From Eubacteriales bacterium (GTDB taxonomy: Bacteria; Bacillota; Clostridia; Oscillospirales; CAG-272): a stretch of DNA of 64,000 nt. Location: assembly GCA_045632925.1 (NCBI GenBank), contig JAZQXP010000057.1, positions 67,447 through 131,446 on the forward strand. The letters run 5' to 3'. Under the pieces are notes generated by a model. It had not been told where the DNA came from. It saw nothing but the letters and a program-made list of their open reading frames with translations, and ran no database searches. The position numbers and the translations under genes are program-made. Positions 1 to 64,000 of this stretch are shown piece after piece; within the stretch, counting starts at the first letter, position 1; each line of letters opens with the position of its first letter.

Positions 1-1207
1 TGAGAAGCAGAATGCATCCGTTTGTCTTTGCAAAATTTCGTGCGTGATCTATCGGTGCGGAGAGGATCTCGTCGATCGTAAGACCCGAAAGGCGCGAAAA
101 TTCCATATTGTGAGGCGTGAGAATGAGACGGCATTTGGCATTTTTGATCGAATCCGTGCCGAGGCGCGAGAGCGCGGTCAAGCCGTCGGCATCGACCGTC
201 ATCGTTCCGTTGTAATTATCGAGAAGATAGGAAAGCGACTTTTCTACTTCCTCCGAAAGACCGATGCCCATACCGAAGGTGATCGATTTCACACGCGCCG
301 AGAGGGCGGAAAGCTCGGATTCGTTGAAGAGGATGCCGCCTTCCTTGTCCGAGAGTGGATAAACCGTTGCTTCGAGGATCTCGGGGATGATATAGGGTGA
401 GATCGAGTCGGGAACGGCAAGCATTGCAACACCCGCGCCCGCACGCATTGCGGCGTTTGCCATCGCGGCAAGTCGGATGGCTCCGCTGTATTTCTTTGAG
501 CCTCCGATCAGCGCGACGTAGCCGTAGGTAGATTTATTTGAAAAGTTCTTCCGCTCGGGGAAGACGGAGGCATCGGGCTCGTAGAGATAATAGGGCTTGT
601 CGATCGGATCGATGCCGATATCGAGGTTGATCTTTTCTTTTATTACATCCTTAGCCTTGTTGAGAAAATGTCCGGGCTTGAATGAGCCTATCGAGCAGGT
701 GATATCGGAGAGTGCGATCGTCTCGCCCATACCCGTGTCGCCATTCATACCGCTGTTGATATCGACCGAGACCTTGAAGGCGTCCGCGGAATTGTATTTA
801 TCGATGATGACCTTCGCAAGACCGCGTACCTCGCCCGAAAATCCCGTGCCAAAGATGCAGTCGACGAGGGTGGAGAAGGACGAAAGATCGGTGTCGTCAT
901 TGCAGATTTCGTAGGGAATGTTTTCTGCGACGCACTTGTCAAAATAGAATTTTCCGTCGGCGGAAAAACGATCGCCGAGGAGGATCAGAGAACAATCAAT
1001 TCCGCGCTTTTGCAGCTCTAGCGCGATCACGTAGCCGTCGCCCGCGTTGTTGCCGTATCCGCAGACAATGCCGACGGGCGCGCGCCATTCCACAGTATCG
1101 GCAACTGCCTTGCCCGCGCGGTACATCAGCTCAAGACTTGGGGTCTTCGTAGCAATGGTGTGCGCGTCGCTTTGACGCATATTTTCAACAGAGAGGATTT
1201 CTTTCAT
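1..1207 (-). CDS. nnr: Bifunctional NAD(P)H-hydrate repair enzyme (YjeF N-terminal epimerase plus C-terminal ADP-dependent dehydratase). The 3' end is truncated by the window edge.
   Basis: Not in the ORF track because it is open to the edge. My reverse-strand translation from the ATG at 1207 gives MKEILSVENMRQSDAHTIA..GIVCGYGNNAGDGYVIALEL..GTGFSG..YGYVALIGGSKKYSGAIRLAAMA..LTPHNMEFSRL, which is typical of YjeF/Nnr. An AAGGAAG RBS lies upstream. Confidence 0.85.
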   Translation of the reverse strand, partial: MKEILSVENMRQSDAHTIATKTPSLELMYRAGKAVADTVEWRAPVGIVCGYGNNAGDGYVIALELQKRGIDCSLILLGDRFSADGKFYFDKCVAENIPYEICNDDTDLSSFSTLVDCIFGTGFSGEVRGLAKVIIDKYNSADAFKVSVDINSGMNGDTGMGETIALSDITCSIGSFKPGHFLNKAKDVIKEKINLDIGIDPIDKPYYLYEPDASVFPERKNFSNKSTYGYVALIGGSKKYSGAIRLAAMANAAMRAGAGVAMLAVPDSISPYIIPEILEATVYPLSDKEGGILFNESELSALSARVKSITFGMGIGLSEEVEKSLSYLLDNYNGTMTVDADGLTALSRLGTDSIKNAKCRLILTPHNMEFSRLSGLTIDEILSAPIDHARNFAKTNGCILLL

Positions 1208-1267
1208 GATGATTTCTTCCTTTTCTTGATGATTGAATTATAGCATAACGGGAAGGAATAGTCAAGA

Positions 1268-1302
1268 GAAAAATGAAAAACGGCTGACCAAGATCAGCCG
1301 TT
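1268..1302 (-). terminator. Rho-independent terminator downstream of the feo operon
   Basis: The stem AACGGCTGA/TCAGCCGTT lies 5 nt past the stop at 1307. On the minus strand it is followed by a T-run (an A-run at 1271-1280 on plus). Confidence 0.75.
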
Positions 1303-1306
1303 AAGT

Positions 1307-1654
1307 TTATTTGATTGAAGCCTCATATCCCGCTCTTTTGAGTCTTGATATGATGACTTCGTCGGCGACGTCCTCGGCGTAGGAGACGGTCAGCTCGTTC
1401 TTTCTGAGGTTGACGCTTCCCGCGATGCCCTTGACGTCGTTGATCACCTCTTCGACACGTCCGCGGCAATGCTCGCAATGCATACCCGCGACGGTGAAGG
1501 TCTTGGTGTATTTTACGTTCTTAAGCTTCTTCTTTTTCAGCTTCAAAGAGCCTCCGCCGCAGCATCCGCCCTCGCCCTTGAAGTGCTTGACGGTGTAGTA
1601 AACGCCGACAGCGACGATTACGGCGATTATGCCGATTATGATGTAGTTTTCCAT
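1307..1654 (-). CDS. Membrane-anchored heavy-metal-associated (HMA) domain protein with a FeoB-associated Cys-rich-like N-terminus
   Basis: MENYIIIGIIAVIVAVGVYY (TM) followed by GGCCGGG, then an HMA fold with GMHCEHC. The start at 1654 was chosen over 1687 because of the GGAGA RBS and the parallel with the neighbouring paralog's N-terminus. Confidence 0.7.
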   Translation of the reverse strand: MENYIIIGIIAVIVAVGVYYTVKHFKGEGGCCGGGSLKLKKKKLKNVKYTKTFTVAGMHCEHCRGRVEEVINDVKGIAGSVNLRKNELTVSYAEDVADEVIISRLKRAGYEASIK

Positions 1655-1699
1655 AAAATCTCCGAAATCGGGGATGCGTTGCCGCATCCCCGTAAAATT

Positions 1700-1888
1700 T
1701 TATTGCTGTTCCGCGTCATCCGAATCCGCATTGCCGCATCCGCCGCTGCACCTGCCCGAGCATTGACTTGCGTAGGGACAGCCGATGCACTTGACGCCCT
1801 TTTTCTTCTGCCTGTAGAGGTAGAAGCATATTGCGCCGATGACTGCGGCAACGATCAGAATGACGATAATGTTTGTTACGGTTTCCAT
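1700..1888 (-). CDS. FeoB-associated Cys-rich small membrane protein
   Basis: 62 aa with one TM (NIIVILIVAAVIGAICFYLY) followed by CIGCPYASQCSGRCSGGCG. It lies immediately downstream of feoB. Confidence 0.7.
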   Translation of the reverse strand: METVTNIIVILIVAAVIGAICFYLYRQKKKGVKCIGCPYASQCSGRCSGGCGNADSDDAEQQ

Positions 1889-1900
1889 GACTTTTTGTAA

Positions 1901-3943
1901 TTATTTGAGTGCGTATTCAGCCTTGAGCTTCTTGTTTGTGTTTGTGATGAGGACTACAACGATAGCTACCATAGCCGCTACTGCGATCGCGCCGCCGATT
2001 GTGCCGCCGATATGGAGGGAAGCGGGAGCGGTGATGAGAGTGCCGACAGTGTTAACAAGGTAACCGATGGTGAAGCCGACGCCAAGCTGAAGCGCGATAC
2101 CGCTCCAGAGCCACTTTGCGCTCTTCATTTCGGAGTTCATCGATCCGATCGCCGCGAAGCAAGGAGGAGAGAAGAGGTTGAACATCAGGTACGCGAGCGC
2201 TGCCGCCTTGGTAAGAGCGATAATGCCCGCAACCTCTGCGCCCGATCCCTCGATCATCGCGAGCTCCTCGGTGTCGATGAGGTTCTCGAGACCTACGAAG
2301 CAAACCGCAAGGGTACCAACGACGTTTTCCTTGGCGATGAAGCCGGTAACAGCCGCTGCCGCAAGCTGCCAGGAGAGAACGCCTACAACGGGAACAAGAA
2401 GGTATGCAAAGGGAGACGCGATGGTAGCGAGGATGGAGGCATCTGCACTTTCAGCCTCGGTAAAGGACCATGTGAATGTCTGCATGATCTGAACTGCGGT
2501 GTTGCAGAGGAGTATGATGGTTGCCGCCTTGACTATGTATGCCCAACCGCGGCTGCACATAGAGGTAAATGCACGCCAGAGGGAGGGAAGCTTGTATTCG
2601 GGAAGCTCCATAATGAAGTAGGACTTCTTCTTCCTGTTGCCGGTGATGGCGTTGATCAGAAGTGCCGCAAGGAAAATGACGACGATTCCGGTGAGGTACA
2701 TAAGCCAGCTTACCCAACCGGCGTTGTCAAAGAATGCACCTGCAAAGAGAGAGATTACGGGGATCTTCGCGCCGCAGGGCATAAAGGGAGCAAGCATTGC
2801 AGTGGCTCTGCGCTCGCGCTCGTTACGGATGGTACGGCAAGCCATAACGCCGGGAACGGCACATCCGATACCGATTACAAAGGGGATAACCGACTTACCC
2901 GAAAGGCCGACCTTCTTGAAGATGGGGTCGAGAACGACAGAAACGCGCGCCATGTATCCGCAGTCCTCAAGGAGAGCGATGAGGAAGTACATTACCATTA
3001 CGAGGGGAAGGAAGCCAACGACCGCGCCAACGCCGCCGATGATACCATCAACGACGAGAGCTACGAGGATGGGAGATGCGCCTTCCATAAGACCGCCGAC
3101 CCATTCGCCGAACATCTCGATAAGGGTTACGAGACCGGGGATAGCGAGCTCGTTTTCAGCGCCCTCATTGAATACGATTCCCTCTGCGATCCAGGGACCT
3201 ACCCAAGCCTGCGAGATCTGGAATACGAGGAACATTACGACAGCGAAGATCGGGATACCGAGCCACTTGTTCGTAAGGACCGCGTCGATCTTGTCGCCGA
3301 CGTTCTTATCCTTTGTGAGAACTTTGCGTTTTTCAACGTCCTTTACGATGCCGTTGACGAATGCGAAACGCTTGCGGTCAGCTTCTTCAACTACCTTCTT
3401 GTCGGTAAGGTCGATGTCGCCCTGAGTATAGGGGGCTGACTGAGTCTTGCCTACGTTTGCGGCTACAGCCTCGATAACAGCCTTAAGACCGTCAGCGGAG
3501 GTAGCGGTGGTGTTTACAACGGGGCATCCGAGCTTTTCGGAGAGCTTGTCTGTATCGATATTGGTCTTCTTCTTTTTGTTGATGTCGCTCTTGTTGAGGG
3601 CAACTACAACGGGGATACCGAGCTCGAGGAGCTGGGTGGTGAAGAAGAGGCTGCGGCTGAGGTTAGTTGCGTCCACGATGTTGATGATAGCATCGGGATT
3701 TTCGTTCTTAACGTATGCGCTGGTGATGCTTTCCTCGCTTGTGAAGGGGGACATCGAGTACGCGCCGGGAAGGTCAACGGCGATGAGCTGTTCCTCGCCC
3801 GAGTAGAACGATTTCTTGATTGCGTGTTCCTTTTTCTCAACGGTAACACCCGCCCAGTTTCCGACCTTTTCGTTTGAGCCGGTAAGGGCATTGTACATTG
3901 TGGTCTTACCCGAGTTAGGGTTGCCGGTCAAAGCAATTCTCAT
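1901..3943 (-). CDS. feoB: Ferrous iron transporter FeoB
   Basis: 680 aa. The N-terminal G-domain reads GNPNSGKTTMYNALTG..DLPG..NKSD, followed by a polytopic membrane domain. A strong AAGGAGG RBS is present. Confidence 0.97.
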   Translation of the reverse strand: MRIALTGNPNSGKTTMYNALTGSNEKVGNWAGVTVEKKEHAIKKSFYSGEEQLIAVDLPGAYSMSPFTSEESITSAYVKNENPDAIINIVDATNLSRSLFFTTQLLELGIPVVVALNKSDINKKKKTNIDTDKLSEKLGCPVVNTTATSADGLKAVIEAVAANVGKTQSAPYTQGDIDLTDKKVVEEADRKRFAFVNGIVKDVEKRKVLTKDKNVGDKIDAVLTNKWLGIPIFAVVMFLVFQISQAWVGPWIAEGIVFNEGAENELAIPGLVTLIEMFGEWVGGLMEGASPILVALVVDGIIGGVGAVVGFLPLVMVMYFLIALLEDCGYMARVSVVLDPIFKKVGLSGKSVIPFVIGIGCAVPGVMACRTIRNERERRATAMLAPFMPCGAKIPVISLFAGAFFDNAGWVSWLMYLTGIVVIFLAALLINAITGNRKKKSYFIMELPEYKLPSLWRAFTSMCSRGWAYIVKAATIILLCNTAVQIMQTFTWSFTEAESADASILATIASPFAYLLVPVVGVLSWQLAAAAVTGFIAKENVVGTLAVCFVGLENLIDTEELAMIEGSGAEVAGIIALTKAAALAYLMFNLFSPPCFAAIGSMNSEMKSAKWLWSGIALQLGVGFTIGYLVNTVGTLITAPASLHIGGTIGGAIAVAAMVAIVVVLITNTNKKLKAEYALK

Positions 3944-3986
3944 TAAAGAATTACCTCCTTATGTAAAATAAAATTTTTTCGATTGA

Positions 3987-4006
3987 GTTAGCGGATGCTA
4001 ACCGAA
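3987..4006. promoter_or_regulatory. DtxR/IdeR-like palindromic operator candidate between feoA and feoB
   Basis: TTAGCGGATGCTAACCGAA matches about 13-14 of 19 positions of the TTAGGTTAG(G/C)CTAACCTAA iron-box consensus. The core is the inverted repeat GTTAGC-N4-GCTAAC. Confidence 0.45.
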
Positions 4007-4042
4007 AGCCATAAAGAAGAGGCAGAAAGCCTTTCTTCTTTT

Positions 4043-4255
4043 TTAAATCAGGATAGCTTCTGCCAACTGATTGTCGATGTTATATCTTCCGTCCTTGATG
4101 GAGACGGTACAACCGCTTCTTCTGCGGGTGACGACCGTGATCGTTTCGCCGCTGTAGCAGCCGAGAGAGAAGAGGAAGGCGTTGAGCTCTTCATCGTCTG
4201 TTTTGATCTCTTTGATGATATATTCTTGTCCTTCGATTGCGTCCCTGAGTGTCAT
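4043..4255 (-). CDS. feoA: FeoA family iron transport protein
   Basis: 70 aa SH3-like FeoA sequence (KEIKTDDEELNAFLFSLGCYSGETITVV) directly upstream of feoB. Confidence 0.9.
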   Translation of the reverse strand: MTLRDAIEGQEYIIKEIKTDDEELNAFLFSLGCYSGETITVVTRRRSGCTVSIKDGRYNIDNQLAEAILI

Positions 4256-4292
4256 ATTTTCACCGTTTGTATTCGCTGATATTTGTGAATGA

Positions 4293-4321
4293 GTTAGCCG
4301 AATTAGCGTAGGCTAACTGCA
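4293..4321. promoter_or_regulatory. DtxR/IdeR-like operator candidate in the feoA leader
   Basis: The inverted repeat GTTAGCC-N11-GGCTAAC contains TTAGCGTAGGCTAACTGCA, about 13-14 of 19 matches to the iron-box consensus. It lies downstream of the feoA promoter. Confidence 0.45.
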
Positions 4322-4354
4322 CGGTATTTTAAACCATTTCAATTCACGGCCATA

Positions 4355-4383
4355 ATTATACACCTTTTGAGTATATTTGTCAA
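4355..4383 (-). promoter_or_regulatory. Sigma-A type promoter of the feoA-feoB operon
   Basis: The minus strand reads TTGACA, a 17-nt spacer, then TATAAT. Confidence 0.7.
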
Positions 4384-4413
4384 TAGTTTTTGCACATTTT
4401 TTCCGAAATAATC

Positions 4414-4443
4414 AAAAAAGCTGCTCCGAGGAACAGCTTTTTT
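4414..4443 (-). terminator. Bidirectional-looking rho-independent terminator after the CBS gene
   Basis: AAAAAAGCTGCTCC-GAG-GAACAGCTTTTTT lies 6 nt past the stop at 4449. Confidence 0.8.
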
Positions 4444-4448
4444 GTATA

Positions 4449-4853
4449 TTATTCGTACTGTTTATTCCTGTAGTAACCGAGGACGCGCTGACGGGTGACG
4501 ATGCCCATAAAGGCGCCTCTGTCGTCTGTTACGGGGACAAAATTCTGCGAGAGAAGACGCTCGAGGATCTCCTCCGTCCTCGCCGTGATCCTTACGGGAG
4601 GGTTGCGGTCGGGCTTGAGGATGTTTGCAATATGCAAATCTTCGCATTCGTACATGCTTGCGCCGCCGATGTCGACAAGGCTCCAGAGCAGGTCGCCCTC
4701 GCTGAGCGTGCCCGCGTATCCGCCGTTCTCGTCGAGTACGGGTATCGCGGTGTATCCGTGATGGCGCATCTTCTCGAGCCCCTGGCGGAAGGTGTCGTCC
4801 TTCTCAAGGTAAGCAACTTGACTCTTGGGTGTCAGAAAGAATGCTACGTTCAT
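4449..4853 (-). CDS. CBS domain pair protein
   Basis: Tandem CBS motifs (HHGYTAIPVLDENGGYAGTLSEGDLL; NFVPVTDDRGAFMGIVTRQRVL). Start taken at MNVAFFLTP, one nt from the upstream stop. Confidence 0.8.
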   Translation of the reverse strand: MNVAFFLTPKSQVAYLEKDDTFRQGLEKMRHHGYTAIPVLDENGGYAGTLSEGDLLWSLVDIGGASMYECEDLHIANILKPDRNPPVRITARTEEILERLLSQNFVPVTDDRGAFMGIVTRQRVLGYYRNKQYE

Positions 4854-4854
4854 T

Positions 4855-6297
4855 TTAAGCCGCCTTTGCAATCTCGGTGACGAGTCCGATAAGTGCCTCC
4901 GCATCCTCAAGAGTGATGAGCTGATCGTTTCTGTGACCGAACTTTACGCGGCAATAGCTCTGACTGTAGCGAGTGATCTCGATTTCGAGCTCGGAGCTTT
5001 CACCCTTGTTAAATGCAATCTTGACAGCGAGCATAAGCTCCTTTTGAGCCAACTCTTCTTCGTCCTTCAGGTATGCGACGTTCGAGGTCGCCTTGAGCGC
5101 ATCGAGCTTTGCTATAAGTGCTTCGATCGCCTCGATGTCATCGGATGCGGTTGAGGAATATGAGATCTTGCCGTCGGTGTTATTTACGTTGACGGTGAGC
5201 GTATTTCCCGCCGCCTTGAAGGTCAGCGAATCTACGCGCTCGTAGTTGGGGAGCCAGATCTCGTCGGGGAGGAGCTTGGGTTTTTCGGGGGAGATGAAGC
5301 CGAGCCATTCGTCGGACGAGGAAAGGATATAAACGAGCTTCGAGTCCTCAGTGTGTGCGTAAATACCGCCGTCCTCTCTCTGCGAGCCGATATAGATGAC
5401 GTATTTCTTCTCGGTCAGAACGCCGTTTTCCGTCTCGTCGACGTTATAGCGGACGACGATCTTTTTGCTTTCCGAAAAGCCGTACTTTTCGTCCGAGTCG
5501 TCGAGTCCGACACATTCCTCGAAGGAAAGAGAGGTGAGTAGTCCCGTGAGAGTATCAGCCATAGTGCTGTCAAGAGGAAGCTCGGGCGGGAGGATTGACA
5601 TCTGGGTGAGTCCCGTTCTGCAGTACCAGTTGTATTGGTCCGTGTAATCGCTGTCCTTGCCCGAGGGATAATAGGTGAAATCCGCGTAATTGGAGGCATT
5701 TACGGTGCTGACACCGAGGATCTTGCCCTCTGTGATCGCGGGAGGAGTTTCCTCGAGAATGAAATCGTAGATATCAAGCTCGAGCGAAGCCTTTACCGAT
5801 GAGCTGACCATATAGACCGTCTCGGTCGCGGAGGCTTCTGTGAAGTAATAAAGCGAATTGAAGGAATTGAGATTGCCGAAGATGAACTCGCGCGTGCTTC
5901 CGTCCAGGAAGATGAATTTTGCGCGCAGAGAGGGCTCGGAAAGCCCGTATTCGGCAAGCTGATCGGCTGTCACGCCCTCGAGCTGGTAGCTTGATGATGC
6001 CTCGTTGAGCGCGGTGACAGCGTTGGCGAAGACCATATTGTCGAGGGGGACCTCGGCGTTTTCGCTCCAGTTCCAAGCAGTGCCGCCTTCGTTGAGGGAA
6101 AAGCTCAGCTTCTCCTCGCCGTGCTTGAGCTCGAGACCGACGATCGTATTGTGATCGATGACGGCAACCGTGTAGCTCGGCGTCGGCTCGGTCGTTTCAT
6201 CGCCGCTCTCACGCCACATAGGGCTTGCGACGAGGTAAACGACCAGAAGCAGGACGAGGACTATCAGCATAATAAGAATATTTTTGATCTTTTTCAT
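4855..6297 (-). CDS. DUF4340-like membrane-anchored protein, last member of the GldG-type ABC operon
   Basis: N-terminal TM, then a large extracytoplasmic region. It occupies the conserved position after a GldG-like gene. Confidence 0.65.
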   Translation of the reverse strand: MKKIKNILIMLIVLVLLLVVYLVASPMWRESGDETTEPTPSYTVAVIDHNTIVGLELKHGEEKLSFSLNEGGTAWNWSENAEVPLDNMVFANAVTALNEASSSYQLEGVTADQLAEYGLSEPSLRAKFIFLDGSTREFIFGNLNSFNSLYYFTEASATETVYMVSSSVKASLELDIYDFILEETPPAITEGKILGVSTVNASNYADFTYYPSGKDSDYTDQYNWYCRTGLTQMSILPPELPLDSTMADTLTGLLTSLSFEECVGLDDSDEKYGFSESKKIVVRYNVDETENGVLTEKKYVIYIGSQREDGGIYAHTEDSKLVYILSSSDEWLGFISPEKPKLLPDEIWLPNYERVDSLTFKAAGNTLTVNVNNTDGKISYSSTASDDIEAIEALIAKLDALKATSNVAYLKDEEELAQKELMLAVKIAFNKGESSELEIEITRYSQSYCRVKFGHRNDQLITLEDAEALIGLVTEIAKAA

Positions 6298-6309
6298 TGT
6301 AATTCGTGA

Positions 6310-7797
6310 TTATCTGCGGCGGCGGTAGAAGGTGTATCCGAGACCTGCCGCGAGAAGTGCGCCGGGGATGATGAAGATGAGGATCGTTCCCCAAATATTC
6401 GCGTCGATGGCTGTTGTCGTGATGGTCGACTCGGTGATCGCGATGCTCTCAATGTCCGGAAGGACCGAGATATAGTCGCCCGTGAGAACGTTAGCCATGT
6501 TGAAGAGGAGCACAAGGTTTCCGCTTGATGTGCTGGAGATCAGACCCTCGTTGGTGAGAGCCGCAGATGCGACCCAAAGGAGCTTGCCCTTGCCGTCGCT
6601 ACCCTCCGAGATAGCCGAGAGTACCTTCTTGCCCGCCTCGCCGTTCTCGCCCGAATAAGCCTTATCCGAGGTCGTGAGCAGCTCTGTGACGGTATATCCC
6701 TGAGCCTCGCCGACCTTGATAGCCTGTGCGTTCGAGAGGAGGATGAGGTTTCTGTAGGAGGTGAAGGGGGCGGTGATCTCGTGAGTCGAGTTGACGGTGG
6801 GGTAGATGTGACCGGGGAAGTCGGTTACGTGCTTCGAGGAATCGCCTTCGCTTACGGTGCCCGCTTCAAGGGTCATACCGAAGGAGGATGTCAGAGCCAT
6901 AAGATTCTTCATACCGTCCGAATTCTTGTCGGTCATAAGGAAGAGGCTTCCGCCGTTTTCGATATAGGATGCGAGCTTTGCCGCTTCGTCCTTTGTGATA
7001 TCGCTTGTGGGCTTGTTGACGATGATGCAAGCGCAATCCTCGGGGATGCTGTCACCCTCGAGAGCAAGATTTAGCTCGGAATATTCGATTCCGTAATCGG
7101 TGAGAGTCGATGCTACGGTGTCGCCGAAGGTCTCCTCGCCGTGTCCGCTGAGGAGGTAGATCGAGGGGATCGTCTCGGCGCATACGTACTCGATTGCACC
7201 CGTGATGGTGCCGTCGAAGCAATAACCGTCCGCGACGGGATAGATTCCGTATAACTTATACTGATCGTAGATCTCGCTTGCCTCCTCGAGTGAGAGACCG
7301 CTTGCGCCAAGCTCGGTGAAGGCGTAGGTGTAGAGCTCACCCGTGTGGATAACGCGATAGCGATTCGCGCTTTCAACGAGAAGGTAGGTCGACATATAGT
7401 CCGAGGTAGCCTCCTCTGCGAGATCCTCAAATTCGGGATATTTGTCGAGGAATGCGGGATCCTCGAGCGGATCGACGTATTTCAGATTAAGCTTCTGGGA
7501 CATCGATACGTATCTCTCGAGGAAGGATGTGAGCGTGCTGTCCTCGTAGCCGTCGGGAACGACGTAGTAGATCGTGACGTTTTCATCAATGCCCGAGATG
7601 AAGCTCTCGGTCGTGCCGGAGATCTCGTACTGACCCGACGCGGTCGTGTCGAGCATAGTGTGCTTTGCGGGAAGCGAGCCGACGATCATATTGACGACCA
7701 CGAGAACAGCGAGAAGGATCAGAGAAAGAACTACGGAGTAGATTCCGCTCTTGCCGCGTCTGTCAAAGAGGGGCTTTTTATTCATATTGTTATTCAT
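6310..7797 (-). CDS. GldG-family ABC-transporter auxiliary protein
   Basis: 495 aa with N- and C-terminal TM anchors flanking a large external domain. It follows an ABC-2 permease. A GAGGAGG RBS is present. Confidence 0.75.
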   Translation of the reverse strand: MNNNMNKKPLFDRRGKSGIYSVVLSLILLAVLVVVNMIVGSLPAKHTMLDTTASGQYEISGTTESFISGIDENVTIYYVVPDGYEDSTLTSFLERYVSMSQKLNLKYVDPLEDPAFLDKYPEFEDLAEEATSDYMSTYLLVESANRYRVIHTGELYTYAFTELGASGLSLEEASEIYDQYKLYGIYPVADGYCFDGTITGAIEYVCAETIPSIYLLSGHGEETFGDTVASTLTDYGIEYSELNLALEGDSIPEDCACIIVNKPTSDITKDEAAKLASYIENGGSLFLMTDKNSDGMKNLMALTSSFGMTLEAGTVSEGDSSKHVTDFPGHIYPTVNSTHEITAPFTSYRNLILLSNAQAIKVGEAQGYTVTELLTTSDKAYSGENGEAGKKVLSAISEGSDGKGKLLWVASAALTNEGLISSTSSGNLVLLFNMANVLTGDYISVLPDIESIAITESTITTTAIDANIWGTILIFIIPGALLAAGLGYTFYRRRR

Positions 7798-7812
7798 AGC
7801 GCACCTCCTCTA

Positions 7813-8676
7813 TCAGCTCCAACGGCGCTTGTCGAAGGACTGCACCGTCAGGAAAATGAAAAATACGGCAAAGGAAATATAATAAACGATCGCGTCGACG
7901 TCGAAGATTCCGCCGAGGAAGCTGTAGAATCTGTCGAATACGGCAAGGTATTCGATTACCTTCGGGAAGGCGGACTCGAAGATCGCGGAGTTGATGAAAT
8001 AAACGACAACTAGCGGGATGACCGTGATTCCGCCGACAATGGCGGTGATGATGTAGTTATGGGTAAGGTAATAGACGATCGCGGTGAGTGCGAGTGCTAC
8101 AACGACGAAGCAAACGAGCGATGCGATCGCGGATGCGGGAAGCATACCGACAAGCGAGCCGAGGAGATAGAGTCCGAGCGAGGACGCGACGCCTCCGATA
8201 GCGGCGATGAGCTGATTCTCGGTAAGCGAGGAGACGAAGGTGCAGACTGCGATGAGAGCCGCGCCGAGAAGGAAAAATCCGAGGATCGCGCCGTATGCGG
8301 ATGCAAAATTAACCGTACCGAACATACCGATGATGATGGGTGTAGCGCCCATACCGAGGCAGGCGATGCCCCAGACAGCTATCATTGCAAGATACTTGCC
8401 GAGTACGATCTGGGTTGTGCTTACGGGCAGGGAGTAGAGGAGCATATCGGTCTTCGCGCGCTTGTCCTCCGCAATCGAGCGCATAGTCAGTATCGGAACG
8501 ATCAGCATAAGCACCGTTGTCAGATCACTCAGAATGTATTCATAGGCGGAAAACTGACGGATGAAGTTGAGCGCGGTCGAGAATATTCCCGAGAATAGCC
8601 AGAGCACGCCGATGAAGACGTAGCCCGACATATTGATAAAGTAGGATTTAAATTCCCTTTTGAATATTGCGATCAT
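7813..8676 (-). CDS. ABC-2 family transporter permease
   Basis: 287 aa polytopic membrane protein. Its start overlaps the ATPase stop by 1 nt. Confidence 0.8.
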   Translation of the reverse strand: MIAIFKREFKSYFINMSGYVFIGVLWLFSGIFSTALNFIRQFSAYEYILSDLTTVLMLIVPILTMRSIAEDKRAKTDMLLYSLPVSTTQIVLGKYLAMIAVWGIACLGMGATPIIIGMFGTVNFASAYGAILGFFLLGAALIAVCTFVSSLTENQLIAAIGGVASSLGLYLLGSLVGMLPASAIASLVCFVVVALALTAIVYYLTHNYIITAIVGGITVIPLVVVYFINSAIFESAFPKVIEYLAVFDRFYSFLGGIFDVDAIVYYISFAVFFIFLTVQSFDKRRWS

Positions 8677-9758
8677 TATTCGTCGTCCTCCTCGTCGTCG
8701 GAAGAAGAGAAGAGGGGCTTGTAATCGTCCTCCTCGGACTTCTTTTCTTCCTTCTTTGTGGGCTTTTCGGGTGCTTCTTCTTCGTCCTCCTCGGGTGTGG
8801 GAGCGACTTCGATATTTGCAAGACGCTCGTCTGAGCCGTATGCAAGATCGAGGAAGATGTCCTCAAGCGTTGTTTCGTTGGAATGCATATCGAGGATGGG
8901 CATCTTTGCCGAAGCGAAGGTGTTGAAGATCTCCTCGCGGACGTCGACACCGCTCTCCGCCTTGACGGTTGCGGTGACGATTCCGTTTTCCTCAACATAC
9001 TCTGCGGACTGAACGCCCTTGATATTCGAGATGAATTTCTCTGCCTTCTCGCGCTCGCCGCGGATCTTGACGACGAGGGCATTGTCGCGGCTTGCTTCAG
9101 CCTCGAGATGCTCGAGAGTGTCGTTTGCTACGATATTGCCGTGCGAGATGATGATAACGTGATCGCAGACCGCGCTGATCTCGGCGAGGATATGGCTCGA
9201 GATGATTACGGTTTTGAGTCTGCCGAGCTTGCGGATGAGATTTCTGATCTCGATGATCTGCGCGGGGTCGAGACCGACGGTCGGCTCGTCGAGGATAATG
9301 ACGTCGGGCTCGCCGATCATAGCCTGCGCGATTCCTACACGCTGACGGTAGCCCTTCGAGAGATTCTTGATGAGACGGTTTCGCACATCGTAGATCTGCG
9401 TCAGCTGCATGACCTCCTTAACGTGGCGGAGACTTTTTTCAAAGGGAACGCCCTTTGCTTCTGCTACGAACATAAGGTACTCGCGGGGAGTCATTTCGCC
9501 GTAAACGGGAGGCTGCTCGGGGAGATATCCGATATGCTTCTTTGCCTCGGTGGGCTCCTCGAAGATGTCCTTGCCCGCGATCTTTACCTCACCGGAGGTA
9601 GCGGCGAGACAGCCGGTAAGAATATTCATAGTAGTCGATTTGCCCGCGCCGTTCGGACCGAGCAGACCGTATATCTTCCCGGGTTCGATGTTGAAAGATA
9701 TGTTATTGACGGCAAGGTGATTGCCGTATTTCTTAGTTAGATTTCTGACCTTGATCAA
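8676..9758 (-). CDS. ABC transporter ATP-binding protein with a long acidic/lysine-rich C-terminal tail
   Basis: Walker A GPNGAGKST, signature LSKGYRQR and Walker B VIILDEP are present. The start is TTG, 9 nt after AAGGAGG. The tail reads EEDEEEAPEKPTKKEEKKSEEDDYKPLFSSSDDEEDDE. Confidence 0.95.
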   Translation of the reverse strand: MIKVRNLTKKYGNHLAVNNISFNIEPGKIYGLLGPNGAGKSTTMNILTGCLAATSGEVKIAGKDIFEEPTEAKKHIGYLPEQPPVYGEMTPREYLMFVAEAKGVPFEKSLRHVKEVMQLTQIYDVRNRLIKNLSKGYRQRVGIAQAMIGEPDVIILDEPTVGLDPAQIIEIRNLIRKLGRLKTVIISSHILAEISAVCDHVIIISHGNIVANDTLEHLEAEASRDNALVVKIRGEREKAEKFISNIKGVQSAEYVEENGIVTATVKAESGVDVREEIFNTFASAKMPILDMHSNETTLEDIFLDLAYGSDERLANIEVAPTPEEDEEEAPEKPTKKEEKKSEEDDYKPLFSSSDDEEDDE

Positions 9759-9861
9759 AACTCGTAACCTCCTTGTAAATTATACCATATTATAGAATAC
9801 CATTAAACTGTGTCATCCCGATGATGTAATTTTGAAAATTTTATGATTAGTTAAATAAAGT

Positions 9862-9890
9862 GAAAACAAAAGGGAGGTAAAATACCTCCC
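9862..9890 (-). terminator. Rho-independent terminator after the HTH gene
   Basis: The stem GGGAGGT/ACCTCCC is followed on the minus strand by TTTTGTTTT. Confidence 0.8.
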
Positions 9891-9898
9891 CGTTGTTG

Positions 9899-11119
9899 TC
9901 ACTCTTCTCCTCTTGCGAGAACCTTGAGCGTAGTATTCTTCCCGAGAGTCTCGTATGACGCGCGCTTGATCCTTCCGATGGTGATATCTCCGCCGCCCGA
10001 GACGTTGATATAAGCCTCGCCGACCGTGAGCTTGCCGCCGTCGAGTCCGCCCGAGCCGTTGATCTTGAGCCTGAGAGTATCGACCTCGCCGCCGCAATCA
10101 AAATCGCCCGAGCCCGAAACAGTCAGCTTCATCTCGTCGCCCTTTACCTCGCGCACCTTGACGCTGCCGCTTCCCGCGATCTTTACCGAGGGCGCGCAGA
10201 GTGAATCGGCTTCAACGTCGCCAGAGCCGCTGATCGAGATATTAGTGCTGAAGGCAACGTCGCCGAGGGTGATGCATCCGCTTCCCGCGATCTTACACTC
10301 GGCAATATTGCAGTTGGCGGCAATGACGTCGCCGCTACCCGCGATAGATACCTCGAGAATTCCGCAATCGGGCTCTATTTTGCAATCCGAACAGCCCGAG
10401 ATCGAGATCTTGAATACGCTTCCGCGGTCGGAGGGGAGATAGACCGTGATCACGTTCCCCGAACGGTTTTCCGAATCGGAATTCTTGAAGGAGATCTCAA
10501 GAGTATCACCGTTCAGCTCGGCGATAAGCCTTGATATGAAACGCGCCGAACCGACCGCCTCGATCCTTCCGCGTCCGCCGTCGGATCTTTTTATACGGAA
10601 ATCACAGGGGACGGAAAGCTTCGCCGTGACCGATGCAAAATCTCCAAACTCGCGGCAGAGCTCGGTCTTTCCGCTGTCATAGATCTCGTCGGGCTCCTCG
10701 GCGTCGAAGAAGCGGATCTCGCCCTCGCCGAGATTGACCGCGCTTCTGTGCTCGCAGTCAGCCTGGCTTCCGTCGGTGAAATATGCGATATGCTTCTCGG
10801 TGTCGATCCTCTCGAGAGTCTTCGAGGAATAGCAGGCGCGCTTTTCAAATGAGAAAATATAATCGAGACCTTCCTTTTTCGGCGGGAAGGGCACGATCCT
10901 GCTCTGATCCGTCTCAATGCCGAAAAGACGCTCGATCGGTATCTCGAGCACCTCGGCTATCTCGGGGAAGAGAGTTACGTCGGGGTATCCGAGACCGTTT
11001 TCCCACTTTGATACCGCCTGCGGAGTGATCCCGAGTCTGCCCGCGAAAGCCTCCTGCGTCATTCCCGCGCGGCGTCTCGCCTCAAGAACGATTATTCCGA
11101 AATTCTCAATACCTGCCAT
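9899..11119 (-). CDS. XRE-family HTH protein fused to a beta-helix-like repeat domain (DUF2807/DUF4097-like)
   Basis: The N-terminus MTQEAFAGRLGITPQAVSKWENG is a Cro/C1-type HTH. The C-terminal half carries repeated (I/V)(A/S)GSG(D/S) strands. Confidence 0.75.
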   Translation of the reverse strand: MAGIENFGIIVLEARRRAGMTQEAFAGRLGITPQAVSKWENGLGYPDVTLFPEIAEVLEIPIERLFGIETDQSRIVPFPPKKEGLDYIFSFEKRACYSSKTLERIDTEKHIAYFTDGSQADCEHRSAVNLGEGEIRFFDAEEPDEIYDSGKTELCREFGDFASVTAKLSVPCDFRIKRSDGGRGRIEAVGSARFISRLIAELNGDTLEISFKNSDSENRSGNVITVYLPSDRGSVFKISISGCSDCKIEPDCGILEVSIAGSGDVIAANCNIAECKIAGSGCITLGDVAFSTNISISGSGDVEADSLCAPSVKIAGSGSVKVREVKGDEMKLTVSGSGDFDCGGEVDTLRLKINGSGGLDGGKLTVGEAYINVSGGGDITIGRIKRASYETLGKNTTLKVLARGEE

Positions 11120-11285
11120 TTTTGACCTCCGAGCATGTTTTGTTAACTATAATTATATAACATTACGAAGAAAAAGTCAATCACCGCGCAGTTTAGAAAA
11201 AAGAGGATTTTGCGTACATTTTTATTATTTTTTTACAGTCGGGCACAACCGTCGGTTAAGTCCCGGCAACTTTACAATATTTATG

Positions 11286-11314
11286 TTGATTTTTATTTTA
11301 TTTTATGATATAAT
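11286..11314 (+). promoter_or_regulatory. Promoter of deoC-mscL
   Basis: TTGATT, a 17-nt spacer, then TATAAT with an upstream TG. Confidence 0.6.
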
Positions 11315-11349
11315 AGATGCACAAAGATCAAAATCCGGAGGTCATAAAA

Positions 11350-12015
11350 ATGACAAAGCAGGAACTTCTCAAATACGCAGACCACACTCTCCTCGCTCCC
11401 ACGGCAACAGAGGCAGAGATCAAGGTCATCTGCGACGACGCAATAAAGTACGAGACCGCATCTGTCTGTATCCCCGCGACCTATATCGCTTTCGCCCGCG
11501 ATTACACTGAGGGCAAGCTCAATCTCTGCACCGTAATCGGCTTTCCTCTCGGCTACAGCACGACCGCTGTCAAGTGCGCGGAGGCTCGCGATGCGATCGC
11601 AAACGGCGCGAATGAGATCGATATGGTTGCAAATATCTGCAATATCAAGAACGGCAGATTCGATCTTGTTGAGGAGGATATCCGCGAGGTCAAGAAAGCC
11701 TGCGGCGATAAGATCCTCAAGGTCATCATCGAGACCTGCCTCCTTACCGACGAGGAAAAGGTAAAGATGTGCAAGATCGTCGGCGCTGCGGGTGCCGATT
11801 ATATCAAGACCTCCACGGGCTTTTCCACCGGCGGAGCTACCCGCGAGGACATCGCTCTCTTTGCCGCAAACGTACCCGAGGGACTTAAGATCAAGGCGGC
11901 GGGCGGTATCCGCTCCTTTGAGGATGCCGAGGCATTTGTAAAGCTCGGCGCATCGAGACTCGGTACCAGCGCGCTTGTCAAGCTGATGAAGGCTGAGGAA
12001 GTAAAGGGCTACTAA
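11350..12015 (+). CDS. deoC: Deoxyribose-phosphate aldolase
   Basis: [35 protein letters not shown] is a class I DERA. The start at 11350 follows a GGAGG RBS. Confidence 0.92.
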
Positions 12016-12641
12016 TGAATAAGTACGTAGGCGAATTCAAGAAATTCATCAACCGCGGCAACGTGGTCGATATGTCCGTCGGTGTTATCGTCGGTAGTGC
12101 TTTTACCGCGATCGTCACCGCGATGAGCAATAATATTCTCAAGCCGATCGTAAATTTCTTTCTTGCGACTCTCTTTGATGCCGATTCGCTCCACGAGATA
12201 TATACATACCTCAAGACGGTTTATGCCGACGTCCTTGACGAGGAGGGAAACGTCATAGGTCAGGAGATCGATCTTGCGCAGTCGATCTATATCGACTGGG
12301 GAGCATTCATAAACGCGGTCATCAATTTTTTTTTGATCGCATTCGTCCTTTTCACGATCGTGAAATTTATCAATAAGGTTCGTACCGAGCAGAAGGAATT
12401 TGCCGAGAAGATCGCGGAGCATACCCTTGATCGCCACGAGCGCAAGGAGTTGCGCCAGCACGGTGTCAATCCGCGCGATAAGGAGGCTGTTGAGGCTTAT
12501 TTTGCCGAGAAAAAGCGTCTCGAGGAGGAAGCCGCCGCAAAGGCTAAGCTTGAGGCTGAGGAAAAGGCGCGCATCGACCGTGAACAGAATCCAACAACAG
12601 AGGATCTGCTTAAGAAAATTCTTGAGGTAATAAGCAAATAA
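12015..12641 (+). CDS. mscL: Large-conductance mechanosensitive channel, unusually long form
   Basis: FKKFINRGNVVDMSVGVIVGSAFTAIV is the MscL N-terminal signature. It has an extended loop and a charged coiled-coil-like C-terminus. The start overlaps the deoC stop (TAATG). Confidence 0.85.
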   Translation: MNKYVGEFKKFINRGNVVDMSVGVIVGSAFTAIVTAMSNNILKPIVNFFLATLFDADSLHEIYTYLKTVYADVLDEEGNVIGQEIDLAQSIYIDWGAFINAVINFFLIAFVLFTIVKFINKVRTEQKEFAEKIAEHTLDRHERKELRQHGVNPRDKEAVEAYFAEKKRLEEEAAAKAKLEAEEKARIDREQNPTTEDLLKKILEVISK

Positions 12642-12653
12642 CGTGCAGAGACC

Positions 12654-12684
12654 GAGCCGTCGGATTTGACGGCTCTGCTTTTTT
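12654..12684 (+). terminator. Rho-independent terminator after mscL
   Basis: The stem GAGCCGTC/GACGGCTC is followed by TGCTTTTTT. Confidence 0.85.
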
Positions 12685-12747
12685 AATTATTCTCTCTGTT
12701 TTTGGGAATAAAAATTGCCAATTATCAATATAATAGATTCAAGAGGC

Positions 12748-12777
12748 TTGACTTTTCGGGGCAAAATAGTGTATAAT
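12748..12777 (+). promoter_or_regulatory. Promoter of the glycogen operon
   Basis: TTGACT, an 18-nt spacer, then TGTATAAT (extended -10). Confidence 0.6.
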
Positions 12778-12827
12778 ATTATTATATATAGTTAATTACA
12801 TATTTCGGTAAAGGGAGGGACGTGAAG

Positions 12828-14804
12828 ATGCCCGAGAATCTTGCGGCGTATTATTTCCATCAGGGAACGAATTATAAGGCGTACGAGTATTTCGGCGCGC
12901 ACATTTCGGACGGAAAGATGACTTTCCGCGTCTGGGCTCCCAATGCCGAGGCTGTATTCCTCTGCGGCGATTTCTGCTCGTGGGAATACGGTATGCCAAT
13001 GCAGAGAGTCACCGACGGCGGCATCTGGGAGATCTCAATGGACATCCTTCCCGAGGGGACAAGGTATAAATACCGCATCCGTGCCCGCGACGGTCGGGAG
13101 CTTATGAAGGCTGACCCGTATGCCTTCTGTGCCGAGCTTCCGCCCGATACCGCATCGGTCGTGAACCACAGGGCGTTCTCATATGAATGGAAGGACGGCG
13201 GATGGATGAAGATGCGTCCGCACGCGCGGAAGTATGACCGACCGATCAACGTCTACGAAGTCCATCTCGGCTCCTGGAAGCGTCACGAGGATAATTCCTA
13301 CTATTCCTATACCGAGCTTCGGGACGAGCTTCTCCCTTACGTCAAGCAGATGGGATACACGCATATTGAGCTGATGCCGATAGCCGAGCATCCCTTTGAC
13401 GGCTCATGGGGATATCAAGTCACGGGATATTATGCGCCGACCTCGAGATACGGAACTCCCGACGAGTTCTGCTCCTTTGTCGATGCGGCACACCGCGCAG
13501 GAATCGGCGTGATTCTCGATTGGGTCCCCGCACATTTCCCGAAGGATGCGCACGGTCTTTACGAGTTCGACGGACAGCCCCTTTATGAGTATCAGGGCGC
13601 CGACCGCATCGAGCACGCGGGATGGGGAACGAGACGCTTTGACGTCGGACGCCCCGAGGTCCAGAGCTTTCTGATCTCGAACGCAACCTATTGGGCGGAG
13701 GTCTTCCACCTTGACGGACTCCGCGTCGATGCAGTTGCCTCGATGCTCTATCTTGACTACGACAGACGCCCCGACGAGTGGGTCCCGAACGTATACGGCG
13801 ACAACCGTTGCCTTGAGGCGATCGCGTTCTTCAAGAAGCTGAACGCACATCTTGCGGGCGCATATCCCTCGCTTATGATGATAGCGGAGGAGTCGGCGGC
13901 GCAGATCGATATCACGGGAGAGGGCGAGGATGCTCTCGGATTCACCTACAAATGGAACATGGGTTGGATGAACGATAATCTTTCCTATGCCGAGACCGAT
14001 CCGATCTTCCGCAAGTATCATCACGACAAGCTGACCTTCTCTCTGCTTTACTCATTCGGCGAGAAATTTATGCTCCCAATCTCGCACGACGAGGTCGTTC
14101 ACGGCAAAAAGTCTTATCTCGACCGCCACCCCGGAGACTATTGGAACAAATTCGCAGGTGCACGCGGAGGACTTTGCTGGATGATGATGCATCCGGGCAA
14201 AAAGCTGCTCTTTATGGGCACGGAATATGCTCCCTTCCGCGAATGGGCATATGAGGAGAGCCTTGAATGGTTTATGCTCGACTACGAGATGCACGCCAAA
14301 TTCCAGCATTTCACAGCCGATCTCAATCATCTCTACCTTTCATCGCCAGAACTGTGGACGAGAGATCTCGGATGGGACGGCTTTGAATGGATCGATGCCG
14401 ACAACAGAGAGGGAAGCGTCATAGTCGTATCCCGCTCGGACGGAAAGAGCAGGCTTATAGCAGTAATTAATTTCAGCCCCGTCTATTACCCCGAATATCG
14501 CGTCGGAGTTCCCGTATGCGGTGAATGGTGCGAGGTATTCTCGTCCGACAGACTTGAATACGGCGGAGGCGGAGTCGTGCACGAGGGTATCCTCAGAAGC
14601 GAGAATAAACCCATGCACGGCAGAGAAGAGTCCTTGAAGATCAGGGTCGCACCCCACGCGGCTCATATCTTCAGATTAGAAAAAGAAATACCCCACCAAG
14701 TACCCAATACGGCGAACGAAGCCGTTGAAATATACGCAATTACAGAAAATACGAATCCCAAAGGGAGGAACAAAAAGCAATGTTCAAGAAAAAAGAATGT
14801 GTAG
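12828..14804 (+). CDS. glgB: 1,4-alpha-glucan branching enzyme
   Basis: GH13 branching-enzyme motifs are present: [43 protein letters not shown]. The ATG at 12828 is preferred over the GTG at 12822 on RBS spacing. Confidence 0.95.
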
Positions 14805-15958
14805 CCATGCTCCTTGCGGGCGGACAGGGCAGCCGTCTTTACGCGCTTACCACACGCCTCGCAAAACCCGCGGTATCCTTCGGTGGAAAGTACCGCATCA
14901 TCGATTTTACTCTTTCCAACTGCGTAAACTCGGGTATTGATACCGTCGGTGTGCTTACGCAGTATCAACCTCTTCTCCTAAACGACTACATTGGCAACGG
15001 TCTGCCCTGGGACCTTGACCGCACATACGGAGGAGTAAAGATCCTCCCGCCTTATCAGGGTAAGGAAAAAGCCGACTGGTATAAGGGAACTGCAAACGCG
15101 ATATATCAGAATCTCCAGTTCATCGATCAGTACGATCCCGATTACGTTCTCATCCTCTCGGGAGACCATATCTACAAGATGGACTACGCCGCAATGCTCG
15201 CGTTCCATAAGAGACGCGGCGCGGACTGCACCATCGCCTGCATCGACGTTCCTCTTGAGGAGGCAAGCCGATTCGGCATTATGAGCGCATACGAGGACGG
15301 TAAGATCTGGAAGTTCTCCGAAAAGCCCAAGAATCCCGATTCAACGCGTGCTTCGATGGGTATCTATATCTTCAACAAGAAGAAGCTCGCCGACTATCTT
15401 ATCGCCGACGAGGCAGATCCCGCGTCGAACAATGACTTCGGTAAGAATATCATCCCCGCAATGCTTGCCGCAGGCGAGAAGCTCTACGCATATTCCTTTG
15501 AGGGCTACTGGAAGGACGTCGGAACCATCTCCTCTCTCTGGGAGGCGAATATGGATATGATCGGCAACGATCCCGCTCTCAATCTCAATGATGAAAAATG
15601 GCGCATCTACGCCCGCCATACCGCGCGTGCACCTCAGTACGTGGGCAAGAGCGGCGTGACCGAAAACTCCACCATCACCGAGGGATGCAAGATCCACGGA
15701 ACCGTCCGCGGATCGGTGCTCGGTCCGGGCGTAACCGTCGGCGAGGGTGCCTCCGTCATCGACTCGGTCATCATGGAGGACGTAACTATCGGCGAGGGCG
15801 CAACCGTTGAATATTCGATCATTGATGCCCGCGTAAATATCGGTAAGAATGCCAAGGTCGGCGGACCCCGCGGCGGCGAGATCGCCGTTATCGGTGCCGA
15901 CGTTACAGTTGAAGAGAATGCCGAGATCGCACCCGGTGCGATGATCAATCCCCAATAA
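14780..15958 (+). CDS. glgC: Glucose-1-phosphate adenylyltransferase catalytic subunit
   Basis: [34 protein letters not shown] is the classic GlgC signature. Confidence 0.95.
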
Positions 15959-15978
15959 TTGAACAGGAGGAATTTAAC

Positions 15979-17112
15979 ATGACAGCAGCCGGACTTATTT
16001 TTTCGAACATACACGACGAATGCCTGCCCGAGCTTACCCGTTTACGTACTATGGCGAGCGTGCCCTTCGGCGGCAGATACAGACTGATCGATTTCCCTCT
16101 TTCCAATATGGTCAATTCGGGGATATCCAAGATCGGTATCATCACTCACTACAATTATCAGTCCCTCCTCGACCATATCGGCACGGGCAAGGACTGGGAT
16201 CTTGCGCGCCGTTCGGGCGGCATCAAGATCCTTCCCCCCTTCATCACCGCATATGACGCGAAGGCGTCGAATTCCCTCTATTCCACCCGCCTTGAGGCAC
16301 TTCTCGGCGTGACCAACTTCATCTCGAGATGTACCGAGGACGTTCTCGTTCTCTCGGATTGCGACATCATCTGCAATATCGATCTCTCGAAGGTTCTCGC
16401 ACAGCACGAGGAGACGGGCGCGGACATCACCGTTGTTACCAAGCGTGTTGATGGCGGCAATTTCAGCGCAGACCGCCATTCTGTTATGGTTCTCGGCGAC
16501 GACGGCAGGATCCTTGACTGCTCGGAATACTCTCCGAATATCGAGGGCAGCTTCGACGTCAGCACCAACATTATGGTCATCACACGCCGCTACCTCATCA
16601 CGGTTCTCAACGATGCTGCGGCTCACGGCTATACCAGCTTCTTCAGAGATATCATCGCGAGAAACGTAGGCAAAGCTGATTTCCGTGCATACCGCTACGA
16701 CGGCTACTATTCGCTGATAGGTAATCTCCCCGGATATTTCGAGACATCGATGAGTCTGCTCGACCCCGAGGTTCGCGGAGAGCTCTTCGAGATCGCGGAA
16801 AGACCCGTCTTCACCAAGGTCCGCAACTCTGCTCCCACATCCTATGCAGAGGGCGCGAAGGTATCGAACTCGATCGTTGCCGACGGCTGTGTGATCGAGG
16901 GCGAGGTTGAAAACTGCGTAGTATTCAGAGGCGTTAAGGTGGGTAAGGGTACCGTTGTACGCAATTCCATCCTGCTTCAGGATACTTACGTAGGCGAGAA
17001 CGTAAATCTTAACTGTGTGATCACCGATAAGAACGCCGTCATCCGCGACGGACGTAATCTTTCGGGTCACGAGACCATGCCCTTCTATATCGGTAAGGGC
17101 ATAATGGTATGA
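15979..17112 (+). CDS. glgD: Glucose-1-phosphate adenylyltransferase regulatory subunit GlgD
   Basis: GlgC paralog that lacks the GGxGxRL loop (VPFGGRYRLIDFPLSNMVNSG), in the Firmicute glgCD position. Confidence 0.9.
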   Translation: MTAAGLIFSNIHDECLPELTRLRTMASVPFGGRYRLIDFPLSNMVNSGISKIGIITHYNYQSLLDHIGTGKDWDLARRSGGIKILPPFITAYDAKASNSLYSTRLEALLGVTNFISRCTEDVLVLSDCDIICNIDLSKVLAQHEETGADITVVTKRVDGGNFSADRHSVMVLGDDGRILDCSEYSPNIEGSFDVSTNIMVITRRYLITVLNDAAAHGYTSFFRDIIARNVGKADFRAYRYDGYYSLIGNLPGYFETSMSLLDPEVRGELFEIAERPVFTKVRNSAPTSYAEGAKVSNSIVADGCVIEGEVENCVVFRGVKVGKGTVVRNSILLQDTYVGENVNLNCVITDKNAVIRDGRNLSGHETMPFYIGKGIMV

Positions 17113-17205
17113 TGCGAATATAAAACATAAAAAGTTTATTCGTGTCTCGGATCGGCTAAAGCAAGCGCCGTCGATCCTCAATTTTGAAAGTTAATGGAGA
17201 ATAAA

Positions 17206-18645
17206 ATGAAAAAAAGTATTCTTTTCGTAGGTGCGGAGGTTATGCCCTTTGCGGCTACCGGAGGTCTCGGCGACGTTCTCGGATCGCTTCCCACAGCACT
17301 TGCGTCTAAGGGAGTCGACGTCAGAGTCGTTATGCCTCTCTATTCGGCTATCAATGTGAAATATCGCGCCGAGATGAAGAAGGAGGCTGAATTTACCGCT
17401 AATCTTGCCTGGAGACAGCAGTATTGCGGCGTTTACAGCCTCGAAAAGGATAAGGTGACCTATTACTTTATCGACAACGAGTATTATTTCGCCCGCGAGG
17501 GACTTTACGGTCAGTACGACGACGGCGAAAGATACGCGTATTTCTGCACGGCAGTGCTCGAGATGCTTCCGCATATCGGATTTTTCCCCGATATTCTTCA
17601 TGCCCATGACTGGCAGGCGGCGCTCTCTGTTATCTATCTCCGTCAGAAGTATTCAGAGGATGAGAGATACGCGGGCATCCGCCGTGTCTTTACCATCCAC
17701 AATATCGAGTATCAGGGCAAGTATGATTTCTATATCCTTGGCGACGTTTTTGCGCTTTCCGAGGCGGACCGCGACGTAGTCGAGTACGACGGTTGCATCA
17801 ACCTTATGAAGGGTGCGATCGAGTGCGCCGAGGCTGTTACCACCGTAAGCCAAAGATACGCCGACGAGATCATGTCCCCCGAGTATTCGCACGGGCTCTA
17901 TCACATTCTCCGCAGATACGCGTATAAGGTCTCGGGTATCCTCAACGGAATTGATTATGCTTATTATAATCCCTGGACCGACCCCGTACTTGTGAAGCAT
18001 TACAGCCCGAAGAGACGCGGCGGAAAGGAAGCTTGCCGCTCCGCTCTCCGCGCTGATCTGGGACTTGAGGACGATAAGAACATTCCCGTCATCGCGCTGA
18101 TCACCCGCCTTGCTTCACACAAGGGTCTTGATATCGTTGCGGAGGCTATCCGCGGTGTTCTTGACGAGACAGGCGCACAGCTTGTTGTTCTCGGCAAGGG
18201 AGAGGCGAAGTACGAGGAGTTCTTCAAGGCTCTTGAAGCCGAGCGCCCCGATAAGGTTCGCGCTCTTATCACCTATGACCGCGATCTCTCGCGCCGCATC
18301 TATGCCGCGACAGACATCTTTATGATGCCGTCCAAGAGCGAGCCTTGCGGACTTTCGCAGATGATCGCATCGCGCTACGGCGCAATTCCCGTTGTCCGTG
18401 AAACGGGAGGTCTCGCCGACTCGATCCTGCCCTATTGGGAGGATGAGGAAGGCGTTATGCACGGAAACGGCTTTACCTTTGCGGGATACACCGCAGGTGA
18501 GCTGTACGAGCGTACGGTTGCCGCCGCCGCGCTCTGGAAGGATACAGAAAAACGCAAAGCATTTGTCGAAAAGATTATGACAGTCGATTTCTCCTGGGCG
18601 GCATCCGCAGATAAATATATCGCGCTCTACGCAGATCTGCTTTGA
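17206..18645 (+). CDS. glgA: Glycogen synthase (ADP-glucose type)
   Basis: ILFVGAEVMPFAATGGLGDV is the KTGGL-type motif, and the rest is a GT5 fold. The start at 17206 follows GGAGA. Confidence 0.95.
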   Translation: MKKSILFVGAEVMPFAATGGLGDVLGSLPTALASKGVDVRVVMPLYSAINVKYRAEMKKEAEFTANLAWRQQYCGVYSLEKDKVTYYFIDNEYYFAREGLYGQYDDGERYAYFCTAVLEMLPHIGFFPDILHAHDWQAALSVIYLRQKYSEDERYAGIRRVFTIHNIEYQGKYDFYILGDVFALSEADRDVVEYDGCINLMKGAIECAEAVTTVSQRYADEIMSPEYSHGLYHILRRYAYKVSGILNGIDYAYYNPWTDPVLVKHYSPKRRGGKEACRSALRADLGLEDDKNIPVIALITRLASHKGLDIVAEAIRGVLDETGAQLVVLGKGEAKYEEFFKALEAERPDKVRALITYDRDLSRRIYAATDIFMMPSKSEPCGLSQMIASRYGAIPVVRETGGLADSILPYWEDEEGVMHGNGFTFAGYTAGELYERTVAAAALWKDTEKRKAFVEKIMTVDFSWAASADKYIALYADLL

Positions 18646-18677
18646 TATACAGGAGAATATTTTCGGAGGAAGTTAAA

Positions 18678-21107
18678 GTGAATTTTAGTCCCAACGCACA
18701 GGAAGTTAAAGCAAATATCGAACAAAAATTATCCCGACTCTTCGGCACGACTGCAGCCGATGCGTCGCGCGAACAGATGTATAAGGCAGTCGTACAGACG
18801 GTAAAGGACATTCTTGCCGAAAAGCGTTCCGAGTTCAAGGCAACAACGAACAAGCAGGGCGGAAAGCGCGTGTATTATATGTGCATGGAGTTCCTGCTCG
18901 GCAGATCGCTGAAGACCAATCTCTGCAATCTCGGTCTTTCCGGGGAATATAAGAAGGCGCTCACCGGTCTCGGCTTTGAGCTTGACGATCTTTTTGAGTG
19001 CGAGCCCGACGCGGGTCTCGGCAACGGCGGTCTCGGAAGACTTGCCGCATGCTTCATGGACTCGCTGACCTCGCTTGATTATCCCGCAAGCGGATTTTCG
19101 ATCTGCTATGAGTACGGTCTTTTCAAGCAGAAGATCATCGACGGTCTTCAGATCGAACTCCCCGACGATTGGCTCCCCGGAGGAGAGGTATGGCTCGTTC
19201 CGAGAACCGACCGCGTATTCACCGTCCGTCTCGGCGGTAAGATCCGCGAGGAATGGAAGGAAGGCAGACTTGAGATCGCTTATGAGGACACCGAGGACGT
19301 CGAGGCAGTTCCTTACGATATGATGATCTCGGGCGGCGACAGCGAGGCGGTCAACCGCCTGCGCCTCTGGAAGGCGCGTGACGTTCGCACCTTCAATATG
19401 GGTCTCTTTACACAGGGTCAGTATACCCGCGCGGTAGAAGAGTCGAGCTCTGCGGAGATCATCTCGAAGGTCCTCTATCCCTCGGATAACCATACAGAGG
19501 GTAAGCTTCTCCGTCTGACACAGCAGTATTTCCTCGTATCGGCATCGGTACAGAGCATCATCCGCGACCATATGGCGGTCTACGGCAGACTCGATAACCT
19601 GCCCGACAAGGTGGCTATCCATATCAACGATACCCATCCCGCGCTCTGCATCCCCGAGCTTATGAGAATACTCATCGACGATTATTGCTTCTCCTGGGAT
19701 GAGGCTTGGAACATCACGACACGCACGATGTCCTACACAAACCACACGGTAATGCCCGAGGCACTTGAGACCTGGAACGAGAGTCTCTTCTCCTTCCGTC
19801 TGCCCCGAATCCATATGATCGTCAAGGAGATAAACGAGCGTTTCTGCCGCGAGGCTTGGAATAAGTTCCCCGGCAACTGGAACCGCATCACGAATATGAG
19901 CATCCTCTGCAACGGCTCGGTCAGAATGGCTAACCTCGCGGTTGTCGGATCGCATCATATCAACGGCGTTTCGAAGCTCCATTCGCAGATCCTCGTTGAC
20001 ACTGTATTCAAGGATTTCTATTATATGTACCCCGATCGCTTTACCAACGTGACCAACGGTATCGCGCATCGCCGCTGGATGTGTTATTCTTCACCCGGAC
20101 TCGCTTCTCTGCTTGATGAGACCATCGGCACGGGCTACAGAAAGAACCCGATCGAGCTTGAGAATCTTATGAAGTACGAGAATGACTCCGCCGTGCTCGA
20201 CCGTCTCCGCGGCATCAAGCACGATAATAAGGTTGCGTTCGCAAAGTTCGTTGAGAACCGCACGGGCATCGCTCTCGATACCCATTCGGTATTCGACGTA
20301 CAGATCAAGCGTCTGCACGAGTATAAGCGTCAGCTTCTCAACGTGCTCAACATCATCGGCAACTATATCGATATCTGCGATAATCCGGGTGCCGATTTCT
20401 ATCCGAGAACCTATATCTTCGGCGCGAAGGCAGCTCCCGGATATCAGATGGCAAAGAGAATCATTCAGCTCATCTGCATGCTCTCGAAGGAGATCGAGAA
20501 GGATCCCAGAGTAAACGGCAAGCTCCGCGTGCTCTTCCTCGAGGACTACAACGTCAGCGCGGCTGAGTGCCTGATCCCCGCAGCCGAGATCAGCCAGCAG
20601 ATCTCTCTCGCAGGCAAGGAGGCGAGCGGTACGGGTTGCATGAAGCTCATGCTCAACGGCGCGCTCACCATCGGTACCCTCGACGGAGCAAACGTCGAGA
20701 TGGCTGCCGCTGTGGGACAGGAAAATATCTATATCTTCGGTCTGACCGCAAGCGAGGTTGACGAGCTCTGGCTTTCGGGCTACAATTCGGCTCTCTTCTA
20801 CGCGAGAAACGATAAGCTCCGCCGCATCGTTGACAGACTCAACGCAGGATTTGCGGGCGAGTCCTTCTCGGATATCGCGTCCTACCTCCTCGCAGGTCAC
20901 GGCGTAGCTGACCCCTATATGTGCCTTGCGGACTATGATTCCTACCGTCTTGCGCACGAGCAGATGTACCGCGATTACCTAAATCGCGAGGATTGGACCC
21001 GCCGTTCGCTCATTAATATTGCAAAGGGCGGATTTTTCGCCGCAGATCGCGCTGTAAAGGAATACGCCGATAATATTTGGAATATCAAACCCGTTACCAA
21101 GAATTAA
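18678..21107 (+). CDS. glgP: Glycogen/maltodextrin phosphorylase
   Basis: GT35 motifs are present: GLGNGGLGRLAACF, NDTHPAL, EASGTGCMKLMLNGA (PLP lysine region). A GTG at 18678 after GGAGGAAG is preferred over the upstream ATG. Confidence 0.93.
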   Translation: MNFSPNAQEVKANIEQKLSRLFGTTAADASREQMYKAVVQTVKDILAEKRSEFKATTNKQGGKRVYYMCMEFLLGRSLKTNLCNLGLSGEYKKALTGLGFELDDLFECEPDAGLGNGGLGRLAACFMDSLTSLDYPASGFSICYEYGLFKQKIIDGLQIELPDDWLPGGEVWLVPRTDRVFTVRLGGKIREEWKEGRLEIAYEDTEDVEAVPYDMMISGGDSEAVNRLRLWKARDVRTFNMGLFTQGQYTRAVEESSSAEIISKVLYPSDNHTEGKLLRLTQQYFLVSASVQSIIRDHMAVYGRLDNLPDKVAIHINDTHPALCIPELMRILIDDYCFSWDEAWNITTRTMSYTNHTVMPEALETWNESLFSFRLPRIHMIVKEINERFCREAWNKFPGNWNRITNMSILCNGSVRMANLAVVGSHHINGVSKLHSQILVDTVFKDFYYMYPDRFTNVTNGIAHRRWMCYSSPGLASLLDETIGTGYRKNPIELENLMKYENDSAVLDRLRGIKHDNKVAFAKFVENRTGIALDTHSVFDVQIKRLHEYKRQLLNVLNIIGNYIDICDNPGADFYPRTYIFGAKAAPGYQMAKRIIQLICMLSKEIEKDPRVNGKLRVLFLEDYNVSAAECLIPAAEISQQISLAGKEASGTGCMKLMLNGALTIGTLDGANVEMAAAVGQENIYIFGLTASEVDELWLSGYNSALFYARNDKLRRIVDRLNAGFAGESFSDIASYLLAGHGVADPYMCLADYDSYRLAHEQMYRDYLNREDWTRRSLINIAKGGFFAADRAVKEYADNIWNIKPVTKN

Positions 21108-21108
21108 T

Positions 21109-23085
21109 ATGCTTGCAAGATTTATGCAAAACGAATACTCCCCCGTCCCCCGCATCGAAAAAAGGTGCGGGGCGGAGGACGTTTCATATCTCGGCGCATT
21201 TCCGTGTGGCGAGGTAATTGAAATTACCGCCCGGGTTCCGCGAGTGCTCGGCGTTACGTCGGTCTGTCTCTGCATCCGCAGAGATACACTTGCGCCGGCG
21301 GACGAAATGCTCGAAGGAGCGGCACATACGATCGATTTCGAGTATGTCTCGACCGATTACGTTAACGATGAATATAAGTTGAGCCTCGACACAGCCGCGC
21401 TTTGCGGAGAGTCGAATTCGGGGCTTTTTTACTATACATATGTTTTCCGCCAAGGCAAGGATGAACTCCTTGCAAGTGCTTGCGACAACGTGAATTTTAC
21501 GCTCGTGCGCGAAAATTGGAAGGAATTCCGCATGACCCTCTACTGCCCCGATTACCGCGTGCCCGCGTGGCTCGGCGGTGGTATTATGTACCATATCTTC
21601 CTCGACCGCTTTGCAAAGGGTGAAGGAAGGGTCAGCTATCGCGATGATGCCATCATCGACACTGATTGGGAGAACGGCGTGCCGCAGTATGCTGAATACC
21701 GCGGCGCAGAGGTCAAAAACAACCACTTTTTCGGCGGAAATCTATGGGGAATTATCGAAAAGCTCGACTATCTCGAGTCACTCGGTGTGAGCATTCTTTA
21801 TCTTTCGCCGATATTCGATGCTGTCAGCAACCATAAATACGACACCTCGGATTATATGAAGATCGCCGAGGAATTCGGAGGCGAGGAGGCGTTTGGAGCC
21901 CTCATCGAAGCCGCGCACGCGAGAGGGATGAAGATCATCCTCGACGGCGTTTTCAATCATACGGGAAGTGACAGCCGATATTTCGACGAATTCGGCAGAT
22001 ACGGTTTTTCCGCACGCGATGAGCAGTCGCTCTATCACTCTTGGTATGATTTCCACGCTCCCGAAAAGGAGGGCGCGCCCGATTATACAGCCTGGTGGGG
22101 CATCAGAATTCTGCCGAGGCTGAATACACATAAAGACGAATGCCGCGAGTTTTTCACGGGCGCGGGCGGCGTTGCCGAGCATTATATGCAAGCGGGCATC
22201 GACGGCTGGCGTCTTGACGTTGCCGACGAGCTTCCCGACAGATTTCTTGAGGAACTGCGAGAGAGGATACACTCGGTCAATTCTGAAAGTATTCTTATCG
22301 GCGAGGTCTGGGAAAATGCGGCTGACAAGATCGCGTACGGCAAGCGCCGCTCCTATTTCAGGGGCAAACAGCTCGACAGCGTTATGAATTATCCCACGCG
22401 CAAAGCGCTTCTTGACTTTGCCGAAAACGGCAACGGAAAGGCACTTGCGGCGGCTCTTACGGATCTTTATTCCTCTTATCCAAAGTCGGTTTCGGACAGC
22501 CTGATGAACCTTATAGGCACGCACGATACCGAGCGCGTGCTGACGTTGCTCGGAAATCCCGCGAAGGTGCGCGAGAATGCGTATGCATATAATGCGGTGC
22601 AGGAAAAACTGCGCCTGACCGACGAGGAGCACGCAAGAGGCGTGAAACTGCTCAAAATGATCTCGACTCTTCAGTTCACTCTCTTTGGTTTTCCGTGCAT
22701 TTATTACGGCGACGAGGCGGGTATGGAGGGTATGAGCGATCCCTTCTGCCGTTATCCATTTCCGTGGCATAATATAAATAAGGAAATAAACGATCATTAT
22801 AAAAAGCTCGGTGCGATTCGCCGAGGTGAGAAAATATTCGCGGGCGGTGAGTTTAGGATCACCAAGGCAAGCGGCGGATATTTTGAGTTTATAAGATATA
22901 AAAGGGACGAAAAGGAATATATCCTTATTGCCGTCAATGTGGCGGACAAGCCCATAAAAGTGCAGGCATCGAGCGGCATAAACCTCTATACGGGCAAGAG
23001 AGTGGTGGGAAATCCCTCGCTGAAGCAAGGTGAGTTCCTGATCGTCAAAAAGAAAGGAGACGTAAAAAATGGGATTCTGGAGTAA
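21109..23085 (+). CDS. GH13 alpha-amylase family enzyme (neopullulanase/amylopullulanase-like)
   Basis: GH13 conserved regions are present: DGVFNHT, GIDGWRLDVADEL, LIGEVWE, LIGTHDTER. The exact start is uncertain. Confidence 0.85.
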   Translation: MLARFMQNEYSPVPRIEKRCGAEDVSYLGAFPCGEVIEITARVPRVLGVTSVCLCIRRDTLAPADEMLEGAAHTIDFEYVSTDYVNDEYKLSLDTAALCGESNSGLFYYTYVFRQGKDELLASACDNVNFTLVRENWKEFRMTLYCPDYRVPAWLGGGIMYHIFLDRFAKGEGRVSYRDDAIIDTDWENGVPQYAEYRGAEVKNNHFFGGNLWGIIEKLDYLESLGVSILYLSPIFDAVSNHKYDTSDYMKIAEEFGGEEAFGALIEAAHARGMKIILDGVFNHTGSDSRYFDEFGRYGFSARDEQSLYHSWYDFHAPEKEGAPDYTAWWGIRILPRLNTHKDECREFFTGAGGVAEHYMQAGIDGWRLDVADELPDRFLEELRERIHSVNSESILIGEVWENAADKIAYGKRRSYFRGKQLDSVMNYPTRKALLDFAENGNGKALAAALTDLYSSYPKSVSDSLMNLIGTHDTERVLTLLGNPAKVRENAYAYNAVQEKLRLTDEEHARGVKLLKMISTLQFTLFGFPCIYYGDEAGMEGMSDPFCRYPFPWHNINKEINDHYKKLGAIRRGEKIFAGGEFRITKASGGYFEFIRYKRDEKEYILIAVNVADKPIKVQASSGINLYTGKRVVGNPSLKQGEFLIVKKKGDVKNGILE

Positions 23086-23416
23086 GGTCGTAGGGCATTG
23101 GACGAAGCCGAAGGACCCGAACAGCGTTCGCTTCCGCCGCGAAATGGCGGAGAAGATCGCGGGTCAGTATATCAAATACGTAACCGAGCGCATCAACAAC
23201 GTCGACGAGGTCATCGGACGCAAGGGCAGCCTTGCCATCCGCGAGGACGAATTCCTTGTTTTCGCCTCCGCCGATATCCTCTTCCGCTGCAAGATCGACG
23301 AACTCCGCGCAAGCGAGCTCCTTTCAAAGGACGGAGTAGTTTTAATTGGTCCTGACCTCGAACACGGCGGAGAAGAGAGAACGATTATTGCGTATTATGT
23401 ATATTATAGGAAGTGA
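23069..23416 (+). CDS. Small hypothetical protein overlapping the end of the GH13 gene
   Basis: 115 aa ORF with an AAAGGAGA RBS and a 17-nt overlap with the upstream gene, on the same strand as the operon. I recognise no family. Confidence 0.55.
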   Translation: MGFWSKVVGHWTKPKDPNSVRFRREMAEKIAGQYIKYVTERINNVDEVIGRKGSLAIREDEFLVFASADILFRCKIDELRASELLSKDGVVLIGPDLEHGGEERTIIAYYVYYRK

Positions 23417-23531
23417 TTCTGTCGGCTTCGCCGAATGATAGTCCGCCATTGGCGGAATGATGATCACGCTTCGCGTGAATGATGATCCGCTGAAGCGGAA
23501 TGAAGGAAGATTTTCGCCGAGGCGAAAATCT
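23417..23531 (+). repeat. Tandem mini-hairpin array: five hairpins separated by ATGATGA-type 7-nt linkers
   Basis: TCGGC-TTC-GCCGA, TCCGCC-ATT-GGCGGA, TCACGC-TTC-GCGTGA, TCCGC-TGAA-GCGGA and AGATTTTCGCC-GAG-GGCGAAAATCT are spaced 20-22 nt apart. The array starts 1 nt after the TGA stop. Confidence 0.85.
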
Positions 23532-23547
23532 CAATTATTGTAAAAAA

Positions 23548-23575
23548 GTCTCGTCTGAAAAGATGAGGCTTTTTA
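23548..23575 (+). terminator. Rho-independent terminator ending the glycogen operon transcript
   Basis: GTCTCGTC-TGAAAA-GATGAGGC pairs fully as plus-strand RNA if G-U wobbles are allowed. TTTTTA follows. Confidence 0.7.
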
Positions 23576-23639
23576 TAGTTATTATTGCCAAAATGGGGTA
23601 TATTGTTTTGTATAATTCGCTGAATTGTGTTCACAACTA

Positions 23640-23668
23640 TTGACAACGAGAGGATGATATGATATAAT
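23640..23668 (+). promoter_or_regulatory. Consensus sigma-A promoter for the 23702 gene
   Basis: TTGACA, a 17-nt spacer, then TATAAT, with TG at -15/-14. Confidence 0.8.
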
Positions 23669-23701
23669 ACAATCAAATGAACGCAAGAAAGGAATGCTGT
23701 T

Positions 23702-24232
23702 ATGACTAAACAAGAAAGAAGCCCCTATGTTAAATTGCTTATCGACCTGTTAAAGACCGTGATTTCCACTTTTCTGTTCTTTCTCCTTTCGAATAATCTT
23801 ATCCGCGCGATATTTGAGGATGAGCAGGACAGGAGTGTTATCAATCTTGCTCTGGTCATTTCAATCTACTTTTTCTATTTTGCCGCGTTTTATATAATGC
23901 ACGCAAGGAGAAGTATGGATGATTATTCGCTTAATATGGGCGACAGACAATATTGTCTCAAGGAAGATTTCAAGGAGATCGTTACGGGCGACGGAAAGAG
24001 GCTTGCGATAATTTACGCCGTTCTTGCCGTTATGATGGAACTGATCGCGCGTATCAAGGTCTTAAGAGCTCTCTCAGTCGCTTTTTTACCGGTGTTTCCG
24101 ATCTTTGCGATATCGGATTTTCCCGTGCTGATCGCGCTTATCGGATGGACGATCCTCACTGCCGGTTCAATTATAACCATCGTCTACAGCCACCACCGCG
24201 TACACGTACTTAAAGCAAAAGGAAAGCTGTAA
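23702..24232 (+). CDS. Hypothetical integral membrane protein
   Basis: 176 aa with about four hydrophobic segments. It has its own consensus promoter and terminator. Confidence 0.6.
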   Translation: MTKQERSPYVKLLIDLLKTVISTFLFFLLSNNLIRAIFEDEQDRSVINLALVISIYFFYFAAFYIMHARRSMDDYSLNMGDRQYCLKEDFKEIVTGDGKRLAIIYAVLAVMMELIARIKVLRALSVAFLPVFPIFAISDFPVLIALIGWTILTAGSIITIVYSHHRVHVLKAKGKL

Positions 24233-24237
24233 AATTG

Positions 24238-24273
24238 AAACGCCTCGTCCTTTCGGACGAGGCGTTTTTATTT
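24238..24273 (+). terminator. Rho-independent terminator, probably shared with the convergent minus-strand gene
   Basis: The 10-bp stem CGCCTCGTCC/GGACGAGGCG has a TTTC loop and is followed by TTTTTATTT. Confidence 0.88.
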
Positions 24274-24279
24274 AATGAT

Positions 24280-24338
24280 GATTTTCGCCTCAGCGAAAAT
24301 CTACCTTCATTTTGCATTTTGCATTTTTAATTTTGCAT
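24280..24338 (-). repeat. Heptamer tract (ATGCAAA-type on the minus strand) plus an A/T-clamped cap hairpin, directly after the FAD-oxidoreductase stop
   Basis: The minus strand reads TAA-ATAAATGCAAAATTAAAAATGCAAAATGCAAAATGAAGGTA-GATTTTCGC-TGAG-GCGAAAATC. The cap and its ATGAAGG lead-in closely match 23500-23531. Confidence 0.8.
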
Positions 24339-26216
24339 TTATTTAACGTCTGCCGAGAACAGATGAACCTTACTGCTTCCTCTTGTTTCATCAAATACGA
24401 TGGTGAGCTTCTGTGCCTTAACGCCGAGGGCGATCTTGCGCAGAGAATTACGGTTGTTGGTGTCGGCGAAGATCTCCTTGCCGTCTGCAAGAACGCGGAA
24501 GGATTTGACGAGAGTCTTTGCAACCTTTACGGGAACGAAATCCTTGCCCGTCATAAGCTTCTGCGCGAAGACGCGCATCTTCTTGTTGGGAGTGATCGAC
24601 TTGCGCGAGAAGTCGGGGTCGAAGACGAGACGAAGCTCGGAAAGCTCCTTTTCTTCACCAAAGTCAAACTCGAGCGCATCGCCGATCTCGAGCGTTGCGT
24701 AGTTGACGTTCATTTCCTCGTCGGGACGCTCGATGCCGTTCTGAAGAAGTGCAAGCTCGGATTCGGGGAGATTGATCTTCGCGCTCTTGGTGAGCTCGGG
24801 AATCTCGCGGACGGTGCCGGGGATATAGCAGCCCGCGTCGCGAAGCTTGTCCTGAAGGACCTTGATCTTCTGCTCGTAAACGCCGTGGGGAGTTACGCCG
24901 TCATTAATACAGATCGAAGCAGCGGTACCCATAGCCTGACCGATGAGGGCACAGGTTGCCATAACACGGGTCGAGCTCATTGCGGCGTGGGTCGCGCTGA
25001 TATTTCTACCCGCGAAGAAGAGGTTGTCAACCTCGTGACCGTAGAGCACGCGGTAGGGAATGCCGTAGGGCGAAGGAGCGGGATATAGCTTGGATGCGGG
25101 TGCGCCGCTGAGATAGGAACGGAAGCCCGCGGGGTTGTGGTCGTCCATCGGCCAACCGCCGTAAGCGACTATATCGTCAAACTTTCCGCCCGACTCGATG
25201 TCATTTTCGGTGAGAACGTGCGCGCCGATGTAGCGGCGGCTCTCTCTCTTACCGGGGATACAACCGACCCACTCGAGGGTCCAGTTGGTTGCGTTGTGGT
25301 CGCCGTAGTTCTTGACGTGATCCCAGATGCCGTACGCGATCTTGAGAAGCTCGTCGCGCATTTCCTCGGCATCGTGGATGCTGTCATACTCGCCGCCGAG
25401 CTCGAGCCACCAGAAGTTGGTCTCGCTTGTGCCGAGCTTGTGGGGACGTGCAAGGTACTTGACGTCCTGAACTTTAACGCCGGAAACGCCCGTGCTTGCA
25501 TCGATGATGTTGCCGCTTGCATCCTTGATAAGGTTGAAGTCGTCGTCGGTCTCGAATTTATATGCCCAATCGGGAGCGGTGAAGGGAACGGGCTCGTCGG
25601 TCTCGCGTGCCTGAATGAGGCAGGACATGCCCATGGTCTTTTTGTCTGCAACCTCCTTACCCATAGCCTCGCCGTACTCGGAAGCCGCCTCACGGCCGAC
25701 ACGCCACTTCGCGCCCGAGATGGGAGCGAGGATCGAGTCGCCCGAGCAGTCAGCAAAATAAGTAGCCTTTACGGTGTGCCAGGTGTAGGTCGTCATCTGC
25801 CAAGCGGTGACGGATGTGAGGTGCGACACGCCATCCTTCTCGGTGCGATCGGCGTCACAGCAGGTGGTGTTGAGAAGAAGGGTGATATTCTTCTCAGCCT
25901 TGACCTTCGCCCAGAGCACGTTGTCGAAGGTGGAGGGGATGAGGGTGGGGTTGAGGTAGATATTTTCCTCTTCGATCTCGGAGATGATACCCGTCTCGCG
26001 GTTCTCAAGACCGTGCGCGCCTCTGACCCACATTCTGATCTCGCTCGATGCGTTACCGCCGAGCACGGGTCTGTCCTGGATGAGGACGACCTTTGTGCCT
26101 TCTCTTGCAGCTGCGATAGCGGCACAGAGACCGGTAAGACCGCCGCCGATGATGCAGAGGTCGGTGTTATGTTCAATATGGCGCATGCCGTTTGTTTTAA
26201 TAGTAAGTTCGCTCAT
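24339..26216 (-). CDS. FAD-dependent oxidoreductase (FAD_oxidored family)
   Basis: The N-terminus DLCIIGGGLTGLCAAIAAAREG..LGGNASSE is a Rossmann FAD motif. 625 aa. An AAGGAG RBS is present. Confidence 0.85.
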   Translation of the reverse strand: MSELTIKTNGMRHIEHNTDLCIIGGGLTGLCAAIAAAREGTKVVLIQDRPVLGGNASSEIRMWVRGAHGLENRETGIISEIEEENIYLNPTLIPSTFDNVLWAKVKAEKNITLLLNTTCCDADRTEKDGVSHLTSVTAWQMTTYTWHTVKATYFADCSGDSILAPISGAKWRVGREAASEYGEAMGKEVADKKTMGMSCLIQARETDEPVPFTAPDWAYKFETDDDFNLIKDASGNIIDASTGVSGVKVQDVKYLARPHKLGTSETNFWWLELGGEYDSIHDAEEMRDELLKIAYGIWDHVKNYGDHNATNWTLEWVGCIPGKRESRRYIGAHVLTENDIESGGKFDDIVAYGGWPMDDHNPAGFRSYLSGAPASKLYPAPSPYGIPYRVLYGHEVDNLFFAGRNISATHAAMSSTRVMATCALIGQAMGTAASICINDGVTPHGVYEQKIKVLQDKLRDAGCYIPGTVREIPELTKSAKINLPESELALLQNGIERPDEEMNVNYATLEIGDALEFDFGEEKELSELRLVFDPDFSRKSITPNKKMRVFAQKLMTGKDFVPVKVAKTLVKSFRVLADGKEIFADTNNRNSLRKIALGVKAQKLTIVFDETRGSSKVHLFSADVK

Positions 26217-26229
26217 TTTGAAGCTCCTT

Positions 26230-27240
26230 TTAGTCCATGATAATGGTTACTTTGGTGTAGAATTCTTTTCTGTCGCGCATCATTTCGAGTGCTTCAACGC
26301 AACGCTCAAGGGGATAACGATGTGTGATAAGAGCCTCGTAGTCAATAAGATCGCCGTCAGCCATAGCCTTTGCGGTTTCCTCCCAGTCGTTGATCTGGCT
26401 GTTGTAGGAGGAATTCCAGGTTCCGCGGAGAGTGATCTCACGGCGAAGGATCTGTGAATATACGCTCTGTGTGATCGTCATATCGCGCGCGGGATTGCCC
26501 ATAAGGATGACTCTGCCGTGGGGCTTCATCGACTTGATAAGATTGCAGAGAGCCTGAGGAGCACCCGTACCCTCTATAGCGCAGTCGCAGAGACCGTCGC
26601 GCTCCTTGTCATATGCATCGAATCCGAACTTCTTCGCGAATGCGAGCTTTTCCTCGCTGATGTCGACAACGCGTACGACACCCGCGCCTGCCTTCTTTGC
26701 CCAAGCGGCGGCGATGAGTCCGATCGGTCCCGCACCCCAGATAACAACCGTGTCGCCGAGCTTTACCTCAAGGCGGCGTACAGCGGCACGAGCGACCGCA
26801 CCCGGCTCAACCAGCGATGCGCAAGCGTAGGAAAGATCGTCGGGAAGAAGAATAAGGTTTCGGATATCTACAGCAAGATATTCAGCAAACGCACCGTCGC
26901 GGCGCGATCCGTAGTAGTCGTAGTTTTCGCAGTTTGCAAACTCACCAAGCTCGCAGGGAGTGCATTTGCGGCAGGGAAGAAGGGGGAATACAGCCGCACG
27001 GCGTCCGATCAGGGACTTGTCGTCGGCTTCAACGATCTCGCCTGCAAATTCGTGTCCGGGGATAGTGGGGAAGTGATACGTGCCTTTCTCAAATACGCGG
27101 GGAATATCCGAGCCGCAAACGCCTGCCGCACGGATCTTGAGAAGCACCTCGCCCTCGCCTCTTTTCGGCATTGGAACGTCCTCGTAACGGAAGTCACCGA
27201 CAGCGTGGAGCACGCAGGCCTTCATGGTTTCATTGCTCAT
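26230..27240 (-). CDS. Zinc-dependent alcohol/polyol(-phosphate) dehydrogenase (galactitol-1-phosphate / sorbitol dehydrogenase-like)
   Basis: GVCGSDIP..GHEFAG is the catalytic zinc motif, and GAGPIGL is the NAD-binding motif. Confidence 0.9.
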   Translation of the reverse strand: MSNETMKACVLHAVGDFRYEDVPMPKRGEGEVLLKIRAAGVCGSDIPRVFEKGTYHFPTIPGHEFAGEIVEADDKSLIGRRAAVFPLLPCRKCTPCELGEFANCENYDYYGSRRDGAFAEYLAVDIRNLILLPDDLSYACASLVEPGAVARAAVRRLEVKLGDTVVIWGAGPIGLIAAAWAKKAGAGVVRVVDISEEKLAFAKKFGFDAYDKERDGLCDCAIEGTGAPQALCNLIKSMKPHGRVILMGNPARDMTITQSVYSQILRREITLRGTWNSSYNSQINDWEETAKAMADGDLIDYEALITHRYPLERCVEALEMMRDRKEFYTKVTIIMD

Positions 27241-27294
27241 TTTATGTTCTCCTTATCGGAATAAATTTCATCAAAATACAATATAATAAAATCC

Positions 27295-27437
27295 GTTTTT
27301 TCGGCGGCTTTGCCGCCAAAAAAACACCTTTTAGACGAGCCAAGCGAGTCCGCGCGCCGAGGGGAGCTGCCAAAATCTCTGATTTTGACAAGCGGCGATA
27401 AGCGCGCGTCTTCACTTGTAAAACGCAGTTTTACAAG
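27295..27437 (-). repeat. Cluster of A/T-clamped hairpins in the aldolase 3' region
   Basis: Three hairpins are present: CTTGTAAAAC-GCA-GTTTTACAAG (27415-27437), TGCCAAAATC-TCT-GATTTTGACA (27368-27390, complete only as minus-strand RNA via G-U) and TTTTTCGGCGGC-TTT-GCCGCCAAAAA (27295-27324). Confidence 0.65.
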
Positions 27438-27443
27438 TTGCGT

Positions 27444-28307
27444 TTACGCTTTGCCGTTGCATCCGCAAACGAGGATACGCTGCTTGACTGCGTCAACTAC
27501 TGCCGCGCGAGCCGCTGTGCCGTACTTCTTGGGGTCGTAGATCTTTGCGTCGGATGCAAGATTTTCGCGGACTGCCGCGGTGTAAGCCACGCGGAGCTCG
27601 GTTGCAAAATTAACCTTGCAGATGCCCTCCGCGATACAGCTCTTTACAGCCTCGGGGGAGAGACCCGACGCGCCGTGAAGAACGAGCGGGATCGAGCAGT
27701 TGTTCTCCTCAAGCTTCTTGCGGATAGCAATGAGGCGGGGGACATCGAGAACGGGAGTGCCTACGTAGAAGCCGTGTGCGGTGCCGATAGCAACTGCGAG
27801 GGAGGAGATGCCCGTGCGCTTTACAAATTCAGCGGCTGCCTCGGGATCGGTTCCGTTGTCAGCGTCAGCCTCGTGATCGTCCTCCTTGCCGCCGACCTTG
27901 CCAAGCTCAGCCTCGGTGGGAATGCCGAATTTATTTGCAATCACGACAGCCTTTGCGGTAAGCTCAACGTTCTTCTCGAAGGATTCGCCCGAGCCGTCGA
28001 ACATAACGGAGGTGTAGCCTGCCGATGCTGCGGCGTCACAAAGCTCGAGGGAAGAGCCGTGGTCGAGGTGAACGGCAACGGGAACGGTAGCCTTCTCTGC
28101 GAGTGCCTTTGCGATAGCGGCAAAAACCTCGGGAGACGCGTACTTAACTGTCGAGGGTGTTGTTTGAAGAATTACGGGAGCGCGGAGCTCTTCTGCTGCT
28201 TCGATGATGGCGAGAGCCATTTCCATGTTCTCGAAGTTGAATGCGCCGACGGCGTATCCGCCCTTCTGTGCGTTCAGAAGCATTTCTTTTGTGGTTACGT
28301 AGGACAT
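27444..28307 (-). CDS. Class II ketose-bisphosphate aldolase (fructose/tagatose-1,6-bisphosphate aldolase family)
   Basis: YAVGAFNFENMEM..PVILQ..VHLDHG..SVMFDGS..LVLHGASG is the family signature. Confidence 0.9.
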   Translation of the reverse strand: MSYVTTKEMLLNAQKGGYAVGAFNFENMEMALAIIEAAEELRAPVILQTTPSTVKYASPEVFAAIAKALAEKATVPVAVHLDHGSSLELCDAAASAGYTSVMFDGSGESFEKNVELTAKAVVIANKFGIPTEAELGKVGGKEDDHEADADNGTDPEAAAEFVKRTGISSLAVAIGTAHGFYVGTPVLDVPRLIAIRKKLEENNCSIPLVLHGASGLSPEAVKSCIAEGICKVNFATELRVAYTAAVRENLASDAKIYDPKKYGTAARAAVVDAVKQRILVCGCNGKA

Positions 28308-28319
28308 TTTTCTACCTCT

Positions 28320-29477
28320 TTATCTTTTGATTTTTACAAGTCTTTGTATTCCCGAGGAAAGGAGGGACGCGAATTCGTCGATCTCCTCACGGGTGTTATC
28401 TTTGCAGAGGCTCACGCGGATCGTGCAATCGGCTTCCGAATCGGAGAGACCGAAGGCGACGAGAGCCGAGCTTACGTGACGGTTTTTGGCGTTTGACGAG
28501 CAAGCCGAGCCGCTCGAAACGCAAACTCCGCCCGCCGAGAGCAGATTGAGCATAGTCTGGCTCTTGATCCGGGGGAGGGTGATGCTTAAAATATGGGGAG
28601 CGCGGACGGGAGGGATATTGACTTTTGCCCCCGCCTCTTCGATCTTGCCGATCGCGTAGGTCGAAAGATCGTGCAGATGCTCGTAATTCCGTTCCATTTG
28701 GGGCTTCATGATTTCTGCGGCTTTGGCGAAGCCTACCGCACCCGCGAGATTTTCGGTTCCCGAGCGCAGACCATCCTCTTGACCGCCGCCGAAGATGACG
28801 GGGCAGAGGGCGCGCTTTTTGATCAGATCGCGGCGCAGAAGCAGAGCTCCGACACCCGCAGGACCGTGGATCTTATGCGCGCTGACGCTGATGAGATCGA
28901 TCTTTGCTGTATTCGGAAGCGGAATACGCATAAATCCCTGAACCGTATCGCAATGGATAATCGCCGAGGGACAAGCCTTTTTGATAATCTCGGCGGCACT
29001 CGCGATATCGTAGATCGCGCCCGTTTCGTTGTTGACGAGCATAAAGGACGCGACGCAAATGCCTTTTTTAGCCTCGCGTTCGATAGCATCGAGGTCAAGA
29101 GATCCTCCCTTGGTCGGGATGTTTACAAGCTCAAAGCCGCGTGAGACGAGAGCTTCGGCGGTGTTTGAGACCGAAGCGTGCTCGGAATCCGTGATAAGTA
29201 TGCGTTTCGAGTCGAGATGACGCCGCTCGTGCGCCGTTCCGAGAAGCGCGAGATTGTTCGCCTCGCTTCCCGAGCCGCAAAAGACCGCCTGCCATTCGGT
29301 GGATTTGAGTCCCGCCGAGGAGATCAGAGAGCTTCTTGCGCCCTCGAGACGCTTTTTTGCCGCAAGACCCGCGGAGTGGAGAGACGACGGATTTCCGACG
29401 TTATCCCAGACCTCGAGCATTGCCTCGCGTACCTCGGGAGCGAGACGGGTCGTCGCGCTGTTGTCAAGATATATCAT
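28320..29477 (-). CDS. Cysteine desulfurase (NifS/IscS class V aminotransferase)
   Basis: IYLDNSATT..FCGSGSEANN..SAHKIHGPAGVGAL (PLP lysine)..SSGSACSS (active-site Cys loop). Confidence 0.9.
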   Translation of the reverse strand: MIYLDNSATTRLAPEVREAMLEVWDNVGNPSSLHSAGLAAKKRLEGARSSLISSAGLKSTEWQAVFCGSGSEANNLALLGTAHERRHLDSKRILITDSEHASVSNTAEALVSRGFELVNIPTKGGSLDLDAIEREAKKGICVASFMLVNNETGAIYDIASAAEIIKKACPSAIIHCDTVQGFMRIPLPNTAKIDLISVSAHKIHGPAGVGALLLRRDLIKKRALCPVIFGGGQEDGLRSGTENLAGAVGFAKAAEIMKPQMERNYEHLHDLSTYAIGKIEEAGAKVNIPPVRAPHILSITLPRIKSQTMLNLLSAGGVCVSSGSACSSNAKNRHVSSALVAFGLSDSEADCTIRVSLCKDNTREEIDEFASLLSSGIQRLVKIKR

Positions 29478-29479
29478 AA

Positions 29480-30037
29480 TTATTTAAATTTTACGTAGGA
29501 GATGATCTGATCAACGTCCGCGAGATGCTTATCGTAATTTTCCGCGAGCGAGGTGTATGTGAAGATATAGAAGAAATCATCCTTCATCGTTACAGCCTGC
29601 TTGTACTTGTAGTTATCCTCGCCGAGGGCGCACTCATATTCGAAAATGAGAGTTTCTCTGCCGTCGATCGTGGGAGGAGCGATCTCCATACCGTTTTCAT
29701 CGAGCTTCGGCTCGGAGGTGAATTCCTTGAACGCGGGAAGAACAGAAGCGAATTCCTTGAGCGCGGCTTCCTTGTAGGTCTCGAGAGTGTCGGTTACGCC
29801 GGGCTCGATGACCATGCAGGTGAAGGAGACGTTCGAGTAGTCGTCGGAGGAATAATAAGCCGATGCCGTGCCGCTCGGTGTGTTGTCTACCCAGGTCGTG
29901 GGAACGTAGAAGCAGAAGGATTCGTTGTCGGTTGCCACGTTCTTGTATCCGTCGGGCGCGCCTTCATTCGAGCATCCCGTAAGGACGAGAATGAGGGAGA
30001 AGAGGAGTGCTATGAGGGAAATCAGCGATTTTTTCAT
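29480..30037 (-). CDS. Lipoprotein of unknown function
   Basis: The signal peptide carries the lipobox LTGC. 185 aa. The start overlaps the upstream stop. Confidence 0.7.
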   Translation of the reverse strand: MKKSLISLIALLFSLILVLTGCSNEGAPDGYKNVATDNESFCFYVPTTWVDNTPSGTASAYYSSDDYSNVSFTCMVIEPGVTDTLETYKEAALKEFASVLPAFKEFTSEPKLDENGMEIAPPTIDGRETLIFEYECALGEDNYKYKQAVTMKDDFFYIFTYTSLAENYDKHLADVDQIISYVKFK

Positions 30038-31293
30038 TTTTCTTTATCCTTTATAAAGTTTGCAACTGCGTCTGCCGCAGTGAGAATTCCGATCTTGCCG
30101 CTTTCGTAGGTGAGACCGCCCTGGAAATAGACGGTGTAGGGAGGACGGATGGGACCGTCCGCGGAAAGCTCAACGGACGAGCCCTGAATGAATGCGCCCG
30201 CAGCCATAATTACGGGATCCGAGTAACCGGGCATATCCCAGGGCTCGGGAGTTACGAAGGAATCAACGGGCGAGCCCGCCTGAATACCTCTGCAGAACGC
30301 GCAGAGGATGTCGGGATCGTGCGTTATGACGGTCTGGATGATGTCGTAACGCGTTTCATTCCAGGAGGGATAGGTGTCGTAGCCCATCTTCTCGAATATG
30401 TAAGCCGCGAGGTGTGCGGTTTTTATAGCCGCGGCTGTGGTATGGGGAGCGTAGAAGAGGCCCTGGAACATCGTTCTGTTCTGACCGAGGGTCGCGCCGA
30501 CCTCGCCGCCCGTGCCGACTGTGGTGAGACGGTAGGATGCAAGCTCAACTGCGCGCTCGCTTCCCGCGATGTAACCGCCCGTCAGAGCCATTCCGCCTCC
30601 GGGGTTCTTGATGAGCGAGCCGACGAGCATATCGGCGCGGGGCTCGTATTCGGCGGTGAATTCGCCGTAGCAGTTGTCAACGACAACGTAAACGCCGCCT
30701 CGGATCGCGTGGACCGCATCGGTGACCGCGCTTATCTCGTCGGGCGAGAGAGTGCGGCGGTTGAGGTAACCCTTGGAACGCTGAATGAAGACGACCTTTA
30801 CGCTTTCGTCGTTCTGCACACGCTCTACAATGGCGGGAATATCGAGTCCGCCCTCGGCGGTCATTTCGATCTGCGCGTAGTTTACGCCGAAATCGGCGAG
30901 AGAACCGTCGCCCGTCTTGCCCGAGATTCCGATAACGCCGTCAAGGGTGTCGTAGGGTTTTCCCGCAACCGAAAGAAGAGTATCATTCGGACGGAGAAGT
31001 CCGAAGAGAGCGGTCGAGAGGGCGTGAGTTCCGTTTACAAAATTGTGGCGAACGAGTGCCGCCTCTGTGCCGAAAACACGGCTCCATACGCGGTCAAGGA
31101 CCTCGCGTCCGCGGTCATCGTAGCCGTAGCCAGTGGTCGAGCCGAAGCACGCGTCGCTGACTCGCTCCTCACGGAAGGCGTCAAGCACGCGGCAGGTGCC
31201 GATATAGGAAACGCGGTCGATCTCGGCAAAGATCGGAGCCAGCGCCGCCTCCGCCTCACGGGCGAGGGCAAGTGTTTTATCCGAAAAAGTCAT
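30034..31293 (-). CDS. YnbB-like PLP-dependent enzyme (methionine gamma-lyase family / 'aluminium resistance' protein)
   Basis: RVSDACFGSTTGYGYDDRGREVLDRVW..VNGTHAL..SLIKNPGGG is typical of the YnbB family. Confidence 0.8.
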   Translation of the reverse strand: MTFSDKTLALAREAEAALAPIFAEIDRVSYIGTCRVLDAFREERVSDACFGSTTGYGYDDRGREVLDRVWSRVFGTEAALVRHNFVNGTHALSTALFGLLRPNDTLLSVAGKPYDTLDGVIGISGKTGDGSLADFGVNYAQIEMTAEGGLDIPAIVERVQNDESVKVVFIQRSKGYLNRRTLSPDEISAVTDAVHAIRGGVYVVVDNCYGEFTAEYEPRADMLVGSLIKNPGGGMALTGGYIAGSERAVELASYRLTTVGTGGEVGATLGQNRTMFQGLFYAPHTTAAAIKTAHLAAYIFEKMGYDTYPSWNETRYDIIQTVITHDPDILCAFCRGIQAGSPVDSFVTPEPWDMPGYSDPVIMAAGAFIQGSSVELSADGPIRPPYTVYFQGGLTYESGKIGILTAADAVANFIKDKEK

Positions 31294-31305
31294 TTTGTAC
31301 CTTTA

Positions 31306-32067
31306 TTATTTGCTGATTTTTTGGTAGAAGCGTTCGAGATGATCGCTTCCGTCGCTCGAAATGAATTCGACCGTGCCGATCTTACGAGCCAAAGAATTAA
31401 GGGAAAGCTCCTCGAGCAGGTGCTTTGTGTGGCGGGCGGTGCCGTCCGAGCCATCGAAGACGCTGACGTGCTCACCCGCGGCGCGCTTGATCTCGTCAAG
31501 CACGAGAGGATAGTGTGTACAGCCGAGGACAATGCCGTCAAAGCCCTCCTCGCGGTAGGGCGCGAAAACGGAGCGGAGATATTCCTCGATATCCTCGGAG
31601 GATCTGCCGCTTTCGACCATGAAGGCGAGCTCATGGCATGGAACGCCGATAAATTCGCAGTTGTCCTTTGAATTTGCGCGCAAAAGCGCGGCAAAGCGGC
31701 TTTCGCTGACGGTAACGGGTGTCGCGAGGACGAGCACTCGTCGGCATCCCGAGACCCTTGCGGGCTTTACAGCGGGCTCGATGCCGATTATTGGCAGACC
31801 CTCGTAAGCCGCGCGCAGAGGCTCGATGGCTACCGCCGTTGCCGTATTGCAGGCGACTACTATTGCCTTTGCACCGCGCGAGAGAAGTACGTTTACGATC
31901 CCCTTTGAGATATCAAGGATCTCTTCGTGCGTCTTTGCACCGTAGGGAGCGTTTGCGCGGTCGCCGTAATATATGAAGTCCTCGTTCGGGAGAAGTCGGC
32001 GTAGCTCGCGAAGGAGCGAAAGTCCGCCGACTCCCGAATCGAAAACCCCGATTGGGGATGCGTTCAT
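31306..32067 (-). CDS. murI: Glutamate racemase
   Basis: IGVFDSGVGGLS..VVACNTA..GCTHYPL. The start at 32067 forms an ATGA overlap with the upstream stop. Confidence 0.92.
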   Translation of the reverse strand: MNASPIGVFDSGVGGLSLLRELRRLLPNEDFIYYGDRANAPYGAKTHEEILDISKGIVNVLLSRGAKAIVVACNTATAVAIEPLRAAYEGLPIIGIEPAVKPARVSGCRRVLVLATPVTVSESRFAALLRANSKDNCEFIGVPCHELAFMVESGRSSEDIEEYLRSVFAPYREEGFDGIVLGCTHYPLVLDEIKRAAGEHVSVFDGSDGTARHTKHLLEELSLNSLARKIGTVEFISSDGSDHLERFYQKISK

Positions 32068-33074
32068 CAGAGTGTGGGATCGAGTGCGAATGCGGTTGCA
32101 AGCTCTGTGCAAGCCTTGACGTCGCGGAGGTCGATCATTTCAACGCCCGAATGGATATAGCGGCTGGGGATCGAGATGCATCCCGCGTATGCGCCGACGC
32201 CCGCGCCCTGGAGCACGCTTGTGTCGGTTCCGCCGTAGAGAAGAATCTCGTTCTGCGCGGTAATCTTCTTTTCCTTTGAGAGCTTCTGAAGCTTGGAAAC
32301 TACCTCTCCGGAGCAGATGACCGAGCCGTCCTTGATCTTGATAGCCGCGCCGCCGCCGAGCTTTACTGCCATAGGCTTCGAGCCCTGAGCGTCGCCGGTA
32401 CCGGTAACGTCAAATGCGATCGCGATGTCGGGAGCGATCGAGAAGCCTGCGGGACGTGCGCCGCGGCATCCGACCTCTTCCTGAACCGAGAAGACGTAGT
32501 ACATATCGTGAGGGCAGTTTCCTGCGAGAGCCTTTGCGGTCTCGATCATGATAGCACAGCCGATGCGGTCGTCGATGGGACGACCTACAGCGCGGTTCGC
32601 GCCGAGCTTCGAGAGATTGTGAGCGAGGGAGAAGCAATCGCCGATCTTTACTTTGCGGGATGCTTCCTTCGCAGAGGTTGCGCCGATATCAACAACGCAC
32701 TTGTCAGCCGTGATGGCATCACCCTTGGTACCTGCCTCGGGAACGAGGATGCCCTTTTCGCCGTTTGCGAAAACAACGTGGCTGAATGCGGCGGCGACGA
32801 AATTGATGCCTCCGATGGGAGCAAAGCGGATGAAGCCGTTCTCTTCAATGAAGGTCACGATAAATCCGATCTCGTCCATATGAGCGCAGTAAAGGAGCTT
32901 CTTGCGCTCGCCGTCGGGAAGGCTACCATACTTGATTGCGATAAGGTTGCCGAGAGCGTCGGTATAGGTCTCGTCTACGTAGGGAGCAACCTCCTTCTCA
33001 AGAAGAGCCGCGATCTGCTTTTCATTGCCCGAAACGCCGGGGCAGCAAACAACTTTTTTAATAAGAGAATACAT
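32067..33074 (-). CDS. M42 family metallo-aminopeptidase (paralog 3)
   Basis: PGVSGNE..AHMDEIGF..DDRIGC..VQEEVG..IPSRYIHS are the M42/FrvX motifs. Confidence 0.9.
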   Translation of the reverse strand: MYSLIKKVVCCPGVSGNEKQIAALLEKEVAPYVDETYTDALGNLIAIKYGSLPDGERKKLLYCAHMDEIGFIVTFIEENGFIRFAPIGGINFVAAAFSHVVFANGEKGILVPEAGTKGDAITADKCVVDIGATSAKEASRKVKIGDCFSLAHNLSKLGANRAVGRPIDDRIGCAIMIETAKALAGNCPHDMYYVFSVQEEVGCRGARPAGFSIAPDIAIAFDVTGTGDAQGSKPMAVKLGGGAAIKIKDGSVICSGEVVSKLQKLSKEKKITAQNEILLYGGTDTSVLQGAGVGAYAGCISIPSRYIHSGVEMIDLRDVKACTELATAFALDPTL

Positions 33075-33091
33075 TTATTTTTCCTCCGAGA

Positions 33092-34162
33092 TCAACTAAA
33101 TTTATAAGATGTGAGAATTGCGTAAACGTGGGACTTGATAGATTCAAAGTCACGGAGCGCGATTACGCAGGAAGCAGAGTGGAGATAGCGTGTGGGAGCG
33201 GAAATTGCAAGACAGCGTGTGCCGTCCGCGGTCTTATGGATATGGCCCGCATCGTTGCCGCCCGAGACGTAACGCTTGATCTGCGCGGGGATTCCGTTTT
33301 CCTCGGCGATCTTCATCGCGCCGTCAACAAAATCGCGGTTGTAGATGGTGGAGCGGTCCATAAGGGAAACGACTCCGCCGTTACCGACCTCGCTGACTCT
33401 CGAGTTCTTGGGAACGTCGGGAAGGTCCGCGATCGCGGTGGTCTCAAGTACGATCGCGTAATCGGGACGGAAGCGGTGAGCCGCCGCAGTCGCACCCGAG
33501 ATACCGATCTCCTCGCGTACCGTGAATGCGCAAACGAGGTCGAAGGGAAGCTCGATGCCTTCCTTCTTGATGCGGCGCAGGGTCTCGATCATAACGACGC
33601 ATCCGAGACGGTCGTCAAGAGCCTTGCACTTTGCGTAAGCATCGTTCTCGCCGAAGATGACGAACTCGCTGTCAAAGGTTCCGCTGTCGCCGCGGGAAAG
33701 AACGCTTTCGGCATCCTCACGTGAGGTCGCGCCGATATCAACGTACATATCGTTTGCCTTTGTCGCGTTCTTGCGCTCCTCGGCGGACTGATGGTGGATC
33801 GCCTTCGATGCGATAACGCCGCTGACGTCGCCGTCCTTGCCGCGGAAGGTGACCTTTCTGCCGCAGAGGACTCTGGAATCGATACCGCCGAGGCATCCGA
33901 AGCGGATGTAGCCCTCGCCGTCGATGTCCTTGATGATAAATCCGACCTCATCCATATGCGCCGAGAGCATGACCGTCTTTTCGGGGCGGTTCTTGCCGTG
34001 GAGAACGGCAAATACGTTGCTCATTCTGTCGCGGATGATCTGCGCGTCGGTGTTCTCAAGCTGTTTTACGATCTCGTCCGCAACTGCCTCCTCCGAGCCC
34101 GTAGGGCCGAAGACAAGGGAAAGATGCTTTAATAATTCAATACCATAAAGGAGCTCACTCAT
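33092..34162 (-). CDS. M42 family metallo-aminopeptidase (paralog 2)
   Basis: GPTGSEE..AHMDEVGF..DDRLGC..VREEIG..APTRYLHS. Confidence 0.9.
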   Translation of the reverse strand: MSELLYGIELLKHLSLVFGPTGSEEAVADEIVKQLENTDAQIIRDRMSNVFAVLHGKNRPEKTVMLSAHMDEVGFIIKDIDGEGYIRFGCLGGIDSRVLCGRKVTFRGKDGDVSGVIASKAIHHQSAEERKNATKANDMYVDIGATSREDAESVLSRGDSGTFDSEFVIFGENDAYAKCKALDDRLGCVVMIETLRRIKKEGIELPFDLVCAFTVREEIGISGATAAAHRFRPDYAIVLETTAIADLPDVPKNSRVSEVGNGGVVSLMDRSTIYNRDFVDGAMKIAEENGIPAQIKRYVSGGNDAGHIHKTADGTRCLAISAPTRYLHSASCVIALRDFESIKSHVYAILTSYKFS

Positions 34163-35225
34163 TGGGGCATACCTCCTTTTCGATCTCAGGGCTTGTTACG
34201 AAGAGAGTGATAAGATCGCGCATTGCTGCCGCGTCGTTCATTGAAATAACCTCGTTTGAGGTGTGCATACTGCGCAGGGGAAGTCCGATGTCAACGGTGG
34301 GAATACCGTTTCGGACGAGGTTGACGACCATTGTGTTGGTGCCTGTTCCGCCCGCGGTGACCGACATCTGATGCTTGATCTCCTTTTCGTCCGCGAGCTT
34401 GCGAAGGAGTGCGGTCAGTCTCTTATCGGTGATGGGACCTGTGGAGATAGAGGGTCCGCCGTCAAGCGGTACGGTCTCGCTTTTCTTTGTATCGGGAGTG
34501 CTTCCGAGGTCAACGTCGGCAACGATCGCACAGATGGGATTTATCTCGTATGCGCCGGTTGCAGCACCGGTCATAAATCCGCCCGCTTCCTCGAAATTCG
34601 AGAGCTGAACGTAAACGTCACCCCAAAGCTCGTCCGCGGGGATCTCGGCTACAGCCGCGATGGCGCAAGCCGCGCAAGCCTTGTCGTCAAAGCCCTTGCC
34701 CGCGATCTTGTTGTTGCGGAGCTTGGTATAAACCGGACGGAAGCCGATGGGCGTACCGATCGATACGTACTTTTCGAGCTCTTCCTTAGAGTAGCCCGTG
34801 TCGATGAGAAGCTCGGTAATCTCGCGGAGCTTGCCCGACTCGCCCGGCTTCTGGAGGTGGGGAGGAGTGGAGCCTACGACGCCGTAGATCTCGCGTCCCT
34901 CACCGTATATGATGACCTCGCTTGCCTGAAGAATTCGGGTGTCCATACCGCCGATCGAGGTGACGGTAAGGAAGCCGCCCTCCTTGATCTCGGTTACGAT
35001 CATTCCGATCTCGTCAAAGTGAGCATCAACGAGGATCCTTTGTGCATTTTCCTTTCCGCAGCGGCGGATGAGGTGATAACAGCCGAGGCGCGTTTCGCGT
35101 ATCTCGTCAAAATAGGGTGATACGATCTCGTAAAGCTTATTCTTCGAGTATCTCGTATGGCCCGTGACCGACATCAGGGATGCCAGCGACAGAGTAAGCT
35201 CTGTCAGGTCAATCTTGTGTTCCAT
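34155..35225 (-). CDS. M42 family metallo-aminopeptidase (paralog 1, divergent)
   Basis: AHFDEIGM..FDDKACAA..NFEEAG..PLRSMHT is a degenerate version of the same motifs. Confidence 0.85.
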   Translation of the reverse strand: MEHKIDLTELTLSLASLMSVTGHTRYSKNKLYEIVSPYFDEIRETRLGCYHLIRRCGKENAQRILVDAHFDEIGMIVTEIKEGGFLTVTSIGGMDTRILQASEVIIYGEGREIYGVVGSTPPHLQKPGESGKLREITELLIDTGYSKEELEKYVSIGTPIGFRPVYTKLRNNKIAGKGFDDKACAACAIAAVAEIPADELWGDVYVQLSNFEEAGGFMTGAATGAYEINPICAIVADVDLGSTPDTKKSETVPLDGGPSISTGPITDKRLTALLRKLADEKEIKHQMSVTAGGTGTNTMVVNLVRNGIPTVDIGLPLRSMHTSNEVISMNDAAAMRDLITLFVTSPEIEKEVCPNE

Positions 35226-35248
35226 ATTTTTTCTTCCTTTCGGATTGA

Positions 35249-36673
35249 TTACAGATTTTTTACGATAGTTTTGAAGACCTCGCCGCGTTCGGCAAAGTTC
35301 TTGAATTTATCGAATGAGGTTGCCGCGGGGGAGAGCAGGACTGCGCTTCCCGAGGGTGTGATGCTTTCGGCAAGCTTTACGCAGGCTTCAAAATCCTCCT
35401 CACGGAAAATTCGGAGCTTGGAATCGGGATGATCTGATTTTGCAGTCTCGAGAGCCTCACTTACCTCGTCCGCGGTCTCGCCCGTGACGATAACGGCACC
35501 TGCCCGGATGTAAAGCTCGTGCGCAAGCTCGATGTAGGGCGTCTTCTTTCCGCGACCGCCGACGATGAGGGTCGGCTTGTTCGAGAAGGTCGAGAGAGCC
35601 GCGATGGTGCGAGTGGGACTCGAGTCGATCGAGCTGTTGTAATACTTGACACCGTCCTTCTCACGGACGAGCTCAAGACGGTGTGCGACGCCTCCGAAGG
35701 TCTTTGCGACTCGAACTACGGCGTTCTTTTCGGCAATTCCGTAGGTCAGGGCGGTCGCGGTCATATAGTTTTCAATATTGTGAACGCCGGGGATCTTGAT
35801 GTCGGATGCGAGGAGAAGGACTTCTTCGTTTACACCGTCCGAGAGGATGATCTCGCCGTCGCGGAGGAAAATTCCCTTTGCTCCGCAGGCATCGAGAGCG
35901 GCGTATGAGTCTCTGTATGCCGAGAAGAGGATCTTCGGCGTATCGGTATTCGATGCGAGAGTACGGCAATATCCGTCGGTCGCGTTGAGAACGAGGCGAG
36001 CGGTGTTTTTACCGCAGACCTTGTGTTTTGCCTCGGCATATTCATTCATATCGATATGCCAGTTGAGGTGGTTGGGAGTGATATTCGTGATCGCGGCGTT
36101 TGTCGCACGCGAATCCATCGTCATAAGCTGGAAGCTCGAAAGCTCAAGCACGCAGACGTCGTTCTCGCCGATCTCGTCAAGGAGAGGGAAGAGGGGAGTT
36201 CCGATATTGCCGCCGAGGTATACCTTTCCGCCCTTGTAGCCCTCTTTAAGAATGAGGCTAGTGAGCGTTGAGGTGGTCGTCTTGCCGTCGCTTCCCGTGA
36301 TCGCGATTATGCGCGCGGGAGTGTGCTCGCAGAAGAATTCTACCTCGGAGGTCAGTATCGCGCCCGATTCGACGGCGGGAGTCAGATCGCCCGCGTCGGG
36401 TCTGATACCCGGGGAGCGGAAGATTACGGCACGGCTCGTGTCGCAGGTAAAATTCTTTGTCGGTTCGATTCCGCATTCGAATCTTACACCCGCATCGGCA
36501 AGCTCGCGTGCGGCGTCGCCGAGATCGTCGAAGGACTTCATATCGCGCACGGTGACAGACTTGCCGAGCCCCGCGCGTACAAATTCGCGTGCAACGGGTA
36601 TGTTCGATACGCCGAATCCGAGCAGAATTATATTTTTATCCGAAAACTTTGCGCAAAGCAGATCGTGTAACAT
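35249..36673 (-). CDS. murD: UDP-N-acetylmuramoyl-L-alanine--D-glutamate ligase
   Basis: ITGSDGKTTT (P-loop), and HRLE..YYNSSIDSSPTRT in the C-terminal domain. The start at 36673 follows AAGGGTGA. Confidence 0.92.
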   Translation of the reverse strand: MLHDLLCAKFSDKNIILLGFGVSNIPVAREFVRAGLGKSVTVRDMKSFDDLGDAARELADAGVRFECGIEPTKNFTCDTSRAVIFRSPGIRPDAGDLTPAVESGAILTSEVEFFCEHTPARIIAITGSDGKTTTSTLTSLILKEGYKGGKVYLGGNIGTPLFPLLDEIGENDVCVLELSSFQLMTMDSRATNAAITNITPNHLNWHIDMNEYAEAKHKVCGKNTARLVLNATDGYCRTLASNTDTPKILFSAYRDSYAALDACGAKGIFLRDGEIILSDGVNEEVLLLASDIKIPGVHNIENYMTATALTYGIAEKNAVVRVAKTFGGVAHRLELVREKDGVKYYNSSIDSSPTRTIAALSTFSNKPTLIVGGRGKKTPYIELAHELYIRAGAVIVTGETADEVSEALETAKSDHPDSKLRIFREEDFEACVKLAESITPSGSAVLLSPAATSFDKFKNFAERGEVFKTIVKNL

Positions 36674-36804
36674 ATACTTCACCCTTATATAAATAAAATC
36701 ATTCAATCTATATTATATAATATAATTGCGAAATGTGCAACACTTTTGAGCAAAAAAGATGAAAATTTAACAAAATAATTACAGCTTCAATTTGCGATTT
36801 TCTC

Positions 36805-36833
36805 TTGACACGGAACAAATGTTCTGATATAAT
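36805..36833 (+). promoter_or_regulatory. dinB promoter
   Basis: TTGACA, a 17-nt spacer, then TATAAT with TG at -15/-14. Confidence 0.8.
36813..36824. promoter_or_regulatory. LexA (Cheo/SOS) box 1
   Basis: GAACAAATGTTC has a perfect GAAC-N4-GTTC core and sits inside the promoter spacer. Confidence 0.85.
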
Positions 36834-36839
36834 ATAAAA

Positions 36840-36851
36840 GAACAAATGTTC
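36840..36851. promoter_or_regulatory. LexA (Cheo/SOS) box 2
   Basis: An identical GAACAAATGTTC lies just downstream of the -10 element. Confidence 0.85.
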
Positions 36852-36875
36852 TTGCGTAAGAGAAAGGCGGATAAA

Positions 36876-38120
36876 ATGAAGGACAGATGTATTCTCCATA
36901 TTGATATGAACAATTTCTTTGCGACCGTCGAATGTCGGGGGAGGAAGGATCTTATCGGCAAGCCGGTCGCCGTCGGAGGGGATGCTGAGGCACGGCACGG
37001 AATAATTCTTGCCAAAAACTATGAGGCGAAAGCCTACGGTATCCGTACGGGCGAGAGCATTCTTGAGGCACGGAGAAAATGCCCGAAGCTCGTCATCCTT
37101 CCGCCGCATTACGACGAATACGTCAAGGTTTCGCGCGCGGCGAGAGAGATATACTCGCGCTATACCGATCTGATCGAATCCTTCGGCATCGACGAATGTT
37201 GGATAGACGTCACCGACAGCGAATACCTCTTCGGAGGCGGTGTCAGTATTGCTGACGAGATACGCGAGCGGATCAAGCGCGAGCTCGGCGTGACGGTCTC
37301 TGTCGGTGTCTCCTTCAACAAGATATTTGCCAAGCTCGGAAGCGATCTCAAAAAGCCCGACGCGACCACTTTGATATCCCGCGAAAATTACCGCGAGGTG
37401 GTCTGGATGCTCCCCACGGAGGAACTGCTTTTTGTCGGCAGATCGACCAAAAGACGGCTCAATATGCTTGGAATTTTCACCATCGGAGAGCTTGCAAACG
37501 CCGATCCCGAGCTGCTTTTACGCTGTCTCGGAAAGAACGGATTGATGCTCAAAAATTTTGCGCTCGGCAGGGATAGCGCGCCCGTATTGCGTAATGAGAT
37601 GTCATATCCCGTAAAAAGTGTGGGAAACAGCACCACTACGCCGAGAGATATCAAAACTCTCCGCGAGGCTGAGATCGTCTTTGCCGTGCTTTGCGAGAGC
37701 GTTGCGGTGAGGCTTCGAGCCGAGGGAAAGAAGTGCACGACGGTTCGTATTTCGGTGCGCGGCAGCGATCTTTCCTGGTATTCAAAGCAATGCCGCGTTG
37801 AGCCGACATTCTCGGAACGCGAGATATACAATGCCGCGCTGACTCTATATATAAAGGAACGCGACGGGAGAGCCGTGCGCAGTCTCGGGGTCTGCGGTGC
37901 CGATCTTTGCCCCGAGAGCGATGAGCAGATCTCGATCTTTGACGGCGAGACCATCGGACGTGCAAGGCTCGAGGTGCTCGAGAAAACGACCGATGCCATC
38001 CGTCAAAGATTCGGTAAATTCGCCATCCGCCGCGGACTTATGCTCGAGGACAGGACTCTTTCGGGCTTTTGCCCCTACGATGAGCACACGGTCCACCCGA
38101 TCGCGCTGAGAACATTGTAA
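36876..38120 (+). CDS. dinB: DNA polymerase IV (Y-family)
   Basis: ILHIDMNNFFATVE..SIDECWIDVT..SVGVSFNKIFAKLGSD are the Y-family polymerase motifs. Confidence 0.93.
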   Translation: MKDRCILHIDMNNFFATVECRGRKDLIGKPVAVGGDAEARHGIILAKNYEAKAYGIRTGESILEARRKCPKLVILPPHYDEYVKVSRAAREIYSRYTDLIESFGIDECWIDVTDSEYLFGGGVSIADEIRERIKRELGVTVSVGVSFNKIFAKLGSDLKKPDATTLISRENYREVVWMLPTEELLFVGRSTKRRLNMLGIFTIGELANADPELLLRCLGKNGLMLKNFALGRDSAPVLRNEMSYPVKSVGNSTTTPRDIKTLREAEIVFAVLCESVAVRLRAEGKKCTTVRISVRGSDLSWYSKQCRVEPTFSEREIYNAALTLYIKERDGRAVRSLGVCGADLCPESDEQISIFDGETIGRARLEVLEKTTDAIRQRFGKFAIRRGLMLEDRTLSGFCPYDEHTVHPIALRTL

Positions 38121-38128
38121 ATAATCTA

Positions 38129-38157
38129 TTGACAAATTTACCGCGGAGTGCTATAAT
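38129..38157 (+). promoter_or_regulatory. Promoter of the 38203 gene
   Basis: TTGACA, a 17-nt spacer, then TATAAT. Confidence 0.75.
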
Positions 38158-38202
38158 ATAATTGTCGCATTATAATTTAACTTAATGAAAAGGAGAAAAA
38201 TT

Positions 38203-39825
38203 ATGTTAAAGAACAAAAATTTACTTGTTATTGCCGCGGCAGCAGTAATTATCGTTGTTGCTATCGTGGCAGGCGTCGGCATCTACATGAACCGTCCCAA
38301 GACAGTTATGCAGACGTCGGTTCAGGGACTTCTTACAGAGGTCTTCGAGCGCGAGGAGTTTGAGGTCGTATCAAATCTTCTCGAAAGCGGCTCCGCAGAG
38401 ATCGTTATGTCGCTTTCGGGCGGCGAGAACGAGGTATCCGTTGAATATAAGGAATACTTCGGTCTGAAGAACAAGGAGACATACGTCGAGAAGATCAAGC
38501 TCTCGGCAAACGATTTCTCGATCGACGGAAGCATGTACGTCGGTGAAGATTACATGTACGTATCGGTTCCCGGTATCTACGGCGATCCCGTAGGTATCTC
38601 GAGAGGCAAGTCCGAGAAGGGCTTTGAATCCTCCATCTTCGCATTCGAGTCGGACAGCGACTATGAGCTCCCCGAGGAGACCGCAGACGCCATCAAGGTA
38701 TTCTGCCGCATCTATGACGACGCTCAGGATAAGAAGGTCGTTGAGGATATCGAGACCCTGCTTAAGGACTACGTCAAGCTGATCATGGATTCGATCAGCG
38801 AGCACGCGGATATCGAGAAGGAAAACGATACCGTTAAGATCAACGGCGAGCAGGTCAGCGCAAGAGTTATTACCGTTGAGATCGATGCGGAGTGCATCTA
38901 CAACGTAATGGCAGACCTCCACGAGAAGCTTGAGAAGGATAAGGATATCCCCAAGCTTATTAAGAAGTACGCAAAGCTTATCGACAAGTACGTTGAAGGC
39001 ACCTCTCTTGAGGGCGTGATTCAGACCGAGCTCGGAGAGGATGAGGACGACGAGCTTGTTGACGCTATCCTTGAGGCTTACGACACCGCTATCGAGGAGC
39101 TTGGTGATACTCTCGACGAGATGGAAGATTCCCTCGACGAGGCAGGCAGCTCCAAGATCGTTGTCGAGCTTGCAACAAAGAAGTCTTCTTCCGAGCTTAT
39201 GGCGTTCAGCGTAACCGCCAAGGAAGACGGCGAGAAGATGGAGCTCCTCGACGTTCAGATCGGTAAGGCAGGCATCAAGAAGACCGATAAGATCAAGGTC
39301 ACCGTTGCCGATGAGATGACCTTCCAGCTTGCTGTAAAGCAGAATGACAAGAAGGCATACAAGGTTGAGTTCACCGCTGAAGAGGGTGACACCGAGATGG
39401 CAAGAATCTACGCCGAGATCGACAAGGAAGGCGAAGAATTCGAGTTCGGATTCGAGGCAGATGGCGAATGCTATGCTATCGAAGGCGACTACACCAAGAA
39501 GGGCAAGACCCACACTCTTGATTTCAAGGACGTTGTTTACACTGATGAATCGGGCGAGAAGGTATCTATGATCAACGAGCTTCTCGGCGAGGCTGAGGAT
39601 ATCGAGCTCGACTTCGAGCTTAAGCTCATCATCTGCGAGAACGACAAGCCCAAGCCCCTCGCAAAGGGCAAGGTAAAGTCGGTATTCGAGATCGACGAGG
39701 ATGATATCGATGATATCAAGATCGCAGTCGAGGAGATCGGTGCAGAGCTTCAGGGCGCATTTGAGCTTGGAGCAACAGAGATTCCTGCTGTTGATTACGA
39801 CGAATCATCCGGCTTCGGCTGGTAA
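38203..39825 (+). CDS. Membrane-anchored, highly acidic hypothetical protein
   Basis: One N-terminal TM (LLVIAAAAVIIVVAIVAGVGIYM), then about 500 aa rich in E/D/K. The start at 38203 follows AAAGGAGA. Confidence 0.65.
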   Translation: MLKNKNLLVIAAAAVIIVVAIVAGVGIYMNRPKTVMQTSVQGLLTEVFEREEFEVVSNLLESGSAEIVMSLSGGENEVSVEYKEYFGLKNKETYVEKIKLSANDFSIDGSMYVGEDYMYVSVPGIYGDPVGISRGKSEKGFESSIFAFESDSDYELPEETADAIKVFCRIYDDAQDKKVVEDIETLLKDYVKLIMDSISEHADIEKENDTVKINGEQVSARVITVEIDAECIYNVMADLHEKLEKDKDIPKLIKKYAKLIDKYVEGTSLEGVIQTELGEDEDDELVDAILEAYDTAIEELGDTLDEMEDSLDEAGSSKIVVELATKKSSSELMAFSVTAKEDGEKMELLDVQIGKAGIKKTDKIKVTVADEMTFQLAVKQNDKKAYKVEFTAEEGDTEMARIYAEIDKEGEEFEFGFEADGECYAIEGDYTKKGKTHTLDFKDVVYTDESGEKVSMINELLGEAEDIELDFELKLIICENDKPKPLAKGKVKSVFEIDEDDIDDIKIAVEEIGAELQGAFELGATEIPAVDYDESSGFGW

Positions 39826-39832
39826 ATAAAAA

Positions 39833-39870
39833 AGGGCTGATTCATTAACTAATTAATGGATCAGCCCTTT
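39833..39870 (+). terminator. Terminator hairpin for the 38203 gene
   Basis: The 16-bp stem is complete only as plus-strand RNA (one G-U pair). The T-run is short. Confidence 0.6.
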
Positions 39871-39945
39871 AACTATGTAAAAATCACGAATAAAGAAAGA
39901 ATTATATGATAAAACAAAAAGATGTACTGTAATTAGCATTTTTCG

Positions 39946-39988
39946 GACATCCTCATCCACCGCGCTTGGCGCGGTGGATGAGGATGTC
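39946..39988. repeat. Isolated perfect long palindrome
   Basis: GACATCCTCATCCACCGCGC-TTG-GCGCGGTGGATGAGGATGTC is a roughly 19-20 bp perfect stem with no flanking T-run. It lies between the two convergent terminators. Confidence 0.9.
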
Positions 39989-40002
39989 AAATGCATCAGA
40001 AA

Positions 40003-40040
40003 AGGGACTGAATCACTCAAATTAGTGACTCAATCCCTTT
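40003..40040 (-). terminator. Terminator for the PPIase lipoprotein gene
   Basis: The 13-bp stem is complete only as minus-strand RNA (two G-U pairs). A T-run follows. Confidence 0.7.
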
Positions 40041-40071
40041 TTTGTAATATGTGAAAGTGAATAGAGCGAAG

Positions 40072-41292
40072 TTATCCTTCAACAATATTAGCCGATTCAA
40101 ATACGATGGAGATCACTCTCTCGAGGTTGAACTGATAGCGGAGATATCCGGGGTAGTAGTTCATCTCAAAAGCCTTTTCGATGGTGGCGCGGTCGTAGTT
40201 GTAGCCCATGCTGTTGTAGTAGTTTACGTAATAGTCGAGAGCCTCGTTGTACTCATCGTCGGTGTAGGTCTTGCCCTCGGATTCGAGAACGTAATAGATC
40301 ATCATATCCTCGCGGACGGATTCCTCAGCTTTTTCGCGGAGAGCGGTGTCGTTCTCGCCCGTGGCTGCCATATAATCCTCATAGGACATACCGAGCTTTT
40401 CAGCCTGGAGGGTCATGTAGTTTACGTTGGAATTGTAGTAGTAGAGGAGCTGATCGTTCGGATAAGAATAAACCGTGACCTTTTCTGCAAGCACCTCGAG
40501 GATCTGCGAGCTTACCTCATTGAGGAGATTGGACTCATAAAGATCTGCGAGATAATCGTTGTAATAAGCTTTGAAATCAGCGAGAGTTTTGTGTTCTCCG
40601 CCTGTAAGTGTGTTGATCGTCTCGTCAGTAATATCGTAGACACGCTTGCCGTAGACGGTGATCTCGAACACAGCATCCTTGCCCGCAAGCTGTGTTGCTT
40701 GATAGTTCTCGGGGAAGGTTACGGGGACGCTTACCGTCTCGCCGTACTTCGCGCCGATGATTCCCGCCGCAAAACCGGGGATGTATCCGCTGTCGTGCTC
40801 GTTAACGATCATACCGACGTTTGCTTTGGAAGAGCCGCCCTCGAATACCTCACCGTCGATCTTGCCGACAAAGCTGATTTCAACGAAATCCCATTCTTCG
40901 ACAACACCGTTTTCTACGGGAACGAGAGAGTGTGTGCAATCAAATCCATATTGATTAACGTAATATTCTATCAATCCCGAAATGTTTGCATCGATCGATT
41001 TGTCCGTGATCTCGGGAGGAAGCATATCGACCGTGAGGGTCAGATTCTTGTAATCGACCTTGATATAGTCGGAAAGCTTGAGACCCGAATAGCTCGGCTT
41101 TGAGCCGAATACGGGTTCGTCGGATGGAGCCTCGGTATCTTCGGGCTCGGTCGTGTTGTCCGCGCCGGGCTTTTTCGTTGCCTCGGGCGGCATCGTGATG
41201 CCTGCGTCTCCGAACATATCGGTGATGCAGGAGGTGAGCATTATGCTCGATAAAATAAGTAATGCCGTAAGGCCAATAAGTTTCTTTTTCAT
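40072..41292 (-). CDS. Lipoprotein with a trigger-factor-like FKBP-type PPIase domain
   Basis: The lipobox is LTSC. The PPIase-like segment reads GETVSVPVTFPENYQATQLAGKDAVFEITV. The start at 41292 follows GGAGA. Confidence 0.72.
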   Translation of the reverse strand: MKKKLIGLTALLILSSIMLTSCITDMFGDAGITMPPEATKKPGADNTTEPEDTEAPSDEPVFGSKPSYSGLKLSDYIKVDYKNLTLTVDMLPPEITDKSIDANISGLIEYYVNQYGFDCTHSLVPVENGVVEEWDFVEISFVGKIDGEVFEGGSSKANVGMIVNEHDSGYIPGFAAGIIGAKYGETVSVPVTFPENYQATQLAGKDAVFEITVYGKRVYDITDETINTLTGGEHKTLADFKAYYNDYLADLYESNLLNEVSSQILEVLAEKVTVYSYPNDQLLYYYNSNVNYMTLQAEKLGMSYEDYMAATGENDTALREKAEESVREDMMIYYVLESEGKTYTDDEYNEALDYYVNYYNSMGYNYDRATIEKAFEMNYYPGYLRYQFNLERVISIVFESANIVEG

Positions 41293-41370
41293 TTGTTTCT
41301 CCATTTTGTGTTGAATGAAAATACCGTACCTTCAGCCTTGCCGAAGATACGGTATTTTCTCGGGTAAGCC

Positions 41371-41553
41371 TTATGCTTCCTTCTTAGCGATTACTTCCTT
41401 GCCGTCATACATGCCGCATTCGGGGCAAACGTGATGGGGCTTGATAAGTGCATCACAGTTGGGGCACTTTACAAGACCGGGAGTGACGAGCTTCCAGTTA
41501 GCGCGTCTCTTGTCTCTGCGAGCTTTGGATGTTTTTCTCTTCGGTACTGCCAT
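41371..41553 (-). CDS. rpmF: 50S ribosomal protein L32
   Basis: MAVPKRKTSKARRDKRRA..CPNCDALIKPHHVCPECG. Confidence 0.95.
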   Translation of the reverse strand: MAVPKRKTSKARRDKRRANWKLVTPGLVKCPNCDALIKPHHVCPECGMYDGKEVIAKKEA

Positions 41554-41603
41554 AACCTACACCTCCTATATTTTTACATAAAAGATTTACGATGGTTTTG
41601 CGC

Positions 41604-42119
41604 TTATTCGTCGTCCTCAAGGAGCTCTTTGAGCTTGCTCCATCTGGGGTCGATCTCACGCGGAGCGCATCCGCATACGTCGCCGATCATTTTCTTTCCG
41701 CACTTCGGGCAAAGTCCGCGGCAATCGGGAGAGCAGAGAAGCCTTGACGGTAGCTCAAGGTAAATCGACTCAATGATCGCCTCGTCGGGCTCGAGAATTC
41801 CGCGTTTTACAACGAGGTATTCGTCCGCCTTTTCTTCAAGCACCTCGTCCGAGAGAGTTCCCTCGGTTACGATGGTACGGTCGAAATCGAATTCGAGAAC
41901 CGCTTCGACAGGGTCGAGGCAGCGCGCGCATTCTCCGCGATAGGGAACTGTCACGAGTGAGGTAAGTGTAACCAGACCCGCGCTTCCGCTTACGGTACCC
42001 GAGATTCGGGCGCCGGGGAGATATTCGATACCGTAGGGTGCGGTGTCGGGGAAGATCTCGCCGTCTATCTTCATCTCGCGGATCTCACCGCGCAGTATTG
42101 CAGACAGATCAATAAGCAT
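41604..42119 (-). CDS. yceD: YceD/DUF177 family protein (large-subunit rRNA accumulation)
   Basis: It occupies the conserved position upstream of rpmF and has a C-terminal CxxDCxGLCPxCG motif (CSPDCRGLCPKCG). Confidence 0.88.
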   Translation of the reverse strand: MLIDLSAILRGEIREMKIDGEIFPDTAPYGIEYLPGARISGTVSGSAGLVTLTSLVTVPYRGECARCLDPVEAVLEFDFDRTIVTEGTLSDEVLEEKADEYLVVKRGILEPDEAIIESIYLELPSRLLCSPDCRGLCPKCGKKMIGDVCGCAPREIDPRWSKLKELLEDDE

Positions 42120-42162
42120 TTAAAAATCCTCCCATGAAACGGCATAAAAAGCGACAATACAT

Positions 42163-42191
42163 ATTATAATACTTAATTCGCAAGATGTCAA
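42163..42191 (-). promoter_or_regulatory. Promoter of yceD-rpmF
   Basis: The minus strand reads TTGACA, a 17-nt spacer, then TATAAT. Confidence 0.75.
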
Positions 42192-42248
42192 GATGAAATT
42201 ATGAATTTCTCGTGATAATTTGTAAAATTCCCAAGTTTTTTTAAAAAA

Positions 42249-44741
42249 TTATCCGATAACGACGGTATATGCACCCTCGGAAAGCGGGAAGACGATGCGA
42301 TCGCCGATGCGTCTGCCGTTCATCTCCTCAAGCGTGAAATCGACGCCGTTGATCTTCATCGAGTCCTTTTCGGATATGAGAGATACCGTTGCGGCGGTCT
42401 CCTCGGGGATGATGAAGCTGTATTCGAAGCGGTCGCCGATCGATACCCACGCGCTCTCGATGCGACCCGCAACAGAGTCGAAGGATGCGCGAGCGTTGCG
42501 GATTTGGGTCTGACCCGCGGGAAGCTCGTCGTTGCGTCTCATATCGGGTGTGGGAGCGAGGAAGAAGTGTTCCCATCCGGGAACCTCGGGATCGGGCTTG
42601 ATTCCGCACATACCCGAATAGAGCCATTCCGCAACTGCGCCGTAGGCGTAGTGGTTGAAGGAGTTCATGCCGACGTTGCCGAAGCCGCTCTCGAGAGTGT
42701 AGGAATTCCATCTCTCCCAGACGGTTGTCGCGCCCTGACGGACCGAGTAGAGCCAGCTGGGATCGCGGGTCTGGAGCAGGAGCGAATAGCAAAGCGAATG
42801 CAGACCGAGCCGCTCAAGAGTCTGATTGAGAATACCCGTGCCGACGAATCCCGTCGAGAGGGTATAGTCGTTGTCGATGATCTTTTTCTCGAGCTTCTTG
42901 ATATAGGAATCGCGATCCTCCTCGGGAACGAGGTCGAAGGCGAGAGCGAGGAGATACGCGGTCTGAGTCTTGATCGTCAGATCGCCGTTTTCAATATATC
43001 TGCATCTCCAATGAGAAACGATGCGCTCGCGCAGCTCCGCGTAATGAGCGGCACGCTCGGGCTTGCCGAGGATCTCGCAGAATTTCTTCATAAGAGAAGC
43101 GTCGTATGCGTAGTAGGATACCGCGATGTAACGCTTGTCGGTGACGTCGTAGTTGAGCCAGTCGCCGTATGCGGTGTTGGGACCCTCAAGACCGAACTGC
43201 TCGAGGTACTGCATATAGTACTCCATCGAGTCGAAATGCTCCTCGAGGATCGCCTTGTCGTTGTACATTTCGTAGAGCTTGTTCGGAACGATCAGACAAG
43301 CATCACCCCAGGCGGCGTTGCCGTTGTTGCCGGTGAATACACGCGGGATAACGTCACAGTACGCGCCGTCAAAGCCCTGCTGAGAATCACGGGCGTCGCC
43401 GAGCCACTTGTGCATAAAGGGACGGATGTCCGCGAGATATGCAGCCGCGCCCGCAAAGATCTGCGTGTCGCCCGTCCAACCGAGACGCTCGTCGCGCTGA
43501 GGACAGTCTGTGGGGGCGGAGAAGTAGTTACCTCTCATACCCCATACGATATTGGAATAGAGGCGGTTGACCTCGGGATTGTCGCAGGAGAAATCTCCGG
43601 TCTCGGTAAATTCGGAGCAGATGACCTCGCCAGCAACCGAGAGAACGTCGACTTCGCGGTCAGCGCGGATCTCGAGGTAGCGGAAGCCGAAGAAGGAATG
43701 AGTCGGGAAATAGGTCTCGATGCCGTTGCCCGAAGCGACGTAAACGAGACGCGCCAGAGCCGAGCGGTAGTTCTTGATGTACATACTGCCCTTGGGACCG
43801 TCGTTTCCGCGGGCGGGATCGCCGCTGTCGTTGAGCATTTCGGCAAAGTAGATCTTGATCTTTGTTCCGCGCGGAGCCTTGAACATAAGGATCGGGCGTC
43901 CGACCATATTCTGACCCATATCGAGGATCAGAGCCTCACCGAATTCGAGTCTCGTCTGCTCGCACCAGTCGCCTACGTTCTTCGAGATGACGTTGATCTC
44001 GCCGTACTCGGAGCCGTCGTGGACCGTGCCGTTGTGGCAGACCGCCGAGATCGGGCGGAGAAGAAGCTCGTGGCGCGGTCTGATAGCGGGACCGACGAGG
44101 GGTACTATCTCGCAGGTGTAATCGGTGAAGAGCTCGGCGTTGACCCATTCGTGAGCCTCGGGAGCGATAGAGGGCTCGGGAACGGTTGCGTCGTAGTATT
44201 CGCCGTCCCAGATGTCGGCAAACATAACGGGACCGCAGATGGCAGCCTTCCAGTCCTCACCCGACGCGATGATCTCATTCTCACCGTCGGCGTACTCGAT
44301 CTCGATCTCGCCCGCGAATGCCATAGGCTTGAAGCCGTAGAATCCGAAGGAGATACGGCCCGTCCACCAGCCGGGAGAAACCTCGGCTACGATGCGGTTT
44401 CTGTCCTTGCAGAGAGGAGTGATATCGTATTCATACTCAAATACGCGGCTGCGGTAGTCGGTCCAGCCGGGCTTGTATTCGTCGGCGGTGGGGATGCCGT
44501 CGATCTCGTGACCTACGCGCGCACCGTTGACGAAAACGTCGAAGATACCGAGTGCGGTTGCGCGGAGGGTGACCTTTTCGACCGCACGTCCGGGCTCGGG
44601 AGCAAACTCGCAAAGCAGGTTAAGGAGACCCTTACCCGGCTCAAGCTCGCGCTCGTAGCTGTTGAATTTCATATTTTTCCAAGGATGCTCGACGGGGTTG
44701 CCCACGAGCGAAGGATGGGTTATAAATCTTGCCTTTTTCAT
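42249..44741 (-). CDS. Alpha-L-rhamnosidase (GH78), no signal peptide
   Basis: PTDCPQRDERLGWTGD and WERW..NSFNHYAYGAV are GH78 hallmarks. 830 aa. Confidence 0.92.
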   Translation of the reverse strand: MKKARFITHPSLVGNPVEHPWKNMKFNSYERELEPGKGLLNLLCEFAPEPGRAVEKVTLRATALGIFDVFVNGARVGHEIDGIPTADEYKPGWTDYRSRVFEYEYDITPLCKDRNRIVAEVSPGWWTGRISFGFYGFKPMAFAGEIEIEYADGENEIIASGEDWKAAICGPVMFADIWDGEYYDATVPEPSIAPEAHEWVNAELFTDYTCEIVPLVGPAIRPRHELLLRPISAVCHNGTVHDGSEYGEINVISKNVGDWCEQTRLEFGEALILDMGQNMVGRPILMFKAPRGTKIKIYFAEMLNDSGDPARGNDGPKGSMYIKNYRSALARLVYVASGNGIETYFPTHSFFGFRYLEIRADREVDVLSVAGEVICSEFTETGDFSCDNPEVNRLYSNIVWGMRGNYFSAPTDCPQRDERLGWTGDTQIFAGAAAYLADIRPFMHKWLGDARDSQQGFDGAYCDVIPRVFTGNNGNAAWGDACLIVPNKLYEMYNDKAILEEHFDSMEYYMQYLEQFGLEGPNTAYGDWLNYDVTDKRYIAVSYYAYDASLMKKFCEILGKPERAAHYAELRERIVSHWRCRYIENGDLTIKTQTAYLLALAFDLVPEEDRDSYIKKLEKKIIDNDYTLSTGFVGTGILNQTLERLGLHSLCYSLLLQTRDPSWLYSVRQGATTVWERWNSYTLESGFGNVGMNSFNHYAYGAVAEWLYSGMCGIKPDPEVPGWEHFFLAPTPDMRRNDELPAGQTQIRNARASFDSVAGRIESAWVSIGDRFEYSFIIPEETAATVSLISEKDSMKINGVDFTLEEMNGRRIGDRIVFPLSEGAYTVVIG

Positions 44742-44864
44742 GACTTTCTCCTTGCGGATTTATAGTTATAATTATTATACTATATTTTTAAGGAAAATGC
44801 AAGGGAAATGAAAATAAAAGTAAAGTAAGAACGGGCAAAATACAATAATACTTATCAAATTTCA

Positions 44865-45036
44865 TTGCGAGTCTGTAGGGGACGGCGCCCTCGACGTCCA
44901 ACTTTGCGAGAGTTATGATCGCGCAAAGCGCGAGTTAAGATCGGCTTGCGCCGAGTTAATATTGCCTTCGGCAAGTTAAGATTCGCCTGCGGCGAAGTTT
45001 AAGGTGAATTTCCTCGCTGAAGCTTCGGAAATTTTC
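44865..45036 (+). repeat. Tandem mini-hairpin array: GTTAAGA-type 7-nt linkers plus a cap hairpin
   Basis: The TTGCGAG direct repeat flanks GGACG..CGTCC. It is followed by TCGCGC-AAA-GCGCGA, TCGGC-TTGC-GCCGA, TTGCC-TTCG-GGCAA, TTCGCC-TGC-GGCGAA and AATTTCC-TCGCTGAAGCTTC-GGAAATT at 20-24 nt spacing. Confidence 0.85.
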
Positions 45037-45061
45037 AATTATTAATCAATACGCAGTCCTA

Positions 45062-45090
45062 TTGACAATACATAAAAAATATAGTAGAAT
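45062..45090 (+). promoter_or_regulatory. Promoter of the lipoprotein pair
   Basis: TTGACA, a 17-nt spacer, then TAGAAT. Confidence 0.7.
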
Positions 45091-45167
45091 ATAATTGTAA
45101 TTTTTTTAATTTACGTGAAACTTTTTCGCTCGGATTTCGTCTTATAGTATGAAAGGAGTAAAACGTT

Positions 45168-46055
45168 ATGAAAAAACTGTCTTTTATACTGAATTTTATA
45201 ATGCTTGTAGGCTTGCTTTCATCCTGCGGTGCACGTGAAGATAGATTTGAGCTTACGTATGAAAGCGACCGAACTCTTTACCTTGTCGGCGAGACGGTTA
45301 AGATAACGGCGAAGGTGACTAACGTATCGGGCAGAACGTATACCTACCGCGGCGGCTCGAGCGATTACAGACCCTACGTCCGCCTCTATCCCGTTCTCGA
45401 GGACGATAAGCTCGGCGAACCGCTTGAACACCTTCCGATCGCATCGACCACGGACATGCCGTCAAGGCATAAGATCGCGGACGGCAAGAGCGGGCAGGTG
45501 ACGTTTGAGTTCCCGCTTCCCGAAGATGCACATATTGGAAAATACACCGTCAGCCTTTCATATGAGGGTGCGAAGAAGGTCTTTGACGGAGCGATAAGCG
45601 TGGTACGCCCCGCGGAGCAGAATCATAAGGATGGCTTACCTTACAGCTCTGTGACTGTGAACTCGGGCGGTGAATCTATTTATCCGTTGAGAGGTCTTTC
45701 GACTATAAACGAGTACGTCAACGGTAAGCCCGGGCTTTGCGGAGACGGCAAGGGAGTTTACTGGTTTTTTGACGATCCGGAGCTTACCCCTGACGATTAT
45801 CCTTGTCTTGTCATCTCGGGCGAGGTTACCGTTACCGCACGCGAAAACCTGCGGATCGGCGGAGCGTATTTGTATGATTTTAATTTCGAAAGACTTGATT
45901 ATAACGGAGGATTTGAAGGGCTTTCCGAGCTCCCCGCGGGCGAGTATCTTGTGGTGTTTACCGAATATTACGACGGAAGTCTTGAAGACCCGACCGCACA
46001 GACTTACGACAAAATACTGTACGAAAACCTTTTCAAACTTATAATAAGGAGTTGA
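45168..46055 (+). CDS. Lipoprotein: an Ig-like N-terminal module plus one copy of an uncharacterised roughly 140-aa module
   Basis: The signal peptide carries the lipobox LSSC. A GAAAGGAG RBS is present. It is a paralog of the next gene. Confidence 0.7.
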   Translation: MKKLSFILNFIMLVGLLSSCGAREDRFELTYESDRTLYLVGETVKITAKVTNVSGRTYTYRGGSSDYRPYVRLYPVLEDDKLGEPLEHLPIASTTDMPSRHKIADGKSGQVTFEFPLPEDAHIGKYTVSLSYEGAKKVFDGAISVVRPAEQNHKDGLPYSSVTVNSGGESIYPLRGLSTINEYVNGKPGLCGDGKGVYWFFDDPELTPDDYPCLVISGEVTVTARENLRIGGAYLYDFNFERLDYNGGFEGLSELPAGEYLVVFTEYYDGSLEDPTAQTYDKILYENLFKLIIRS

Positions 46056-46059
46056 ACCG

Positions 46060-47703
46060 ATGAAAAAGCTGTCATTTTTGCTTGTATTGATCATGATCCT
46101 CGGTGCGTTTTCGTCCTGCACGGGTATCGGAGACGATACGGGGCGGATCGACACCCATTCGCCATCCTTTGATCTTACCTTTGATATCGCAAAGCGCGAG
46201 TATATGCGCGGCGAGACCGTCAGGATAACGGCTCGCGTCAAGAATATCTCGGGTCAGGATCTTACCTACAGCGCCGTTATCGACAGCTATTATCCCGCAA
46301 TAGAGCTATACTGTCAGACAGAGGGCGGCGACGTCGACGCACAGATCAAGCACGAGCCGATAGATACCGTCAGTGGCTTTCAAGACTTCACCGCAAAAGC
46401 CGATCAGGTCGGCGAGAAGGAGTACACTTTTGTCATTCCCAATGACGCAAAGCTCGGCGTATATGCGATCAATTTGAACTATCGCGGCGACGTTTGCACC
46501 TACAAAGACGTGCTTATGATCACCGACCAAACCTCGCAGAATGAAAATTCCGAATACGAATACAGCCCGATCACGGTGAGCTCATCTTCCTCGTCGGTAA
46601 AGCCGATAAGAGCTTACTCGAGCTCATATATTCATCGTGCCGACGGTACCGGCGAGATCGGCGACGGATTGGGTGCCTGGGCGTATTTTGATAAAGAGGG
46701 CACCGATATTTCAACATTCCCCCTGCTTGTTTACGGCGGCGAGGTCTCGATCGAAATTCCCCAATATCACGAGGTCCAAAACGTAGCGGTGTATGACCTC
46801 GAATTCAATCGGCTGAACGGTTTCGTTGCATCTTCCGTCAGAGAGCTCGACTACCTTTCTGCGGGCGATTACATCGTAGTCCTTTCGGTACGGTATATCA
46901 GGAGAGGCAACGGGGATGAGATCGAGCAGTATGAATACGAGGACTTTTTCCGACTTTCCGTACCATCAAAGGATGATCCGCTGAAATCGCAATATAACTA
47001 CAGCAACGTCGGCATCAGATCGGGCGAGGTTACGATTCAGCCGATCCAATGTATGCTCTGGACCGAGGAGCATAAGGGCGGCGAGGTCCTTACGGGCGAC
47101 GGCTTCGGCGTTTCGCAGATCATCGGGAATAAGGAAGACCACAGCTCTTTCCCGACGCTGTTCTATAAGGGAAGCGTGCAGTCCTATCTGCCCGTGAACG
47201 CGTACGTCGCAAGGGTGAAGGTTTACGATACCGACTATAACGAGCTCGATTATTCGTTTGACAGGATCGACGATATCTACACCCTGCTTCCGGGCGAGTA
47301 TCTTGTTGTATTTTACGAGGAGATCGACGGGCGCGGATGTGATCCCGATATCAAGAATTTCACGATCCGCGGAAACGAGTGTATCTTCAAATTTATTGTG
47401 CCCGAAAGCTCCATCGGAAGCTTTTCCTTTGCCAATGAAAGCAAGGTGTATAAAGAAGGCGAGCCCGGCGTGAAGACAACGGGGTTCAAGAACACTGCCG
47501 CAAAGCCTGTCGGTAACAGTAATGAAGCTGCAGATAGGGCGAAGAATGAATGCACCATCGGATATGATACAGTATCCGTGTTGTACGACGGATGGGATGA
47601 CGTATGGTCGGTCACCTTTTACACTCGAGGCACACTCGGCGGCTGTCAGACCGTATACCTCGATAAAAACGGAATCACGCTTCTCATAGTTTACGGAGAA
47701 TAA
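46060..47703 (+). CDS. Lipoprotein paralog with two copies of the roughly 140-aa module and a small C-terminal domain
   Basis: The signal/lipobox is FSSC. The repeated module is recognisable from Y(S)x(V/I)..GDG(L/F)G..FP.L(V/F)Y.G.V..(V)YD..(F/Y)N.L..L.(A/P)G(D/E)Y(I/L)VV. Confidence 0.7.
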   Translation: MKKLSFLLVLIMILGAFSSCTGIGDDTGRIDTHSPSFDLTFDIAKREYMRGETVRITARVKNISGQDLTYSAVIDSYYPAIELYCQTEGGDVDAQIKHEPIDTVSGFQDFTAKADQVGEKEYTFVIPNDAKLGVYAINLNYRGDVCTYKDVLMITDQTSQNENSEYEYSPITVSSSSSSVKPIRAYSSSYIHRADGTGEIGDGLGAWAYFDKEGTDISTFPLLVYGGEVSIEIPQYHEVQNVAVYDLEFNRLNGFVASSVRELDYLSAGDYIVVLSVRYIRRGNGDEIEQYEYEDFFRLSVPSKDDPLKSQYNYSNVGIRSGEVTIQPIQCMLWTEEHKGGEVLTGDGFGVSQIIGNKEDHSSFPTLFYKGSVQSYLPVNAYVARVKVYDTDYNELDYSFDRIDDIYTLLPGEYLVVFYEEIDGRGCDPDIKNFTIRGNECIFKFIVPESSIGSFSFANESKVYKEGEPGVKTTGFKNTAAKPVGNSNEAADRAKNECTIGYDTVSVLYDGWDDVWSVTFYTRGTLGGCQTVYLDKNGITLLIVYGE

Positions 47704-47709
47704 AATAAC

Positions 47710-47748
47710 GAAAACACCCGTGCCGCGGCACGGGTGTTCATATTTATT
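47710..47748. terminator. Bidirectional terminator between convergent surface-protein genes
   Basis: The 11-bp stem ACACCCGTGCC/GGCACGGGTGT has an A-run upstream and a T-rich tail downstream. Confidence 0.85.
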
Positions 47749-47757
47749 ATTTAAAAA

Positions 47758-48975
47758 TTATTTAGCACGAAGCTTCTTGCTTACGATAAGTGCTGCACCA
47801 AAGAGCGAAACAAATGCCGTAATTGCAACTGCCGCGGTATATGTGTCACCTGTTTCGGGGTTCTCCGGTACAACAGGCTCGGTATCTTCTGCAATAAGCT
47901 TGAAGCTTACCTTCGGGATAAAGTTGCCTAATGGATCGTCAGATCTTTGAGAAAGAGCGAGGCGTATGCACTCGTTGTCTTTTGTGGTTACGTATTTATA
48001 AACAACGTATCCGTTTTCCTGAGGAGTCTGGATCTCGTTTGCGACAGATCCGCCTACAGCCAGGTAATTTGCGCCGTTCTCATTGGGTACCCATACACCA
48101 TCGGAGTTCTGTGCCCAGCTTGACAGAGCAAATCCGCCTGCGGTAAGATAGTGGCTTGTTGTCGTATCGACCCATATGATCTCGGTTCCTGCTTTTTCAA
48201 CGCAGATGACCTGAGATGAGAAAATGCCCGCATAAGTCTGAACTACAGCGAATTTTTCGCTGCCGCTTTTATCACTCTCGGTGCCGGAAGAGAAGTATCC
48301 AAAGTTCCACTCAACGTCAAGCTCGATTCCTTCTCTGGTAGCGGAAACCTTCAAAGCGTCTCTTGTGTCATTCTTGAGAATATTCAAAGTATCGAGTGTG
48401 CCTCTTTTGCCTGTAAGCCTGAAGCTGACGATAGGAAGAGCGGCGCCTTTATCATTTTTATTTGAAACGCCGAGAATAAGGCACTCGTTGTCCTTGCTTG
48501 TAACGTATTTGTATGTAACCGTTCCGTCTGCATTCAAATATTCGATATTGTTTGTGTTTTCAGCGCCCTCGTTTCCTTTGAAGTTCGCTCCGCTTGCATC
48601 ACCCTGCCAATAACCGTTGGCATCCTTTACCCAAGAGGAGAGGGAGTAACCGCCCGAGGAGAGGAAATGATTCTTTCCCGTATCGGTCCAGCTTATCTCG
48701 GTTCCTGCCTTTTCAACGCAAATAACGTTTGAATGGAAGATGGTAGCATATTCGACCAACTTATAACGATTGGACGAGCCCGTTCCTATGTATCCGGGAG
48801 ACCACGTAAGCTCCACCGCGATACCTTCTTCGGTAGCTGTTATTTTCTGAGCCTCGCTGTTGTCAACAAAATCCACGGCAGCAGCGGATGCGGGCGAAAC
48901 AATTAGAGACATAGAAGCCATTGATGTCAGTATGAACGCCATGATCAGGCTGATGATCTTTGTTGTGATCTTCAT
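47758..48975 (-). CDS. Secreted cell-wall-anchored protein with two roughly 170-aa internal repeats and an NPXTG-type sorting signal
   Basis: It has an N-terminal signal peptide (..SPASAAA) and a C-terminal ENPETGD followed by a hydrophobic stretch and KKLRAK. The two repeats share VICVEKAGTEI.W.DT and YKYVT.KDNEC. Confidence 0.7.
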   Translation of the reverse strand: MKITTKIISLIMAFILTSMASMSLIVSPASAAAVDFVDNSEAQKITATEEGIAVELTWSPGYIGTGSSNRYKLVEYATIFHSNVICVEKAGTEISWTDTGKNHFLSSGGYSLSSWVKDANGYWQGDASGANFKGNEGAENTNNIEYLNADGTVTYKYVTSKDNECLILGVSNKNDKGAALPIVSFRLTGKRGTLDTLNILKNDTRDALKVSATREGIELDVEWNFGYFSSGTESDKSGSEKFAVVQTYAGIFSSQVICVEKAGTEIIWVDTTTSHYLTAGGFALSSWAQNSDGVWVPNENGANYLAVGGSVANEIQTPQENGYVVYKYVTTKDNECIRLALSQRSDDPLGNFIPKVSFKLIAEDTEPVVPENPETGDTYTAAVAITAFVSLFGAALIVSKKLRAK

Positions 48976-49137
48976 AATTCTTCTCCTTGTTTTTTAAATA
49001 TAATTTTTACATATGTAAAATATTAAGATTATTATAGCACATTTGATTTTCGATTACAATAATTTGAACAAAAAAATTGAACAAATTATTATTTTTAGTA
49101 GATATATACAACTTACACTTCGATTTTTCAGCATTAT

Positions 49138-49174
49138 GAACAATAAGACCTCCTCACCCGAGGGCGAGGAGGCT
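49138..49174 (-). terminator. Terminator of hpf
   Basis: As minus-strand RNA, GCCTCCTCGCC-CTCG-GGTGAGGAGGT forms a hairpin (one G-U pair). A T-rich tail follows. Confidence 0.75.
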
Positions 49175-49217
49175 TCTTCATTACATTAGTGCCCTGCAAT
49201 CTGTCGGTACTGATGAT

Positions 49218-49757
49218 TTATTCTTTATTCTGAGGCACGATAAGACCGTAGTCTCCGTCGCGTCTTGCGTAAACAACGCAGGTCTCGCCCGACTGGTCAT
49301 CCTGGAACACGAAGAATTCGTGTCCGATGAGGTTCATCTGGAGTATAGCCTCTTCAACGGACATGGGCTTGAGATCGAATTCCTTGCGGCGAACAACAAA
49401 GTCTTCCTTCTCGGAAAGCTCGTCAGCCATATCCGACATGCCTGCGGCGATCGCGGCACCTTGAGCGCGGAGTCTCTTTTCGAGCTTCGTCTTGTTCTTG
49501 CGGATCTGGCGGTCGATTGTGTCAACAGCGCGGTCGATCGCGTTGCGGAAGGTCTCATCATCGGTCTCACAGCGGAACAGAGTGTTTGCCGCGGCGATCG
49601 TGATCTCGATGTTCTCACGGTTGCGCTTGCGGCTGAAGGTGAGTGTCGCCTTTTCCTCGGTTGCGAAATACTTGTCAAGCTTCGCAAGCTTCTTTTCGGC
49701 GAGTACCTGCAGATCGCTCGGTACGCTCATGTGTCTGCCAACAACGGTGATTTTCAT
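49218..49757 (-). CDS. hpf: Ribosome hibernation promoting factor, long form
   Basis: MKITVVGRHMSVPSDL is the RaiA/HPF N-terminus, and the C-terminal dimerisation domain reads PMSVEEAILQMNLIGHEFFVF. The start at 49757 follows AGGAGGAAG. Confidence 0.92.
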   Translation of the reverse strand: MKITVVGRHMSVPSDLQVLAEKKLAKLDKYFATEEKATLTFSRKRNRENIEITIAAANTLFRCETDDETFRNAIDRAVDTIDRQIRKNKTKLEKRLRAQGAAIAAGMSDMADELSEKEDFVVRRKEFDLKPMSVEEAILQMNLIGHEFFVFQDDQSGETCVVYARRDGDYGLIVPQNKE

Positions 49758-49925
49758 GTTTTCTTCCTCCTGTACTGTAACTTTGTGCCGTGGTATCATC
49801 CTCCCTCGGTACACCTATATTATAGCATATATTTTGTGCAAAATAAATAGGTTTTTGAAAAAAAATCTGCGATTTTTGTGAATTTGTGCAATTTAACGAA
49901 AAGAAATGCGCAGGCGCATTTTTGA

Positions 49926-52005
<2,080 letters not shown>

Positions 52006-52032
52006 GAGTAAAAAGATAACGTAAATATAAAT

Positions 52033-52075
52033 TACGCCAATATGCCAATAAATGGTATATTGGCGTATATTTTTG
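52033..52075 (+). terminator. ligA terminator
   Basis: The 11-bp stem TACGCCAATAT/ATATTGGCGTA is followed by TATTTTT. Confidence 0.8.
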
Positions 52076-52266
52076 CTTTGTTCACAACAAATTATAAATC
52101 AATCTAATAAAACAGTACAACAAATTTGATACAAATGTCGACAATTAGATAACGGTCGAAATAACACACATTAAATAATCAAATTAAATTTGTCGAAAAA
52201 TTGCCTAAATTGCACAAAAAAGTCGCCGCAGTCCTTTCGCGGAAAAAGAGTCGGAACAAAAACCTC

Positions 52267-52295
52267 TTGACCTCTATGTCATAATATGATATAAT
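52267..52295 (+). promoter_or_regulatory. Strong orphan promoter firing antisense into the amidase gene
   Basis: TTGACC, a 17-nt spacer, then TATAAT with TG at -15/-14. No plus-strand ORF lies between it and rsmI at 52941. Confidence 0.55.
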
Positions 52296-52305
52296 AATGT
52301 AGTTA

Positions 52306-52869
52306 TCATACGCCCGTGTAATCGAGGATGCCCTCGTAGACGCCGCGAGCAAACAGCTCGGGGCGGTCACGCATCAGAGCCGCCTCCTCGGGGTTGCTGA
52401 TAAAGGCAAGCTCAACAAGCACGGCGGGCATCTCGGTCTTGCGCAAAACGTAAAGTCCGCTGCGGACGATGACGCCGCGGTTGCGCAGTCCCGTGTACTC
52501 CGTCACCTCGCGGACTATATCAGCCGCAAGCGAGGCCGATGCAGAAGGCTTGGAGAAAACAAGTGCCTCGGTTCCTTCGGGATCGGGTGAGACCGACGCA
52601 TTCGTATGGAGACTGATGAAGTAATCTGCGCCCCATGAATTGGCTTCCTCGACCCTTCTGCGAAGGCTGCTCGAGACCGAATCTCCAAGCTGTGTTTCGG
52701 GGGTCGGGCGCGAGAGTCTGACCTCAAAATTACCGTTTGCGCGAAGGAGCGCGGCGAGCTCCTGTCCTATGGTGTAAACGAGATTCTGCTCGCGCAGACC
52801 GTTTGCCTCTGCGCCCGCGTTCGGGTTGACCGGATTGTGCCCTTGATCTATGTAGATTTTGATAGCCAT
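52306..52869 (-). CDS. N-acetylmuramoyl-L-alanine amidase (Amidase_3), no signal peptide or wall-binding domain
   Basis: IYIDQGHNP..FISLHTNA..MPAVLVELAFISNPEE. Confidence 0.88.
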   Translation of the reverse strand: MAIKIYIDQGHNPVNPNAGAEANGLREQNLVYTIGQELAALLRANGNFEVRLSRPTPETQLGDSVSSSLRRRVEEANSWGADYFISLHTNASVSPDPEGTEALVFSKPSASASLAADIVREVTEYTGLRNRGVIVRSGLYVLRKTEMPAVLVELAFISNPEEAALMRDRPELFARGVYEGILDYTGV

Positions 52870-52940
52870 AAAGTACCTCACAAAAACGTATTCGGTACAG
52901 TATATTCTGCCGCGTTTTTTTTGTGACGAAAGGAAAAGAT

Positions 52941-53804
52941 ATGTCTTATACTGAAGAAAAAAACAAGGTGGAAAAATCGCTTCTTTACCTCGTTGCGACT
53001 CCGATAGGAAATCTCGCGGATATCACCGAGCGTGCGCTCAAGGTGCTCTCGGAGGTCGATTTCGTTGCCGCGGAGGATACGAGAAATTCGGGGCTCCTTC
53101 TCTCACGACTCGGACTCAAGAAGCCTATGGTCTCCTATCACGATCATAACCGCGCCGAGCGCGGACCCGAGATCGTTGAGCGTCTCAAGGGCGGCGAATC
53201 CTGCGCTCTTATCAGCGATGCGGGAATGCCCGCGATCTCTGATCCGGGAGAGGATCTTGTGGCTCTTTGCGCGAAGGAGGGGATCAGAGTTTCGATAATC
53301 CCCGGTGCTTGCGCGGCAGTTTCCGCGCTGGCTCTTTCCGGTCTTTCAACGAGACGCTTTGCCTTCGAGGGCTTCCTTCCCGCATCGGGTAAGGAGCGTA
53401 AAAAACGCCTTACCGATATATCAAAGGACGAACGCACTCTGATCATTTACGAAGCACCGCACAGACTAAAAAAGACGCTTGCCGAGTTCTGTGAGTATTT
53501 CGGCTCCGACAGAAGGGTCTCGCTCTGCCGCGAGCTTACGAAGCTCAACGAGGAGATACTCCGTATGACACTCTCGGCGGCTTGCGAATATTATGAAAGC
53601 GTCGAGCCCCGCGGAGAATACGTGCTTGTTATCGACGGCGCGCCCGAGGTGAGCGAGGAAGAGGAGAGCGTCAATATTGCCGACCGTGCCGCCGCTCTGA
53701 TGGCGGGAGGAATGTCGCAGAAGGACGCGATCAAAACGATCGTCCGTGAGACGGGACTTCCGAAGAACAAGGTTTATTCAGAGGTTCTTAAAATTAATGA
53801 ATAA
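52941..53804 (+). CDS. rsmI: 16S rRNA (cytidine1402-2'-O)-methyltransferase
   Basis: LYLVATPIGNLADIT.RAL..AAEDTR..SDAGMPAISDPG is the RsmI signature. Confidence 0.92.
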   Translation: MSYTEEKNKVEKSLLYLVATPIGNLADITERALKVLSEVDFVAAEDTRNSGLLLSRLGLKKPMVSYHDHNRAERGPEIVERLKGGESCALISDAGMPAISDPGEDLVALCAKEGIRVSIIPGACAAVSALALSGLSTRRFAFEGFLPASGKERKKRLTDISKDERTLIIYEAPHRLKKTLAEFCEYFGSDRRVSLCRELTKLNEEILRMTLSAACEYYESVEPRGEYVLVIDGAPEVSEEEESVNIADRAAALMAGGMSQKDAIKTIVRETGLPKNKVYSEVLKINE

Positions 53805-53890
53805 ATATTCATTTTTCTATTGATTTTTTGCCGCAAATGTGGTATCATTAATATTATTTTTTCGACACTGATCCATGGAGGATATATATT

Positions 53891-54982
53891 ATGAGTTTTG
53901 TTGTTACAGAAAAGAAAAAGTGTTGTGTTGTCGGCGCGACCGGAATGGTAGGTCAGCGTTTTCTGACCCTTCTTGCCGACCATCCTTATTTTGAAGTTAC
54001 CTGCCTTGCCGCTTCGTCGAGAAGCGCGGGCAAAACATATGCCGAGGCTGTCGGAAACCGTTGGAAGCTTACCGAGCCGATGCCCGAAAAGTTTGCGGAT
54101 ATGGTCGTTCTCGATTCCGCCGAGGTCGACAAGATCGCATCCCTTTGCGATTTCGTTTTCTGCGCCGTTGATATGCCCAAGGCAGAGGTCCGCGCAATGG
54201 AGGAGAATTTCGCACGCCACGAGCTTCCCGTAGTCTCGAACAATTCCGCTTGCCGCGGTGTTGAGGACGTCCCTATGCTTATGCCCGAGATAAACTCGGA
54301 TCACCTTGCCGTCATCGAGACACAGAAAAAGAGACTCGGCACCAAGCGCGGATTTATCGCCGTTAAGCCGAATTGCTCGATCCAGTCCTACGTTCCCATG
54401 CTCACACCCCTGCTTAAGTTTGGACTCAATAAGGTCGTTGCTACCACCTATCAGGCTATTTCCGGCGCGGGCAAGACCTTTGCGGAATGGCCCGAGATGA
54501 TCGACAACGTCATCCCCTTCATCGGCCGTGAAGAGCAGAAGAGCGAGCAGGAGCCCCTCAAGATCTGGGGAAAGGTCGAGAACGGCGTTGTAGTCAATGC
54601 AGATGCTCCGCTGATCACGACTCAGTGCATCCGCGTGCCCGTAACCAACGGTCACACCGCCGCTATCTTTATGAGCTTTGAGAATAAGCCCTCGAAGGAG
54701 GAGATCCTTGCGGCTTGGGCTGAATACAAGGGACTTCCCCAGGAGCTCGGACTTCCGAACGCTCCCGAACAGTTCATCACGTACTTTGAAGAAGATAACC
54801 GTCCTCAGTGCGCTATTGATCGCGAGATCTACGGCGGAATGGGCATCACAGCGGGCAGACTTCGCGAGGACACCATGTTTGACTACAAATTCGTCGGACT
54901 TTCGCACAATACTCTCCGCGGCGCCGCAGGAGGATCGGTACTTAATGCAGAGCTCCTCTACAGACTCGGATACCTTGATTAA
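53891..54982 (+). CDS. asd: Aspartate-semialdehyde dehydrogenase
   Basis: VVGATGMVGQRF (NAD binding), NCSIQ (active-site Cys) and SHNTLRGAAG. Confidence 0.93.
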   Translation: MSFVVTEKKKCCVVGATGMVGQRFLTLLADHPYFEVTCLAASSRSAGKTYAEAVGNRWKLTEPMPEKFADMVVLDSAEVDKIASLCDFVFCAVDMPKAEVRAMEENFARHELPVVSNNSACRGVEDVPMLMPEINSDHLAVIETQKKRLGTKRGFIAVKPNCSIQSYVPMLTPLLKFGLNKVVATTYQAISGAGKTFAEWPEMIDNVIPFIGREEQKSEQEPLKIWGKVENGVVVNADAPLITTQCIRVPVTNGHTAAIFMSFENKPSKEEILAAWAEYKGLPQELGLPNAPEQFITYFEEDNRPQCAIDREIYGGMGITAGRLREDTMFDYKFVGLSHNTLRGAAGGSVLNAELLYRLGYLD

Positions 54983-54984
54983 TA

Positions 54985-55785
54985 ATGAAGAACAGAAATA
55001 TACTTGTTGTAACCTTTTCTCCGGGCGGAGGATGCCTTGAGCTTGCCGATGCGGCAACCGTCATTCTTGACCGCGCGGGATACGAGGTCGAATGCCTCGA
55101 TATCACTTATGCGGAGGACAGGGAAGCGGCGTGCGGGCTTGAGATCCACGTTGATCTTATGCTTATGATCGCGCCCGTTTACCTGCGCCATCTGCCGCCT
55201 CCCGTTGAATTTTTCATCAAGCGCTCGCAACTCTTTGTCGAAAAGGCTGCGCTTGTGCTCGGCTACGGCTCCTGCGGAGTTGGATGCGCTCCCGAGGAGG
55301 CAAGAAAGCTCTTTGATTCCGCCGAGGTACCGCTCTGCAGGATTATGACTTGTCCGCTTTCGCATTCCTTTGCGGATTGCGTTGAGGAAAAGCAGGTCCT
55401 GCCCGACAGCCTTGGCGACGTTGGGGCCTTCATCCTTTCGGTTGCCGCTGACGAGGACAGAGAGGAGCTTCCGATCGCGCCCCACGGATTCGATATTATA
55501 GGAAAGCTTCCTTATGATCTGACGAAGAGGCTTGCCTTCGGATTTCCGAAGACCGTCAGCGCGAACTGCACCTTCTGCGGTACCTGCGCGAAGGTCTGTC
55601 CGACGGAGGCGATCACGCTCGACAAATTCAGAATCGATACCGAGCGTTGTATCGGATGCGGAGCCTGCGTGCGCTCTTGTCCGAAGGGCGCAAAGTCGAT
55701 CAACAGATACCCCTGGACCAAGGCGATCCTCAGAAAAGGCTTCGCCGAGGTCAAATATCCCGAGGAGATCACGGGACAGAAATGA
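54985..55785 (+). CDS. Flavodoxin-like / 2x[4Fe-4S] ferredoxin fusion (EFR1-like)
   Basis: The C-terminus carries CTFCGTCAKVCP and CIGCGACVRSCP. The N-terminus has a flavodoxin-like alpha/beta pattern. Confidence 0.72.
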   Translation: MKNRNILVVTFSPGGGCLELADAATVILDRAGYEVECLDITYAEDREAACGLEIHVDLMLMIAPVYLRHLPPPVEFFIKRSQLFVEKAALVLGYGSCGVGCAPEEARKLFDSAEVPLCRIMTCPLSHSFADCVEEKQVLPDSLGDVGAFILSVAADEDREELPIAPHGFDIIGKLPYDLTKRLAFGFPKTVSANCTFCGTCAKVCPTEAITLDKFRIDTERCIGCGACVRSCPKGAKSINRYPWTKAILRKGFAEVKYPEEITGQK

Positions 55786-55786
55786 C

Positions 55787-55818
55787 AAAAAGTGCCCATG
55801 AAAATTGGGCACTTTTTG
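55787..55818 (+). terminator. Terminator after the ferredoxin gene
   Basis: AAAAAGTGCCCA-loop-TGGGCACTTTTT. Confidence 0.85.
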
Positions 55819-55820
55819 TA

Positions 55821-55849
55821 TTTACATATGGCATATTTTGTGGTATAAT
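55821..55849 (+). promoter_or_regulatory. Promoter of the SGNH lipoprotein gene
   Basis: TTTACA, a 17-nt spacer, then TATAAT with a TGG extension. Confidence 0.7.
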
Positions 55850-55872
55850 GAAAGAAAAAACGGAGAATGGCA

Positions 55873-57480
55873 ATGAAAAAACATATCAGAATCCTGACAG
55901 CTTTAATATCCCTTTTGTTTATCCTTCCTCTGTTCGGCTGTACCGGCGGAGAAGGCGAAGTGACTTCAAGCACTCCCGATCCCGAAAATACACCACCTGC
56001 GGTCACCGATGCACCTGAGACCGATGCACCCGAGACCGTTGCACCCGAGACCGTTGCACCCGAGACAGACGCGCCCGAGACAGAGCCTGCAGAGGTTGTT
56101 GACGACGAGTGGACGGCTTTGAGAAAGAAGGCAGAGGGCGAGGGCATCAAGGTCCTCTTTATCGGCGACAGCCTGACTCATTATAACGATATGCCCGTGA
56201 TATTCGAGGCTCTGTGCCGCGCCGCAGGCAAGAAGGTCACCGCCGCCGCACAGACAAAGGGCGGCACGGGTATTGCGATGTACCGCGAGGATGCCGCGCT
56301 CTGGGAGACGTACAGCAAAAGGATCGCTTCGGATAATTGGGACATCATCATTTTTCAGCCCAACCGCAACAATACCGTTATGACCGAATTCTTCCCCTAC
56401 TATCCCTGGAAGGAATACTCCGCGGCAAAGGACGTCGTTGAGCTGATCAAGGCGGCGGGCGCGATTCCTCTTCAGTACTCGAGCTTCGGCGTGAACAAGG
56501 GATATGTTACCCGCGAAGGAAACACCAAGAGAATGTCCAGAATCGAGCATACGAATCTTGTAACCGCATATAATGCAGCAGTTTCCGAAATGCTCGGAAC
56601 CAAGGCTGTTTACGTCGGCGCAACCTTCAATAAGGTCATCGACGAGCATCCGGGCTACGGAATGTATCATACCGACAATTCGCATCCCTCGGCTACGGGA
56701 AGCTATCTTATCGCGTCGGATTTCTATACCGTGATCTTTGGCGAGGCACCCGTAGACGTTGATTTCACCAACGGACTTGACGCCGAAATTGCAAAGACGC
56801 TCCGTGAAGCCTCCGCAATGCTTCTTGATTACGCTCCCACCGAGAAGGCTGAGATCAAGTACGTCGAGGAGGAAAAGAAGGAGAAGGGCACTCTTACCTT
56901 CGGTTCACACGGCTTTACGGGCATTGCCGCAGAGGGAAAGAGCGGAATGTTTGACGTCACCGAGGACAACAAGACCATCAGCTATACCTACAAGAGCGGC
57001 GACGGCATCATATATTCCTTTGCAACTCTCGACGGAAAGCCCGTCTCGGGAAACAGCCTGATCTTTGAGGCTGACGTTACGATCGGAAAGTATTGCGGAA
57101 GCAAAAACCCGACCGCGGGACTTCAGCTTATCGACGAAAAGGGCAAGACCTACCGCCTCTACCTGCGTACTGCGGGCGGAAACATCACGGGTACGGACAG
57201 CTCGACCGCAACCTTCCATATCCGCACAGACCACGACAGCAGTAAGACGCGTACCGATCTCGGAAGCTTCTCGAATAAGGTCAAGCTTCGCCTCGAGGTC
57301 ACACCCGACTCTATGACCCTCTATACCGACGGTCAGATGTATATGAAGATCACTTATGAGGGCACCGAATTCTTTGACGGCACCAAGACCGACAAGATGA
57401 CCTACGACGGCTCCGACGTTCAGCTCGGACTCGTAACCTGCTATGCGGATACGAGATTCGATAACGTGGTGATTAATTAA
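55873..57480 (+). CDS. Lipoprotein with an SGNH/GDSL hydrolase domain and a C-terminal lectin-like domain
   Basis: The lipobox is LFGC. An (APETx)5 linker follows, then the GDSL block VLFIGDSLT. The C-terminal beta-sandwich-like region is unassigned. Confidence 0.75.
   Translation: MKKHIRILTALISLLFILPLFGCTGGEGEVTSSTPDPENTPPAVTDAPETDAPETVAPETVAPETDAPETEPAEVVDDEWTALRKKAEGEGIKVLFIGDSLTHYNDMPVIFEALCRAAGKKVTAAAQTKGGTGIAMYREDAALWETYSKRIASDNWDIIIFQPNRNNTVMTEFFPYYPWKEYSAAKDVVELIKAAGAIPLQYSSFGVNKGYVTREGNTKRMSRIEHTNLVTAYNAAVSEMLGTKAVYVGATFNKVIDEHPGYGMYHTDNSHPSATGSYLIASDFYTVIFGEAPVDVDFTNGLDAEIAKTLREASAMLLDYAPTEKAEIKYVEEEKKEKGTLTFGSHGFTGIAAEGKSGMFDVTEDNKTISYTYKSGDGIIYSFATLDGKPVSGNSLIFEADVTIGKYCGSKNPTAGLQLIDEKGKTYRLYLRTAGGNITGTDSSTATFHIRTDHDSSKTRTDLGSFSNKVKLRLEVTPDSMTLYTDGQMYMKITYEGTEFFDGTKTDKMTYDGSDVQLGLVTCYADTRFDNVVIN
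56011..56085 (+). repeat. Five tandem 15-bp coding repeats (APETD/V linker)
   Basis: GCACC(T/C)GAGACCG(A/T)T repeats five times with drift, in frame within the lipoprotein gene. Confidence 0.9.
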
Positions 57481-57788
57481 GTGCAGAGTGTAGAGTGTAG
57501 AATGCAGAGTTAATGTAATTTTTCTCGCGATGCTCGAAAAATATTTGTGGGATAATTTAATTTGGCACTGATAACACTTCGCTTAGCTATAACATTTAAT
57601 AGCTAAACAAATAACTCGGAAATCAATGAAGATTACTTCAAAGATTTCCGAGCATTTTTTATTTACCAAATTTATTGTTTATCGCAAAACAATAGTTTGC
57701 CAAAGCAAAACATAATTCTTTAACTTCTAATTTCCGAGCTCGCTCGGAAATTATCCTCAACTCTGCATTATGCACTCTGCACTCTGCA
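57481..57788 (+). repeat. Repeat element copy A: inverted heptamer ends plus cap hairpins around an A+T-rich core with a terminator
   Basis: The left end is GTGCAGA GTGTAGA GTGTAGA ATGCAGA GTT plus the hairpin TTTTTC-TCGCGATGCTC-GAAAAA. The right end is the hairpin AATTTCCGAG-CTCG-CTCGGAAATT plus inverted heptamers at 57761-57788. It starts at the first base after the TAA stop. Confidence 0.85.
57615..57660 (+). terminator. Terminator inside element A
   Basis: The stem CTCGGAAATC/GATTTCCGAG is followed by CATTTTTTATTT. Confidence 0.8.
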
Positions 57789-57914
57789 TTTAATTACTCT
57801 CTCCGTCAATTAATCGCAAAAAATCTCCATTTAAGAAAATCTTAATTCGTTTAGCTATTTCTTTTTCATAAAAAGTGTGGTATAATGTACTTAATAAACC
57901 ACAGGAGCGTTAAA

Positions 57915-58610
57915 ATGTACAATATTCTTATATGCGACGATGAGGTAGATATCGTATCCGCGCTGAAAATATATCTTGCGTCCCCCGATCTGAATTTCTT
58001 CACCGCGGGTACGGGCGTCGAGGCGCTTCGTATTCTCGATAAGGAGGAGATCCATCTGATCATCCTTGATATCATGATGCCCGTGATGGACGGTATGACC
58101 GTGGCGGTCAAGATCCGTGAGACAAGCAACGTGCCGATCATCTTCCTTTCCGCCAAGAGTGAGGACAGCGACAAGATCCTCGGTCTCAATATCGGAGCCG
58201 ACGATTACATAACCAAGCCCTTCAATCCGATCGAGGTCTCTGCGAGAGTCCGTTCTCAGTTGAGAAGATATTTCACTCTCGGCGGCTCAAACAAGACCGA
58301 TGACGTCATCAGGAACGGCGGTCTTGAGATCGACAACAGGGAAAAGAGATTTATGCTCGACGGCGAGGAAGTTGCTCTGACGCCGAAGGAGTATGACATC
58401 CTCAAGCTTCTGATGTCGAATCCCGGAAAGGTCTTCTCACCGAGCGAGATCTATACCCTCGTATGGAAGGAGAGCGCGCTGACGGGCGACAATACGGTCG
58501 CGGTGCATATCAGACATCTGCGCGAGAAGATCGAGATCAATCCCGCTGAGCCGAGATACCTCAAGGTCGTCTGGGGTCAGGGATATAAGATCGAGAAGGG
58601 AGTAAGATAA
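57915..58610 (+). CDS. OmpR-family response regulator
   Basis: ILICDDE..LDIMMP (receiver Asp) and a winged-helix C-terminus (LTPKEYDILKLL..RHLREKIE). Confidence 0.93.
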   Translation: MYNILICDDEVDIVSALKIYLASPDLNFFTAGTGVEALRILDKEEIHLIILDIMMPVMDGMTVAVKIRETSNVPIIFLSAKSEDSDKILGLNIGADDYITKPFNPIEVSARVRSQLRRYFTLGGSNKTDDVIRNGGLEIDNREKRFMLDGEEVALTPKEYDILKLLMSNPGKVFSPSEIYTLVWKESALTGDNTVAVHIRHLREKIEINPAEPRYLKVVWGQGYKIEKGVR

Positions 58611-60556
58611 TGAAGGAGAAAAAGGCTCGACGGGGCATCAGCCACAGCATAGCCGCCAAGATCACGGCATTCCTGCTCGCGGTCGTTATGCTATGCCTTA
58701 CTGCCGCTGCGGTCGTCGGCGCGGTCATAATGTTCAGGGCGGAGGTGTATTGGACGAGCCGTGAGGCAAATCTCGACGACGTCTTTTCAATGACCGCATA
58801 TAACGACGCCTATAATATTATGCATTTGCTGATAAGCTCGGAGCACGGCGAGAACAATGCCGACGAGTTTATAAAGTATACGAATATCGGATCGGTCCGG
58901 TCGGAGAGCGCAAATCCCAATTACCGCGAGTATAGCAGGGAGATCTCCGAGGTCGATCAGAGATTCGTTTACACCTATTATTGGCACGTTCAGTATGCCG
59001 AGGACGGTAGCGTTGATCTCTTCCGCTCGATCGGAAACGATTATGACCCCGAGAAATATCCGCCCGAATCGGTCTGCTCGGTTACTGTCGGTATTGCCGC
59101 AAACCGCGTTGAGCTTGACGATTATTTCTGGTACGGCTTGCTCATCGACGTGTTGTACACCTTCCGCTTCTGGATCTATCCTATCGGAGCGGCGGCATTT
59201 CTGTTCGCGCTGATCTCTATTGCCTTCCTTATGGTCTCAGCGGGCAGAAGAAGGGGGATCGACGGCGTTTCGCCAACAGTGCTTACGAATATTCCCTTCG
59301 AGATCCCGACGGCGATATATGCGGCTTTGATGCTTTTCGGAATAATGATCGTTGTCGATATCGGCGGTGACGTCGAGACCGCGATCGCACTTTCGATCTT
59401 CTACGTCGTTGGTATCGTAGCAAGCCTTGTGTGGTTTATGAGCTTTGCGATCCGCGTCAAGCTCGGAACTCTCATTAAAAACACGATAATCTTCCGCCTT
59501 ATGCGCCTTCTTTGGCGTGCGATCCGATTCGTCGGACGCTGTATCGCCACGTTTGTCCGTTCGATCCCGATGATATGGAAGACGCTGATACTTCTTGCAG
59601 CGGTTACCGTCGTTGAGTTTTTCGTGATAGCTCTGACGCATACCGAGATCGACAATATGATGCTCTGGTGGCTGATCGGCAAGCTTGTCGGCGGCGCGGC
59701 GGTCATATATTTCGCGATAATGCTTCGCCGTCTCAAAACGGGCGGACGCAAGATCGCGGACGGCGACCTTGAATATAAGGTCAAAACCGATTCGCTCATT
59801 CTCGACTTGAAGGATCACGGCGAGGATCTGAACCGAATCGGAGAGGGACTTAATCTCGCTGTCGAGGAAAGGATCCGAAGCGAGCGAATGAAGACCGAGC
59901 TTATAACAAACGTCTCGCACGATATCAAAACACCGCTGACCTCGATCATCAATTATTCCGATCTCATCTGCCGCGAAGAATGCGACAACGAAAATATCAA
60001 GGAATATGCATCGGTGCTTCATAATCAATCCGAACGAATGAAGCGGCTTATCGAGGACCTCGTCGAGGCTTCGAAGGCGTCAAGCGGTAATATCGAGATC
60101 GAGCTTGCCGAATGCAATGCCTGCGTTCTCGTATCGCAGGTCTCGGGCGAATACGCTCAGAGACTTTCGGATGCGGGACTCGAGCTCGTCTGCACAGCTC
60201 CCGAGGAGTCGATCAAGATCATGGCGGACGGCAGAAGAATCTGGCGCGTTTTTGATAACCTTATGGGTAATGCGCGCAAATACGCCCTTCCCGGAACGAG
60301 AGTTTACGTCAGCCTAGAGGAAGAGAATGGACAAGCGATATTCAGATTCAAAAATATCTCCCGCGAGGCTCTCTCTCTCGATGCCCGCGAGCTTACCGAG
60401 CGTTTTGTACGCGGTGATGCCTCGAGAAATACGGAGGGCAACGGTCTCGGTCTTTCGATTGCAAAGAGCCTGACCGAGCTCCAGGGCGGAAGCTTTGATA
60501 TTACTGTCGACGGCGACCTCTTTAAGGTCACGCTGACCTTCCCCGCGATCAAATAA
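58610..60556 (+). CDS. Sensor histidine kinase with a large multi-TM N-terminal region
   Basis: The H-box is SHDIKTPLTSI, the N-box is NLMGNARKY and the G-box is GNGLGLSIA. The start overlaps the response-regulator stop. Confidence 0.9.
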   Translation: MKEKKARRGISHSIAAKITAFLLAVVMLCLTAAAVVGAVIMFRAEVYWTSREANLDDVFSMTAYNDAYNIMHLLISSEHGENNADEFIKYTNIGSVRSESANPNYREYSREISEVDQRFVYTYYWHVQYAEDGSVDLFRSIGNDYDPEKYPPESVCSVTVGIAANRVELDDYFWYGLLIDVLYTFRFWIYPIGAAAFLFALISIAFLMVSAGRRRGIDGVSPTVLTNIPFEIPTAIYAALMLFGIMIVVDIGGDVETAIALSIFYVVGIVASLVWFMSFAIRVKLGTLIKNTIIFRLMRLLWRAIRFVGRCIATFVRSIPMIWKTLILLAAVTVVEFFVIALTHTEIDNMMLWWLIGKLVGGAAVIYFAIMLRRLKTGGRKIADGDLEYKVKTDSLILDLKDHGEDLNRIGEGLNLAVEERIRSERMKTELITNVSHDIKTPLTSIINYSDLICREECDNENIKEYASVLHNQSERMKRLIEDLVEASKASSGNIEIELAECNACVLVSQVSGEYAQRLSDAGLELVCTAPEESIKIMADGRRIWRVFDNLMGNARKYALPGTRVYVSLEEENGQAIFRFKNISREALSLDARELTERFVRGDASRNTEGNGLGLSIAKSLTELQGGSFDITVDGDLFKVTLTFPAIK

Positions 60557-60565
60557 GGTGGATAT

Positions 60566-61387
60566 ATGAATGTTCTTGACAAAATGATGAATGCAATAGC
60601 GGCGGAAATGACTCCGCCGCCGGCATACGGTACCTTTCATATAATTCTGATCATCGTCGGTATGACCCTCTGCATTTCGCTTGCTTGGCTCTGTCGAAAA
60701 TTCGACGACAGAAAGAATAAGATCCTGCTGCTTTCCTTCGCGGGCGTTCTGATCGTGAGCGAGATCTTCAAGCAGATCTTCCTCTTTTTCGTTGTCGAGG
60801 AGAACGCGATCTGCTGGGGCGAGTTCCCCTTTCAGATGTGCTCGATGCCGATGTATCTTTGCCCCGTCGCGGTATTGTCGAAGAATGAAAGGATCAGCCG
60901 CGCGGCTTACGGCTTTATGATGTGCTTCAATCTGCTCGGCGGATTTGCGGGCGTTTTTGAGCCCTCGGGAGTCTTTCTCACGCAGGTGCCGCTGACCGTC
61001 CACGCGATCGCTTGGCATTATTCGCTCGTCTTCCTCGCGTTTTACATAATCTTCTCGCACCGCGCGGGAAGCACGAAGCGGGATTATTTCGATATCGTCA
61101 AGCTCTTTGTTGCGCTCTGCTTCGTTGCATTCGTGATCAATACCCTGATCGGTATTACGGTCGGCGCAGAGGTCAATATGTTCTTCGTCGGACCGAATCC
61201 CGCGCCGATAATAGTTTTCAATACGATCGCGCAAAAATTCGGCTGGGCGGCGAGCACGGTGATCTATATACCGATAACCTCGCTTGCGGCGGGAGTGATA
61301 TTTTTGATAAATGCAAAATGCAGAATGCAGAGGGCAGAGGGAGTGCAGAGTGCAGAGTGCAGAGTGCAGAATGCAGAGTTAAGGTAA
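60566..61387 (+). CDS. Polytopic membrane protein (YwaF/TIGR02206-like) whose last roughly 25 codons are the heptamer repeat
   Basis: It has about 7 TM segments. The C-terminus reads KCRMQRAEGVQSAECRVQSAECRVQNAELR, which is translated from the TGCAGAG repeats. Confidence 0.65.
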   Translation: MNVLDKMMNAIAAEMTPPPAYGTFHIILIIVGMTLCISLAWLCRKFDDRKNKILLLSFAGVLIVSEIFKQIFLFFVVEENAICWGEFPFQMCSMPMYLCPVAVLSKNERISRAAYGFMMCFNLLGGFAGVFEPSGVFLTQVPLTVHAIAWHYSLVFLAFYIIFSHRAGSTKRDYFDIVKLFVALCFVAFVINTLIGITVGAEVNMFFVGPNPAPIIVFNTIAQKFGWAASTVIYIPITSLAAGVIFLINAKCRMQRAEGVQSAECRVQNAELR

Positions 61388-61652
61388 ATTTCCTCGCGAT
61401 GCTCGGAAATTGTTCCTTATGATAATTGTATTTCTGCATGATAACCTTTTGTACTGTTCTGAACCGTTGTTTAATAATAAGAAACTCGAGATATAATGAA
61501 GTTTTTTACGCTTCACTGTATCTCGAGTTTTCTATTTGGTTTTTATATGTTTTAGATTAACTAAGGATTATCAGCACAAAATATATTTATTTCGGTATGC
61601 TTTTCGAACAAAGTTCGAAAAGCTTCCATAACTCTGCATTCTGCACTCTGCA
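61309..61652 (+). repeat. Repeat element copy B, homologous to copy A
   Basis: About 10 heptamers (AATGCA.. drifting to TGCAGAG) are followed by AGTTAAGGTA and the hairpin AATTTCC-TCGCGATGCTC-GGAAATT. Next comes a core similar to copy A, then the hairpin CTTTTCGAAC-AAA-GTTCGAAAAG and inverted heptamers at 61632-61652. Confidence 0.85.
61482..61537. terminator. Bidirectional terminator inside element B, serving 60566-61387 and glcK
   Basis: The stem CTCGAGATA/TATCTCGAG has T-rich tails on both strands. Confidence 0.75.
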
Positions 61653-61664
61653 CTCCCTTCGCCT

Positions 61665-62621
61665 TTAACCCAAAAGCGCTGCTCCGATAATTCCCGCTTC
61701 GTTTCCGAGGGTCGCGATGCGGATCTCTGTCGGACGGACGATACCGTTGCCGTAGGTCTCCGCTCTTACCAGGGGAACGAGGGGAGTGAGGAGATTGTCC
61801 TTCTCGTTCGAGATGCCGCCGCCGATAGAAAGGACCTCGGGCTGGAAGATGTTGATAATATTGATAATGCCGCAAGCGAGGTGCTTTATGTAGGAATCAA
61901 CGACCTCTTTTGCCGCCGCGTCGCCTGCGCGCATAGCGTCAAAGGACGTGCGTCCCGATACCTTGCCGCGCTCTGCTGCCATATCCGACATAAGTGTGTT
62001 GATGCCCTTTTCCTTGCATTCGGCGATCTTTTCCTCGGTCATCTTGACAAGAGCCGTTGCAGAGCTGTAAGCCTCCCAGCATCCTTTTCTTCCGCAGGAG
62101 CAGGGTCTGCCGTCGCAAACGATAACGATATGTCCGAGCTCGGCGCCCGCATAGTTAAAGCCGGAATAGATCTTGTCATCTATAACGATGCCGCCTCCGA
62201 CACCCGTACCGAGCGTGATCATGATCGAGCTCTTCGAGCCCTTTGCCGCTCCGACCTTAGCCTCGCCCCAAGCTGCGGCATTGGCGTCGTTTTCAATGGT
62301 TACCTTCGGAACGGGGAATCCCTCCTTGAACTTATCAGCAAGGGGGAAGTTACGGAAGGGAAGGTTATTGGCGTATTCAACTACTCCCGTGTCGTGGTTT
62401 GCAACGCCGGGGCTGGCAATACCTACAGCCTCGATCTCGTCGATGGAGATCTCTGCGTTTTTGATCAGATCGTGGCAAAGCTTTGCCATATCCGCAACGA
62501 TCTCGTCTGCGGGTCTGTGCGCACCCGTGGGAATGCTCTGACGGGAAAGAATAGTTCCTTCATTATTTACAATACCTGCGGCAATATTTGTACCGCCAAG
62601 GTCAACACCGACTCTGTACAT
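61665..62621 (-). CDS. glcK: ROK-family glucokinase
   Basis: VGVDLGGTNIAAG..ENDANAAAWGE..CSCGRKGCWEAY are the ROK zinc-motif sequences. Confidence 0.9.
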   Translation of the reverse strand: MYRVGVDLGGTNIAAGIVNNEGTILSRQSIPTGAHRPADEIVADMAKLCHDLIKNAEISIDEIEAVGIASPGVANHDTGVVEYANNLPFRNFPLADKFKEGFPVPKVTIENDANAAAWGEAKVGAAKGSKSSIMITLGTGVGGGIVIDDKIYSGFNYAGAELGHIVIVCDGRPCSCGRKGCWEAYSSATALVKMTEEKIAECKEKGINTLMSDMAAERGKVSGRTSFDAMRAGDAAAKEVVDSYIKHLACGIINIINIFQPEVLSIGGGISNEKDNLLTPLVPLVRAETYGNGIVRPTEIRIATLGNEAGIIGAALLG

Positions 62622-62657
62622 TTTTTTATTCCTTTCGGATTTGAAGTTGTTGATTAT

Positions 62658-62686
62658 ATTATAAAGTATAAATGCAATTTTGTCAA
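62658..62686 (-). promoter_or_regulatory. glcK promoter
   Basis: The minus strand reads TTGACA, a 17-nt spacer, then TATAAT. Confidence 0.75.
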
Positions 62687-62710
62687 CCGAATTTCTATTT
62701 TTTTAATTGA

Positions 62711-62772
62711 TTTTCTCGCATCGCGATAAAAACTACCTTACTTCTTACCTCTTACCTTTTACCTCTTACCTC
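62711..62772 (-). repeat. Heptamer tract (GAGGTAA-type on the minus strand) plus cap hairpin, directly after the J-protein stop
   Basis: The minus strand reads TGA-TGC-GAGGTAA GAGGTAA AAGGTAA GAGGTAA GAAGTAA GGTAG-TTTTATCGC-GAT-GCGAGAAAA. Confidence 0.85.
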
Positions 62773-62775
62773 GCA

Positions 62776-63378
62776 TCAGCAACAGGGTCCTCCAATGCAA
62801 AGGTTTGCGCAGATGCAGATTCTCAGGCAGTCGCAGAAGCTGTCCGAGCAGTCCGTGTGCGTGGTGTATGTGCCGCCCTGATAGGACGATGTCCTTGCGC
62901 GGAGCTGTTCGCGTGCGGCGCGGTATTCCTCGTTTTCGGGATCGCGTTCGCAGGCAATATCGAAGCATCTGCCCGCGTCGATGATGTTTCCGCGCATCAT
63001 CAGAGTGATTCCGCGGAGATAGTACCATTCCGCGCCGCGCTCGTTCTGCGGAACGGTGGAAAGAACGGCTTCAGCTTCTCGTACACGGCGCGCGTTGATG
63101 TGAACGCGGACTGCAACGTATCTGTCGTCACCTGAGGACGAGGTCTCGTTATAATGCGCACCCCCGTAGTATGAATCCTGCGACTTGCCCGAGCGGATCT
63201 TCTGGATCTCCTCGTATGCGGCGTTGATCTCCTTCATTTTTTCCTCGGCGCGTGCACGCTCGGCGGGATCGGTGAATTTATCTGGGTGGTTTTCACGGGC
63301 GAGCTTTCGGTAAGCCTTTTTGATATCGTCGTCGCTCGTCTCACGGCTTACGCCGAGCACCGAAAAGGGATCTCTCAT
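62776..63378 (-). CDS. J-domain protein with a TPR-like middle region and a Cys-rich C-terminal tail
   Basis: The J domain ([23 protein letters not shown]) carries the HPD motif. The tail is [24 protein letters not shown]. Confidence 0.85.
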
Positions 63379-64000
63379 TCGAATGAGCCCTCCTTCATTG
63401 AATTTTTATTGATGTCCTCGCGCTTCGGCTTGCGGAATCTGCCGTCAAGGACCGCACTTGCAATTTGCGGCATACCGACGGTCAGGATGTTTTGGACGAT
63501 CCTGTAAGCGCGCGAGCCCTCGTCGATCTCGGCAAGACCGAGCATTGACATAGCCGAGTCGCTCTCGTCGCGCAAGAGACACGCGAGTGTTAGCTTTTCC
63601 GACTCGTCAAGGCTGTCGCCGTATGAGGCAATGAAGGGGTTGTATCTGCCCTTTTTTGCGTCGTCTGCAAGATCGTCGAGCGCGTCGATGCAGTAGATCC
63701 AACGACCGACGTGGCGGCCGACCGAGTATGCTATCGCGTAGTTTTCGTCCTCGATGCCTCTCAAGGCGAGCATACCGACGATCTCTCCGAAGCTTTCTGC
63801 ACCCGATTCGATGCCCGCATCCGAGAATTCGGCGGTTGCGTTTTCCTTCTCGGCGGCGTAGTAAAGATCGAGTCCCGCGCGCGTTTTCTCGACGATCCCC
63901 TCGTCCTGCTCGTCGGCGCATCTCATCCACTTTTTTGCGGGAGATCGCATAAGGATCGCGGCAAGCTTCTTGAGGCCCGATTCGTCCCTCACGTCATCCT
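63375..64000 (-). CDS. Hypothetical protein translationally coupled to the J-domain gene (possibly DUF5685-like), 5' end outside the window
   Basis: The frame is open to the window edge. Its stop forms an ATGA overlap with the J-protein start. The family assignment is from memory only. Confidence 0.55.

Follow-up and report, generated by a model that had tools for sequence, protein, structure and literature searches.

A probable REP/REPIN-like family of palindromic cassettes joined to heptamer arrays at gene ends in uncultured Clostridia

Copy A, the element described here, is probably one member of a multi-copy family of palindromic, REP/REPIN (BIME)-like cassettes in uncultured, spore-forming, gut-type Clostridia (Eubacteriales MAGs). 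On the best reading of the evidence, this family is new to Clostridia. The conserved inverted part of the element is a tag followed by an imperfect hairpin, an architecture of the REP/REPIN kind rather than that of a DDE-type MITE. To our knowledge, nearly all known repeats of the REP/REPIN type come from Proteobacteria and a few other phyla, a range that a dense and structured family in uncultured gut-type Clostridia widens. The family also joins two separate puzzles, namely tagged palindromic repeats and an unexplained excess of 7-base microsatellites at gene ends. Its cassettes carry predicted terminators of ordinary housekeeping genes, and in at least one protein, TMEM164, they alter the C-terminal tail. 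The clade sequence examined comprises the window (the whole 64-kb stretch of DNA analysed), the related loci L001-L014 and L135-L138, and eleven short metagenome contigs.

Anatomy of copy A

Copy A lies behind an SGNH/GDSL-like lipoprotein gene (535-aa product, identical to P0055). Its order is heptamers, tag, imperfect hairpin and an A+T-rich core with a two-way terminator, followed by the mirror image of hairpin, tag and heptamers. Each item that a first-pass annotation had listed for it was found in the sequence, including the four left heptamers that begin at the base directly 3' of the TAA. Two coordinates required correction. The right hairpin, placed at 57729-57752, is a perfect 12-bp stem at 57728-57753, and the right inverted heptamers, placed at 57761-57788, shift to 57762-57789 in register. 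The element is a 309-bp stretch ending at 57789, rather than one of 308 bp ending at 57788. Its features are the following:

57478-57480, plus strand: TAA stop codon of the SGNH/GDSL-like lipoprotein gene (gene 55873-57480), with the first heptamer at the next base
57481-57508, plus strand: left heptamer array GTGCAGA GTGTAGA GTGTAGA ATGCAGA
57509-57518, plus strand: left tag GTTAATGTAA (family consensus GTTAAGGTAA or ATGAAGGTAG)
57519-57541, plus strand: left arm hairpin TTTTTCTCGC-GAT-GCTCGAAAAA with a 2x2 TC/TC internal loop (43.3 bits with model R1), alternatively written TTTTTC-TCGCGATGCTC-GAAAAA
57542-57614, unstranded: left half of the A+T-rich core, with a GATAAT(T) box at 57551-57556, a TGATAAC box and a small hairpin at 57578-57611
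57615-57660 (stem 57615-57652), unstranded: central hairpin with U-rich runs on both strands, a predicted bidirectional intrinsic terminator, with CATTTTTTATTT directly 3' of the stem
57661-57727, unstranded: right half of the core, an imperfect mirror of the left half (z = 5.6)
57728-57753, minus strand: right arm hairpin TAATTTCCGAGC-TC-GCTCGGAAATTA, the perfect 12-bp stem (-13.5 kcal/mol; 34.8 bits)
57752-57789, minus strand: right tag and array, read on the minus strand as ATGCAGA GTGCAGA GTGCATA ATGCAGA and then tag GTTGAGGATA

The core has 28% G+C against 52% for the window. The whole element forms a single long foldback (-67.9 kcal/mol, z = -10.2), and the two elements folded gave z = -10 and -18. 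At up to two mismatches, GTGYAGAGTGYAGA has 14 matches against 0.59 expected, all within copy A or the second doublet, copy B. The outer end of the right array is flanked by TTAA (57790-57793), and no gene ends at that point. The sole minus-strand ORF near the right arm, 57866-58189, is antisense inside a response-regulator gene with Pfam support, and 57790-57914 is the promoter region of that gene. No minus-strand gene adjoins the right arm, as originally reported. The proposal that the inverted arrangement is intrinsic to the element, and not the product of two convergent 3' UTRs, gains support from the recurrence of doublets with a gene-less arm, namely copy A in four genomes, L001, L093 and L123. 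A type I toxin-antitoxin system or small peptide was also considered and rejected; the only ORF of copy A (38 aa) has an array-internal start and is neither hydrophobic nor conserved.

A recurrent arm in the window and its relatives

The building block of the family is an arm that usually opens with a TAA. A heptamer array comes next, then a tag (GTTAAGGTAA or ATGAAGGTAG, in many cases with GTAG or GTAA as its last bases) and finally the hairpin ATTTCC-TC-GC nnn GC-TC-GGAAAT. Arms stand singly behind genes or as inverted pairs, tags outside, around a terminator, and some pairs additionally enclose a mirror-symmetric A+T-rich core. The resulting elements are non-coding and span about 130-370 bp. 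A covariance model of the arm recovered 8 distinct arms in the window, the copy B doublet included, and 13 further arms in 118 kb of relatives, and dozens more occur in related MAGs and metagenome contigs. Copies beyond the element first noted, on which its interpretation as a dispersed repeat depended, are therefore present both inside and outside the window. The remaining arms of the window are listed here:

61310-61655, unstranded: copy B, the second full doublet, between convergent TMEM164-family and ROK genes
61310-61377: copy B left array, translated as the TMEM164 tail
61378-61387: copy B left tag, containing the TMEM164 stop codon (61385-61387)
61388-61410: copy B left hairpin
61485-61531: copy B terminator (-26.3 and -24.7 kcal/mol on the two strands, U-rich tails)
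61599-61623: copy B right hairpin, with the right tag at 61624-61632 and the right array at 61633-61655, beside the ROK stop codon (61665-61667)
62711-62775, minus strand: single arm behind a DnaJ-domain gene (stop 62776-62778), with TGC, GAGGTAA x5, GGTAG and the hairpin TTTTTATCGC-GAT-GCGAGAAAA
24281-24338, minus strand: single arm behind an FAD-oxidoreductase gene (stop 24339-24341), with an ATGCAAA-type array whose first base is directly 3' of the TAA, tag ATGAAGGTAG and hairpin ATTTTCGC-TGAG-GCGAAAAT
23417-23530, plus strand: variant arm in which four units of a G+C-rich mini-hairpin plus AATGATGAT (21-22 nt period) replace the heptamers, with tag AATGAAGGAAG and hairpin ATTTTCGCC-GAG-GCGAAAAT
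44893-45031, plus strand: variant arm located in a divergent promoter region instead of behind a stop codon (27.1 bits, E = 0.005), with four units of a mini-hairpin plus AGTTAAGAT, then AGTTTAAGGTGAA and TTTCCTCGCTGAAGCTTCGGAAA

Because this last arm sits between divergent promoters, not all copies can have a role in a 3' UTR.

An alignment of 38 distinct arms defines stems of 7-12 bp and loops of 2-5 nt. In 9 of the 38, the motif GTAG precedes the hairpin by 0-3 nt; others have GTAA, GGAAG or GATAA, and GTAA and GAAG are commoner. Stem pair 4 covaries (C-G in 24 arms, U-A in 14, no broken cells), a pairing statistic that is circular in part because the script that selected the arms demanded a hairpin. 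Several compensated variants exist for the top of the stem. Of the 38 arms, 25 retain the TC/TC internal loop, though as RNA this hairpin folds weakly (-4.2 to -6.7 kcal/mol, z = -0.7 to -1.8). The absence of G-U pairs was discarded as an argument for a DNA-level role, since the same script barred G-T pairs.

Six doublets align end to end, and all six share an invariant GATAAT(T) box. Interiors were compared by z-score, percent identity being uninformative for these A+T-rich cores (shuffled baseline about 74%). With the arms excluded, homology reaches z = 5.9 between types A and B, 10.8 between A and G, and 26-29 within type B. Cores of type B are dispersed at non-orthologous loci (window, L002, L004 and L027; z = 22-29), one core type resembles another only weakly away from the conserved boxes, and the left and right halves of doublet interiors mirror each other. 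Compact doublets without a core occur in L011, L013 and L082. A pattern search with the GAT loop fixed returned 3 genome loci and no metagenome or viral contigs, and relaxing the loop gave more than 120 metagenome loci, mostly in unrelated contexts. Rfam gave no match at gathering score across the whole window and, for 57300-62900 at E up to 5, one match judged spurious. BLAST against plasmid and phage collections yielded no match to the element.

Period-7 arrays next to stop codons

In 129 kb of clade sequence, 15 tandem arrays have a period of 7, against at most 2 for any other period. Most arms have the array starting 0-6 nt past a stop codon. Among the 28 arms behind a credible ORF, about 11 have an array that begins at the base after TAA, and in about 6 more the ORF terminates inside the array or tag, as it does in all TMEM164 orthologues. 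The unit differs by locus, as in the single arms with GAGGTAA or ATGCAAA behind single genes, and even within a single element, as in L004 and L137, where the left arm has GTGCAGA and the right arm TGCTAGT. Such variation among loci and arms argues that the heptamers are not classical transposase-binding inverted repeats. In L007, heptamer arrays occur without any hairpin.

Over 6.4 kb compared between the window and L003, indels of at least 5 nt are found only in arrays or at their edges (+7 and +14 within arrays, 5 nt at an array boundary). At the level of sequence, the arrays are shown to behave as slippage-prone microsatellites that change in length while their unit turns over. They form a hypervariable spacer between stop codon and hairpin, not a set of recognition repeats. 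The window units GTGCAGA, GTGTAGA, ATGCAAA and GAGGTAA contain no G3 tract, and GGGCAGA appears in some metagenome copies only. The repeats also break short-read assemblies, as in contig L135, which ends inside an array, and cause over-extended ORF calls.

Exchange of cassettes between sister species

At third codon positions, the window and L138 (species 1) are 94-98% identical, and L003, L004 and L137 (species 2) 90-96%; across the species boundary the value is about 80%. The cassette cores are 98-100% identical between species. Type A matches at 219 of 221 positions between the window and L003, where the L003 comparison at copy A lacks the left flank of the element, and type B at 247 of 251 positions in the same pair. 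Type G is identical between L138 and L137 (293/293), within flanks whose third codon positions are about 20% divergent. The A site holds a different cassette type in L137 and L004, as does the B site in L138 and L137. This comparison shows entire doublets behaving as cassettes: at fixed intergenic sites they are acquired, lost or swapped, both inside one species and between sister species. Intact exchange between species about 20% apart at third codon positions implies that the cassettes mark, and may drive, gene flow and 3'-end variation.

Third-position identity of the ROK gene beside copy B is likewise unusually high between the two species, at 88-93%, so ordinary homologous recombination could carry the cassettes. 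The high identity of copy B was not taken as evidence of purifying selection, the neighbouring ROK gene being unusually similar too and other genomes having a different cassette at the site. An invertible-promoter switch was likewise set aside; the orientation of type A is the same in all four genomes that carry it, and the core itself is mirror-symmetric. Empty sites in relatives, which the first-pass annotation had called for, were found in a qualified form. The more distant relatives L011 and L012 are element-free at the copy-A site, but an unrelated plain terminator stands there, replaced rather than interrupted in the filled site. L008 was dismissed as a clean empty site, as it retains a terminator homologous to the element centre and degenerate heptamer-like bases.

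Predicted termination and a candidate route of movement

The terminator hairpin proposed at 57615-57660 is supported by folding (-20.0 kcal/mol on the plus strand, -24.5 kcal/mol on the minus strand, a U-rich run after each, z about -8). In copies A and B alike, folding gives the stable G+C-containing hairpin and U run of an intrinsic terminator on both strands. A simple consensus terminator scan listed nothing and so missed both terminators. Each cassette would therefore be predicted to supply a terminator for its flanking gene or genes, and may often provide the stop codon or last residues of the upstream protein.

The tag and its conserved imperfect hairpin could serve as the recognition site of a trans-acting protein. 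The covarying stem, and a TC/TC internal loop retained in a hairpin of low RNA stability, speak for such a role. The most plausible candidate would be a single-strand Y1/HUH transposase (RAYT or IS200-like), and homologous recombination after gene flow may be an alternative vehicle for exchange. Pfam lists and scans revealed no RAYT, IS200-like or other transposase in any flank (window, L001-L014, L135-L138, eleven metagenome contigs).

Competing interpretations

The first-pass annotation had read copy A as a MITE with microsatellite-like terminal inverted repeats. In its classical form, that is, a deletion derivative of a DDE insertion sequence with heptamer arrays as terminal inverted repeats, a target-site duplication and a parent transposase acting in trans, this reading is quite improbable. 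Several of its elements stand: copy A spans about 300 bp without an ORF, the family stays within 130-370 bp and lacks coding capacity, the inverted ends are 74-100% complementary, copies with mirror-symmetric interiors are dispersed over non-orthologous sites, whole doublets replace one another, and L011 and L012 have a plain terminator in place of the element. What does not stand is the role of the heptamers, because it is the tag and hairpin that are inverted and conserved, whereas the outermost heptamers differ between copies and between ends, even within one element (L004, L137), vary by slippage, and exist without the element in L007. Single arms are common, and the ancestral terminator was replaced in the filled site, not merely interrupted. 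TTAA lies at both sides of copy A, yet it is palindromic and absent around copy B, L001 and L004, where no duplication can be defined; no consistent target-site duplication emerged at copies A, B, L001, L004 and L007. The partner transposase or recombinase sought was not found in the flanks of the window, related loci and metagenome contigs examined, nor was a parent insertion sequence in those loci. Similarly doubtful is the idea that tag-hairpin and heptamer array form an undescribed module that marks ORF boundaries, also at 5' ends in other lineages, and is moved or rewritten by a putative recombinase with the arrays as attachment sites. Arrays made or used by a recombinase, instead of produced through passive slippage, would explain why they start exactly at TAA even where no gene ends, and the cassettes would then add a level of termination and translation control that can move and be exchanged.

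Two further interpretations place the function in RNA. A selected 3'-end module, in which the heptamers act as a platform for an RNA-binding protein or as a ribosome spacer, the hairpin as a processing or stability signal ahead of the terminator, and spread results from selection and recombination, is unlikely but accounts for several observations. Arms are mostly sense-oriented behind the upstream gene, starting at or a few bases past the stop codon, and they persist at TMEM164/ROK gene ends in L011, L012 and L013, whose SGNH proteins are 66-68% identical to that of the window. Stem covariation agrees with it, and another lineage has the same hairpin with similar heptamers directly upstream of start codons. 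In those copies, the only Shine-Dalgarno-like bases lie in the 3' half of the hairpin, with GTACAGA-type heptamers alongside, and the hairpin would sequester the ribosome-binding site. Against such a module, the units of one genome (GTGCAGA, GAGGTAA, ATGCAAA) vary too much for a single sequence-specific binder, the hairpin form seen most often has little thermodynamic stability, no upstream gene exists for the right arms of copy A, L001 and L093 or for 44893-45031, and identical cassettes in diverged flanks with alternative types at one site are the behaviour of mobile or exchanged DNA. Very improbable is the proposal that the long cores are small-RNA genes, with a GATAAT -10-like box on each side, transcripts of about 100 nt running into the shared terminator, and arms as packaging. 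It draws on the invariance of GATAAT(T) in the six aligned doublets, its extension by TGn in several copies, the sites TGTTATAAT, TGTGATAAT and TGCGATAAT in L012, L128 and L078, a minus-strand promoter-like site at 57703-57674, and the near-identity of cores between species. A promoter scan, however, found no more sites than in shuffled sequence, Rfam offered no credible match even at E up to 5, compact doublets lack the core, core types diverge outside the conserved boxes, and a conserved small ORF is absent. The REP/REPIN-like reading remains the preferred one.

Comparison with known repeat systems

By description only, the cassettes resemble ERIC, Correia/CREE, RUP and BOX elements, which are non-coding, 100-350 bp long, palindromic throughout, intergenic, co-transcribed with neighbours, variable in presence at orthologous sites, and able to provide terminators or RNA-processing sites. 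In those elements the terminal inverted repeats are defined, a TA or comparable duplication is usual, and for some a parent insertion sequence is known. The Clostridia family, by contrast, ends in variable microsatellites, shows no duplication and commonly occurs as single arms.

Heptamer repeats offer a second parallel. Over-represented intergenic heptamers have been described in Xanthomonas (GGGAATC) and in Nostoc and Calothrix (GGGGAYT and STRR), those of Xanthomonas and Nostoc on the coding strand and no more than 50 bp from stop codons (PMC4692102). TAACTGA repeats occur in Beggiatoaceae, Cyanobacteria and Bacteroidetes (PMC4679880). The likeness includes a period of exactly 7, strong over-representation relative to other periods, intergenic positions 0-50 nt from ORF boundaries on the coding strand with some overlap of stop codons, occasional inversion, and variation in length and sequence between close relatives. 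The start-codon-adjacent hairpin and heptamers of the other lineage recall the TAACTGA repeats in particular (PMC4679880). These known repeats differ in having one dominant unit per genome and have not been described as joined to a conserved tag and hairpin or to a larger palindromic cassette. G-tracts set the systems apart as well, since most Clostridia units (GTGCAGA, ATGCAAA, GAGGTAA) cannot form G-quadruplexes.

The closest relationship is with REP, REPIN and BIME sequences. REPs are defined as stem-loops of 20-40 bp, with degenerate GYAG, GTRG and GTMG tags accepted, and the superfamily has a cognate RAYT (Y1/HUH) that is usually single-copy and repeat-flanked (Di Nocera et al. 2013). Clostridia are among the bacteria that carry Group 1 RAYTs (PMC5581495); the flanks examined contained no RAYT. 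Further differences lie in the host, as the survey of GTAG-tagged REPs includes no Firmicutes (PMC3733652), in the hairpin foot, which is A+T-rich (ATTTCC...GGAAAT) here and G+C-rich in REPs, in the heptamer microsatellite or 21-22-nt mini-hairpin array always found outside the tag, and in the terminator and symmetric core of about 190 bp that many doublets enclose. GTAG-tagged REPs have 6-13 bp stems with mismatches and 2-3 nt loops, and occur downstream of ORFs as singlets and head-to-head dimers whose termini often provide a stop codon (PMC3733652). The Clostridia arms share this short imperfect stem-loop with its compensated stem variants, and the position and unpaired state of their tag, ending in GTAG or GTAA at one side, fit REPs, with the tag sequence fitting in part. 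They likewise exist both singly and in inverted, head-to-head pairs spaced 20-200 bp apart. These lie between genes that run in one direction or converge, mostly just 3' of ORFs, their termini can supply the stop codon, and their density, with 8 arms in the 64-kb window and 13 in the 118 kb from relatives, is in keeping with REP-like repeats.

Anatomy of copy A

Sequence reading bears out the layout proposed in the first-pass annotation, namely a TAA, heptamers, hairpins, a core and inverted heptamers. Copy A lies behind the gene of an SGNH/GDSL-like lipoprotein of 535 aa, identical to protein P0055.

Features of copy A
57478-57480, plus strand: TAA stop codon of the SGNH/GDSL-like gene
57481-57508, plus strand: left array GTGCAGA GTGTAGA GTGTAGA ATGCAGA, its first base directly after the TAA
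57509-57518, plus strand: left tag GTTAATGTAA
57519-57541, plus strand: left hairpin TTTTTCTCGC-GAT-GCTCGAAAAA
57615-57652: central hairpin, then CATTTTTTATTT
57728-57753: right hairpin, perfect 12-bp stem
57789-57752, minus strand: right array and tag, ATGCAGA GTGCAGA GTGCATA ATGCAGA GTTGAGGATA

The core has a G+C content of 28%, against 52% for the window, and the full-length foldback reaches -67.9 kcal/mol (z = -10.2). Folding agrees with the good terminator described in the core: the central hairpin reaches -20.0 and -24.5 kcal/mol on the two strands, with U-rich tails both ways, and is predicted to be a good bidirectional terminator. A simple consensus terminator scan did not pick it up. 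The right hairpin is real, although its extent, given as a 10-bp stem at 57729-57752, required correction. The heptamer pattern matches 14 times in the window (0.59 expected), always within copy A or copy B, a second element at 61310-61655. As had been stated, no credible minus-strand gene adjoins the right arm; the sole ORF there is antisense within a Pfam-supported response-regulator gene. Logan contig L135 stops at 1764-1789, within the heptamer array directly after the SGNH stop codon. Because such repeats interrupt short-read assembly, MAGs will show too few copies.

The arm as repeating unit

Inspection of the 130 nt 3' of each window stop codon revealed arms behind further genes, with the layout of the copy A arm and different heptamers. 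The repeating unit is the arm (array, tag and hairpin), not the doublet, in which two inverted arms enclose a terminator.

Further arms of the window
62775-62711, minus strand: DnaJ-domain gene; TGA TGC, five GAGGTAA units, GGTAG, TTTTTATCGC-GAT-GCGAGAAAA
24338-24281, minus strand: FAD-oxidoreductase gene; TAA, ATGCAAA-type units, ATGAAGGTAG, ATTTTCGC-TGAG-GCGAAAAT
23417-23530 and 44893-45031: two variant arms without heptamers

The array of the variant arms consists of four 21-22 nt units, each built of a G+C-rich mini-hairpin and either AATGATGAT or AGTTAAGAT. The hairpin at 24281-24300 is common to two convergent genes (24240-24300). On the minus-strand side an ATGCAAA array and a GTAG tag precede it; on the plus-strand side an ordinary terminator does, together with AATGATG, which is the spacer motif found in the variant arms.

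Further copies, proposed earlier as a check, are present. R1, a covariance model that covers tag and hairpin and rests on 38 distinct arms, found 8 distinct arms in the window and 13 in 118 kb of relatives, with no arm in the related loci L008 or L136. Period 7 dominates the tandem repeats of the clade, with 15 arrays against at most two of any other period in 129 kb.

The stem covaries. At pair 4, 24 arms have C-G and 14 have U-A, and none of the 38 has a broken pair, a statistic that is partly circular because the arm-finding script accepted only arms with a hairpin and with Watson-Crick pairing at the stem foot; the lack of G-U pairs carries no meaning for the same reason. Compensated upper-stem forms are CGC/GCG, CGAAC/GTTCG, CCGAGC/GCTCGG, CCGCGC/GCGCGG and CCGCCC/GGGCGG. 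A 2x2 TC/TC internal loop is present in 25 of the 38 arms, and this commonest form has little stability as RNA (-4.2 to -6.7 kcal/mol, z = -0.7 to -1.8). The hairpin is hence interpreted as a site recognised by its sequence or shape, not as an exonuclease block, and tag plus hairpin as a putative target of protein recognition.

The doublet is a unit as well. Copies A and B and the related loci L001, L002, L004 and L007 can be aligned over their whole length. With arms left out, interiors are alike at z = 5.9 (A-B) and 10.8 (A-G), and B-type interiors at non-orthologous loci (window, L002, L004) at z = 22-29; similarity was judged by z, raw identity being uninformative at about 74% in shuffled A+T-rich sequence. 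The left half of the interior mirrors the right (z = 3.7-8.6). L001 has near-perfect inverted ends of 60 nt, hairpin included, and folds at -110.7 kcal/mol (z = -18.4). Gene-less arms recur in doublets (copy A in four genomes, L001, L093, L123), and the inversion thus belongs to the element, as first suggested.

Related hairpins and repeats

Six metagenome contigs (L132, L124, L121, L108, L090 and L060; metagenomes Ga0265297 and Ga0172380) carry an arm-type imperfect hairpin 1-2 nt 5' of the ATG of ordinary genes. It reads TTTCCGAGC-GAA/GTA-GCGAGGAAA (for example L090, around 40-150); its 3' half contains GAGGAAA, and no other Shine-Dalgarno-like stretch is present. Immediately 5' of the hairpin come heptamers of the TCTGTAC type (GTACAGA in reverse complement), and farther upstream an inverted array. 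One downstream product begins MSKYIFVTGGVVSSLGKGIT, which we take to be the start of CTP synthase (PyrG). In this other lineage the module thus has a counterpart in the 5' UTR.

The window and L007 share a second palindromic repeat, G+C-rich and unrelated to the first: CATCCTCATCCACCGC...GCGGTGGATGAGGATG, at 39948-39986 in the window and at 16778-16814 in L007. The sites are intergenic and non-orthologous (chance expectation 0.03), and the repeat probably represents a further REP-like family of the clade. L092 (2308-2472) and L127 (about 11431-11550) hold tandem 48-nt units, each of which includes the hairpin TTTCCTCGCTCCGCTCGGAAA and GAACCTGCTGCGCGCAGAACCTTG. A recurring ATAAGAACC-hairpin-GAACCTTG motif stands beside a TTTCCTCGCTCCGCTCGGAAA-type hairpin in many other metagenome contigs. 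All these contigs are of unrelated lineages.

Stop codons and heptamer arrays

About 28 arms sit behind a credible same-strand ORF. The array begins at the base after the TAA in about 11; in about 6 the ORF enters the array and stops in it or in the tag, and in about 6 a gap of 3-6 nt separates the two. Some arrays have a TAA before them even though no gene ends there (right end of copy A, TTAA/ATGCAGA; left end of L002, upstream of spoIIGA), and the TAA therefore looks like part of the outer edge of the element, or of its target. In Xanthomonas and Nostoc, coding-strand heptamer repeats have been reported 0-50 nt from stop codons (PMC4692102).

All TMEM164 orthologues end within the element. 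The G-type allele, L011, L013 and L008 keep RLSxLGRRxKK, the native tail; in the B-type allele array-encoded LINAKCRMQ... takes its place. The last 10-25 residues are array-encoded and wholly different between cassette alleles (61300-61387; L138 15420-15476; ...LINAKCRMQRAEGVQSAECRVQNAELR versus ...KLSGLGRRMLKKCKVKSGK), and gene callers will give differing lengths for the two.

The arrays evidently slip. The window and L003 are 93.3% identical over 6.4 kb, and their indels of at least 5 nt all lie in arrays (+7, +14) or at an array boundary (5 nt). Unit number in the DnaJ array is 5, 3 and 6 in three close genomes. The start of the tag mimics the local heptamer (GTG... with GTTAAGG, ATG... with ATGAAGG), and where the unit is GAGGTAA or AAGGTAA it is all but identical with the tag; the arrays thus look as if slippage, starting from the tag, had produced them. 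Their composition is variable: L004 and L137 have GTGCAGA left and TGCTAGT right within one element, L002 (B-type core) has GGGCAAA left and no right array, and in L007 the TMEM164 and ROK gene ends are ATGCAAA arrays, both without an arm hairpin. Metagenome copies include GTGCAAA, GGGCAGA, GGGTAGA, GGGCAAA, AAGGTAA and TTGCTAG.

Cassette exchange at sites A and B

Synteny is kept around both sites, and third-codon-position identity defines two sister species.

Third-position identity
Window versus L138 (both species 1): 94-98%
L003, L004 and L137 mutually (species 2): 90-96%
Species 1 versus species 2: about 80%

Contents of site A (SGNH-response-regulator interval) and site B (TMEM164-ROK interval)
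Site A, window and L138 (species 1): type A
Site A, L003 (species 2): type A, 219/221 identical to the window
Site A, L137 and L004 (species 2): B-type core, TGCTAGT right array
Site A, L007: third type
Site A, L008: homologous terminator and degenerate heptamer-like bases only
Site A, L011 and L012: unrelated plain terminator, spacer 128-137 nt
Site A, L013 (JGI metagenome contig), about 7300-7625: unrelated G+C-rich palindromic insertion
Site B, window (species 1) and L003 (species 2): type B, 247/251 identical
Site B, L138 (species 1) and L137 (species 2): type G, GTGAAAA arrays, 293/293 identical
Site B, L012: long-core doublet
Site B, L011 and L013: compact doublets, arms plus simple terminator, about 130 nt

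L011 and L012 provide the element-free sites looked for in relatives. The L013 insertion, with long G+C-rich inverted ends (GCGCGCTCTCCTTTCACCGCTTCCGCGGTCCCCCTTCCTCCCGGAGGAAGG...) and an A+T-rich centre, is another palindromic element family in the same intergenic slot.

Identical or near-identical cassettes in flanks about 20% apart at third codon positions, together with differing cassettes in close relatives, indicate that whole cassettes were recently exchanged. An element-specific step may carry this exchange, in keeping with the fall of window-L003 identity to 92% directly right of copy A. Ordinary homologous recombination after gene flow may also do so, in keeping with the unusual likeness of the ROK gene adjoining site B between species (88-93% at third positions).

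This kinase gene (61665-62621) compares with about 80% for its neighbours, and reaches 92% within species 2, no higher than between species. The pattern points to recurrent recombination between the species, or to strong constraint on codons, beside copy B. The SGNH gene (55873-57480; 10001-11600 in L004 and L137) is hypervariable: L137 and L004 share 83% nucleotide and 70% third-position identity in it, against 90-94% at third positions in other genes. It contains a 15-nt tandem repeat at 56005-56081, with five copies of ACCGATGCACCCGAG, and its product forms two allele groups ending ...VVIN or ...VVIK.

Comparison with known repeat families

Two marks of mobility proposed for checking did not appear: no transposase or recombinase was seen in any flank inspected, where the neighbours are housekeeping genes, and no target-site duplication was definable. 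Rfam gave no matching family, and plasmid and phage collections no match. The earlier MITE reading holds in part: the element is a real, mobile-looking palindromic unit, but the heptamers do not appear to be its inverted repeats. Single arms and the lack of a duplication favour a mechanism like that of REPs over that of a DDE-type MITE. Mobilisation would then proceed via a single strand (Y1/HUH). Group 1 RAYTs, the transposases of such repeats, are reported from Clostridia (PMC5581495).

The resemblance to REP/REPIN/BIME repeats (PMC3733652) comprises a tag often ending in GTAG or GTAA, a partial fit in sequence, with a short imperfect hairpin, singlets and inverted doublets with tags outside, and placement downstream of ORFs with supply of stop codons, as reported for REP termini (PMC3733652). 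Unlike those repeats, the cassette family occurs in a different host phylum, has an A+T-rich hairpin foot, always carries an array of heptamers or mini-hairpins beyond the tag, and encloses a terminator and symmetric core. Given these shared features and four differences, we call the family REPIN-like: it would work like a REPIN and is a candidate member of the RAYT-mobilised family.
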